A stretch of 64,000 bases of DNA from Mustelus asterias (taxonomy: Eukaryota), in assembly GCF_964213995.1 (NCBI RefSeq), contig NC_135825.1, positions 28,086,001 to 28,150,000 of the forward strand, written 5' to 3'. Of the stretch, positions 1 through 64,000 are shown in pieces. Below the pieces are notes generated by a model. That model did not search any database, was not told the DNA's origin, and worked only from the letters and a program-made list of their open reading frames with translations. Each line of letters starts with the position of its first letter. The first letter of the stretch is position 1. The position numbers and the translations under genes are program-made.

Positions 1-1679
1 TCCTTGTCCCAGATTTGGAACATTGTCAAACAGACAGAGAAAGTGACTAGTTGTTTAAAATTTGTCATTGAATTTTCAGTGGTTGTGTTTATTTGATATT
101 GACAGATAACAGTGACTCACCGTTAACTAATTGCCAGTCTTGTTTGTGGCAGACGTGAATTAGGTGTAATTGTCTTTATGGCTGCACTGTGAATTGGGAA
201 ACTGGAGACCGAGGAGTTTGTTGTGATTTGTCAGCCAAGGAAGAAATGTTCTGGCGCATTTTAGAAGGAGCTGATTTTTTCCTGCTGAAGAGTCAGAATG
301 ATCAGCTTTAGGTAAATAGGGCCTTGGTGTTAACAGTGATTGACACACACAACGAGTTGTAACATATTGGCCAAAGCAAGTGACTATTATGTAAGTTGGG
401 GATTAGCATCAGTGACTTGATAATGAAGTATAACACCATAATGTAACCTGCTTTCTTCATACTCTTAAAGTTTTAATTTTTAAAAATTTCTCTCTACAAA
501 CTGAACTCCACTTCCTTGCTTAGCTAATTAAATTATTTCTGATTCTTTTCTCATCTTCACTCCCACAATTTTGCAAACTGTACTTTATAATTTTTTGTTA
601 CTTCCATTTCATGGGGTATCCCCTGTCTAACACACACCTGGAGCTCTGGCAATGTAAAAAAACAATCTCTGGGTAATGCACAAGAGTGACGTAACTGAGT
701 ACGGGTACTGCTTCATTTTTGGCTTGTTTGGTATTTCTCTTATAATATTGAGAGAGAACCTTGGAGGCAACTTCCTGGTCTATCACTGGGCTTGGCTAGG
801 AGGACTGTTGTTTGCTCCTTGACATTTCTTGATGTTGGTGGTGCTCCTTGACTCAACAAGTGGAAAGCATGGGTTCTATGAGGTGGGGATTTGAGGTGGC
901 CATTTAAATTGATTTAATAACATACCTGTGAATATCTTTCTCAAAATCGTAAATTTCTTTGTAACTGAAAATCTCTAATCTATGGCATCAGGCATTATTT
1001 TCTGTTAATGGTCTAAGCGGTGATATTTGAAATAACTATCTGTCATTGGTAAAATTCCTGTATCAAAAAACGTATTGGCTGTAGAGGATTCTGGGCGGCA
1101 TTTTAGTTTTCTGATCTTTTGACAAGATTGCTTCCTTTTTTTTTTGTCATGTCATTCCTAGTCATCTGGGATTCTTATTAATTTCTGTTGACAGTTGCAT
1201 GGAATTGTCATTTATATCATGAAATTTAAAACTGACTTGTGTAAAGAGTTGGTAATCTTATTGGTGCCCAGTGTCAGAACTGAAGTGCATTTGAAGGGAG
1301 AACACATTCAACTCAATTCATTTCATTCTGGACTACGTTTTTTCAGAGCTGTAACTTACACATCTTATGTCTGTTGTTTCTCTGCACTGTGATTGACCTG
1401 TTACTGTTTATTTGAAGCTGTACTCTTATCGTATTCTGAAGCAAGGGTCATTGTCAGGAGAATAGTAGCATTTGTGCTGTCTCTTGACAATTGGGTTGAC
1501 TTGTAATTCTTTTCTACATTTTCAAAGACCTTGTATGTACACATCACTAAATACTATACACTTCATGAATGATATCACTTGGAATTTTTCCTCAGATCTG
1601 CAATATGAAGTGTAGATGATGCTTTTTAAATTCATTTTTTACACTTATATGGCATGTCTTTCTCTTTTGTTTCCTTTAG

Positions 1680-1736
1680 TATACAACAAGTTTATGGAGC
1701 TCAACATCCTCCATTTGATCCCCGGCTACACAAAAA
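1680..1736 (+). CDS. TBC1D22B: TBC1D22B internal coding exon (exon 2 equivalent, 57 nt)
   Basis: Polypyrimidine tract + tttAG acceptor (1678-79) and AA|GTAGGT donor. Reads IQQVYGAQHPPFDPRLHK, matching the recalled vertebrate TBC1D22 N-terminus (SIQPVYGAQHPPLDPRLTKN). Phase 2 end joins the next exon as AA+C=Asn. Confidence 0.93.
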
Positions 1737-4309
1737 GTAGGTTGGCAGTATAATTCGTTGTTCTGTTTTTTACTTTGAATCACCTTCTTCCTGTTAATGT
1801 GGCCATAGCTTTGTCAAGTGACAGAGGAATTGATTTATAGTAAATATGCATTGGACCTAGGATTGTGCTTTATTGTACAAGAATAGAAAAATACAAGGAT
1901 AACCTAATTGATTTGTTCTAAGCTCAAATCAGTGGGTCAGAAGCTCAACTGTAATTAATTAATGGTTCTTATTGTGAAGCCTACTTTGAGAGGTCAGACC
2001 AAATATTATTGATTAACAATTAAAACACAAGTATTTTGGCAATAGAACTTCTGCAGTACAAGATGTGTGTATTTCATGGTGTGATGGTGCTCATTATCAG
2101 TTTTGTTGCTGTTATATGCAGTTTGTGTTGAAGTGCCATTTTCAGCAGCATTGGAAATTTAAGATTGCTATTCGGTTCCTGTTCAGAGAACAATATATTT
2201 GAATTAGAAGTTGGTACCAGAAATGTTCACTGGATAGCAGATTTAAATGCTAGAATTTAACTTGCTTAAATCTGTCTCTTTGTTATATCTCTGTTGGTGG
2301 ATGGTATTGCTGCAGTGTGTTATTTAAATTAAAAATGGTATTGAATGAAATGTTGCAAGGCTTCCCTACACTTGCTCTCTAGCCCGAATGTTAAACTGGC
2401 AACATGAAGTAATCTATCTACAGCATCTATCTTGGCTGTAGTGTACAGAGCCAGAATGTATGAATGTGTTACTTTCTTTACTCAAGATCTACTTCTTTCA
2501 ACTCACTTTTTGAGATTTTTTTAATATACCGTGAAGATTTGTAAATTTTTGAGAAAAGTTTATGCATGCTACTTTGACATTTTCTGTGACTGTCACTCGT
2601 TTAAGTTCGGTGTGACTTATTTTCAATATGCAATTTTACCTGAAAATCATGACTAGTATGCATGCTTTAATATAGGTCTGCATTTTCCCAACCCCAAGGT
2701 GACAGGCTTGGAGAATGAGGAACATGGGGACAGAATAGCAGGGGACCATGATGGGAAAGCTCCTCAACATTCTTGGTGGGTTGGTAAGCAAGCAAAGTTA
2801 GCTGCTGGCTCCATGGGGGCGGGCAGCTAGTTTGCATAGTTAAGGCCCAATGTTGCAGCCACTCTGCCACCACATATGATTACAACCCTCTCAGTAGAGG
2901 TGGCTTCCATGTAACAGGCTGGGGACCGTTGGAGCCAGAGGTTCCAGGTTGCTAAGTGAGGTGGTTGCATTTTGAAAAGGCCATCATTGCAGCTGATAGC
3001 ACTCCAGCTGAGGGGTTCCCCTCCACCCTGCCTGATTTACCAGCCCAGATTCTGATTTATAATCCCTGCAATGCAATCCAGAGAGCCTGTGGTTCATGTC
3101 TTGTCTCAGCAGCGTCCACCTCTCCTGGTGGGGTTGCCGAAGCTTCTGAGCTTTTGGTCTCCTGGTTTGGCAGAATGGAGAGTCCATCTGCTGATGGTGA
3201 GCTCAAAGGTCCCCTCTGGGAAGACTACTTCGCTGATGTTGCTCCTGGCATGTGAGGGACCTCCGTTTGATCCTGACTTTGTGATCCAGAAGGCAGTGGC
3301 AAAATTTGTTGGACTTGATCTACAAGGGAGGCGAGGATTATGTGGGGGGTGAATAGGAAAATAGAGTTATGATTTTTTTGAATGGTGCAGTAGGCTCAAG
3401 GGGCCAAACAGCCTACTTCTGTTCCTATTTGTTTTGTTACTCTGTTCTCAAAATCCAGCCCATGTTGTCTAGAATTGTCATTTTGGCAATTTTGTGTTGA
3501 AGCAGTAATGTTATACAAGTTAAATCTTGGAATGTATAAGTGGAGAGGTTTGCCTAGTTTTTATTTAAACTAAATATAATAAATTCAGCACCACTGAATT
3601 TCAGAATGTTAATTAAGTGTTTTCATTGGTCAAATGCACTGCAGGACAATTTGGAGGAAAATAAATTAATGTTGTTTTTGGAAACTGGAAGGTTTGAAGA
3701 ATTTTTAGCAGGTTTGCAGCACCACAGAGAAGGAATTAAGATCAATATTGCACTTGACCTTTTTGATTCTCTGTGGGGAAAAGACTTCATTATTTTTTGG
3801 CCTATTGGAGTTTCAATGATTTGGGAACTGACTAGCATAATAATGTCCACACCTGCCTTCAAACTTGGCCTAATCTGATGAATGAAGAGGCTCCCTTTTG
3901 AAAGAAATTGGCTAATCTCAGCCTGAGTTTTTAATGGATATTCCACAACAGAAGCTGCCCCTAATTGAGTATTCATTGATACTAAATTGGCAACGTTAGT
4001 TAAAGAGGGGATAAGGATGTTATCTGTAGATGGGAGAAAGCCATCCAGATAAAGTAGAGTAATTTTCTGAAGTTGGAGATGAAGCACACTAATAATGTAG
4101 CCAGAAAATAGCTTTATATTGCAGCATTGCCAGTGAATGAAGTGAAACTAATCAGGTTGGAAAAACAGAGAAATAGCTTGTGTGGTTTCCTGAAACACAG
4201 TTGGATGTAACGGGTGCTGACACTGGACTCCGCCTGTTCATTTGGCCACCGGTGCCTTGGGAGCTTAAGGAACATTATTGACCAGAAAGTGACTTGCAAC
4301 TAACAGGGA

Positions 4310-4655
4310 AGATGGTGGCATGTAGGTAACGTAATCCAAAGGCCCAGGCGAATGCTCTGGGGACATGGGTTCACATCCCATCAAGACAGCTGGTGGAACT
4401 TAAATTCAACTCTAAATTCAAATATTCAACTATCATCAGTTGTCACCAGTCCCCCCTTGGGGAAGGAAATCTGCCATCCTTAACTGATTTGAGCTAAACG
4501 TGATTCCAGACCCACAGCAATGTAGTTGACTCTCAATTGCCCTCTGAAATGGCCTGAGCAAGCAAATCAGTTCCAGGGGTAATTAGGGATGGGTAGCAAA
4601 TGCCAATCTCCGCAGCAATGCCCTCACCCTGTGAAGGAATAAGGAAAAAAAAAGT
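4310..4655 (+). mobile_element. Old tRNA-derived SINE whose tail matches the Zenon-like CR1-group LINE
   Basis: B-box-like GGGTTCACATCCC. The 3' AATTAGGGATGGG..AAAT tail matches the LINE end at ~19040-19085; A-rich end. A more decayed copy is likely at ~60785-61050. Confidence 0.6.
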
Positions 4656-5460
4656 CAAATGTTGAAGTTCACACAGTGAATTTGAATAGAGTGATTCCAA
4701 TTTACCAAGGTATCCCACACTCTATTCTGGCAGAAGCAGGTTTTTTTTAAATTGGGCGCATGTTGTGTTGGATCCTCAGTCAGTATTGATCTTGGCTCCC
4801 CAAATGTGTTGTTGCCCATGACTGAGATTTGCCACTGAGTTTTCAAATTCAGTTTAGCAACAATCATGTTGTAGAAATTTGCACAAAGAGAACAAAGCAT
4901 TTATAATACTAAGTCTACTTTTTGAGTGCTACTGCTTTTCTAGCGTAGAGATTCTTATGATGCAATTGTTTCTGTAGTACCATGCAGTGATTCATACTCA
5001 AATTTGTTTGTTTATTATGCATGATGGATTTGGAGTAATGATGAGAACATCTAAATATCTGCATTCCAGTTGTGTGTCTGACTGCACACACTTCTGGCCA
5101 TGGACCTACTGCTGTGAGAGTATTTAAAAAGTATGGACCACCACACACACTTGGGGATTATTTACTCCCTTAAGTGCTCTGTTCGGTTGTTTTCTACGCA
5201 TGTTGACTCTAACGGCTTTACATCCATCAGCACAGACAGAATCTGATCTTTGCCTTATATGCACATCTATTCCTCAAATCTTTGCACACTAGATGTAACA
5301 GTGTTAGATTGGATTTTAAGCTGCTGTATTCCATAGTACATTTTCTGTTTATGTACTGTTATTATTTACAAACTATATCAATGACTAGGATGAAGGAACG
5401 GAGTAGATTGTAGCTAAATTCACCGACAATAGAAAGGTGGGTAGGAAAGCAGGTTGTGAG

Positions 5461-8400
5461 AACAAAAGAACAATACAGCACAGGAACAGGCCCTTCGGCC
5501 CTCCAAGCCCGCGCCGCTCCCCGGTCCAGGATTGAATCCTGAATCCAGGATCCCCGCCCAATTTTCCAGCCTATCTACATCCTAATATCCTATCCACCGA
5601 GCTGTCCCTCACAGCTACGATGCTTTGTTCATCACAACCTATTAACTCACCCCCACCCCCCCATTCCAGACCATGTGATCTCCAGGGAGAGGCGAAAACC
5701 CAGAGTGAAAACCCCAGGGCCAATATGGGGAAAAAAAAAAATCTGGGAAATTCCTCTCCGACCCCCTGTGGCGATCGAAACGAGTCCAGGAGATCACACT
5801 GGCCCTGATCAGAAAATGCTTCCCAACCCTATTCATTTCCACTTCTGCTTTACGAACACCATCTGAATTCCCTGCCCCCGAGACAGGTTCCCAACTATCC
5901 GCAGTCTCGCTCTGTACTGGCACCAGCAAGATGATCATAGAATGAAGCCTTGAAACGAGAAACAAAGAACAATTAGCCCGCGCCGCTCCCTGGTCCAAAC
6001 TAGACCACTCTTTTGTATCCCTCCATTCCCACTCCGTTCATATAGCTGTCTAGATAAGTCTTAAACGTTCCCAGTGTGTCCGCCTCCACCACCTTGCACG
6101 GCAACACATTCCAGGCCCCCACGACGCTCTGTGTAAAATATGTCCTTCTGATATCTGTGTTAAACCTCCCCCCCCCTTCACCTTGAACCTATGACCCCTC
6201 GTGAACGTCACCACCGACCCGGGGAAAAGCTTCCCACCGTTCACCCTATCTATGCCTTTCATAATTTTATACACCTCTATTAAGTCTCCCCTCATCCTCC
6301 GTCTTTCCAAGGAGAACAACCCCAGTTTCCCCAATCTCTCCTCATAACCAAGCCCCTCCATACCAGGCAACATCCTGGTAAACCTCCTCTGTACTCTCTC
6401 CAAAGCCTCCACGTCCTTCTGGTAGTGTGGCGACCAGAACTGGACGCAGTATTCCAAATGCGGCCGAACCAACGTTCTATACATCTGCAACATCAGACCC
6501 TAACTTTTATACTCTATGCCCCGTCCTATAAAGGCAAGCATGCCATATGCCTTCTTCACCACCTTCTCCACCTGTGACGTCACCTTCAAAGATCTGTGGA
6601 CGTGCACACCCAGGTCCCTCTGCGTCTCTACACCCTTTATGGTTCTGCCATTTATCGTGTAGCTCCTCCCTACATTATTCCCACCAAAATGCATCACTTC
6701 GCATTTATCAGGATTGAACTCCATCTGCCATTTCTTTGCCCAAATTTCCAGCCTATCTATATCCTTCTGTAGCCTCTGACAATGTTCCTCACTATCTGCA
6801 AGTCCTGCCAGTTTTGTGTCGTCCGCAAACTTACTGATCACCCCAGTTACTCCTTCTTCCAGATCATTTATATAAATCACAAACAGCAGAGGTCCCAATA
6901 CAGAGCCCTGCGGAACACCACTAGTCACAGGCCTCCAGCCGGAAAAAGACCCTTCCACTACCACCCTCTGTCTTCTATGACCAAGCCAGTTCTCCACCCA
7001 TCTATCCACCTCCCCCTTTATCCCATGAGATCCAACCTTTTTCACTAGCCTACCATGAGGGACTTTGTCAAACGCTTTACTAAAGTCCATATAGACAACA
7101 TCCACGGCCCTTCCTTCGTCAACCATTCTGGTCACTTCTTCAAAAAACACCACCAGGTTAGTGAGGCATGACCTCCCTCTCACAAAACCATGCTGACTAT
7201 CGTTAATGAGTTTATTCCTTTCTAAATGCGCATACATCCTATCTCTAAGAATCTTCTCCAACAACTTCCACACCACGGACGTCAAGCTCACCGGCCTATA
7301 ATTACCCGGGTTATCCTTCCTACCCTTCTTAAATAATGGGACCACATTAGCTATCCTCCAATCCTCTGGGACCTCACCTGCGTCCAGTGACGAGACAAAG
7401 ATTTGCGTCAGAGGCCCAACGATTTCACCTCTCGTCTCCCTGAGCAGCCTTGGATAGATTCCATCAGGCCCTGGGGACTTGTCAGTCTTTATATTCTCTA
7501 ACAAACCTAACACTTCCTCCTTTGTAATGGAGATTTTCTCCAACGGTTCAACACTCCCCTCCGAGACACTCCCAGTCAACACATCCCTCTCCTTTGTGAA
7601 TACTGACGCAAAGTATTCATTTAGGATCTCCCCTACTTCTTTGGGCTCCAAGCATAAGTCCCCACTTTTGTCCCTGAGAGGTCCGATTTTTTCCCTAACA
7701 ACCCTTTTGTTCCTAACGTATGAATAAAATGCCTTGGGATTCTCCTTAATCCTGTCTGCCAAGAACATTTCGTGACCCCTTTTTGCTCTTCTAATTCCCC
7801 GTTTGAGTACTTTCCTACTTTCTTTGTACTCCTCCAGAGCTCCCTCTGTTTTTAGCTGCTTGGACCTAACATACGCCTCTCTTTTCTTTTTGACCAGTCC
7901 CTCAATTTCCCTGGTTATCCACGGTTCTCTAATCCTACCCTTCCTATCCTTCTTTTTTACAGGCACATGCTTGTCCTGTAGCCCTAACAACTGTTCCTTA
8001 AAAGACTGCCACATACCAGATGTGGATTTACCCTCAAACAGCCTCTCCCAATCAAGAGCTGCCAATTTCTGCCTGATCCCACTAAAGTTAGCCTTCCCCC
8101 AATCCAACACCTTACCCTTGGGACACCACTCATCCTTTTCCATCACTATCCTAAAGCTAACAGAATTGTGGTCACTATTTGCCACATGTTCCCCTACCAA
8201 AACTTTGAAGACCTGACCGGGCTCATTCCCCAGTACCAGGTCCAGTATAGCCCCCTCTCTAGTCGGGCTGTCTACATATTGTTCCAACGAACCCTCCTGT
8301 ACACATTTTACAAATTCCTCCCCATCCAGAGTCCCTGCCGTCAGCGATTTCCAGTCTATACCAGGGAAATTGAAGTCTCCCACTACAACAACCCTATTTT

Positions 8401-8772
8401 TCCTGCACCTATCCAGTATCTCCTGACATATCCATTCTTCCACTTCCCTTGGGCTGTTGGGGGGCCTATAGTACACCCCCAACATAGTGACTGCGCCTTT
8501 CCTGTTTCTAAGCTCCACCCAGAGTGACTCGTTACACGACCCCTCTGAATTGTCCTCCCTCTGCACCGCTGTAATATGCTCTCCAACTAATACCGCTACT
8601 CCCCCACCTCTTTTGGCCCCTCCTCTGTCTCGCCTAAAACACTTGTACCCTGGAATATTCAGCTGCCAGTCCTGTCCCTCTTTCAACCAAGTCTCTGTCA
8701 CCGCAACCACATCCAAATTCCTCGTGCGCATTAAGGCCCCAAGTTCGTCTGTCTTACCTGCTACGGTAAGAG
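5461..8772 (-). mobile_element. Young 5'-truncated CR1-clade LINE (HER1-like): APE endonuclease + RT + extended 3' UTR
   Basis: ORF2 motifs VTETWL, GVYYRPP, GDFNFP, SDHN, PGPDG, DFSKAFDKV, GVPQGSVLGP, KFADDTK. Candidate TSD GTGAG (5456-60 / 8773-77). Terminal ATTGTTCT-type repeat and CR1 end hairpin at 5461-5505. Confidence 0.96.
6000..8764 (-). pseudogene. CR1 ORF2 (EN-RT), nearly intact but disabled
   Basis: ORFs 6500-8845 and 6050-6493 are in the same frame, separated by one TAG at 6500-02. A C9 run (6168-76) frameshifts KVKGG|RFNTDIRR...GMEGYKRVV*, whose stop is at 6000-02. Confidence 0.9.
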
Positions 8773-9155
8773 GTGAGGGGGACACAAAGTTTGCAAAGGG
8801 ATAGATAGGGTTAGTGAATGGACAAAAATTTGGCAGATGGAGCATAATGTGGGAAAATAGGTTATTCAGTTTAGAAGAGAAAAACAGAATTACTTAAATG
8901 GAAAGAGATTGAAAAATACTATAGTAGAGGTGGATCTGTATCTAATACATGAATCACAAAAAGTTAGCATGTAAGTACTTGGAAGGCTAATGGAATGTTT
9001 GCCTTATTGCAAGATGGATAGAGTATAAAAGTAGTGAAATATTGCTGCAGTTGCATTGGTAAGACCACATCTGGAGACCTGTGTATGGTTTTGATCTCTT
9101 TATTTAAAGGGGGGTATGCTTCAATTAAAAGCAGCGCAGAGATGATTCATTAGGC

Positions 9156-11405
9156 TAGTGGTCTCCAAATAGTCATTTGCGATTGACAGGTCAATCCTGG
9201 AGTCTCAAAGTCAATTGTCATTGGCAGCTGATCCATTGCTGAAAATGCGCAGGACTCTGACTTCTTGTGATGATGAATGAATCAGCTCATTGAATGCTGA
9301 ACTGCGCCAAAAATGTGTGGAATTTGGGGTTGTCATGATGATGTGCAAATCTGTTCATTGACTGCCAAATAATGCCAAAAATATGTGGAACTCGGGCTAC
9401 TTGTGATTGACGAGTGAATCAGCTCATTGACTGCTGAAATGCAGGTGCCAAAATGTAAACTAAGCTGGGTGAAGACAAAACGATGAGCGAGGAGCCATGG
9501 ACTTTCAAGAGAGCAAAAACCTACCATTTCCACCAGGAATGTCAAAGACAAGACCATTTGTCTCCATCGTCAACAGAGTGAAGCTTTGAGTAATTTGTGA
9601 TTCATGTATTAGATACAGATCCACCTCTACTATAGTATTTTTCAATCTCTTTCCATTTAAGTAATTCTGTTTTTCTCTTCTAAACTCTAATTTGGAACGG
9701 CATCACAAGACAATGCATGCAAAACTTCAAGAAAATTCCCCTTTAAACCTGGATAAAGAAAGTTGAGGAATTAAAGACAATGTTGCAAGCTAAACAATCA
9801 AACTTTTCAAAACCTGTGGCTAAAGGCAACGCTAACAAAAATACATCTTTTCACATTTAGCTATCAGCTGGCAAAATATAAGAAACTGTTCACCGATGGC
9901 GAAGTTATCAAGGAAGCTATGATGGTCGCTGCTGACACCTTGTTCAAATACTTTATAAACAAAGATGAAATTATGATAGCCATCAAGAGCATGTTGGTTG
10001 ATGCTTTAACAGCAGCCAGAAGGGTGAATTTGTTGCCTGAGGAGATATCTCAGCAAAAACACCAAGATTTAACAGGCTATGAATGTTTCTGACTGCGGTT
10101 TGATAAGTCAGTAGACATGGTGGATACAGCCCATTGTTTTTATTTGCGTGGCATCCAACTGTGTAAAAACAAAGGAGGACTTCCTCTTTTGCCACTCAGA
10201 GGTGACAAGAGGTGAGGATGTCTACAGCGAATTTAAAAGGTATGCGGCTGAGAATATTCTAATCAAGAAACTGATTTCGATTGCAAGTAATGGTGCACCG
10301 TCAATGCTGGGTATGAATGCAGGCTTTGTTGTACTTTGCAGAAATGATCCTGGATTCCCCTCTTTTGTCAGTTACCACTGTGCTGTCCACCAACAAGCGC
10401 TAGTGAAGCAAGGTTATTGACTTTTCTCATTTTATGACAGTTGATGTCGAAATCATCAACTCAATTCGTGCCAGAGCTCCGCAACATCACTTGTTCAAAT
10501 CGTTACTCGATAAATTTGATGCCACCCAATGTTGAGCTAATCCTGCATGGAAATGTGAGGTGGTTAAGTCGAGGACAAGTCCCCCAGAGATCTGATCCCT
10601 GAAATTGTCACCTTTCTTAAATCATGAAACGAGGTGTGCAGCAAGTTGTCAGATAATGCCTGGTTGCCTGACTTGACATTTCTTATGGACGTAAGCGCAA
10701 AATTGAATGAGCTGAACCAGACTTGTCTCACATGATCAGTGTAAATGTATTCAAGTTGAAACTAGGCCTGTGGTCCTCCCAGTGAAAGAACAAAATTACT
10801 GAGCACTTCTCAAATCTGGAGAAAATCCAGCAACAGGTCAAACAGAAGGGTTCCATCTAAACAAATTCTGTGACTACCTGAACAAATTGGAAAAGGAATT
10901 TAATAGACAATTTCGGGAGTTAAACAAGATGGAACAAACCATTGTTTGTCTCAATCTTTTCTTCGGGGGACATTGGAGAACTGAAGCATCTCCATGCAAA
11001 ATGACATAGTGCTGGAAGCTAGGTCAAGGAGCAAAGACTTTTGGGGACTTGCAAAGAGAGCGAAACACCCTCTTCTGATGGTGTGTGCTCAAGATGAAGG
11101 CCTACTTTGGTTCCACAGACCTCTGTGAGGTGGCTTTTTCCTGGATAATAATCAAGTCCAACTATTGCACTCTTCTCACAGATGCCCATCTGATGGACTG
11201 TATGGGACTGGGCATTGCAAGCTACGACCCAGCACACTCAGATGGTGTGCAAGCACAGGTGCCACAATAAGAATAGGCAAGCGTTATGCATAAATACATT
11301 TTGAGGTGGGGGGGAGTTGTTTAGTAAAACCAAATTTTTAAGAGTAGATCTCATGCTGCATTCTGATGCTAAAAGTGATGTGTTTAAAAAGGTTTGAGCC
11401 AACTG
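9156..11405 (+). mobile_element. Decayed hAT DNA transposon (Charlie/SPIN/GTF2IRD2-like, Buster family)
   Basis: TIRs TAGTGGTCTCCAAA / GGTTTGAGCCAACTG. Degenerate 8-bp TSD CATTAGGC (9148-55) / CACAAGGC (11406-13). Transposase relics FTDGEVIKEAM, SNGAPSMLG, YHCAVHQQAL, LHGNVRWLSRG, FGSTDLCEVAFS. Confidence 0.9.
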
Positions 11406-12911
11406 CACAAGGCTAATTCTTGGGGTGAAGGGTTGTCTTCTGAGGAATTGCTGAGTAAATTGGGCCTATGCTCCAAAGTCTAGAAAAATGAGAAATAATC
11501 TTTTTGAAATAGATATCATTCTGAGGGAGCTTGATGGGTAGATCCTGAGAGGAAGTTACCCCACTGGGGGCACAATCTAAAAATCAGGGGACTCCCATTT
11601 AAGATGGTGTTGAAGAGGAATTTTTTGTCTCGAGGGTCATTCGTCTTCCTCAGAGAATAGTGGAGGCTGGGTTATTGAATATATTCAAGGCTGATGTTTT
11701 GATCAAGGGAGTTGATGGTTATGGGGGGCATACAGTAAAGTGTAGCTAGGGTCACAATCCGGTCGATCGTGATCTTACAGAAGGGCAGTGCAGACTCAAG
11801 GGACTGAATATCCCATTCTTGGTCCAATTTCTTATGATTTTACAGTCTCATTATGGAAATATTACTGCCCCTCTATACCCAATTGAAAATAATTTATTTA
11901 CTGTGAACTATTGCTCAAAGAATATGGAATCAGTGAGCATAATGGATAACTGACTGACATCAAGACAGAAATTAGGGGTGTTTGAAGTGGCTGTAGGTGA
12001 AGTGGTGTTCCACGAGGATGGCAACAAACTACAAAAATGTTAAACTTGCACTGCCAGGTGACCTTTGCGTCCCCGGGGGAACCCCACGACAGGTTCATGT
12101 CTGAACATGTTGTAAACCTCATTGACATGACATTGTGACAGCGAGGTACAAAAATCTTGTGAAGAGGGAAGATCTGGTGAGGGGGAGGGGGTCTTTAATT
12201 AAATTTAAATGAATGCAAATGAGGTTCTTGCCCGTTATGGGCATGAACCAGATTGTTGCCGCAAGGAGATCGCAATCTCATGGTGAGATTTACAATTTCT
12301 GGGTTTCACCGGATCTTGAGCCTTGCCAGCGATTTTGCGGTTGGCGAATGTGTGCTCAAGATCCAGCCCAATGTTTTAGAAAACTGGTTTGACAGTTACA
12401 TTTTTAAACAAAAAACTTTGGACTGACCTTTTAAAGGCTGTTTCGAAATGGCTACAAGCTGCTAGGCAGAATTGTGGATTTCAGACTGAATTGTCTCTAC
12501 TGAGAGGACAAAAGACAATCTGTAATTTATTTATGGTTCACTGTGGTCTTGTACAGAAGATAACAAAGTTCCTTTGATGCTTCGTTGTAAGAACATAAAT
12601 TGTGCCTTGGCCAGTACAAAAGCACAGGTGACAGAAGGGCTTTTGATGTGTTGATGCTATATGTCGAGAATGGCTTGGCATTTTGTACAGGTCGCGTGAT
12701 AACGGTGGCTATCTTAGTTTACCTGCAAAAAGTAATGAAAAAAGCTGGAAGATCCAGAGCGAACCATTTTGAAGAAGCTTCAATCCAAGGAGAGCCAGAG
12801 AAAGGCATCTAAATACAGCTACTGGTCAGCTGTGAAGTAATTATGAAGCTTAAAATGCCACGCCTGCAGAATAGAATTAAGGAACCACCCTGTAAACATG
12901 ATGACACCAAT

Positions 12912-13240
12912 AAGAATCATAGAATCCCTACAGTGCAGAAGGAGGCCATTCGGCCCATCGAGTCTACACCGACCACAATCCCACCCAGGCCCTACCCCCA
13001 CATATTTTACCCGCCAATCCACGCATCTCAGGACTCTAAGGGACAATTTTTAACCTGGCCAATCAACCTAACCCGCACATCTTTGGACTGTGGGAGGAAA
13101 CCGGAGCACCCGGAGGAAACCCACGCAGACAGGAGGAGAATGTGCAAACTCCACACAGACAGTGACCCGAGCCGGGAATCGAACCTGGGACCCTGGAGCT
13201 GTGAAGCAGCAGTGCCAACCACTGTGCTACCGTGCCGCCC
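12912..13240 (-). mobile_element. HE1-like tRNA-derived V-SINE, full length, CR1-type tail
   Basis: A/B boxes (GCACAGTGGTT, GGTTCGATTCCC), V-domain TGTGGAGTTTGCACATTCTCC..GGTTTCCTCCCACAGTCC, tail GGGCCGAATGGCCTCCTTCTGCACTGT..ATTCTATGATTCT. Confidence 0.9.
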
Positions 13241-14304
13241 CTATTCCCCTATTAAAGCAACCTCTGGCAATTCGACAGTGTTTCTGCAGCTGCAATGGCT
13301 TCCAATCATACAACCCTCACTTGAGACAATGCAATAACCTGACTTCAAAAATATGAGGCCTGCACTGACTATGGACTGAACAGATTCAATTTTTATAGAT
13401 ATCATTTATTTTAATTTTAATCTTTGTGTATATGTATTAATGACATTGTCTTTTTTTGAGTAACTTGCAGAGTGAAATAACCTAACCTTTAAGTGAAAAG
13501 GCTTTGTTGCTGGGTTATTTTAAATTGAATTTCTCCCTCAGGTAAGCAAAAATGTACGCACGTGCACAATTAAGGTTCAGAGGCAAGGATGAGTTCAGAG
13601 ATGTGTGAGAAATTCTATTCGAAAAGGGTGAACCGAAGGAAAAGAAAAGACTCACGAGTAATTTAATTAAGGATTTTAAAATGATGGAAGGTTTTTATAG
13701 AGTATACAGATTGAGAATATTTCCATTTGTGGGGGATGAGAAAACCCGAAAAACCAACACAAGAAAGCCAGCAAGAAGTAACATGGGAAAAATAGGTTAC
13801 AGGGACATGGGGAACAGGTGGGGAGGTGGGTTTGAGACCAGGAGAGATCAGCCATGATCTGACTGAATGGCAGAGTAGGCTCGAAGGACTGAATTTGCCT
13901 ACTTCTGCTCCAAATTCCTATGTTCTTGTGTACTATGAATTTAGAACAACCTTTTTTTCCCAGTGTGGTGAGAATGTGGAAGACAGTACCACAATGTGAT
14001 TGTAGTATAGATCCATTGAAGAGGAGGATGATAAGCATAAAAGGAAGTAGGCAGTAAACTGTAATGCTTCTGTGGATCAATCTGGTGAACCTTTGTTGCA
14101 TTCCCGCTGTGGCAAGTATTTCTTTGTTGTTTAAAAAAATGGCCACTCCAAAATCTGAGAGTTTCAAACAAGCAAAGATTTATTTTGAGTACTTGCAAGG
14201 GAGTGAGAGAACCTCAGCAAGCCAAGGAATCTCTCGATGCTATCTCGCATTTATAGTTCTTAACTCCTTGATTCCCTCTTAGCTCAACTTCCAGCCTTAA
14301 GACA

Positions 14305-14596
14305 GGCCGGCACAGTGGTTAGCACTGCTGCCTCAGCGCCAGAGACCTGGGTTCGATTCCCGGCTTGGGTCACTGTCTGTGTGGAGTTTGCACGTTCTCC
14401 CCGTGTCTGCGTGAGTGTCCTCCGGATGCTCTGGTTTCCTCCCACAGTCCGAAAGACGTGCTGGTTAGGTGCATTAGCCATGCTAAATTCTCGTAGTGTA
14501 TCCGAACAGGTGTCTGAGTCTGGCAACTAGGGGATTTTCACAGTAACTTCATTGCAGTGTTATGTAAGCCTACTTGTGACCGTAATAAAATAAACT
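14305..14596 (+). mobile_element. V-SINE with alternative (Rex-Babar-like) tail
   Basis: Same head and V-domain as HE1; tail TTTTCACAGTAACTTCATTGCAGTGTT..GTAAGCCTACTTGTGAC..AATAAA. Confidence 0.85.
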
Positions 14597-14859
14597 AGTT
14601 TCCATGGTGACTTGACTATCTTACCTGGTCTCCAGTGGTCACCACATCTGCTTGCCCTATTCAGCAATGAATGTCTGTGCAAGCTGCTGCTATTGTTACA
14701 ACTGCAAGCTAGCAGCCTCTATGACTATCCTTGGCCAAGGATCCCATCATGCCTGAAATGAGTCAATACCATTTCCTTCGTTTGCCTATTCTAAATAACA
14801 TTTTAATATCAAATAAAATGATTTCAATTGTCTCACTTTACTTGAGTAAGGAAACCAAA

Positions 14860-15690
14860 ACTGCAAACACTGCTTCATGTGCACTCTCGCAGATCTGTCC
14901 AACAGCAGCAGCATTTTACTCTTGTACCCATTGTCTTGCAATAAAGGCAAACATACTATTTGCCTTTCTAACTGCTTGTTACACCTGCATGTTAGCTTTC
15001 AGTGACTTGTGAACAAGTTCACCCAGCTCCCTTTAGAAATCAACAAATCCAATCTCTCATTTAAATATTCTGCATTTCTGCTCTTCCAACCAAATTTCAC
15101 ATTTTCCCACATTTCACCACATTTTATTCCATCTGCCATGTTCTTACCCACTCTTAGCCTATCTAGGTTCCATTGAAGCCTCTTAGCAGCCTCCTCCCAA
15201 GTGCCACTCCCACGAAGTTTTGTATTATCAACACATTTGGAAACATTTCATTTGGTCTCCACATCTATATCATTTGATACAGATGTGAATAGCTGGGCCC
15301 AAGCACTGATCCTTGCAGTACCCCACTAGCCACAGATTGCCAACTTTAGAATGATCTGGCTATTTCTACTACTTTTTTCCATCTGTTAACCAACCCTAGT
15401 TCGCATATCATCCTCAGACCCATGCATTCAAATTGTGCTTACTAATCTCTTGTGTCGAGCCTTATTGGAAGTGTTCTGAAAATCCAATATACCACATCCA
15501 CTGGTTCTCTCATATCTAATCTGCTAATTCCCTCCTTTAAAAAAAATTCTTAACACGTTTTTAACATATTATTTCCCTTTCATAAATTCATGTTGACTCT
15601 GCTCTGTCCCACCATTATTTTCTAAGTGTCCAGTTATCGCAACTTTTATAATCGACTCTATAGCATTTTGCCGAATACTTATGTCAGGAA
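14860..15690 (-). mobile_element. Old CR1 RT fragment
   Basis: Reverse complement contains decayed GVLQGSVLGP (ggggtactgcaaggatcagtgcttgggcc) and WQME..V.KC motifs. Confidence 0.75.
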
Positions 15691-15699
15691 AATAGCAAA

Positions 15700-15890
15700 A
15701 ACCCCAGATCTTCCAAATAGTGTCATGGGATCTCACTCACCTACTGGAAGAACATTGGGGAATGGGTCATTTTAACAGCTCACCTGAAAGACTGGACTTC
15801 TCAAAGTGCAACACCCTCTTTGGTATGGTGTCAGACAGCCTTGATCTTTGTGCTCAGGTTCTGGAGTGGGATTTAAAACCAAACTCTCCA
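15700..15890 (-). mobile_element. Deu-domain SINE (SacSINE1/AmnSINE1-like) fragment
   Basis: Reverse complement has GATCCCATGACACTATTTGGAAGA (Deu core) and a tRNA-like head. Confidence 0.6.
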
Positions 15891-16610
15891 GGCTCGAGTG
15901 AGCAAGTTATGGTTGCTATTATCCCTTGTAACAGGAGTTCTCCATCTGCAACTTGGATTCGTGATCCTGAGATTTGATCTGTTGACTGAGCTAGCTAGAC
16001 ATCTAGAACACAATTGTTGTGTTGCAATATTCAGCACGCCCCTGTTGCTGTCTATCTTAAAACCAAAAGTCAACTCCCTTGTTTGGATTGCAGTATTTAC
16101 TCTGGAATTTACATAAACTGGGTGTAGTATTAAACCAAATATAAAAATTCACAGTTCTTTGATATGACTAATTCGTAGACTTTAATCCAACAGTGCGGTG
16201 CTTGCTAAGCATGATGTGAAACTGGTTGTATTCTGAGCAGATAGGGTTTTAATAATCACTGTTCCCTTCAGCTGAATTTTAAATAGATCAACTAGGTAAG
16301 CTGGGCACTTGGAAGTCTCTCAGCAATGGTGTGGTTCTTCCACTGTGGCTTGAGAGAATGTCAGTTTCATGGTTGTGGTGTAACATTTAATTTCCAAAAT
16401 GAGTCAGTGTAATTACTATTAATTCTTGTGTTTTTTTTTACTTAATTTTATGTAAACTCAATCTCTATATTATGAGACAGAGATAGGTAAGAGAAGGACA
16501 TGGACTGCAATGATTCAATGAAGCCCATGTTTATGCTTCATGTGAGTCTCCTCCCACTTTACCTAATCACACCTGATCACCATTTGTTCTATTCCTTTTC
16601 GCCTTCGTGT

Positions 16611-17113
16611 AGAAACATAGAAAAACTACAGCACAATACAGGCCCTTCAGCCCACAAAGTTGTGCCGAACATGTCCCTACCTTAGCGATTACTAGGCTTA
16701 CCTATAACCCTCTATCTTACTAAGTTCCATGTACTTATCTAAAAGTCTCTTAAGACCCTATCGAATCCGCCTCCACCACCGTTGCTGGCAACCCATTCCA
16801 CGCACCCACCACCCTCTGAGTGAAAAACTTACCCCTGACATCTCCTCTGTACCTACTCCCCAGCACCTTAAACCTGTGTCCTCTTGTGGCAACCATTTCA
16901 GCCCTAGGAAAAAGCCTCTGACTGTCCACTCGATCAATACCTCTCAACATCTTATACACCTCTATCAGGTCACCCTTCATCTCTCCAAAGAGAAAAGGCC
17001 GAGCTCACTCAACCTATCCTCATAAGGCATGCTCCTCAACCCAGGCAACATTTTTGTAAATCTCCTCTGCGCCCTTTCTATGGCTTCCAAATCCTTCCTG
17101 TAATGAGGCGACC
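16611..17113 (-). mobile_element. CR1 (HER1-like) 3' fragment
   Basis: GDLIEVYKMLRGIDRVDSQRLFPR..TRGHRFKV..FFTQRVVGAWN, short 3' UTR and TTTCTATG repeat. Confidence 0.92.
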
Positions 17114-17699
17114 ATATTCATGCTATTTGCCTAAGACAGTCTGTGGTGGCAAGAACCACCCTCTGAGTGAAGATGTTTGTCCTGAATTCTTTTTTGCATT
17201 CATCCGTAACTATCTTGTTTCCCCAATTTTAGACTTCCCCAGAATTGGAAAGATGTTCACTACCTTATCCTTTCATAATTTTAAAGACATTTATCAGATC
17301 AAGTATCAGCCTTCTGTTTTGAACTGAAATAAATCCTTTCTGATGGTTGCAACTTCTCACTTCTGTTATCATCCTTGTGAATCTTTTTTGCACTACTTCT
17401 TGTGGCTATCCTTTTCTTAATGTAGAGAGCAGAACCGAGCGCAGCATTTGTAGTGTGGCCTAACCTATGTTGCTACTTTTAATATTAATACAAAGTCAAA
17501 ATACTGTGGATTCTGGAAGACTGAATTATAAATAGCAATGTTGTAGACGTTCAACAGGTAGTATTTTTGGAACGAGAAACTGAGTTAATGTGCTGTCAAG
17601 CAGCACTTACTGAGCAATAACCTGCTCACTGACCTCAGTTTGGGTTCCACCGGGTTCACTCGGCTCCTGAGCTCAGTACAACTTTATCCCAAACATTGT

Positions 17700-19085
17700 C
17701 AAAAGAGCTGAACTCGATGAGGTGAGAGTGATTTTTCCATCAAGGCAGCATTTTACCGAATGTGACATCAAAGAGCCCTAGCAAAACTGGAACCAATGAT
17801 AATCAGGGGGTAAACTCTCCACTGGTTGGAGTCCAATCAAGCACAGGGAAATATGGTTTGGTTTCAGAGGTCAAACATCAATCCCAGAACAGCAGGAGTT
17901 TCCCAAGATAGTGTCCTGGCCCAACCATCTTCAGCTGCTTCATCAAAGACCTTCCTTCCGTCATATGGTCAGTAGTGTGGGTGTTTGCTGATGATTGCAC
18001 AATGTTCAGTTTCATTCCATTCACGATTCCTCAGATACTGAAGCAATCTGAGCCCATGTGCAGCAAAACTTGGTCAGGTTTGGGCTGATAAGTGGCAAGT
18101 AACACTTGCACGAGGCAAATGCCAGACAATAACCATCTTCAATCAGAGAGAATCCAACTATCTCCCCTTGACATTCAATGGCATCGCCATCACTGAATCC
18201 CTCATAATCAACATCTTGGGGGTTATTCTGTGTGGAGTTTGCACATTCTCCTCGTGTCTGCGTGGGTTTCCTCCGGGTGCTCCGGTTTCCTCCCACAGTC
18301 CAAAGATGTGCGGGTTAGGTTGATTGGCCAGGTTAAAAATTGTCCCTTAGAGTCCTGGGATGCGTAGGTTAGAGGGATTAGCGGGTAAAATATGTGGGGG
18401 GAGGGCCTGGGTGGGATTGTGGTCGGTGCAGACTCGATGGGCCGAATGGCCTCCTTCTGCACTGTTGGGTTTCTATGTTTCTAGACCAGAAACCGAACTG
18501 GAACAGCTATATACAAGAGCAGGTCAGAGGTTGGGAATTCTGTGAAGAGTAACTTACCTTCTGACTCCCCAAAACCTGTCCCCCTCCTACAAGGCACAAG
18601 TCAGGAATACTCTCCACTTGTCTGGATGAGTGCAACTCCAACAACATTCAAGAAGCTTGACCTATCCAGGACAAAGCAGCCCGCTTGATTGGCACCCCAT
18701 CCACCATCTTAAACATTTACTCTCTCCACCCCAAAGCACTGTGGCAGCAGTATTTATCTTCGACAGGATGCGCTGCAGCAGCTCCATTGACAACACCTTC
18801 AATAGCTGTGACTTCTGCCACCTATAAGGACAGGGGCAGCTGGTGCATGGGAATAGCATCACCTGCATGTTCCTCTTCAAGTCATACACACCACCATGAA
18901 TCCAAAATTATATTGCTGTTCTTTCACTATCGTTGGGTCAAAATCCTGGAACTCTCTTCCTAATAGCACTGTGGGTGTACCTACACCACATAGACTGCAG
19001 CCGTTCAATAAGGTAGCTCACCTCCACTTCTAAAGAGAAATTAGGGATGGGTAATAAATCTTGGCCTAGCCAGTGATGGGCACAT
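17700..19085 (+). mobile_element. Old CR1-group (Zenon-like) LINE RT + 3' end, interrupted by a SINE
   Basis: SVLGPTIFSCFI-like and VFADDCTMF motifs, YKAQVR..EYSPL, IQDKAARLIG; 3' AATTAGGGATGGG tail. Confidence 0.8.
18227..18483 (+). mobile_element. 5'-truncated HE1-like V-SINE (CR1 tail)
   Basis: Near-identical to the reverse complement of 12912-13160. Confidence 0.9.
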
Positions 19086-21384
19086 GCTTGAGAGAATTTT
19101 TCAAAAGTTTCAGACCTTGGGTCTGAAAAGTTGTAAAGTGTGAGATCAAGGAATAGTATCTAACTTTTTGCCAAAGCACTTTACAGTCTTCTGCATTAAT
19201 TGGTGAGTTCCAATAATTTCAGATCATGACCACTGCTGTCATTTATTTTCATCCGGCAGATGCTGTTAATAATTCTGCTTTAATCATTCCTGCATCCCTC
19301 ACAACCACAGTCCTTCCCTTTTGTTCTTTCCACCCTTCCCACTGCCCCTTTCAGTGCTTCTAGGCTTGCTTGAAAATTGTTTCATCTGTAAATGTAACGT
19401 TTGCTAGTTCTGATGGAAGGCCACTAGCCCCAAACATTTAACTCTGCTTTTCTTCTCTCTCATATGCTGCTTGACTTGCAATAGCATAGTCCAGAGTCAA
19501 TGCTATAGACAACAATAGCAAGCCAAATTCTAGACTTTTGGTAGGGATGAAGTCTATCAATTTAAAAACTGTTTAATGACACCATTGTATCCTAGTGAAC
19601 AACTGTGAAGAAGCATAGAATCCCTATAGTGCAGAAAGAGGCCATTCAGCCCATCAACTCTGCGCTAAGCAGCAATGATGCAGATTAAGGGGTGAAAGGA
19701 CCTCCTGATTGGTATCGGTGGAGGGGGCCTGAGTACTAAGATGTCATGATGAGCAGGCCATTAAAGACAACTGAACAAAAATCTGTAAAAATAAGTAAAA
19801 TGATAACTTTGAGAAGAAGTTAAGGTATAATCTGTTGAATTTAAATCATTTTAAAACTTGCATACTAAAAATAACTTTTAAGAATCTTTTAACTGAAACC
19901 TGCTTGCATTAACACCTGGAGAAATGGGACTGGGAGAACTGTACAGCCACCTAGGGAGGCCTGAAATAAGCAATTGATACTTATTCAAACCTGACAGCTC
20001 CAGAGGAATTCGAGGTGTGACACCATTGCTTGGTGTGACAAAATCATGATGCAGGGAGTAAATGTGGAAAGCAAAGTATAAGGTGAACTTCTCTAGTAGA
20101 TTTCCTGTGCATCATTACTTAGGGTAAAATATGCTGTTCTGCTATCCCTGTGGTCTTGTAACTGGAAAGACAGATAGATGATGGCCTGTTCTTCATTGCT
20201 CTAACATATATAAAAATTGAAGCCTCTGTGAATTGACCTAATTCTGCAATTAGAATTGTAGATTCTAATTTACAATTCAACTAAATAAGAGTGTCAGAGG
20301 TTGTTGGGCATGATAACAAGGATGTGAGGGGTTGTGGAGTGGAGAAGGAATGGAATATGACTCTAGTGCAATACTCGTGTGTCTACAGGACGGGTTCAAC
20401 AGGCAGATTATCATCTCACTCCAGGCACAGTATTTTTGAGCGCCCGTGTTCTGGGCTATCTGTTGTTTGAAGTCCGGAGCTGACCAGCAAGCTATAAGTG
20501 GGTTCGATAGCACACTATTAATACGGTTTCAAACTTACAAATGTATTTAAACAGGTTCCAAGTTTTATATAAAAATGACTTTAGGCCCTGGAATGGTTCA
20601 GGAAAATATATATTTTTAACTGAAGAAGTGAATGAGTTTGTGAGACCCTTTTTTCAAAAAAAAAATTGGCTTCTAATCATCGATTGAGAAAACTTACTGC
20701 TCAAATGAAATAACTGTTGATTTTAATGTAAGTTCTACATGATATTAAACAGAGACTTCAATCACTGCTTTGTTTTCAAGTATTTTTGAAAAAAATGATA
20801 AAGTTCACAGAGGACAAAGTGACACACCTTTGTGTGGATGCATACTAAGAAATTCTGCAGGCAGCAACGTTCATAACACAAAGTTATGATAAATTCTCTA
20901 TCTGGGGGAAAAATATGCAGTCCAGGTTTTTGAAACAAGCTGAGACCCTGAAATCCGAAGAAACCAAAGACAATCCAGGAGTACACTTATTTAATTTTCG
21001 GGAAAGTTATTAATGCAGAACTGTTTTGGACATCAGTTACTGAGGGGAAAATCATTTGAGAATGTTTTGAGTCATTCATAGTTGGATTCGGGGCTGAATG
21101 ACCTCCTCATGTTGTTATGCTTAGAATGAGACCTGGCAGGATTTGATTTTCAGGCAGTTGGTACATGAGGCCATGGTTACGATCCTGAAGGCTCTGGATC
21201 TCACTGGTGGAGTATAAGGTGCGCAGGAAGAATAGAATTCTCCACTGCAGTAGCTGCATTGTTACAGAATTTAGCCGAAAAACAGTATGCTGTAGGAGCT
21301 TGTTATCCACCGGAAAGAATGGGACTGTCCTGGCAGATAATAGAAATTAGTGGATAACTTGAGAATACAAATTGCTATACACTG

Positions 21385-21890
21385 CTCACTTGGAGCAGAA
21401 GTAGGCTATTTAGCCTTTTCCGCCATTCAATAAGATCATGGCTGACCTACCTCAGCTACACCTCTACGCACTATCCACAAATCCATTGGTTTCCTTAGCA
21501 TCAAAAATTCTGTCCACAGCTGAGAAATATATTCAATAACTAAGCACTTACAGTTCTCTGGAGTAGAGATTTCCAAAGGTTCACAATCCATTGAGTGAAG
21601 ATATTTTCCCCTCATTTCAGTCTTAAAAGGCTGTCCACTTATCCTGAAACTGGCCCCAGGTTCTAAACTCCCCAGCCAGGGATAACATCCAGCATCTACT
21701 CTGTCAAGCCCCTCAAGAATTTCACACGTTTTAATGAGATCTCTCCTCATAGGACAATCCTGTTATCCCATGAAGCAGTCTAGTGAACCTTCATTGCATT
21801 CCCCCTAAGGCAAGTATATCTTTCCTTTGGTAAAGTGACCCAAACTGTACTCTCGGTGAAGTCCCACCAAAGCCCTTTACAATTGCAATA
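21385..21890 (-). mobile_element. Old CR1 3' fragment
   Basis: MRRDLIKTCEILEGLDRVDAG plus CR1 end hairpin (agaagtaggctatttagcc). Confidence 0.75.
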
Positions 21891-23460
21891 AGATTTATTT
21901 TCTGTTCAAATCTGCTGTTCCTTTTTTTGCTACGTTCCTTTCCGTATGCTGCCAAGATCTGCTCATCCTGCATAGCTAACTGATTAATTCCTGGTGTTGG
22001 CTCAGCTACAGACCCAAGATGAGATTTCATTTTAACATGCAAGTTCTGATTTTCAAGTTGGCAGCTCCACGGAGGTCAGTGCTGTGGCTGTCAATGGAAT
22101 TGTTCACCTTTGTACCTGGGGATGGTAGTGTTTGGTCTGGAGGAATGTATTTGGCTCACTGTTTTTGGGTCTGTGTTAGACCTCGTGGCTGGAGTTGAGG
22201 GCAGGATAGCTGTGAATCAGCAGGCCAGTTGATTGATCAACTGTGTAGCACCTGCTCATATTGCCAGCAGGCAGTGGACTGTAAATTGAAACAAAAAATT
22301 GCTGGCATCCCTAATTCCCAATGGTGTGTGTTTGTTTATTGGAAATATATATTGAGCATATTATATATCATTTTTAACTGTTACCTGGGTAAATTCAGCT
22401 GTATGGTGCACTTGAGTCGAAACTCACTGTTCTTTGTCTCGTGCAGTAGGTTTTCTAACATCCATCTGAAGCACGAGAACAGGCTCTTGGCTTGTTATCT
22501 AATCTACAAGATGGCATCTCTGATAATGTATCACTCACTTAGTATTGCATTCAATTCTTGGAGGAAGGCTTAAATTCACAACAGCTGATTTTTGAGGCAT
22601 GAGTGATATCAACCTATTTAACTTGACCTTTGAAAAAGAGCTCTGGCAATGTCAAAGTTAGCAAAGCTAAGGTGCAAAAGGGGTTTAACCGCGACCATTA
22701 CTTTAGTTGAAAATGGAAAGCCCAGAGTAGGAAAATGGTTTGCGTTGCTTGTTCCGTCAGTGTTTTGCCTGCACCTGTTCCTCTTCTAAAGGAACTGACA
22801 TATTGCCATACAACTCCAAGGGACATCAATAACCCAGTGGTTTTGAAATGCCCATTCTGACAGACTATTCAGCAGTGGAGGTCATAGCCAATTCATTCTT
22901 GTTCTGATGTAATGTATGCATACACACACATGGACCATTGGACTGAAAAAAACTGTTGGAATTTTCTAACTTACTCCTACGCGTGCTTTCTAGGTGTGGT
23001 GCGCTAAGATCACAAATTAATATTGACTAGGAACTGAGCCTGGGGCCTTATTAGTCTGTGCAACTTAATTTTAGAAGTCGCCCTATTTACTGACTAGATA
23101 AGGTGTTAAGATTAAAGGGACTTCCAGAAGAAGGGCGGTGACAGGTGCGAAATGTAGCCTTCGTTCACCATTTTTATTTGCATTTAAATATGACCGTAAG
23201 ATTATTTTACATAAATGAAACGAACAATTCCAAGAAACTTTTACATTTCCTTTGCGTATTTCAAACTGTCTAGGACTGCTGACCTGTTCTTTTTCACTTT
23301 GTTAATGGACTCGAAGGTCATTTCCACAAGGACTAGTGCAGTATTTGTTGATGTGTTACCAACTGGTGCTTTCTGTAAGAAACACACATTGAAACTGTGT
23401 TGTTTGGAAATTAGAACTGACATAAAGACCACCAATTTATTCATTCCTGACATACAATTT

Positions 23461-23730
23461 GGGGCGGCACAGTGGTTAGCACTGCTGCTTCACAGTGCCA
23501 GGGACCCGGGTTCGATTCCCGGCTTGGGTCACTGTCTGTGTCGAGTTTGTACGTTCTCCCTGTGTCTGCATGGGTTTCCTCCGGGTGCTCCCGTTTCCTT
23601 CCACATTCTGAAAGACGTGCCGGTTTGGTGTATTGACCCGAACAAGCGCTGGACTGTTGCGAATAGGAGAATTTCACAGTAACCTAATTTTAGTGTAGTG
23701 TAAGCCTTACTTGTGAATGATAAATAAACT
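23461..23730 (+). mobile_element. V-SINE with Rex-Babar-like tail
   Basis: Head + V-domain + TTTCACAGTAA..TACTTGTGA..TAAATAAA. Confidence 0.85.
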
Positions 23731-25699
23731 TGCTTACAATTTGAGTTCAGATAAATGTATTGGGCATATTTAGCCAAAATTAACTCGTTAATCCAACATT
23801 ATGGAATTTAATTTTGTTTTGAAATATTTTTGTTTCCAGTTGGGGGAAAAAAATTCCTAGATTAAAAATAGAGTTTATGTGCACGTATGAAGAAACATTT
23901 AATGGGTGGCAATATTGTGTTACTAAATTAACACCGTTTACTTTCAGTTGTGACATTATGTCGAGGCCTTCATTGATGTGTATTTTTAATTTATTTCTTG
24001 GAAAGAACTGGATTAATTCACAAAAATTCACTAAAAATTAAACATGTGGGTGACTATGGCAAGGCACATTTATTATGATTATTTGCTTTTTATGTTTGTG
24101 CTGCATGGTAGTTGGAATCTGGATCTCTGACACTCTTGCAAGATCAGCTCTTGTTTCACTATCATTTGTGAGATTTCCTGTGTTAAATTCACTAAAGTGA
24201 GATCATATAATAATATGCATTTATACTTGGCTTCCTATCAGTATTAGGGCCATCTCATACATTTTAAAAATACTTTTCAAGTAATTTAAAATATACAATT
24301 ATTTTACTTTTTCTGCATGTTCGTTACTGTTAATTTGCTATCCTAATATCCATGGGAATAGTAAGTTATCTTGACAACTGCAGGCAACTGTTTTAACTGT
24401 ATACACGGACTGATGTAACAATACCCTGTGTCATAATCAGCACTTTGATTGAAGTTATGTTATTTCTATTAGCTGTTATTACAGATCCTAAAAATGTGTA
24501 TTTTGCTGAAAAGATTATTTGGCTGAATGGAAAAAAATACTGTGTATGTGGTTAAGGATTATTTTGCAAGGTAGGCATGGGTGAATGGAATCGTATTGAA
24601 CGGTCAGAACAAGGTTGCAGTGAACTCTTAATTGCAGGTGCCACATGAGATATTAATGTTGCGGTATGTTGTGAAGGATGCAAGGTCTTGAAGGGTTGAG
24701 AATCAGTTGGGAGATGCAGTTATTCAGTTAATCATTAAGTGAATTACATTGTGATGGTTTTGTAAATTGGACATTTTCTAGATGTAAAATGCAGATTAAG
24801 CTTTTGTTTTAGCTCTGTTCTTGTGATGTGGATGAGTCTGCCAGGGCTACATTTATTGCTGACACCTGGTTGCTCCTTGATTTGCCACTGCCCTTTTGAT
24901 GCTGGTTATCCCATGATGCTGCCGTGGAGGCAATTCCAGGATATTAACTCAAGTCAGAATTGTGCGCGACTTGAAGGAATTAGTGTTCTCATGACTTATT
25001 GCTCTGGTCTTAGTGGTAGAGATTGGAGGGGCAATGAAGTATTGGCCAAATAATTCACCAAGATTACTGCTATGCATCCCGGAGATCATATGTGCTTAAG
25101 CATTGTTTTTTCACTGCTGCTGCTTTTAGTAGTGTAAATGAAATTACAATGATCAAAATTTGTATTTGTTGTAGGATAAGTATCCTTTACATGCTATGCA
25201 GTAAAGCTAACTTAATGGTAGTGTTGCAACATTAAATGGAGTTGTGTGTGTAGCGAATCAAAGATATCAAGGTCCATTTAATTGATTTGTTTCTATCCCT
25301 ATATTGTACTATTGCTTATCTATTATTATAGTAAGCTTTTGAATCTTTGACCAGAAATTCGCTTCTCAACACTTGAATGTGCTTAAAGTCTGGGCAATTG
25401 ACAATTGTTATGAATATTTGGAAAGCAAAATTCATGATAGAAATATGCCGAGAAGAGAATTGTAAACAGACTCCTTGTTTTTAGCAGAATGCAGCAAAAT
25501 GGACAATGTCTTTGTTGCAAGGCTTTTATAGTCCACTTCTTACAGTGTTGTCGATGAGTATTGTGTTCATCTGCAAATGTGAAGCACTGGTATCTAAATT
25601 GAACAACTTTCTTCACCCTTCCTTTTTGACTGACCTTTTCTAGGTAAGGGAGAGTTAATTATTGTATTTGAATCTAAGTACTCCAGGCTCCCCTGATGC

Positions 25700-26030
25700 C
25701 TAACTTGATTTAAAACCAGGCGGGTCCAAAATTCAATCCCTAGTTTGTACTGAGTTAATTGATCCTGATCCAACTGACAGTAAGGGTTTTGCTCCTGTAT
25801 TAGGTAGGGGAATTACCAGTTAAGGTCTGCATTAGGAGTCATTATTCAATGACTCCTGTTGGAAACGCATATGTGTTGACATTGGATGAAAACATGATTG
25901 GATACCTAGCTGTGATGCCCCTGCTCCTGTGGTGAAGTAGTCTGTTGACATACAGAAATATTGGCTATTTAGACAAGCTATCAAAGGGTATCAGTGACCA
26001 CCGGTCAGTAAGGTTTTGTGCCAGCAGGGG
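25700..26030 (+). mobile_element. Ancient SINE (AmnSINE2-like)
   Basis: ATTCAATGACTCCTGTTGGAAA..ATGTGTTGACATTGGATGA..AGCTGTGATGCCC resembles the recalled AmnSINE2 body; not verified. Confidence 0.45.
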
Positions 26031-26185
26031 AGGTGAAACTTTCATAGTTAAAGAAACAAAACCAGAGAATCTAATAAGCTTTAATGGTCTTTTGACAATT
26101 CTGATTTTCTTGTGCTAAAAATGACAATTGAGTATCACTACTGTTGATCCGAGAGGAGGGGGTGCATATGGTGTCATAAATCAGG

Positions 26186-26365
26186 TAAGAAGTTTAACAA
26201 CACCAGGTTAAAGTCCAACAGGTTTATTTGGTAGCAAAAGCCACACAAGCTTTCGAGGCTCGAAAGCTTGTGTGGCTTTTGCTACCAAATAAACCTGTTG
26301 GACTTTAACCTGGTGTTGTTAAACTTCTTACTGTGTTTACCCCAGTCCAACGCCGGCATCTCCAC
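26186..26365. mobile_element. Penelope-like fold-back insertion (perfect 73-bp-arm palindrome + 3' extension)
   Basis: Arms 26185-26257 / 26259-26331 with a 1-nt spacer; 13-bp TSD GTCATAAATCAGG (26173-85 / 26366-78). Confidence 0.85.
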
Positions 26366-27536
26366 GTCATAAATCAGGGCCAGGAGCTGGGGGCAGGGGG
26401 AATGGTGGGGGTTCTCAGTGTTGTAAAGTTTCAAGTCATCCAGAGCAGCAGACATGACAGACTGGCTTAAAAAAAGAATTTATCAAGCTGAGAGTTCCGA
26501 TTTTTAAAAAATCTGGTCTGTCAGTGGCAATTTCACTCGCTGCTGCACTGCTTCTGAGCTTTGGGTGGTTTCATGGTTCCAAGAAAAGCTCTCTGTTGGC
26601 TACAGATTTGAAATGATTTTGTAAATGTAGTATTTCTTTGTCGTCACTTTCTTAACATCTGTTGATTGCTCTGTGATTAATTTTCCTTGGGGAATTAGCA
26701 CTGAGTTTCCAATTTCCCTGTTGCTGCAGTCACTCTGCCTACTGTAAGCTGCTGTCATAAAAGAAAGACAAAACCTACCTATATACAGCACCTTTCATAT
26801 CCAAAATTGCTTTACAGCTAATTAAGTGCTTTTGAATTGAAGTCACTGGCATAATGTAGGCAATGTTACCAATTATAGAGCAGGTCCGAGGGGATGAATG
26901 GTCTATTCTTAATGCTCGTATGTCATTCTGGGATGGATGAGATAAACCGAGCTTGATAACTTTTGTCGTCCATATTTATTTTGTGGATAGAGGCTGAAAT
27001 CATGGCTGGAGTTCTGTTTATTTTGTTGCTAGTGTAAGTTTACTGTCAGTAGGTTTTGTGGGGTGAAATTGCCAGGACAGATGTGCGTAATGTACTCATT
27101 GTGAATCAGTAACCTGTTTTACACTGCACATGATTCTCAAGAGTCTTTTCCATTGTTTATAATCAAGTCCTTTTGTCTACTTGTCTATTGTCCCACTCTA
27201 TTGTGGTGCTTTTAGGAGTTTTTTGAGGTATTGAAATATCGTGATAAAGTTGGGTTGCATAGTAGATATTAAAATATATTTTAGTGAGAAGCAGCAATCA
27301 GCAGGGTCTTCAGAATTGCTGATGAAGGAAATACAGATGTAGTTGTGAACCATTCAGTCTTTGACCTCCGGCCTCAGAGACACCTGAAGGTTTCAACACT
27401 TCTGACTCACAGTGAAGACCGATGTTCAATCATTTCACTTTGTTGCTCAGTCATTTGATCTTTCTACCCCATGAGATTATTAATAAAATAGAATCCCATT
27501 ACATCCCTTTTATGAAATAATTTTGAATAATATCAT

Positions 27537-28033
27537 CGCCTCACTATAGGAAGGATGTGGAAAAGATTGAAAGGGTGCAGAGGAGATTTACAAGGATGTT
27601 GCCTGGATTGAGTGGCATGCCTTATGAGGATAGGCTGAGGGAGCTCAGTCTTTTCTCCTTGGAGAGACGAAGGATGAGAGGAGACCTAATAGAGGTGTAT
27701 AAGATGTTGAGAGGCATAGATCGGGTGGACTCTGAGGCTTTTTCCCAGGGTGGAATTGTCTGCTACGAGAGGACACAGGTTTAAGGTGCTGGGGGGTAGG
27801 TACAGGGGAGATGTTAGGGGTAAGTTTTTCACACAGAGGGTGGTGGGCGAGTGGAATCGGCTGCCGTCAGGGGTGGTGGAGGCGAACTCAATAGGGTCTT
27901 TTAAGAGACTCCTGGATGAGTACATCCTGGATTAATAGGATGGAGGGTTATAGGTCGGTCTAGAAGGTAGGGATGTGTTCGGCACAACTTGTGGGCCGAA
28001 GGGCCTGTTTGTGCTGTAGTTTTTCTATGTTTC
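27537..28033 (+). mobile_element. CR1 (HER1-like) 3' fragment
   Basis: ERVQRRFTRMLPG..GDLIEVYK; TSD TAATATCAT (27528-36 / 28034-42); same subfamily as 16611-17113. Confidence 0.93.
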
Positions 28034-31000
28034 TAATATCATGTAACCCAGACAGAAGAAAGTTGCTTTCTATTTTTAAAGAATGGAAAACATTTTGTTT
28101 AGTTTATCTGCGTTGCAAATATTGAATCTTCCCCAAATATGAATTTACTTTCACCGTGTCTGTATAGTGCAATTCCACATGTTAATGAGGGCTGAGGAGT
28201 CACTGAAATGTGTTAACGTCTGCACAATTTAAGAATATTTCATGATGTCGTTAAAATACAATTTGTAGGTTCTGGTTTGTTTATTAGTCACAATGGGTTC
28301 ACCTATAGGGAGTACTAAAACTTAACATTGCATTATATTGTTGCAGCTCTAACTGACCTATATGCTGCATGTCTGTTGGACGTTATTTGTAACGAGCTGC
28401 CAACAAACATGATTGGTGAATTTATTGGTGAATCTTGAGAGGGCAAATAATATGATGCATGATTGAGGGGGGAGGAATAAGAGGCACAGAATAGAAGCAC
28501 TGGGGCCCATGATTAGGGTGAAAGTGGATGGGACAAAAGATGGGAAGTGTGACAGAAACACAAACATATATAGTTTACAGAAATTTGCGTGTGAGGGGGG
28601 TTGGAATTTGAATGTTGTTGCTTTTATTTGAGTGTATTGTTTTATGGGATCTCCTTATCAACCAATCCTGAAATGGCTATGAATGTTAGGTGATATACTT
28701 TAAATTATGTTGCTTTGCTGTGGTGATTGTGTGCTGCAGTTTTTGCATTTTCGTCTTCAATCCTATTTTGGTGCATCATTAAATGTCTCTAAATTGTTTA
28801 TTAAATCTCTTTCCTCACAATTTATTTTCTTTAAACTGTGTGATGTCTGTATGTATTTGTTGACAGGTTTGGGTCACTGCATTTGCAAAGAATGCTGGAC
28901 AGGTAAATCCTTCCACCCCACCCAAAAACATGTTAGATTCTCGGATCCAGATCAGTTTTTGGTGGGATGGGGGGTGGAATCTGAGAATTCTCTTCTGCCT
29001 CACTGTGCAATTAAAAACAAATCTAGGAAATCACTGGCCCTGATAATTCAATGCAGTCTTTATTCCAACCAGAAATAGATCCAGTTTTTACTTGAAAAAG
29101 AATTCCGTGAACTCTGTACATTTCATCAACTGTTGGACAAGCAATCAGCCTGTTCCTAAGGTGTACTATTCTCCTGGAAAAGAACCACCTCCTCCTGGAA
29201 GCTAACCTAGACCTGGCCTTGTACAACTTAAAATTGTGACTGTTGGCCTTCCCTAAACTTAAAAAATAAACTGGAACAAATTGTCAACTTGAACACAATT
29301 TGTTCCCTTTGTTATCTATAAACCAAATCTTGATCAGGACACCCGAAATCTGTGCTTTTCTAAAGTGTAGAGTCTCGCATCTTTTACTCTGGCTTGATGA
29401 CTACAATGTTTAGCTTTAATGTCATCCACCATATGAGGTGACCAGAACTGAGCATGGTATTCTAACTGAGGCCTGACCATGGTCTTGTCCAGGGACAAAA
29501 TATGGGCATCAATTTTGCTCCAGTAATGATCGTAAAAGTGTCATCATTGAGCAACGTTACTCCACCTAAACTGACAGCAACTTCTAAAATCCGAAGGCCT
29601 ATTTGGAAATCCTGAAGTTGCTGATTCTACATGTCCCTGCTATTGAGACACCCCAGACTACAGTCAATGGAAATCTATTGAATTGATGAGAACTTCCACT
29701 TTTATACTGTAAAAACCCTTGAAAAAGTTACTTGTTGATGGGGTGTGTGCGGGGATTAATGGCGTATTACCTTCTAATTACTGTTAAACATTTTGACTGA
29801 ACCCGAAAAGTTAATTATATTTGAAAAGTCAAATTTCTCCATAATAAAAGTAATCATTTAAAAAAAATCTCCTTTTTGAAAGTTTATCTATTTTAAATTC
29901 TCTCAATTCAATCATAACTTATTCTGCTATCTTAAAATATTAACTAAAAGTGAACAATATTAAATGTTTGTAATTTCCTGATGTGGCTGTGTGAATACCA
30001 TATAGTGATTGGTTGCTTACCTGCTTGTTGATATCAATGCTGCTGCATGCCAAAACACTACCTGATGTGGTGCCAAATTCAACCTGCTTTTGGAAAATAG
30101 ATTGCTAATTCTTTGTGGGCAGCTTTCTTTGAAGTCAAAAGTGGGTGCCTTTGTTTCACTGGTGGCTGCAAAATCCAGGCCAGAACGATTTGCCTCTTAG
30201 ACAGTTATATAAATGCATCCTGATACCCTGTTCGGTCTCACTGTCGCTTCATTGAATTGTTCATGCATTTTTTGGAGATCAGTGCATTAGACTAAGTTGG
30301 TTTCTTTCTTTCTCCACCTATCTGAATGCTTTTTTCCTGCTTCATGTGTGAATGTTCACCTAGATAACACTGCACTTTTCCAAATTAAGCATCATTTGCT
30401 GGTCATAAATCCAGTTCATCAACACATGAAGCTCTTCTTGAGAGAGTCAAACATCAGCTGCAATTCTGCATTCATACAAATCTTAGTATTGTCTGCAAGC
30501 TTGTAGATTTGATCCTCAACACCAATACTTGCATCTGGATCGTTAATAAAAAAATAAAGTGCAATGCTCCCAGCACCGATGGCAACTTTCTGAACAGATG
30601 CAAATCCATGTCAGGCCTTCCTGCCAGTTATCAATTCGAGATATTACTACTAATACCGGAGGCTTTGATCTGACAGACGTTTTGTCAAAAGCTTTTTAGA
30701 AGTCAAGGTAGTCAGTGTCTATTGGGGGTTCCCTCAAAACCACCTTGGTAACAACATTATAAAACGGAGTAGGAGTAGATCATTCGGCCCCTTGAGCATG
30801 CTCCACAATTCAATAGGATCATAATCAATCTTCTACTTCAATTCCACTTTCCCACCCAATTTCATATCCCTTTTTTTCTTTATATCTTTTGAAGAAGTCA
30901 ATCAGATTTTTAATATGCTTTTTTTTTAAAACCATGTTTGGTGCCCTAATACAGTTCTCTCTATTTAAGCAATTATATATTACACTCCTAATGATTCCCT

Positions 31001-32378
31001 ACGCATCTCTCCTGTTCCTAATTTCAAATTAATTGGCCTATAGCTACCAGGGTCCATTTTGTCTCTTTTCAAAGATGGGGACTACATTTGCCTCTTTCGG
31101 ATCTATAGGAACCATTTCAGAGTGGCATTGAACTATTAGAAATGCAGTGAGTTATTCAAAATAATAGGTAAAGTGTTGCACATCAATTAACCAATTTTCC
31201 TGAGAATGTTCAAGGGCATATCCTCTGCCCAGGCTCCTCTATCTTCAAATTTTTAACAAAGTTCTATTTTCATCAATATTATTCCCAGTTCTATTATTAA
31301 ATTCTAATAGTTCTAATATTTTCTAGGAAAATAGTGAAGTCATAGTTATTTTATGTAATATAGAAAACATTAGCAGGGATTAAATTGGCAAAAGCGGTGA
31401 AGTGCACAATTTTTTAAAGACAAACCATCAACACCAGCAATGCAGTTAAAATACGATAATGGTGCCATGTGGTGCCACAGCATCATGACATCACAGCTAA
31501 AATCTGCACCTGATTGAAAAACATTATTACATCACAAGAGCTCAGTTGTGATTCATTTAGTGTTTTGTGATTTACTATTACATTTCCCTCCACACTCAAA
31601 GATTCAGAAGTCGCAAACTTCTGACATCATGTGTGTGGTATTTGGAATACATATTCTGTTTAAAAAGAATACCAACAATTATCGCTCGAATTTCAGAAAA
31701 TTCTAAACAAAGAAATTATACTTTATGCACTTTAAAAAAATTTTTGGCGTATCCTGGCAAGATACTGTGATAGCAAATCTTAGGACATCTTGGGCAGCAA
31801 TATCTTGATTTCCACAGTTAACTGCACATGCTCATTCTCAGGGTGTTGTTTGATTTATTCTTGAGTAAATAACCTCAGTAATATTATTATTGCAAAAGGT
31901 AGACCATTATTAATTTTAATCTTGTTGCTATTAATCTATTCCCAAGGTTTATCTGTCTCTAATTCCAAACTATAAATCCACTTTTTAATGCAGTATCATT
32001 GAATTCAGTGGTGCATAGTTTTACTTGGCTGTGATATTGCAATGTTAGGATCCTGTCCATACCTGGTTTTGGCTTAATTAATTCTCTGCTGCTTTTGCTG
32101 ATACATTAATTTGTCATTCTGTTTGCTATTTTGGATCTAAAACATAATGATGCTTTTACAATTACCTGCTACCTGACACCATTGAGCTCTGTAAAGATGC
32201 TTGTTCACCAATTTAGGGAAAACATAGCTCATTTATTTTGCAGGTTAAAACTGTACAAAGGCTTGCAGCCTCATTGTTGCAATCAGCTCCCAAGATGACT
32301 GAGTACAGAAGGCCGCGCTTCCTAGGGTGATCTCCTACCCTGCTCTCTGATTGAATCCCTGGGCCATGTGACCCTTAT

Positions 32379-32650
32379 GGGTGGCACGGTGGCACACTGG
32401 TTAGCACTGCTACCTCACAGCGCCAGGGTCCCGGGTTCAGTTCCCGTCTTGGGCCACTGTCTGTGTGGAGTTTGCATCTTCTCCCTGTGTCTGCGTGGAT
32501 TTCCTCTGGGTCCTCCGGTTTCCTCCCACAGTCTGAAAGATGTGCTGGTTAGGTGCATTGACCCGAACAGGCGCTGGAGTGTGGCGACCAGGGTAATTTC
32601 ACAGTAACTTCATTGCAGTGTTAATGTAAGCCTTATTTGTGACTAATAAA
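32379..32650 (+). mobile_element. V-SINE with Rex-Babar-like tail
   Basis: Head + V-domain + alternative tail. Confidence 0.85.
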
Positions 32651-32801
32651 CCAGACTTATTCTGCAGATTGATCCTTAAAGGGATAGTTACCACAAGCTC
32701 TTGATCTCAACTTTATTACTGTGATAAAGAGCTAGACAGAAGTTATAGCAAGATCATCAAATGAATAGAGTCTGTGGTCCTCACATCTGAATTTGCTAAT
32801 A

Positions 32802-33582
32802 CAGCAAACTCTTGATCAGTCAAGCTTAGATATCACAAAATTCCATTTGTGTTGAAGTTGTCAACCACACGCTGGCAAAGTAGCAAAGCCATAGAGCAAT
32901 GCGCATGATTAGCTGAAATTCCATAGTGCTCGATCTGGTTTCGCCAAACTTTTTGGTGTTAAGAAAAATAATACTGAAATCCTTTGCAGAAGTGTGACTT
33001 CCATTGCATGAACAAACCGGCCTCTTCTGCCAGGTGTCATGTGACCACGCTGACCAATCAGAATGGAATGCTTAGAACTAGGCGTACTCATACTATGAAA
33101 TGCTGGACAAGCCATCATTTCACATCGAGGTTTCTCTCTGAATCGCTGTACAAAATATGCGAGTATGGTGAAACCTGTGGTAAATTTAAGTGTTCATTGC
33201 AGAGAAGGTGAAGTTGATGGGGCAAGTGGAATAGCGTGGCTTGAAGCGGGAAGTGGACATCGTGAAGGACTGGGAGATTTTACCATAAATGTTTGTTCAC
33301 CTTTCTGAAAACCAACGAGAGCACCTTGGCAAGGTTCAACAAACGGGCATTCTTGAGCAAAAAGGGTGAGAATGGTAGCATATCCCAAGGTTGAAGAAGC
33401 CCTGCTAACATGGTTCAAGGCAATCTGAGCAGTGGATGTTCCCATCTTGCTTTTGTTTGCCTATCAGGCCAAGTAGAGAACACATGCATGTGGCAAATTA
33501 AGCCTCTGCAGCTATCTCGAGGCTCTGCTTAATCTGAATTCCAAGGTGGTTTCCTGGGATTTGACTCATTGAGAATTTACTG
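32802..33582 (+). mobile_element. Non-autonomous Tigger/pogo DNA transposon
   Basis: TA TSDs (32800-01, 33583-84). TIRs CAGCAAACTCTTGATCAGTCAAG vs CAGTAAATTCTCAATGAGTCAAA (17/23). CENP-B-type HTH relic KRVRMVAYPKVEEALLTWFKAI*AVDVPI (~33360-33445). Confidence 0.8.
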
Positions 33583-34476
33583 TAGTTAGCTCATAATGAT
33601 GTTGGGAGGAGGCTGGTATTGGATTGCCACCTCCCTGCTCAGTTGGAGATGTTGTGAAAAGTGCAGAAAAGTAAAGGTTGCCTTGCCCTTTATAATTAAA
33701 ACAAATACTCAAAGCCATATGACCTTCTTATTGAGGGAGCAGTGAAGGTCATAAAGATCATTGTGTGTAAGCCCCAAAAAGACTGAACTTGGAACTGGGT
33801 TGGTTGCCTTGTGGTTCATGTCATTGACTTTATTCACAAGGCAAGTAGTTATGAAGCCAGTAACATTTAAAGCTGATCAGTTCATACTTTTAGTTGCAGC
33901 TGTTTGAAAAACTGGACAGTTTTATAAAAAATAATATTTCTTCTAGTAACGTGTAGACAGGAAATGATCAATTTGTATGATATGCCATGAACACTGTCCT
34001 TTTTTCAAAACAACTTATCACAGCAAAGTGTGTTTTTGTCTGTGTGAGCTTGCCACAACAGCAAGATAGCTTATGAAAAATAACTGCCCTTTATATTGTT
34101 TGATCTTATGCAAACTGGAAGTAGATTTGACATTTATTCCTCAAAAATGAATAAATAAATTTTTATGCAGCATCAATATATAATGTTTTCTCTCAATCTA
34201 ATTCATTTAATATGCTATGTCTCTAAAAGACTCGCCTGGTATACTACTCTCAAATTCATCTGTTGTGTTACATTTGCCTTCCCAGTGTTAGAGTCCTCTC
34301 CTTATGCTAATTAAACCCAATTATTTTCATAACTCATATTAAAATCACAGAATATTTCCGACATAGAAGGAGACCATTCAGCCTGTCTGTGTCTGTGCCC
34401 AGCTGGAAGAGTTACCTTCAACCCACTTTGCAGCTTTTGGTCCATTGCCCTCTAGTTACAGCAATTCAAACACTTT

Positions 34477-34617
34477 GGGTGGAATTTTCCTGCTCTGCCC
34501 GCCATGGGAATTGTAGCGGCGGGGGGGGACAGAAAATTCGGCGGAACATGCAAAGGTTAGTTGACCTCAGGCGGGAATTTCCGGTCTTGGGGCAAGCGCG
34601 GCTGGAAAATCCCGCCC
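34477..34617. mobile_element. Short MITE (PIF/Harbinger-type)
   Basis: TIRs GGGTGGAATTTTCC / GGAAAATCCCGCCC; related copy in opposite orientation at 40251-40373. Confidence 0.7.
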
Positions 34618-34669
34618 TCTAAGTGCAATGAGGATGTCTGCTCTACTATTCTTTCAGACTGTGTTCTAT

Positions 34670-35320
34670 GATGTCGGAAAATGTAAAATTGCCCATTTTA
34701 GGCAGGAAGAATTAAAAAAAACTTTACCTAAATGGTGACATTGCACACCACAGATGCCGAAAGATCTGGGTGCATGAATTGCAAAAGGTTAGCATGCAGT
34801 TACAACAAATAATTAAGGAAGATAATGAAATGGTATCGTTTATTGTGAGGGGAATTGAATACAGAAGTAGAGAGGTTATGCTTCGGTTACACAGGAAATT
34901 GGTGAGATCACATCACAGTCTTGGTCTCCTTATTTAAGAAAGGATGTAAATGCACCAGAAGCAGTTCAGAGAAGGTTTACTAGTCTAACACCTGCAATGG
35001 GAGATTGTCTTGTAAGGAAACATTTTACAGGCCAAACTTGTATTTGCTGGAGTTTAGAAAATAAGAGCCACTTGATTGAAACATACAAGATCCTGAAGGA
35101 TCTTGATAGGGTGGATTGAAACATAGAAAATACGAACAGGACTGAGTCATTCAGCCCTTTGAGCCTGCTCCACGATTCATTATGATCATGGCTGATCATC
35201 CAACTCAATAGCCTGATCCCGTCTTTCTTCCATATCTTGTGATCCCTTTTGCCCAAGGGCTATATGTAACTCCTTGAAAACATACCATGTTTTGACCTCA
35301 ACTGCTTTCTGTGGTAGTGA
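34670..35320. mobile_element. Old CR1 fragments (+ strand 34670-35115, then a - strand 3' end)
   Basis: Decayed GIEYRSREVM, AVQRRFTSL and LIETYKILK motifs, then aacatagaaaat..gagtcattcagccc tail. Confidence 0.7.
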
Positions 35321-35622
35321 ATAATCAAGGACCACACGCACCCCAGACATACTCTCTTCCATCTCCTTCCGTTGGGAAAAAATACAAAAGTCTGAGGTCA
35401 CGTACCAACCGACTCGAGAACAGCTTCTTCCCTGCTGCCATCAGACTTTTGAATGGACCTACCTCATACTAAGTTGATCTTTCCCTACACCCTAGCTGTG
35501 ACTGTAACACTACATTCTGCATTCTCTCCTTCCCTATGTACGATATGATTTGTCCATTTAGCGCGCAAGAAACAATACTTTTCACTGTATACTAATACAT
35601 GTGACAATAACAAATCAAATCA
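35321..35622 (+). mobile_element. Rex1/Babar LINE 3' end
   Basis: IKDHTHPRHTLFHLLPLG..RSRTNRLENSFFPAAIRLLN, then TTTTCACTGTA..TACATGTGACAATAA and (CAAAT)n. Confidence 0.85.
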
Positions 35623-35679
35623 GATAATAAATCACCCTCCCACCCAGCTTTGTGTCATCTGCAAACTTGGAGATATTAC

Positions 35680-36600
35680 GTAAACATGACAATCAATAGG
35701 TCGGACGTTTCGAAGGACATCGATTTCTCAGTGGTTGTTGGTGAATCTCGGGGATCTGTTTTTTCATGTTGACTGCAACCTCTGGATTCTTTGGTTAGTT
35801 TGGACATCATCTGTGGTTATCTTCATTAGGGTCGACACAGTGTTTGAAGGTTGGCTCAGTGTTGAAGTGTTCTTAACTGAACTACTGTCTTCCCCAATTG
35901 TTTCAGGTATTGTCAGGTTCTCAGGTATGTCCAGGTCTTCACTTGGCACAGCTTGCTGTGGTGCGGACTCTTATCCAGCCAGGTGCTCCCCATTAAGCCT
36001 GCGGTCTGTCCATTCAACTGCACGTTTCCATCGATACGGTCCCTCAACAGAACCACTTCTCCTGTATAGGTTTTTCGTATTGGCTTTGAGGATTTCAAAG
36101 CAATATGTTGTAGTTTTTCTTAGTAAACAGTTTCTGGTACCAAGGAAACTGTTGCTCCATTGTCCACCTCCATTTGCACAGGTTGTCCATTCAGTAAAGG
36201 AGTGACCCAGTATCAGTTTGTTGCACCTGAAATAGCCAGTACATTCAATGACAGTTCATCTTCTGACTGTGAATCTGGTCTCTTTTTTGCACCCTTTTCA
36301 TATCACTTGGATACTTTTTCCTCTATTTGGTATTCCATATGATGCATTCGGCTTTATATAGTTCTTGCTTGGAACTTGTTGTTTCTTTCTTCGACAAGCA
36401 CGTGCCCCTTTCTGCCACAATTAATGCATTTCACGTCTTTGCTCCAGCAATCTGCTGCTGCATGCCCAGTTTTTGCACATCAGTGGCAATTTTGAACCTG
36501 TGTCTGTGTTCCAGTCTCAGCTGACATTTTATGGTTTCCACTGCTTGAACTTAACTGTTGAGCTTTCTTGGACTAGAGTTCAAAGTAAAATAGGTAAAAC
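35680..36600 (-). mobile_element. Internally deleted Gypsy LTR-retrotransposon remnant (gag Zn knuckles + protease)
   Basis: Minus strand CH*CAKTGHAAADCWSKDVKCINCGRKGHV (~36490-36399) and YWVTPLLNGQPVQMEVDNGATVSLVPETVY..KTYTGEVV (~36215-36050). No RT and no LTRs seen. Confidence 0.8.
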
Positions 36601-37513
36601 CATGCAATCATTTAAAAATTAATTGGCTGTTTTGATGAGTGTCTTTCTGGAATTGATGAGCTAAAGTTGGTCGATTGACCATCCTTTTTTTTTGTGAACC
36701 ATCTTGCTGTAGGCTACTCAATTCAAAATTCTGTAATGGGCCACAATAATGAGAAAACAAATGTCCTGTGTCTTTGGAATGTGATTTGTTTTGACTGTTT
36801 ATTCTGGAGCTGAGATTTCTGGCTCACAAAGATGGGTGGTAATGCTTTTCTCAATTTATCCTTTTGTTACTTTTCTTTTTCATGATGGTTGATCCTGCAA
36901 GGAAGTCAGCATGACTGTCAACTCCAATTTAAATAAAAGATGTACTGTATTGCTTTTCACTTAGCTTTATTCCTTGTGGAATTGTGCCAGCAACACCTGA
37001 GAAGCAGATCCTGGTTTGTGTGTGTGTGTATTTATCTTCATACACGTCTCTCTCCATATATCCACATAACTACTACTCTCCGTATACCACACCTACCTCA
37101 TATGCATATATAGAATGCATAAATGTGTTTATAATAGTCTTTTGTACCATGCTATATCTGAGGTCTACTTGAATAGAAAAATACAGATACCCAATGTACA
37201 CGTATATTGTGTTGCAAAGTTGCATTTGAGATGCAAGAGGGAGGTCTACATGTTGAAGATGCACCATTGGACGTTCTTGCACTGAATGCTTCAATTGCCG
37301 GTCACCAGAATAAATAGCAATTATGTTGTTTTAAAAACCGAAGGTGCTGGGAATATTCAGCAGGTTAGGCAGCATCTGTGGAGAACAAAACCATGAACGT
37401 TTCAGGTCAATGACCATTCATCAGAACAGGGAAAAGTTAGACATGAAGTAGTAGGTCTTAAGAAAGTGAAAGGTGGAGAGTTGGAAAATGACAGCTCTGT
37501 GGTAGGGTGGGAA

Positions 37514-37630
37514 TCATGATGTGGAGATGCCGGCGTTGGACTGGGGTAAACACAGTAAGAAGTTTAACAACACCAGGTTAAAGTCCAACAGGTTAACCTG
37601 TTGGACTTTAACCTGGTGTTGTTAAACTTC
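37514..37630. mobile_element. Second Penelope-like fold-back insertion (36-bp arms), nested in an older Penelope-like element (~37330-37680)
   Basis: Arms 37559-37594 / 37595-37630 with no spacer; TSD GTAGGGTGGGAA (37502-13 / 37631-42); shared part identical to the 26186 element. Confidence 0.85.
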
Positions 37631-38098
37631 GTAGGGTGGGAAGACAGAAGATAGTTGTTCATGGGCAAAATGTTTTATACTTTGGATATCTCCAATACAA
37701 AGTCGTTGAGGCAACATGAATAGCTGCATTTGAGGAGAAAGGAATAGAAGTATACCCTGGTGGTGCTAGATAAAGTAGGATGGAAGGAGACTCATATATA
37801 GCATAAATACCAGCATAGACCACGTGGTCCAAATGGCTTGTTCCTGTGCTGTCGGCTGAATCTTACCATTCCCCAGAAGGTGGGAAGGGAGGTTTGGGTA
37901 GTAAACTCTGGGAGAGTTGGGTTGGATCGGCGTCCCATTGTCAGGGCATTGTTAGAAACTCTGCAGGCCAAAGATTTTATGATTTTGAAAATATCTCACA
38001 TTAAGTAATTGAGGTAGTTAGCATAGCTGTGTTTAAGGAGAAAGGAGTAGAAGTATATCCTGATAGTGTTAGATAAAACATTGGTGTACATACCCAAA

Positions 38099-38400
38099 GG
38101 GTGGCATGATGGTACAGTGGTTAGCACCGCTGCCTCACAGCACCAGGGACCTGGGTTCAAATCCTGGCTTGGGTCACTGAGTGTGTGGTGTTTGCACATT
38201 CTCCCTGTGCCTGCGTGGGTCCTCCGGGTGCTCCGGTTTCCTGCCACAGTCCGGAAGACATGTTGGTTAGTTGCATTGGCCATGCTAAATTCTCCCTCAG
38301 CGTACCTGAAAAGGTGCCGGAGTATGGCGACTAGGAGATTTTCACAGTAACTTCATTGCAGTGTTAACTTAAGCCTACTTGTGACTAATAAATAAACTTT
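38099..38400 (+). mobile_element. V-SINE with Rex-Babar-like tail
   Basis: Head + V-domain + alternative tail. A solo copy of the tail also occurs at ~41625-41687. Confidence 0.85.
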
Positions 38401-39527
38401 TAGCAAAGGGCATGGTTATGGGACAAATAAAGATAGAAAAGATTCCTATTGAGAACATGTGTATGGCAGAATGATGAACAGTTGCCTCCTGAAAGCAAAG
38501 ACAGTAAAATCAAAGCCTGCAAAATTAAGGTAGAGGTTATGATTTGAAATTGTTTAATACGCTGTAAAGTGCCTCATCTTGTACGTTGAGCTGATCCTGA
38601 ACTTCATTGGAGTCCAAGGGCTGAGAGATCGGGGTAGGAGCAGGATGGAGAATTAAAGTGATAGGTGATGGTGATTTCATTGTCTTCTAGAAGCACAACA
38701 ACTGAAAACTATTGCTCTTGGTGGACTTTCTATCCCTGACTTGAAGTGAATGAGTTAATCAGTTATGTGCATCACACAGATTTTTTCCCAATTGGTAATC
38801 AATTTCATGGTACTTTGTAAACCTTAATTCTGTGAAAATCAACTTGTTATTTGTACACTTTTTAATGAAGAGTGCGTATGATTTACTATTTGGATTCAAA
38901 TTTTATACAATGAACCAGATAATATGTTATTAGCTCGTAGTGCAATGTTCATGAATTGTATTCGATCATACGTGTAAGATTGGACTGTAAAATGAGACTT
39001 TGCAGACTGTGTGAAGGGTATAAAACCTTTCCAGCAGAATGAATTGTTGTCTGCACTGTCAAAATAAATTTGTTCTGATCTACTAACCCCCTGAAGCAAT
39101 ATGATGTCAATATGTTCCAACTATGGAAAGCTTGATGCTTGTTCTGAGCTAGATTACAATAAAATGTTGTGCTTGATAATTGCTTGAGGCAGTTGTCATT
39201 TATTCTGTGCAGGAAGTTTTTATGTCTAATTCAAAATTTAGTCAATTAATAGTTATTGTTATTACGCTGCACATTTTGTATGGATGACTAAAGATACAAT
39301 TCCCTTTAGCAAATAGCTCTATTTCCTGTTTGCATGTAAATTCTAATCATTAGTTTTGTGAACTCAATTATTGCTGTGATATTGTTTTCTTTTAAATATT
39401 TGTATAAAATGTGCAGTGATTAGTGTAAATCAGTTCATGACCAGTTAATACTAATTTTATTTTTGCAGATAATATAAATATAGAATTGCCATTTTTACTT
39501 GAATTTATGGACCAACAAGTCCCAATC

Positions 39528-39574
39528 ATGATTCTGGGATGGGGTTCCAATGATTCTGGGATGGGGTTCCAATG
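39528..39574 (+). repeat. 22-bp perfect tandem duplication
   Basis: ATGATTCTGGGATGGGGTTCCA x2 + ATG. Confidence 0.95.
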
Positions 39575-39631
39575 TCATTTTCAGGGGGTTGTCTTAATAC
39601 TAAGTTGATTTGTGTTGGTTTCTTCTTGCAG

Positions 39632-39945
39632 CTTGCTTAAAGAAGGTTCTAAGATGTACACACAGTCCAAATCAAAGAGAGCCTCAAGTTTCCATGAGTT
39701 TGCAAAAAGCACCAGTGATGCTTGGGATATTGGGGATGATGAAGAAGAGGAGTTCACGTCTTTTGCTTCCCAAAGCCTTAATTCAAAGGTTGCAATGGCA
39801 ACAGCTGCTCAGGTCATTCAGAACCACAATAAATTGAAGGACTCTCCTGGAGAGAAAATGCAGCAATCGGAATCAATCGATGAGGTTAAAAGGAATGGCA
39901 AGGTGGTCAAATCGAACAGTGAAGTGCAACTGTCAGTGTCTTCAG
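39632..39945 (+). CDS. TBC1D22B: TBC1D22B internal coding exon (exon 3 equivalent, 314 nt)
   Basis: tcttcttgcAG acceptor, CAG|GTAAG donor. Reads LLKEGSKMYTQSKSKRASSFHEFAKSTSDAWDIGDDEEEEF..SLNSKVAMATAAQVIQNHNKL..KVVKSNSEVQLS. ASSFHEFA/DAWDIGDDEEE/LNSKVA.ATAAQV resembles paralog B rather than A. Phases match both neighbouring exons. Confidence 0.95.
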
Positions 39946-40250
39946 GTAAGGACCTGTTTACACTTCTATAGGCATAATTGGAGCGATTTATGTTCTTGAT
40001 CATTGGAGATGTTAATTGTTAACCCTCTATTTTATTATTATTCCTTGATGTGTAAATAGGTTGCCCATGGTGTTTCTAAACAATACCTTAGTATGTCTGT
40101 ATGTGCATGCTCCTGTGTATGGTGGACACACCAAAAAAGAAGCTGCAAATAAAGCAGTTGCATATTGACCATTCTAAATGGATGTAAGCAACACCTGAAA
40201 ACCACCAACACTTATAAATTAAGAGCTGCGGACAGCCTTCAAGACACCAA

Positions 40251-40373
40251 GGGTGGGATTTTCCGGCCGTGCTCGCCCCAAAGCTGGAAAATCCCGCCCA
40301 AGGTCAACAGACCTTTGTATGGTCCGTGTCCCGCTACAATTCCCGTGGCAGGCGGGACGGGAAAATTCCACCC
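40251..40373. mobile_element. Short MITE (PIF/Harbinger-type)
   Basis: TIRs GGGTGGGATTTTCC / GGAAAATTCCACCC; 3-bp TSD CAA. Confidence 0.75.
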
Positions 40374-42023
40374 CAAGTTCATTTGCAACTTAAAATATGG
40401 GACATGCAGGTAAGCATGAGGTGGCAAGCTGTGAAAAGCTGGGCTTTTGTGGAACGGAGATCTCTGTCCAATATCCAGATAAACCACTGTACCGCTGGGA
40501 TTGAATGCTTCCAAACTGTATCCCAGGAATAGCTTGGTTTTTCTGCTGCTATTGAAGTTGGGTAATGTGCAAGAACCAAGAACCAGGAAAACTGCCCAGT
40601 GCGGTTCCTGGTTTAGACTGGAGATCTGACTTGGATGATAAGAATTCACTTTTTTCCATTCCTGTCAGATGTTGAGGTATTGCTAGTTTCAAACTTTATT
40701 TGGCAAAGGGCATGGGCACAGATTGTGAAAACAGCCATGCAGGAGGCAAGCTTTAGTCAAACTACAAATAGAGCATTCATAACTCAACAAACAACGCATG
40801 AGAGGCTGAACCTAATTGAAAAAAGTAAAATTGCATCTCACTTCACTGGTACATCAGTTACCAATGAGATGTTAACAACACCTTAACTCCACAACATTTA
40901 AAACAGTAGCAACTTCAGCAGGTGGAGGGAGGGCATCCTGGTTAGGGGTCTGCAGGACATCAATTTTGCTGCATCTCCAAGGTACTCTGGTCCTCCATCA
41001 GTCATCTTGCCCTGTGCAGTCTGCTACTGTAGCAGATTCCAGGATCAGGGCATTCCTCCCTCAATGCAAAGATCTTGCAGTGGCAATGAACTGGGAAACC
41101 CAGCAATAGAAAATTAGTTGAAGTCATATCCTTCTGGCAGGTTTTCAGAAACTGGCATAATTCCAAATGAGGGCATAGCAAGGAACATTGCAGGAGATAC
41201 AGTCAATCCCAGGATATTTGTTTCATCTAGTTGACTGTATGGCCATTTTCAAAATAAGAATTTCGGCGATCAGAAACTCACCATATTAGAGTCCATTAGG
41301 TGTCCCTAATTTACAAGGTTCACTGTAAATATATAATATAACATATTTATATTTTTGATAGCTATAATTGTCAGGTTTTTTTTTGCATGAGAAGAAAACA
41401 ACTGAATTAGGGATAATTTATCAAACTAAAAGATAAAAATATCAGGATATTGGAAGATGTAGGGTTAGGAAGCTCAGAGAAGAATGCTACGTATGCTTGG
41501 AACTCTGAAACCACCTCAAAATGAAAGCTTTTTCTGCAATAATACAATTTGAATTCTTAATTGGCTAACAATTCATCTCTTAAATAATAGGAAGAAATCA
41601 TTGTCATCAGAGGTTTTCCCAAAAGGGGATTTTCACAGTAACTTCATTGCAGTGTTAATGTAAGCCTACTTGTGATTAATAAATAAAGATAAGGACTCTG
41701 GCTGCAGTTTAAATTTTGTTAATGGCACTTTGGATTTAAGTATTTATTTATGGAACCTTATTTTTGCAATATGTTCCACATGGATTTATATTGCCTAAAT
41801 ATGATTGATTTTCACATTTGTATCCATAAATAATCCAAGTGTAAAATGTTATAATTTTGAATTGTCCTTGATGTGGAGAATAGATTATTACCTTTTGGTA
41901 TATCTTCATGATGAGAATGGATGGCATAACTGACAATGCAAGTTAATTATGTGTGAACATGATATTCCTGATTAGAATTGGCATCTGAACTGTGTAATAA
42001 GGCCTTTTAAGCATTTTTAAGTA

Positions 42024-42420
42024 TCAGTTTGGCTCAGTTAGTGGCTCTCCTTCTGAGTCTGTCGTTTTGTGTTTTAGCCCCATTGCAGACTTGACCATAC
42101 AATCTTGACTGCGAACCTGCATTATTGAAGGTACATGAAATGAGACTTTAAATTGAAATCCTGTCTGCCTGTTGAGGTGAATGTGAAGGATCCCCTGGTG
42201 TTGTTGCAAGAAATGCAGATAGTTTACCCTTTTGTCTTGACCAATATTCCTCCCTTAGCTAATGGCACCAAAATTGGATTGTTTGGCCTTCAGTTTTTTA
42301 ATGCTGATTTTGGGACCTTTCTGTCTGTGATTTGGTTGCTTTGCTTGCTTATGTAGCAACATCAACTCCATTTCAGTAGAAATCCATTAGCTGTAAATCA
42401 CTGAGGATGTCAGGTGGTAC
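42024..42420 (+). mobile_element. Deu-domain SINE (SacSINE1-like), decayed
   Basis: CCTGTCTGCCT..GAGGTGAATGTGAAGGATCCCCTGG..TGTCTTGACCAATATTCCTCCCT resembles the Deu core. A minus-strand relative lies at ~59890-60220. Confidence 0.65.
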
Positions 42421-43245
42421 GCAAATTCACTTTTCTGTATTGTACAGTATTTGGATCATCTCACCTGCCTTCAGAAAAGGACACATAGATAAGTAGCATA
42501 TTTAATGTGCATTTATTAGTGATCACAATTCTTCAAATCTGAGGAATCCCACTAATGAGTTGCACTAGGGCATAAAATTTCTCAGCCCAAGTAGTCTTCA
42601 CTTAAATGACACACTCATTGTAGAAAATTGATTGGTGCATTTCCCTCCTCACATTTCGCTCCTAAAAATAATCCATGGAAGAATTGAGTTGACCGTTGCT
42701 GGAGTACAGTAAACTCATAGGATTCATAATTGCATATCCTTTCATTTATTACAGGTGGAGACTGAATGAACTGCTGTACACTCCTTCACTGACAAGTCTC
42801 TAATAAGACCTCATTCCTCCTCATTCATGCCTCAGTGGTAACTTTGACCCTTAAACGTACAAATAAAAGGGGAATGAAGTGGATATCATATTTGTTTGAG
42901 TGGTTATTGGCCAGCGAGTATTGGTTGCCATTATGAGGAACCTCCTTTTTGGTTTAATCGTTAAGAAGGCAACGTAACATCATAGCAAAAGAAATCTATG
43001 TGTGCAGTAAGAATTTTGCATTTCTAAGATGCAGTACATTGATCATCTTGCTCAAGATCCCTGATGTAGAGAATTGCCTGTTGATTCTGAAAGTGGACAC
43101 AAGACTGTAATGTGGGTTTGCAATTTCAGTACTGCCAGTGGGAGAGAGGTGCCCCTCTGTGTGGCTTTTTGTGTCTTAATTGTACCTGCTGGAATAGTAA
43201 TGTTTTCTCAGGGTCAAAGTAAGGAATGGAGATTTGGGTCATCAA

Positions 43246-43453
43246 CATAGAATCATAGAATCCCTACAGTGCATGAGAAGCCATTCGGCCCTTGAGTCCG
43301 CACCAACCCTCTGACAGTATCTTACCCAGGCCTCTCCCCCGACCTATCCCAATAACCCCATACATTTACCATGGCTAATCCCCTAAACTCAATATCTTTG
43401 GTCACTGAGGGACAATTTAGCATGGCCCATCCATCTAACCTCCTCATATTTGG
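43246..43453 (-). mobile_element. HE1-like SINE 3' fragment
   Basis: catagaatcatagaatccctacagtgca..gccattcggccc tail and part of the body. Confidence 0.8.
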
Positions 43454-46400
43454 AACATCCTCATTGAATGGCCACCCTCAATTATTACTGTTTGATTTGG
43501 GTCTACTATATTAGGAACTAGTTCTTCAGGTCTTAGCTTTGTGGCTAAGGTCTACAGGCAAGGTTAAAGGTTGGTGAATGGGAACAAAGTTTAAAACTTT
43601 AAGGGTAATGACTGCTTCAGAGATGCCATTTGGATAGAATCCTTTTCTGAGATTTGTCATGTGGGTGAACTATTGCATGTCCTAATGGAAAAGGAACATA
43701 GAGTATAATTTTCTTAGTGTACTGCATGTGGAAGCCAAACATTTAGTTCCTGTGTATTAATGGAAAGGTCATGGCCAACGAACGGTGCTTACTGTTTTGT
43801 AAAAGATTTAGCAATTTATGGTAAAGAGGGGATATGGAATGAGTTCCAATTCTCCACAAGTTGCTGGGTGAGTTTCAAAGCTTTGTCCTTGGCCTCAAGA
43901 AAACAGGAAAAAGTGCAAACTTGTTGTAAACCTCCCAGGAGCATTCATTGTGCACTATGAAATTGCTGGATTTAAGATATCAATATGATTAATCTTGCAG
44001 CAGGCTGTTAGAGCTTGTAATTCATGTCATAAGGACCCCCTCAAAGGTGTGATCTATGACCTTCACATGGCACTGAAACTTGGCTCAAAAAGAGGCCAGT
44101 TAAGCAGTGGATTTTCTCTCCAATTGATTCTGCATTGTTCACAAGGGTCCCTGGTATCTAAAATTGTCTCAGGAGTCTGTTTTGTTAAAACTATTTGCAA
44201 CCAACACTGCTGCAACTACTCAAAAATGATAACTCCCAGGATACAGCTCTTTTGAGATGTGGCTCACCAACTTGAGTTCCAATGCTCCTGTTGTTAGTAG
44301 CCAACTTGAAAGAAGAGCAGAGGGGACTGGTTCACAGGTTGAGGCACCATGGATGGAGGTTGATCAGAACTAACTATTACTCCACCCTCCAAGAGAGCCT
44401 GCAGGAAGAGAATGTTCTTTGATACACAAAATGTCAGCAGAGTTCTTTGTGAGAAGGTTGCAATGCAGACAGTTGGTCATCACATGTGATACCCTAAAGG
44501 TGGACTCTACTTCCTGCAGGGCCTTGCCAGTGGTGATGGAGGTGAAGATAACCCTCAATTTCTATGCAAGCCGTTCCTTTCAGGTAGGGATCGGTGATGT
44601 GCGACGTCACTCAGGGTCACACTAAGCCAAGGTCTGCCTTCAACAAGTGTAGATTTAAGTAGCCACGTGTCTACAGTTGTATCTTTCCACTGCTGCGCTA
44701 CTGATGATGTGGAAGGTTGTCATCTGCCACAGTTTCAGTTTTACACCTTGGCCACTAAGATCTATCCTTGAAAGATTTCCCAAATGTTCTAAACTAACGT
44801 GTGATGCACAGTTGGACATCACAGGCTATCACATTCAGTGAATGGCATCCTGGTACAGGAGCATTACAAGTTCTTAATCTTCTATGGCATGTGGTTTCAG
44901 TTCCTTTGCTGCACTAAAGATCAGGTCATTCCCATGAATGGGAATGGATGAATTGGGGTGTTGAAACCATGCTTCTGGTGCTTAGAGTTTAGGAGTGTTC
45001 TGCCTGGCAAATTGCTATAGATTGTGGTGGTACGCTGCACAATGCACAATATTGCCCTGTGTTTTTCAAAGGGAAGTAGCAAATCCTTTCCGAGAAGTGC
45101 CAAACATACATTCTGCGGTGAATATTTCTATGTCACTGCAGATTGAACTGAGCAGTAAACTACAGACCACAGTAATAAACTTTTTTGAAGTATCAAAAAG
45201 ATAGAAATTACTTCACAGAATCACAAAATTGTTAAGGCACAGAAGGCGACCATTTGGTCCATGTTTGCATTGGCTCTCCAAATGAGCATCATAACTAAGT
45301 GCCTTTCCCCTGTACCTGCACATTGGGTTCTATTCATGTATTTTATTATTCAAATACCCTCTTGAATGCCTTGATTGAACCTGCCTCCAATACAGTTCCA
45401 GGCAGTGCATGAAACTTGCGTGAAAAGTTTCTTTTCTTGTATCACATTTTGTATTATCCACAAACTTTGAAATTGTCTCCAAGGTCTAGATCATTAACAT
45501 ATGTCAGAAAAAGTAAGGGGTCCCAACACCGACCGCATGGGGTACCGCTTCAAGACTTTCTCCAGTCTGAAAATTATCCATTGACTGTTTCTCTTTGCTT
45601 CCTACTATTCAGCCAATTTTGCATCCACGTTACTAATGTCCCTTCCACGATAACTTTTTTCTCAAGTCTGTTGTATGTCATTATTGAATGCCTTCTGAAC
45701 ATCCAATTACATCAAAAGCATTACACTCATTGACCCTTTCTGTTCCTACTCAGAAAACTCCAAGTTAGTTAAATACAATTTCCCCTTTAGAAATCTATGC
45801 TGGCTCTTTTGAATCAAACCACATTTTTAAAAGTAACTCCTAATTCTATCACAAATAATTGTTACTAGAACTTGCGCACCACTGATGAAAGGGGCATCAT
45901 ATGTACTGCCCTACATATACATTCTAGGGCATGGTTTTTATATCCGGCCTGTTGGTTGGGAGCTGGGACGGTTGTGGTGAGGTGGTGGATGCAGTTACTA
46001 CCTGTTATAGTGGCTAATTGGCTGAATTACTGGATGAGCATCAGGCAGACACACCTGGGGCTTCCACCCAGGACTCTCCAAGAGTGCCCATGAGTGCCAG
46101 GTCACCTCTGCCTGTGACTCCATCAGCTTCAACCTCTGAGACTGCTGAAGGGACACCTAGCCCGGAGCAGGAGACCCAAAGAAGTCCGGGGCTCACCGGC
46201 CTTCGCCCTCGAGAGGACTCCCACCAAAGTCATGTCAAGAGGACATAGTGGTCAGCAGGCTGCCTGCCCCTCTGCTGCGGATGTTGGGGAATGTATGAAG
46301 TTCGTGCTGGTGGCACAGGTGTATAATCATTGTAAATAGTTATTGCACCTTTGTCACAAAATTAATCATTGCACTTCACAGAGGTCTCCTGGGTTTTTCT

Positions 46401-47080
46401 TTCTGATGCTTCAGTCATTGCCTATGTGCATTCTTTCTCCACACCACCTCTCTGGTCGTTGCACACAGTACCCTCTACAGTCATCCAGTGATCCAGGCTG
46501 CAGCTTTTCAGCTAAATGCTGTCACCCTGTGAACATCATGTTGATCCAGTCATTAATCAGACCAATGTGAATTCCTACAAGATATGCTGTGGGGTGGGAG
46601 CATTCTAGTTGGCTGCTTATTTAAGAAACAATGATCTGCTGATCCAGTTCCCATGTCCGCCATTATTCCACTATGATAATTGGGATCCCGAGATCCTGCC
46701 GGCATTTGTCGCTGTCAGGAAATCGATTGTTTTCCTCCTTACTCTCTGCCCCTGCCTCCCAGGAATCCCGTATCTGGCGGGAAAGGAAAGTTCTGTCCAC
46801 AACGTGTGGCATCTGCAGTTGTACAGTGTACTCTATTGTGCTTCTAGCAGCTGGCAGTACTGTATCTGGATGATGCATCAAGCAGAACATTTACTGTTAA
46901 TCCTAATTGCATATCTCAAATTAACATAATTTTGTTGAACATCTTTGCTCTTTTATCTCGTAGAGCATATAGCTTACAAAATTTAGGGGATAGTTTTGTA
47001 ATCATGAGCAAGTAGACCCCTCCTTCTCAAAACAAGATAAAATGTTTTCCTGTTTGTTGTTTCTGACTTTGAGATGAGAT

Positions 47081-47405
47081 GGGCGGCACGGTGGCACAGT
47101 GGTTAGCACTGCTGCCTCACAGTGCCACGGATCCGGGTTTGATTCCCGGCTTGGGTCGCTGTCTGTGTGGAGTTTGCACGTTCTCCTCGTGTTTGCGTGG
47201 GTTTCCTCCGGGTGCTCCGGTTTCCTCCCATAGTCCAAAGATGTGCGGATTAGGTGGATTGGCCATGTAAAATTGCTCCTTAGTATCAGGGGAACCAAGA
47301 GAGTAAATGTCTGAGGTCATGAGCAAAGGGCCTGGGCGGGAGTGTGGTCTGCAAACCCAATGGGCCAAATGGCCTCCTTCTGCACTGTTGGGATTCTATG
47401 TTCTA
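47081..47405 (+). mobile_element. HE1-like V-SINE, full length, CR1 tail
   Basis: A/B boxes, V-domain, GGCCTCCTTCTGCACTGT..ATTCTATG tail. Confidence 0.9.
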
Positions 47406-48487
47406 AGGGGAAAATAAAAGTTGCCAACCCCCTGTTGGGAAAGCTTGTGTGCCATTGAGTCCAGTGACGAGTTGCAGAGACTTCAAGTGAGACTGTGCAA
47501 ATATTTCACTTGTGCAATAAGGGCTTGTTCATCTTTAACTTGACCTGTATATTTTAATAAACCGCCAGGGGAATTTATGCTGTTCCTTGACTTGATTTAT
47601 AGCCAAAAATAGGATAAATTACTATACCCGCTTAGAGACTCATTGGTCAAGCCTCTTCTTCTAGCTTCATGGCTAGAGGGTGAAGTTTCAGAGCAGCAGA
47701 CCATTCCTTCCCATCAAACGAGATGTGTGCAATGAATTGTAACACTTTCACTGTTAACAGGATCACTATAATATCAATCATATTTAATGCCAGACTGATG
47801 CAATTACAGGGGGCATACTCCTTGGGACATGGGGTAATTTCAGCAAAACCAGTGAGCTGGCATTCTGTGGAGACCTTGAGAAGATTACAAATTGCTTGTG
47901 GGAATTTTGTAATCCACTAAGAGTTGTTTTTATACTTTCTTTAGAAACTGGGTCATTTCTATTTATCAGTCTTTCAGCTGAATTTCACCTCTGTTCATAT
48001 TGATTTGGGAAATATATTACAAATTCCACAAGCCTTTCTGGAATGATTTATTCTGTTGTGCTGATGTTTAGTAACTTGGACGATTCAGTATAATTTAGCA
48101 CGACAGGTGAGAGAAAATTCAAGAGTAGCATACCATGGAATAGTTGTTTTTGTTTACATACCACCCGATAGCCTGCCTGGATTTTTAAAATGTCTGTTTA
48201 AGAAATTACTTTTGCTTTTTGAAGATTATTGCAAGCAATTTAAGTTTTGAGTTTAATTAGCTTCTGGCTTTAAGTTTGGCAAACTCATTCTGAATCTTGT
48301 CCCTGCTGTCTGCTGGCAGGTAGATTGGATGGCAGGAAAGGTTCTTGCACTTTCGTAAAACTGCATTTCCGTTGTGGAATTCCCTGGTATGTCTTGTATG
48401 TAATGTTGCGTAGGTAGGAGTGTTGACCTTAGCCTTGCAGAAATGTAGGGTTTTCCTTATGAAAGGGACCAACAGGTAAAGCAGGTA

Positions 48488-48674
48488 CAGAAATAGAAAA
48501 TGCTGGAAAATCTCAGCAGGTCTGACAGCATCTTTGTCAGAGCTCTGACGAAGGATTATCCAGACTCTAAATGTTGGCTCCATTCTCGCTCCACACATGC
48601 TGTTAGACCTGTTGAGATTTTCCAGCATTTTCTGTTTTTGTTTCAGATTTCGGCATCTGCAGTATTTTGTTTTT
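48488..48674. mobile_element. Penelope-like inverted element with decayed minimal hammerhead
   Basis: Arms AAAATGCTGGAAAATCTCAGCAGGTC / GACCTGTTGAGATTTTCCAGCATTTT; axis GTCAGAG|CTCTGAC; CTGACGA at 48545; degenerate TSD AGRTAAAGCAGRTA. Confidence 0.75.
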
Positions 48675-48829
48675 AGATAAAGCAGATATATTATTGATCA
48701 TTAATATTATAATAAAGGTGGCTTTGGTTCCTGAAATTGTGCCTAATATTTGAAATATGGTGACTGCTTTACATTTGATACTGTTTTTGTTGAATATGTA
48801 GGCAGTGGCATTTCATAGAAGGTACTTGT

Positions 48830-49040
48830 GACCTGACATAGTTGGCTAGCACACTGTCATTTCATCTCTGGAAACTGGGATTAAATCCAACTTGAAATAT
48901 TGGAAAGAAAGTCTCGTGTTTCTGCCAGCTGTAAGGATACTTTATGAAATGTGTGTGAGCTTGGCCTAGTTCTTAATTAGTGTAAGTCCATGAAATTGAC
49001 ACAGATCATTGCCAAATTCAGTTTTTGTTGGGCACAAGGG
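48830..49040 (+). mobile_element. LF-SINE-like ancient SINE
   Basis: TTTCATCTCTGG..CTGGGATTAAATCCA..GAAAGTC..TCTGCCAGCTGT..TATGAAATG..CTAGTTCTTA..GTCCA..TTGTTGG is collinear with the recalled LF-SINE consensus. Confidence 0.55.
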
Positions 49041-51079
49041 TGGCAGGTGTAGAGGATGGAGACATTCGCACTGATGAGTTCAGTGAAAGATTTTGCAAAA
49101 TTAAAGTGATGGAAAATGCTACAGAGAAGGAAATGAGGGACTGTTTGGAAATGGAGGCATTAATTGGAGTTACTTACGAAATGATGAAAGTTTCTTTCAT
49201 TTTTGACTTCTGAAAATCAAAAGTACATTGCCTGGTTGAGCTGGCAGCTTTTCAAACCTGGATTGCAACAGGAGCAGAGTGCTATTTACTTTATCTTAAT
49301 TGTTTACTGAAAACCTACTCGTAAATGTTGTTAAAATTAATTTGGATGTTTAAATACATTGCCGATGTGGAATTTGTAGTTTTGCAATTAATTTTGTATC
49401 GAGAATAGTGTCTACATGGGAGTGTTATAATACTGTTGCCCAATGAAGCCGTACAGGTTACCTGCACCTCCCTGAAGATTAAACTATGTTCAGAGCTTTT
49501 TGAATTCCAAAGCTGAGTTGTTTCCAAGAAGTGTTTATTTGAATGGTAGCAGCCTGATGTGCCTATTTCTTTTACACATTGGTGGTTACAAAGCTTAAAG
49601 GGTATGATCGATTGAAGACCTGTCCTGTTTCAGACCTTAAGAATTTCACATGATTTTTCTTAGGCTTCTTGCATAGCTGCAGTTCTTCAGGTAGTCTGTC
49701 TATAAGGCAGATTTTTGGTGGAATTTGAGGCAGTTAGTCTTTTTTCACAGCTTTTTCTGTAAACCGCTGTCATCAGATTCAAATTTTTGACCAGATACCT
49801 TGGGCTTGTGATGTGCTAATGGATGAACAATCAAAATGCACTTTGTTTGTCATAAGTCAGGTGTTATATTATAAGAAATTTGCTATAACAGATTTCTTTG
49901 ATCATTTGGGATCAAGCAGTTTGTGTTATTCAGCAGTTATTAGAAGATACAAAGCTTGGATAATGGAACAGTTTAACATTGTGGCCTCTCTAAGCAACCA
50001 ATAGCTTGTTTTTCAGTCTTTTCCTGCTGATTTTGAAACCTATTTGTGATTGGCAGCTTTGATCAATTGTAAAATATATTGGTATGTTTTTCTTTTCTAC
50101 TAGAAGAGACATAAATGGAAATTGCAGCATATGTTCTTAAATTCCCTTCTTGCTGCATGCCTATAGGGACTCCATGAAAAATCCTTCCCACATAACAGCT
50201 TTTTATGAAGGACATTCTGGCCAAGTTATGAAAGTTACTACAGAGAACTGCACTGGTTTTGAGACTTCTCATCTATGGATACTTTTTTATGAAGTACTGG
50301 GAAGAAAAATCCTCATGATGGTGATTGACCTACTTCTAGTTACTGTCTCCTAATTGAAGTTTTTTAAATCTAAATTGTGTAGTATTTTAATTGTTGATTC
50401 CTGATGATTTTAGAGGGATTACAAATTGTCGGAAGTGGGCAATGCATACTGGTTTCACTGTACACCATTGATAAATAAAGGGGTAATTCACATTATAAAG
50501 TTGAGTTTTGATTACGAGAGTATGGATTTGACTATGGATGCTGACTTTTAAAGAAAACATTAACAGGGATCTCAGTTTTTCACAAGGTAAAAAGATTGGA
50601 AGGAATCCCAAATTATAACTGGGTATATTTTTTTCACTAACTTATTAATCTTCAACACAATCAGTATGTGCATTCCTATGTGCTTTGTGTCGTGGATAAA
50701 ACAATGCATTTATGATGGATGTAAATACATTGAATAGCATTGTACAGGTGCTGTCTAAGGAACCTTGGTAAGTTCCTGCAGTTTACCCTGTTCATGGAAC
50801 ACACTGCTCCACTGTGCATCGGTGGTGGAGATGGGGTGCCAGTCAAGTGGGCTCCTTTGTTCTGGATGGTGCCAAGCTTCTTGAGTGTTGGTGGAGCTGC
50901 ATTCATCCCTACAAGTGAAGAGTTACAAGTTACAACACAGAAACAGATCATTTGGCCCAATAGGTTATGCAACAGGCATCCTCCCTTTTTTTTTACTTTA
51001 TCTCGCCACAACATATTTTTCTATTCCTTTTTCCCTCATGTTTATTTAGCTATCCCTTAAAAGCATCAACATCTTTAGC

Positions 51080-51900
51080 TCTAACACTCAACCATGAAAC
51101 ATTTATCAAGGGGCTTCACAGAGGTATAATAAAAATGGATACCGAGTCAAAGAAGAGCTATTAGATGAGATGACCAGAAAATTGTTCAAAGAGGAAGTTT
51201 AAAGAATAGGCTTAACGGAGGAGGCACAAGTTGAAGGCATGGCCATCAATGGTTGGTTGAAGGAAAGCAGATGGATAAGAGGGTGGAGTCAAAAGAAATT
51301 AAAATTTGAATATTGGAAGTAATGTTGGAGGTGGTGACAGGGATAGCAACCCTATTGAAAAAATTGTTAGGGATGCACTTTTTATGGTTGGGCAGATGAG
51401 TGCAACTAATTAAGGGTGATCTCGCCAAACTGGATAAAACAGAACAGACATTGAAGTGTTGACCATGTAAAGGCTGCAGAGAAGCTGAAGAGTACAAGGA
51501 GCCATGAGGCATTGTGCTCATAGCCATCGAAAATATAGTATGTCTGATGATTAGCACCATTTTGGGAAGGGGAAAAAATGTAATTGATAGGAGGGTGCAA
51601 GCAGGAAATTGCTGGTGAAATTGGAACAGATCTGGAAGGTGAAAGGCATAGTGGGAGTGGAAAAAGTGTTTGTAGATTGCAAGGAGAGGGCAGTAGTGAT
51701 GGTAATTTTGTAAAAGAGGTGTTAATTCCTGAGAAGAGGGAATCATTTATATTGTCAGCTGTTGGGATTGTGGGCTGGTGGGTGAGGATCAGCAGTTTAG
51801 TGGGAATGAGATTTGTGAAGCAGGAATTGGGCCCCATGGAGGGCATGCCTTCAGAGAAGACGTGGGGGAATTGGAAGAGAAATTAGAACAAGAGGGTGAT
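51080..51900 (-). mobile_element. Decayed L2-type LINE fragment
   Basis: L2-like 3' end (gagatgaccagaaa..ttcaaagaggaagttt) and purine-rich antisense RT/EN relics. Similar pieces at ~61590-61870 and ~62570-63100. Confidence 0.5.
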
Positions 51901-52509
51901 TCAAAGCTGTTGCAGAGAGACGGGTTGGATAGAAATAGTTTTTTGGATTCGAGATAGATCTATCTATCTTGAAGAAATTTGAATGGGTGCATAGTTTCTG
52001 GTAACCACAGTTTTGTGGAAAGTATCAAGGGTTCTGGGTAAGATTTCACACATTTTCCTGAAGTTGATTGCGATTATTTTCTTTTCTTGGCTTACCCAGA
52101 GTTAAGTTTATTTGGCTGGTTTTCACCATTGTAGCTTATTTTCTTGGGAGAGAAATTTTTTTTGGAAGCATATGGGAGCTTGTGTATTTCAAATAGAAAC
52201 ATTCTGTACAAAAGCAGAGATAATGCTAAATGTATGCAAAATGTTACTCGAGTCTCCTGAAAGAATATTATGTACTTGTCCCCGTCCATTAAGAAAGATG
52301 TCAAGTATTTAGGATTAATATTGAAGAGAATCATGAGAAAGGCAACAGGAGTATGAAGCTTTATAATGAGAGAATACAGGAACTGGGACCAAATGTAATG
52401 CTAGAAAGAATCAGAAGTGCAGTCAGTATCTCTATATAACCTCACCCAATGCCCACTAAGAATGAACTAGATGTTTTAGCATCAAAAAAACTACATGGGT
52501 TGCTTGGAT

Positions 52510-52756
52510 AGAAGCAAATTACTGTAGATGCTGGAAGCTGAAACAAAACTGAAAGCACTGGAAAATCTCAGTGAGTCTGACAGCATCTGTGGGGAGGGAA
52601 CAGGGCGAACATTTCAAGTCTTAACGACCCTTCGTCAATTGAAATTAGGATGTTGTCTTCAGCTCTGACGAAGGGTTAAGACTTGAAATGTTAGCTCTGT
52701 TCTCTCTCTCCACAGAAACTGCTAAACCTGCTGAGATTTTCCAGCATTTTCTGTTC
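52510..52756. mobile_element. Penelope-like inverted element with minimal hammerhead core on both arms
   Basis: Imperfect ~100-bp arms; + strand AGCT-CTGACGA-A-GGGT-TAAG-ACTT-GAAA-TG-TT-AGCT (52661-96). Confidence 0.78.
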
Positions 52757-53781
52757 ACTAAATAATAAAATTGTCGGTTACGGTTTGGACAGGGTTAAAA
52801 TGTTTGCTAATTAATAAAACTCCATGCTGCAATGCATATTCTCTGAAGTGTTGGTTCTTTTGAACGAAAAGCTTATTTGAAATGCCAGTGCTTGTTGAGT
52901 GCAGAGCCATGAGTGCTCATCTGCCCAGATGTGCCATCAGCGCTGTGAATATCCTGAAATTACAGGTCTTGAGCATTGAAGGTTGCTGGAAATTTCTCTG
53001 TTCAGCAAATCTGCTTTATAGTTGGAATTCTGTGAATCTTTTTGAAGTATCCTTGAGTTGGCATTTCTGAGTGACTTTTGGTTTAAATGTTACAAGATCT
53101 CTTCAGAGAACTTCATCGATATATTTTATATTTGCACCAAAATCACAGCCAGTCTGAAGCTGTCAAAAGTAACAGACGAATCAGAGGCTGCAGTAACAAA
53201 TTATCATGTGAGAAGTAAACAGCCACTTGTCTTGGATGAATTTTGTGTTGAAGGGTGGTGCAGGAATAAGATCTGTTTTTTTTTAACATTTTCAAGAGAA
53301 TGGTAAATGTACATTTTCTCTCAAATATACTGCTTGCATTGAGCATTTTTACTGATTTAATATTCAATAAACCTGACTTGTAGTTTAATCTGTAGTTTGA
53401 TAGCAATATTAAGTTAAAGAGATCATGCGATGTTATATAAACTAGTAATAAGGGATTTCTATCTACTTCCTTGGCCTTGCTGCATGTAAGTGGATATTAA
53501 GAGGTAAAGACACCCTTCAAATCACTGGAGAAACAAAGATTCCTCATGGGAGTGGGTATGTGTAAATTGACCATGAGACCAACAAATGATGCTATCACAA
53601 TGAAAATTCCATGAGTGACCTTGCAGTCAGTTCCTTAACAGAATAATGCATAATATTTTTCACCCATTTCAGCATTTGGTTGTACGATTATAGTATTCTC
53701 AAATTGTCATTATGCTTTTTGGGGATGCAGCCAATTTGTCTGCGATAGGAAAGATAATGACTACCTTCATTTTTATTCCAG

Positions 53782-53961
53782 GTGGCTCTTTAGGCAGAGT
53801 AACTCTCCAGAAACAGCAGTCACTCCCTTCGCGGCCTGTTATTCCATTAGTGGCACGAATTGCAGATCAGAATGCATCAGGGGCGCCACCAATGACGATA
53901 AGAGAAAAATCCCGCCATGAAAAGTTCAAACAGCTTTTAAGCAGTGCACATACAGATTTAG
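53782..53961 (+). CDS. TBC1D22B: TBC1D22B internal coding exon (exon 4 equivalent, 180 nt)
   Basis: ttttattccAG acceptor, TAG|GTAAGT donor. Reads LQKQQSLPSRPVIPLVARIADQNASGAPPMTIREKSRHEKFKQLLSSAHTDL; phase 1-1. Confidence 0.95.
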
Positions 53962-55009
53962 GTAAGTTCATGAGGAAATAACAGATGAAATCCATTACAT
54001 TTAACCTTTGGTAAGAGTTTATGTCATGTATACGAGAATTAATAACATTTCCCTCCGTTTGATTTATTGTGGGAGCACATAACCAGTATTTTATCTTCCT
54101 TGCCTCAGCTCCTTCCCCTTGCACCCCTCTCTTCTCTTCACATCTCTCCATGTTTCCCCTCCCACCACCTTGCCTCTTTCTTTCTGCACTTTATTTTTGC
54201 ACTTGTACGCAATGAAAATTGTAGGGCCTTTTGCACTCATCTTTTTTACATATCTCTATCATAATGCTTCATCTTTTGTTGTTGAGGTTGAGTTGGGTGA
54301 CGAGCTCTTCTGCGTCATTTTAACACGTCACTGTGCATTGAAAGTGAATGCAAGCAAATGAAATGTCTGCAGTTCCTGCTATAGATAGAACAGCCATCTG
54401 GATGTAAGAAAATATTAAATGCAGAGACTTTTTAAACTTAATTTCTTTTTCTCTTAAGACCTAATGAATGCCAGGATAGTTTTCACAAACATGATATTCC
54501 TGATTCCTTTCTGGAGTATTTCATCAAATCTACCAACTTTCGAGTAATCTGAAGCCTTGTTAGTTGTGAAGTACTCTTAGTCCTAAGCAGGGATATAAAA
54601 GAGAGACCAGAAAGCTTAACCAGATTTTACCGGTCAACCAATTGCTGTGATTTAATCTAGACGTTCATTTTTAATATGACATGGCTGATGATTGCATTTG
54701 CATAGAAGGCTGTACTTTTATTATATGGACTCAGATTAAACATGCAGCTGAAGAGGCAATATAATTTTTGAATTATCTTCCCTTGCGATGTGAACATCAA
54801 TATTGTGGGATCTCTTAACTACTACATACAAGTCTCCGAGCGATATTTGCCTGGATTTAAAGGGATTATTGAGAAGCTGACTGCTTCTGATTTCTGTCAG
54901 TGGCTCCCAGCTCCTGATTTCTCTCACTGGCTCCCACATTGTACACAATATTCTAATTTAAGGAAGTTAAAAAGGATTCACTTTTCAAAGCCTCTGTTTA
55001 AAAAAATTA

Positions 55010-56080
55010 GTTGTGGGCATCAGTGGCTAGGACAGCATTTATTACCTGTACCAGTTATCCTTGAGAAGGTGGTGGTGAGTTGCCTTCTTGAACCTCTGCA
55101 GTCCCTGAGATGTAGGCACATCCACAGTGCTATTAGGGAGGGAGTTTCAAGATTTCAACCAAGTGACAGTGAAGGATGGCAATATATTTCCATGTCAGGA
55201 TGGTGAATAACTTGGAGGGGACCTCCAGGTGGTGGTGTTCCCAGGCATCTGCTGCTCTTGTCTTTCTAGATGGTAGTGGTCGTGAGTTTGAAAGGTGTTG
55301 TTCAAGGAACTATGGTGAGTTCCTGCAGTGCATCTTGTAGGTGGTACACGCAGCTGGCACTGTTTGTCGGTGCTGAAGGATTGAATGTTTGTGGAAGGGG
55401 TAACAATCAAGCCGGCTGCTTTGTCCTCCATGCTTTGTCGAGGTTTGAATGTTTTGGAGCTGCACTCGTGCAGGCAAGTGGAGAATATTCCATTACACTC
55501 CTAACTTGTGCTCTGTAGGTGTTGGACAGGCTTGGGGGTGGGAAGGGGGGGGGGGGGGGGAGAGCGGGGGTGGAGTTGGTCAAAGGTAACCCCAGGATGG
55601 GGGATTCAGCAGTGGTAATGGCATTGAATGGTAAAGGACAATGGTTAGATCCTCTCTTGGTGGAGATGGTCATTACATAGTAAGATCTAGGAGTAGGCCA
55701 TCTGGCCCCTCGAACCTGCTCCGTCATTCAATAAATACATGGCTGATCTTTTCGTGGACTCAGCTCCTCTTACCCACCCGCTCACCATAACCCTTAATTC
55801 CTTTACTGTTCAAAAATTTATCTATCCTTGCCTTAAAAACATTCAATGAGGTAGCTTCAACTGCTTCACTGGGCAGAGAATTCCACAGATTCACAGTTTC
55901 ATTGCCTGGTATTTGTGTGCTGCCAATGTTACTTGCCACTTGTCAGCCCAAGCATGGATGTTGTCCAGGTCTTACTGCATTTGGTCATACACTGAAGCAG
56001 TTTGAGAAGTCACGAATGGTGCTAAACATTGTGCAGTCATCTGTGAACATCCCCACTTCTGACCTTATGATGGAAGGAAG
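55010..56080 (-). mobile_element. Zenon-like CR1-group LINE fragment with an embedded CR1 3' end (~55675-55895)
   Basis: YRAQVRSVMEYSPLA; reverse complement of the 17700-19085 family. Confidence 0.8.
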
Positions 56081-57419
56081 GTTACTTGTGGGTCACTAGC
56101 ATTCAGTGCTTTATCTAAAGGGTGGCACAAGGTCTTGAAGGAATTTATTTTATCAAATGCTATTATTGCATTTTCTAAATTCAGAAGTACTTTTTACATT
56201 GACAGAGGAGCACAAAACTTTTCTACAGGTAGACCCTGGGGTTAATGAGATTTTCCTTGGGAGCATTGCACAGTGTAGCACAGCTGTTGTCCTTCAGTTC
56301 ATATTAACTTCATGTTTCAATTACCTTAAATCTAATCATGCACAAAAGGATGACTGAATGCAAACTTGTCTGGAGTGACTTTTTTCTATGAGCACTGACT
56401 GAGATTGATGACCAGAAAAATTGTTATCAGGAAAGTGAATTCTCACTTGCTGTTAAAATGCTTTTTGATTCTGCAGTATACTTCAAGACACGAGGAATTT
56501 CAAGTAGAACTGTTGGTTTAATAGTGACTGTAATAAGCAATTTCTGTAAAATCATCTTTTCTGACAAAGAAGGCATAATTTTTAACTAAAGTTGTTACTG
56601 GCATGCTGATAGCAATGAACTTGAGGTTTGTTGGAAGCTGCCTTTGCATAATGAATGTGGATAACTATTGCCATGAAATTAATTGTTACTCGATTTTCTG
56701 AGATGTTTATTAGACAGGCAATTGCTAAATATTACTTGCTTTTATTTGTCCTGTTTGCTTACTGCTTTGGAATGAAGCAACCCTGAAATGCAAAACTTAC
56801 CATTTAACATGGTCTGATCAAGACCATTTCGGAGGAGATGCAAGTATTATAGAGACTTAATTAGCTCCATGAAAAACTGACAGACTAAAATACTGTGCAG
56901 TTGATTGTGATGATTTAAACTAATAAGAGAGTGACAGATATTGAAACAGATAATATCATTGGCATTCAATGATAGAAGGTATTTCTAAGGATTAATTCCT
57001 ATACCTTTATGGTTTGGAGTACACTGTTCCCTTGATGGCTTTTGATAGTTGATAAAACTGGCTGCAGAAATCAAATTGTTGATAAAGCTGACTATAGAAA
57101 TAAAAAGCAGTTGTTATGAGAGGATTATTATGAGGAGTGTTCATCTAGGTAATGAGATAAATCACACTAAATAGGAGATCATTACTTGTCCAGGAGCTTA
57201 TGTTTCTTGTCACTGGGGCATTGAAAACCAGTATATTGTATTCCTTCCTTTTCCATACCTTTCACTTTAATCATTAAAAGTGCCATTTTATTTCAATCAA
57301 TGACCAGACTGTGACCACATATGTTAGGGAAGTGCTACCTCGAGGTTTCAAAATGTTTCAATTATATTTTCTCATTGATTTTCAAATAATGTAAAACACC
57401 TTTTTTCACGAATGAGAAA

Positions 57420-59420
57420 GACAATACCGACAATGCAACCAGGAAGGAGCAATGTGAAATATTAGATGAAAATGACATTGTGAGAGGGGAAGCATTAGGG
57501 GGTTTAACCTTTTTAAAATTGGACAAATTCCCGGGCCTGGAATGAAATTTATTCTAAATTGTTACGGGAAGCAAGAGAAGAAATAGCAAAGCTCTGACCA
57601 TTTTTAAATCCTCTCTGGCTACAGGCATGGTGTCAGAGGACTGAAGAACTATTAACATACCATAGTTTAAAAAATGAGAAAGGCATAGACTGAGTAAATA
57701 GGTGCCAGTCAGCCTAACCTCAGTGGAAAACGTTCTGAGGGACAGAATAAATTTTCATGTAGAAAAACAGGGATTAATCAAAGACAGTCAGCACAAACTT
57801 AAGAGAAGATCATGTCTGACTAACATGTTTGAAATCTTTGAGGAGGTAACAAGGACGGTAACAAGGAGGTCAATGAGATGCATTTGATGTAGTTTGTGGA
57901 TTTTGACAAGGCTTTTGATAAAGTCCCACATAGCAGACTGGTCATTAAAGCCCATGAGTTTCAAGGTAAGCTGATGTGTTGGATCCAAAATTGGCTTGAG
58001 GGCAGAAAGTAGAAGGTAATGTTTATTGAGTACTTTTGTGACTAGAAAGCTTTTTGGCTGGGATTCTGCAGGGCTCAGTTCTAGATTGCTTGCTTTTGTG
58101 CTCTATATCAATCATTTGGAATTGAACATGGGGGTAATGATTAAGAAGTTTGCAGATGATGCAAAAATTAGCCATGTGGTTGATAGTGAGGAAGAAGGCT
58201 GTAGATTGCAGGGGGCTAGTCTGGTTGGTGGAACAGTGGCAAATGTTATTTGACCCATACAAGAGATAATGTATTTGGGGAAGGCTAACCAGGTAAAGGA
58301 ATAAACGATAAATGGTTGAATACTGAGAAGTAGAGAGGAACTGAGGCACCATGGAGGGCATGTCCACAGATCTGTGGAGGTGGCTGAACAGGTAGATAAG
58401 GTGATCAAGAAGACATACGGGATACTTGCCTTTATTAGCTGAGGCCTGGAATATAGGAGCTGGACTGTGTAAAAACACTAGTTAGCTGGAGTACTGTGTG
58501 CAGTTCTGGTAATTTCCAAGAAAGATGGAATTGGTCGAGAGGGTACAGAGGAGATTTACAAGGATGTTGTGGAGACTGGAGAATTTTAGTAATGAGGAAA
58601 GGTTAGTTTGGCAATTGAGTTCCGAATAAGTCATATTGGACTTGAAATGTTAACTCTGTTTGTCTCTCCACAGAAGCTGCCAGATCTACTCAGTTTTTCC
58701 AGCACTTCATTTCAAATGTCCATCATCAGTTTTTGCTTTATCACATTAGATTGGCTAGGGTTGTTTTCATGGTGCAGAGGAGGCATGGTGTTGTCCCAGT
58801 TGAAGTGCATAAAATTGAGGGCTCTGGAAAGAGTGGATAGAAAGGAGTGGATAATTTGGGGACATTGATTTAGGACAGGTGGTGGGAGATAAGCAGCGAT
58901 TTTGAGGAGAAATGTTTTTATAGAAGGTGATTTGTTCGGCCCATCAAGTCAGCACCAACTTTCTGACAGGGCATCTTACCCTGGCCCTATCCCTGTAATC
59001 CACATATTCACCCTGTTAATCCCCTAACCCACGCATCTTTGGACACTAGGGGCAGCTTGGCATGGCCAATCAACCTAACCTGTACATCTTTCAGACTGTG
59101 GGAGAAAACCAGAGCACCTAGATGAAACTCATGCAGATGTGGGGAAAAGGTGCAAACTCTACACAGTCACCCAAGCCGGAATTGAACCCATGTCCCTGGC
59201 ACTGAGGCAGCAGTGCTTGCCACTGTGCCGCCCTATTGTGCACCGTGTCACCCTTTTCACCCAGAGGTTGTTGGGAATCTGGAACTGACAGCTGGGTAAC
59301 TCGTAATATTTAAGAAGTAATTGCAAATGCACTTGTAGTATAACCCACAGGCAAGTGGGATTAGGTTGGATCACTCCTCTAGTGGGAAGTGGAATGGGCT
59401 GGTGTGGACATTGATGTAAA
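57420..59420 (+). mobile_element. Old CR1 RT/3' fragment interrupted by a Penelope-like piece (~58610-58745) and a SINE
   Basis: PVSLTSV, RSCLTN, KAFDKVPH, KKFADDAK, LEYCVQFW motifs. Confidence 0.85.
58920..59233 (-). mobile_element. HE1-like V-SINE (older copy)
   Basis: Reverse complement of head, V-domain and CR1-type tail. Confidence 0.85.
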
Positions 59421-62409
59421 TTTCTGAGAATTGTTCCACTTCAGTTATTACATGTTCAGTTAAGTTAAAAACCTGACGGTTTCTCCCTCTGCTTTTTAAA
59501 AATTGATCTAAGCCTTGGAGTTCCTTTAATTGTTCTTCTAGGTCCCTTTAAACAGTGGTATCTGCATATGCAAGTTGCTTTTTTGCTACATAACTGTAAA
59601 GCTGCTTTTATGTTGGCTTTTTTTCTACTGGCTCATGAAGCGGGTGGTCAACCTGAAGGGCCAGTCTTGATAGATCTTGCAATGATTGAAAGTTTTTAAA
59701 TACTCAGTGTCTGTAAAGCTCCATGTTTGTAGGTGGCGTGAGTGAAGTGACATGAACAAGAGAGCGATTCTGATGAAAGGGCACCATCCTATGCTGGTAA
59801 CTCTAAGTCTCTCCACAGATGCTGCCAAACCAGATGATTTCCAGCATTGTTTGATTGAGAAATGAAGTACTTTCATTTATATAGTATTTTCTTGATCGCA
59901 GGTTCTCTCAAAACTGCTCTCAGCCAATTAAGTACTTCTAAGGTTTAGGCTGTTCTAATGTTTCACTGCGGTGATACTCAGCAGCATATTTGCCCTCAGC
60001 ATGGTAATGTAAGGTAGCAGTAAGAAAAATGATCAATTAATGTATTTTTAGTGATGCTGATTGAGATACAAGTACTGCTCAGGACACTGGGAAAGTTCTC
60101 TTGACGCCGAAGTGCCATCATAAATTGTGTGGCCAAGTCTCTGGAGTGAGGCTTGAGGTGACAACTTTCTGATAGAAATGTTACCACACCCTCCAGACTG
60201 GCCTTGGAACTTGTGTTTATTCTCACTCAACTTATTTTTTTTCCCCTAAAACAACAACCAGCACTTTGACCTCCATCTTGGAACCCTTCCAATTGTATGC
60301 CTCCACACATTAAACTGTAGTGCCATCCATTATAATGTTGGTACTTATATGTAAAGAAACACAAATGAAAGCCTACTGGCTTTATGCCATTGTAGTTGTA
60401 ATGCTATGCTAGAAACCTGCGTCAGGGAGGAATTTGTTCAAAGATAATGTTGTGACTGTTAAAGACAATGGGGCCCATATTTCCATGAACAGTAGCATAG
60501 AAATTGAAGAGGTATACTTACAATTAAAATGAGGAACCACACAGACAAGCACCTTGTGGGTGAATAAAATGGCAATCCTCTTTGAAGCAGTATTTACAAT
60601 TTGATTCTCGGTCAGAGCACATGTCTTCACCACACCCCTCTGACTTTTCTCTGGTCTACTGAGCCTTAATGTCTACATGGCCAATCTTCCCAACTCTTTT
60701 GGGTTTGATTAATGGTGTTGGCTCCTGGTATGGGAGTTAGGAAGCTTGTAACTAAACTTGCTGCTCTAAATAATGAGAGATTTTGGTAGCCTGGTGATTA
60801 TCATACTGCAGTTGCAGTCCAGTCGCTGAGAGTTCAAATTTTTCCATGGGGAAATTGAATCAATAAATCTGTTGATTTGTGGCCTGACAGATGAAAGTTA
60901 TATTATTGTAAAAACTCAACCGCTTCACTAATATCCCTCAGGAACCTACAAGTGACTCTAGTCGTATGTTATGCGGTTGTCATGGTAACGAAGGATGAGT
61001 ATTAAATGTGGCTTTGCCAGCATCACTTGCATCCAAAGAACGAATATTAATAAAAACCTAGTTAGTGGTGAAAATTGGAGTGGAGAAGGATAAAGTCTAA
61101 TATAGGATTTAATGAATCATTGTCTTTATAACTAGCTTGTCCTCATGTTTTATAAAAAGGGCAGCTTTATGCTGTGCAAAATTATATTGAAGTTTTGGGT
61201 TGTTTTCCAGCCAAGAGGACATGTATGTGGTTTTGTACCTGCTAAAAGGTGTCTTAAGATACTTCTGTTGGTTTCATTAGCTCCCTTTTCTGAACAGAAT
61301 TTGTGCTTTCTGCTTGATATTCAACAGATGTTCCAGCTATATAATTTAAACTTTCCACAAGCCTTCCAAACAAAACAATCTGAATTTTGAAAGTTTACCA
61401 TCACTGCATGCAAGCAAAAAAGCCCTAGCTAATGATGATTTGCATTTTGTATACTTTTATTTAATTTTTTATCTTTTATTTTTAAATGCATTAATTTATG
61501 TTGTGTACATTTCCAAAGGTTCCATCAGTACCTTTGGCACATTGGCCACGTGCCCCTTCGTCATGCTTGAGCCCAGACAACAACAGCTTCGTGTAACGCC
61601 TTTAAAATAACAAGATCTTCAGAGTGTTATCAAACACAATTTGACCATTCACTTGGTTTATAAAGAGGTATTAGGACCAAAGGTTTGGTCAAAGAAGTAG
61701 TCTTTAAGAAACTTCTCAAAGAGGGAGAGGCTCAGATTGAGGGAAGGAATTTCAAAGTTGAGGCATGGTCGATAATAGAGCAATGGAAATTGGGGGTGTA
61801 AAAAAAAAGCTAGAATTGGAGGAGAGGAGATACCTTGGAGGGTTAAAGGACTGCAAGAGCTTACAGAGGTATAGAGGAACAAACAGAGAGCTGTATGTAC
61901 TATGCCAATGAATGGGTGCATCATGGGGTTCATCAAAGCTGAAATGATTATAATTATAAGTATGTCTCAGGCACTGTAGGGCCCGCTAAATATGTGGCCA
62001 GGTTTTCACTTTCGTCTTACACCCAAAATGGGCAGGCAATCAGCACCTCGACAGTCCCTTTGCCTCTGCCACTCAAGTGAAGCGATGCAAAATTGAATTG
62101 CTCTAGTCCGGGTGGATGGGTAAGGGAGGAGGGGGCGGGGTTTGCTCCTTCCATGAACAGGATCTTGGGAAGGGTGGCCGGGGTTTGGTGGGGAGGGTGA
62201 CAGGTTGCCTGCAGCAGGGCTTTACTCTGTCCTAAGCGTGGGAGAGACATAGAACAGTCATTCTCACAATCCATAGGAATGAAGTGCTGGGTGTGCACAG
62301 ACATGGATACCCAGACAGTACTGTTCATAGCTGATGTTTGGGTAAACAGTAACCATCTCAAAAATCCACATCAGGAATATACATACTTTGTCCAAACCAA
62401 GGGTCCAAA

Positions 62410-62568
62410 GGTGTTCAGGTTCGGTTGATTTGGCCATGCTAAATTGCCCCTTCGTGTTGGGGGATTAGCAGGGTAAATCCAGGGTTAGGGCCTGTGTGGA
62501 ATTGTTGTTGGTGCAGGCTCGATGGGTCGAATAGCCTCCTTCTGCGCTGTAGGGATTCTATGATTCTA
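62410..62568 (+). mobile_element. HE1-like SINE 3' fragment
   Basis: ttggccatgctaaattgcccct..gcctccttctgcgctgtagggattctatgattcta. Confidence 0.8.
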
Positions 62569-64000
62569 GTCTTTGTTGGGATTTGAAAATATGAATGAGA
62601 ATTTTAATTTTGAGACAGTGTCCAAAGTGGAAACCAATATGGGTTGGTGCACTTGAGGGTGACAGAACTTGATGTGATTTAGGATATGGGCAACAGGGTA
62701 TTTGGATGAACTAAAACCTATGGAAAGTGGGATGCCTGCCAAAAAAGTATTCTAATAAAGGCATAGATGGCGGCTCACCAGCTGATAGGCAAAGGCAGTG
62801 GTAGTGACGAGGTATATTATAAAGGCAGAAGTAGTTACTTTGGTTATTGTGAGAATCTGTGCTCGGCAGTTCAACAAGGGGTCAGGTCACACCTGAGTTT
62901 CTGAACCATCTGGTTCAATCGCAGATAGTAGTTTGGGAGGAGGATAAAATCAAAGAGTCGTCATAGTTTATGCTGAAGATTAAAGCCAACAGCTTCTGTC
63001 ATCCTGCTATTTAGTTAGAGGAAATTTCTTGGCATTCAGTACTAGCTGTCAGATGAGCATTGAGAAAGCTCCGAGGCAGTGGAAGGGTCAAGAGAGGTGA
63101 TGATAAGGTTGAGGGCTTACACATAGAATCCTTTGTGTTTTCAGATGTTGTTGCCTGTAGATGAATATAATTGGGCAATATCAGCTCCAGTGAGTATTGT
63201 CTGACAATTTTATCATTGAGCACAATTTTTTCCTTGTTCAACATTCACATTGGCACTTTCCAGCAGAGTTCCATGAATAATAATTAGGAGTGGAAATTCT
63301 TCTATATTCTTGTTTCTAGTGTAGCTGCACTGAGGACAATTCTTATGCTCCAGATATTCCATCCGTTTGGGAGCAAATAACTGAACGCTGACCAGCAATT
63401 GAATTTGCAAATCCTAGTCTGTTGCTTCATGACATGTCACAGAGTGCATTTACTAAGTCATCAAAATTCTTCATCCAAGCTTTTAATCTAAAATGATGCC
63501 AGCATGTGTTCTCATCGTCAATAACAATGTCTGAATTCTTTGCATAACTTTGTTCTTTTGATATTGAGTACATGCTTCACTACAAAGATGATCTTGCCGC
63601 TTTGAAATACACTTGGAGATTTAAACTCCCACTCCTCTTGGCGAAATGGGATGACAGTAGAGTTAAAATGGAGGTGCTGCTGTGTTTCCTGGGACCATCT
63701 ATGGAAGCCGACTAATTTCATGCAAATTGGGATTGTACGTGGCATATTAATGCCATTAAAACCTGGTACTGCAGGAGAGGCCTTTTGATGTAAACTTATT
63801 TTTGTGGTCCCAGAAGGAGCAGAATGTGTTAATGAGGCCTGCAGCTTGAAATGAACTGGACCTTCCGTCACAGCTCTGAGACGGCCAGCCTGCCTGATTT
63901 GTCAGCTGGCACCTGATAGTTAAAATCCTCTCTGCAATGTCAATAGAACCAAATATTTTAACAGATCTATGTATTGGGTGATAAATTTTAGGTGACCGTA

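Follow-up and report, generated by a model that had tools for sequence, protein, structure and literature searches.

A conserved structured RNA module in CR1 3' UTRs, uncatalogued and possibly a poly(A) clamp

A window of 64,000 nucleotides from Mustelus asterias (contig NC_135825.1, positions 28,086,001 to 28,150,000) contains a CR1 element on the minus strand, and a segment of its 3' UTR, at window positions 5671..5802, folds into several stems. Is this fold a functional RNA, how far does it extend beyond the one element, and what could it do there? A preliminary description had proposed five nested helices and raised the possibility of a ribozyme. We find that the segment is a real, deeply conserved and uncatalogued RNA module of CR1 3' UTRs. 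By analogy, we propose that it may be a poly(A) clamp working like an ENE, with a probability of about 0.4. New here are an older lineage with the module, the structure controls, a truncation test and a 9-bp partner of the apical loop.

In ORF2 of the host copy, an in-frame stop codon lies at 6500-6502, and the frame changes further 3'. Its parts, apart from the module, are as follows.

6000..8780, minus strand: CR1 ORF2, 5'-truncated, from the endonuclease to the RT C-terminus (5' end approximate)
5975..5997, minus strand: first copy of a 23-nt direct repeat, which in a short-UTR sister subfamily runs directly into the terminal hairpin
5529..5974, minus strand: 446-nt insert, missing from the sister subfamily, opening with a tail-repeat-like stretch
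5615..5637, minus strand: weak second hairpin, also present in the older lineage; region 5600-5645 has z -1.3, which by itself is not significant
5556..5583, minus strand: 28-nt piece derived from the element's own ORF2 (6738-6765, 26/28 identical)
5459..5528, minus strand: second copy of the direct repeat, then the standard terminal hairpin of CR1 and a short tail repeat, without poly(A)

Because the insert sits between the 23-nt direct repeats, starts like a tail and has the ORF2 piece at its end, its layout suggests an origin by capture of downstream sequence. The distance from the module to the element's end is 215-340 nt. The module is distinct from the standard terminal hairpin and repeat, as had been claimed, the terminal unit lying separately at 5459-5528. 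The CR1 3' ends near 16611 and 27537, described earlier as devoid of the module, do have short UTRs in which it is missing. A covariance-model search of the whole window gave one strong match (162 bits). The next one (16.6 bits, E 0.053) lies at 40270-40408 in an inverted-repeat element with GGAATTTTCC-like arms, and was judged unrelated to the module.

On the minus strand, the claimed sequence and all five helices are present. The helices stand, but their nesting does not, since the GAUC/GGUC hairpin is a side arm. The predicted fold is a three-way junction of the closing stem P1, the side hairpin P2 and a long arm, in which P3, the lower loop (AAUUU/UUUUCG), P4, the upper loop (U11/UUUUCAC), P5 and the apical loop UAUUGGCCC follow one another. 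The features are listed below in the 5' to 3' order of the RNA, with reference to a bird-like homologue described further on.

5797..5805, minus strand: GGGCCAGUG, candidate long-range pseudoknot strand, the apical loop's best complement in the whole insert (9 bp, -14.4 kcal/mol)
5786..5798, minus strand: P1 5' strand (10 bp, U.U and 2 bp)
5760..5776, minus strand: P2 side hairpin GAUC/GGUC; GCC(A) opens its loop; retained in the bird-like homologue
5753..5758, minus strand: P3 5' strand GAGAGG (purines only), with two double changes in the bird-like homologue
5748..5752, minus strand: lower U-rich internal loop, 5' side AAUUU
5742..5747, minus strand: P4 5' strand CCCAGA
5731..5741, minus strand: 5' side of the upper U-rich internal loop, U11 (8-12 nt depending on the copy), missing from the bird-like homologue
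5712..5730, minus strand: P5 hairpin, with apical loop UAUUGGCCC at 5717-5725; its AUUGGC is common to the bird-like homologue
5705..5711, minus strand: upper internal loop, 3' side UUUUCAC
5699..5704, minus strand: P4 3' strand UCUGGG
5693..5698, minus strand: lower internal loop, 3' side UUUUCG
5674..5692, minus strand: P3 and P1 3' strands

The minimum free energy of the 132-base module is -54.9 kcal/mol, against -40.2 +/- 3.5 for shuffled sequences (z -4.17), and none of 200 shuffles is as good. The opposite strand also folds strongly (z -3.42; 1/200 shuffles), so folding energy alone cannot assign the module's strand. A longer closing stem competes for the bases of the seventh GGAGAGG/CCUCUCC pair, and in the older lineage this stem has 13 bp. 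The lower loop is U3/U4 in all 35 copies readable by the pattern (39 tried). It lies between G-C pairs, CC/GG above and GG/CC below, the latter set off from it by AA and a YG/G step. The upper loop is flanked by C-G above and A-U below.

The Rfam covariance models gave no match at gathering score in the whole window. At E up to 10, region 5450-6050 yielded four chance matches, none of them a ribozyme, and no family, including ribozymes, IRES, 7SK, MALAT1 and SECIS, matched the module. A likeness of GAUCGCCAG to 7SK was considered and dropped, as nothing in Rfam supports it. Since the bird-like loci are likewise without an Rfam match to the module, the preliminary view of an uncatalogued structured element holds for the window and for both of these loci. 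A literature search for the module or its motif letters returned only unrelated work (Dfam and Repbase outside its scope), and the CR1 literature found, as far as its available text goes, describes nothing in the 3' UTR beyond the terminal hairpin.

Searching the 3.68-Gb genome by DNA sequence gave 1,026 candidates at first look, of which 40 were scored; in all 30 copies fetched, the module sits within the same UTR, with 95-100% identity. Exact matches in the genome to a 28-base motif at the element's end number 15,060, divided by tail variant into 9,345 of the insert type, to which the window copy belongs, and 5,715 of the sister type without the insert. Exact counts favour the younger group, and we therefore read the two subfamilies as about equally numerous. 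In the first 30 places sampled, 13 show the insert-type variant and agree with the insert over all of it that they cover; in the other 17, ORF2 is joined directly to the terminal hairpin, and these ORF2 sequences are 92-97% alike to that of the window copy. With the module missing from these 17 relatives, the earlier term "optional cargo" proves apt. The majority sequences of the young insert type and the sister differ at 19 of 400 ORF2 bases. Judged by divergence from their own majority, with medians of about 1.5% (n=8, one outlier at 13%) and about 3% (n=16) respectively, the insert-bearing copies look younger than the sister copies. The two subfamilies form a natural pair, making the module's role directly testable.

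The module also occurs in an older CR1 lineage of the same genome. A pattern excluding most young copies has 34 matches in the genome (control 0), and 6 of 30 fetched copies are divergent; further searches led to a set of 26 decayed copies, 69-89% alike to their majority. The old majority runs from the C-terminus of CR1 ORF2 through about 30 bases to the module and a different terminal region, and the module's context is a LINE UTR behind ORF2 in both the young and the old lineage. Young and old sequences agree at 105/120 aligned bases in the module, 72/120 upstream and 49/70 downstream, a contrast inflated by the use of module motifs in finding the old copies. In the old majority, P1 has its full 13 bp and the lower loop reads AA-U4/U6-G, where a U.U has become C-G in the young family by a double change. 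The second hairpin at 5615-5637 is a perfect 9 bp in the old majority and is retained through G.U pairs in the young family.

Outside this genome, a metagenome scan returned 71 loci, two of which (L068 and L120) are homologues by their flanks; the other 69 were judged by eye to be chance matches, 7 of them also by model. L068 and L120 are two contigs of one sample, each holding a full homologue. We take the CR1 pieces in L068 to be of bird type, hence the label "bird-like". No ORF2 lies within 2 kb of the module in the DNA fetched for either locus, for which reason their CR1 origin is putative. The bird-like homologue has P2, a GGAAGG/CCUUCC P3, a lower loop AAUUUU/UUUUUUG and an AUUGGC loop on a different, loop-free stem. 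Its lower loop is AA-U4/U6-G, as in the old majority. These two loci thus bear out the claim that the module has homologues beyond the subfamily, with a GGAAGG/CCUUCC stem as described there.

We notice that L068:690-1240 and L120:1583-2100 belong to a multicopy non-coding family, in which the module is followed by two progressively degenerate tandem copies with a period of about 175 nt, and that about 700 bases upstream of the module are in common. No Pfam, Rfam or ORF2 match was found in this family, and a coding reading was rejected, with no Pfam family above cut-off in 11 translations. Thirteen spurious translations point to further members. Eight of the 22 sequencing runs listed were examined (eight organisms), and each has several to many contigs on the stretch, with contig depth across the 8 runs peaking inside the module; these are summed contig depths in runs chosen for holding the stretch, and not copy numbers.

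For turtles and frogs, a similar motif had been suggested, and what was found is fragments only. The frog consensus CR1-2_XT carries a 14-nt remnant, TTTGCCTTCCTCTG, between ORF2 and the terminal hairpin, the one record among 119 subfamilies in the supplement of PMC4316615, whose trimmed alignment (Suh 2015) lacks the ORF2/UTR boundary and so retains a remnant only. The spurious 72-residue peptide P0028 (DRHIWG..EGIF..RLA..RLPLQ; one of 19 matches, 7 of which are long proteins matching by chance) would be weakly compatible with a third version of the module on other stems. In the Mustelus asterias genome, neither a pattern search for the GGAAGG/CCUUCC form nor a DNA search with the bird-like module gave a match. 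Viral and prokaryote collections gave 0, 0, 1, 9 and 6 loci, and all 16 match the profile only at the seed pattern.

Is it the structure that has been conserved? We aligned 11 real sequences by MAFFT, not fitted to structure. In this alignment 78.1% of the P1-P3 cells pair, against 69.3 +/- 1.6 in shuffled alignments (0/500) and 40-49% with slid partners, and the covariation score is 0.30 versus 0.19; two of the five alignment measures are weaker (15/500 and 91/500 shuffles). Between the shark-like and bird-like rows there are clean double changes, two in P3 and three in P1, on a covariation base of only two or three independent lineages. Pair counts on a model-fitted alignment (A3) were set aside, as it had been fitted to the structure and includes 6 chance rows.

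A covariance model built from three young copies was compared with a control in which P3-P5 are slid one column off. L068 scores 25.2 bits (E 0.0006) with the right structure, 14.7 with the slid one and 11.6 without structure; L120 scores 16.0 bits (E 0.11), is not listed with the slid model and reaches 8.1 without structure. None of 9 chance loci reaches E 1 with the right model. Among the 20 old copies searched of the 26, only 9 scored better with the right structure than with the slid one, an outcome expected of neutral decay that gives no support. The bird-like sequences are no more stable than shuffles, L068 having z -1.6 to -2.1 and L120 z -0.6 to +0.9.

What could such a module do? In ENEs, short helices near the 3' end flank U-rich internal loops that clamp poly(A), and in double ENEs (dENEs) two such loops are parted by a short duplex, with an adenosine triad and a 3'-end pocket in addition (available text of PMC13541005). 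In the ENE of Evade, the G-C pairs beside the U tracts are essential, and when the ENE is lost, RNA stability and the number of new insertions both fall (PMC12501189, in the part available). The likeness of the U-rich internal loops, closed by G-C pairs, to an ENE, to which the preliminary description did not refer, makes us favour a poly(A) clamp. The module has U runs on both strands of an internal loop, short flanking helices and G-C pairs adjoining the U runs, although the runs are short, with 3-4 U on the lower loop's 5' side. The two-loop layout of dENEs is present in the shark-like versions and absent from the bird-like homologue. Against the clamp, AA opens the 5' side of the lower loop, where the young family has no more than three U, the conserved AUUGGC and GAUYGCC are not among the ENE parts described in the available text of PMC13541005 and PMC12501189, and the sister without the insert has spread about as well.

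In the proposed mechanism, CR1 transcripts would read through the tail repeat and be polyadenylated downstream, and the U-rich internal loops would clamp this poly(A) tail in U.A-U triples. The lower loop would take an A strand, with 3-4 U opposite 3-4 U, AA facing two bases and the G bulged; in shark-like versions the upper loop may also take an A strand. The side hairpin and the apical loop might supply a tertiary contact or a protein site. A clamped tail would slow RNA decay and likely raise element output, and the module would not be required for copying. We speculate that part of the UTR of another CR1 was captured by the young subfamily and came to lie between two copies of the subfamily's terminal unit. 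The poly(A) ligand of the clamp is assumed, since the insert-type CR1 3' UTR holds no AAUAAA or AUUAAA, no A run >4 lies downstream of the module, and the copies terminate in a short repeat instead of poly(A).

The nearest relatives of such a clamp would be the dENEs of plant and fungal transposons, as in rice hAT TWIFB1 and in the Arabidopsis Copia93/Evade ENE (PMC13541005, PMC12501189). As far as the available text of these sources goes, the module has in common with them the location in a transposon 3' UTR of an intronless RNA, G-C pairs beside the U runs and, in the shark-like versions, two U-rich loops with a short duplex between them. It differs in its host, a vertebrate non-LTR element ending in a short repeat and not in poly(A), and in its three-way junction with a side hairpin, its conserved apical loop and the AA at the foot of the lower loop. 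This comparison is one of loop anatomy, as the adenosine triad and pocket are named without sequences in the part of PMC13541005 available. With KSHV PAN ENE and the triple helices of MALAT1 and MEN-beta, the module shares a U-rich loop between short helices, a single loop in PAN as in the bird-like version (PMC13541005, available text). Unlike them, it has shorter U runs and no downstream genomic A-rich tract; L001, L068 and L120 hold no tRNA-like gene, and Rfam gives no match to these families. A further comparison is with the 3'-terminal stem-loops of stringent LINEs (UnaL2, ZfL2; PMC4176376) and the CR1 hairpin with its octamer repeat (PMC4316615), which are likewise structured RNAs of LINE 3' UTRs in the available text. 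The essential signal of these elements is separate from the module, which is located upstream of it and does not occur in a sister subfamily that looks active. It is not an essential RT-recognition stem-loop, being absent from 17/30 close relatives that have the terminal hairpin.

The rival readings put the U-rich loops to other uses or to none. It is possible, and in our estimate doubtful, that the module is a compact tertiary RNA unrelated to ENEs, in which the apical AUUGGC pairs with GCC(A) of the side hairpin, or in shark-like versions with GGGCCAGUG 5' of P1, and the U-rich loops are hinges. Just as tentatively, such an RNA would bind a host or element protein (for export, RNP assembly or translation) or block a nuclease. 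AUUGGC and the side-hairpin motifs are kept from shark-like to bird-like versions while the stems between them change, and the loop's best complement within about 460 nt adjoins P1 in the two shark-like majority sequences (-14.4 and -12.5 kcal/mol), pairing over 9 bp in the young and 8 bp in the old majority. Among 167 twenty-mers along the element, 3 equal the part of GGGCCAGUG outside P1. The bird-like loci lack this 5' partner, which tells against the long-range pairing; there GCCAG in P2 gives 5 bp. The AUUGGC-GCC pseudoknot proposed in the preliminary description can form in all four versions (-4.6 to -7.1 kcal/mol), but with only 3-5 bp that compete with CC/GG inside P2, and its strands are invariant and do not covary. 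Neither loop pairing has a compensatory change behind it, the arm length varies between lineages, and the kept, opposed U runs would be left unexplained.

The layout of the insert could also mean that the module is a passenger, the young CR1 having lost its first terminal hairpin and read through genomic DNA with the UTR of an old CR1 and another terminal unit, so that the module is now idle there. The direct repeats, the tail-like start, the ORF2 scrap and the close relatives without the insert all fit this account. We consider it unlikely, because the young module is intact (z -4.2), agrees with the old majority at 105/120 bases (a figure inflated by motif-based finding) when the genomic old copies themselves reach 69-89%, and shows double changes against the bird-like homologue that a passenger would not explain. 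A self-cleaving ribozyme of a new class, to which a multi-helix junction, conserved unpaired bases and a possible pseudoknot would be suited, is very improbable. No ribozyme appears among the Rfam families at E up to 10, and a cut here would separate ORF2 from the tail that its RT needs, going by stringent LINEs in the available text of PMC4176376. As an indirect test, 48 insert-type copies taken in genome order show 6 ends inside the module at six different places (7/48 if L213 is counted at its end near 5739), a rate of 0.10 per 100 nt compared with 0.04-0.12 elsewhere. With no common 5' end and no Rfam ribozyme, that part of the preliminary description finds no support. An element acting at the DNA level or in antisense has a similarly slight chance: read on the opposite strand, ATTGG is a CCAAT box, ATTGGC is invariant and the opposite strand folds at z -3.4, so the symmetry could be that of DNA or of an antisense structure. 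A factor site has no need of helix-keeping changes in P1 and P3, however, the U.G pairs in P2 fit the sense strand, and the translations across the bird-like family are spurious frames without Pfam domains.

The same 48 copies show no clear 5'-end excess in the module, and the idea of an RT barrier was set aside. Six of them (L220, L233, L243, L247, L248 and L261) have their 5' ends at the same ORF2 base, window-equivalent 6174, and upstream of each lies another CR1's tail repeat. From these junctions, the six may descend from a chimeric master that itself spread.

Returning to the poly(A) clamp, ENE triple helices are on record for viruses, for two lncRNAs of vertebrates and for transposons of plants and fungi, and a genome-wide search cited in PMC12501189 counted about 200 ENE motifs, mostly in plants and fungi. 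Our literature search found no ENE or triple helix described for vertebrate LINEs (primary ENE surveys outside its scope). If the clamp reading is true, vertebrate LINEs would have in the module their first element of ENE type, and repeat-tailed LINE RNAs would carry and guard a poly(A) tail that is never seen in their DNA copies. CR1-group elements make up 22-34% of shark and ray genomes (PMC13343379, available text). A broader picture, which we hold only tentatively, is that of a portable RNA device predating the split of cartilaginous fish and tetrapods and passed between CR1 lineages, with a poly(A)-clamping triple helix and a loop-loop lock. Even if it proves to be no ENE, the module remains a structured RNA that is uncatalogued and deeply conserved.

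The window holds several other repeats. Just past the 5' end of the CR1 element, a perfect 93-bp inverted repeat pair (8868-8960 and 9594-9686) encloses about 630 bases. Near-perfect palindromes of 147 and 78 bp, with sequence in common, lie at 26185-26331 and 37516-37633, and a second inverted-repeat family at 48487-48641 and 52547-52755. A dispersed family of 200-330 bp, its members 70-93% alike, occurs at 12913-13240, 14304-14604, 18227-18484, 23462-23738, 32376-32650, 38099-38399, 47079-47405 and 58935-59234, and is probably a SINE.
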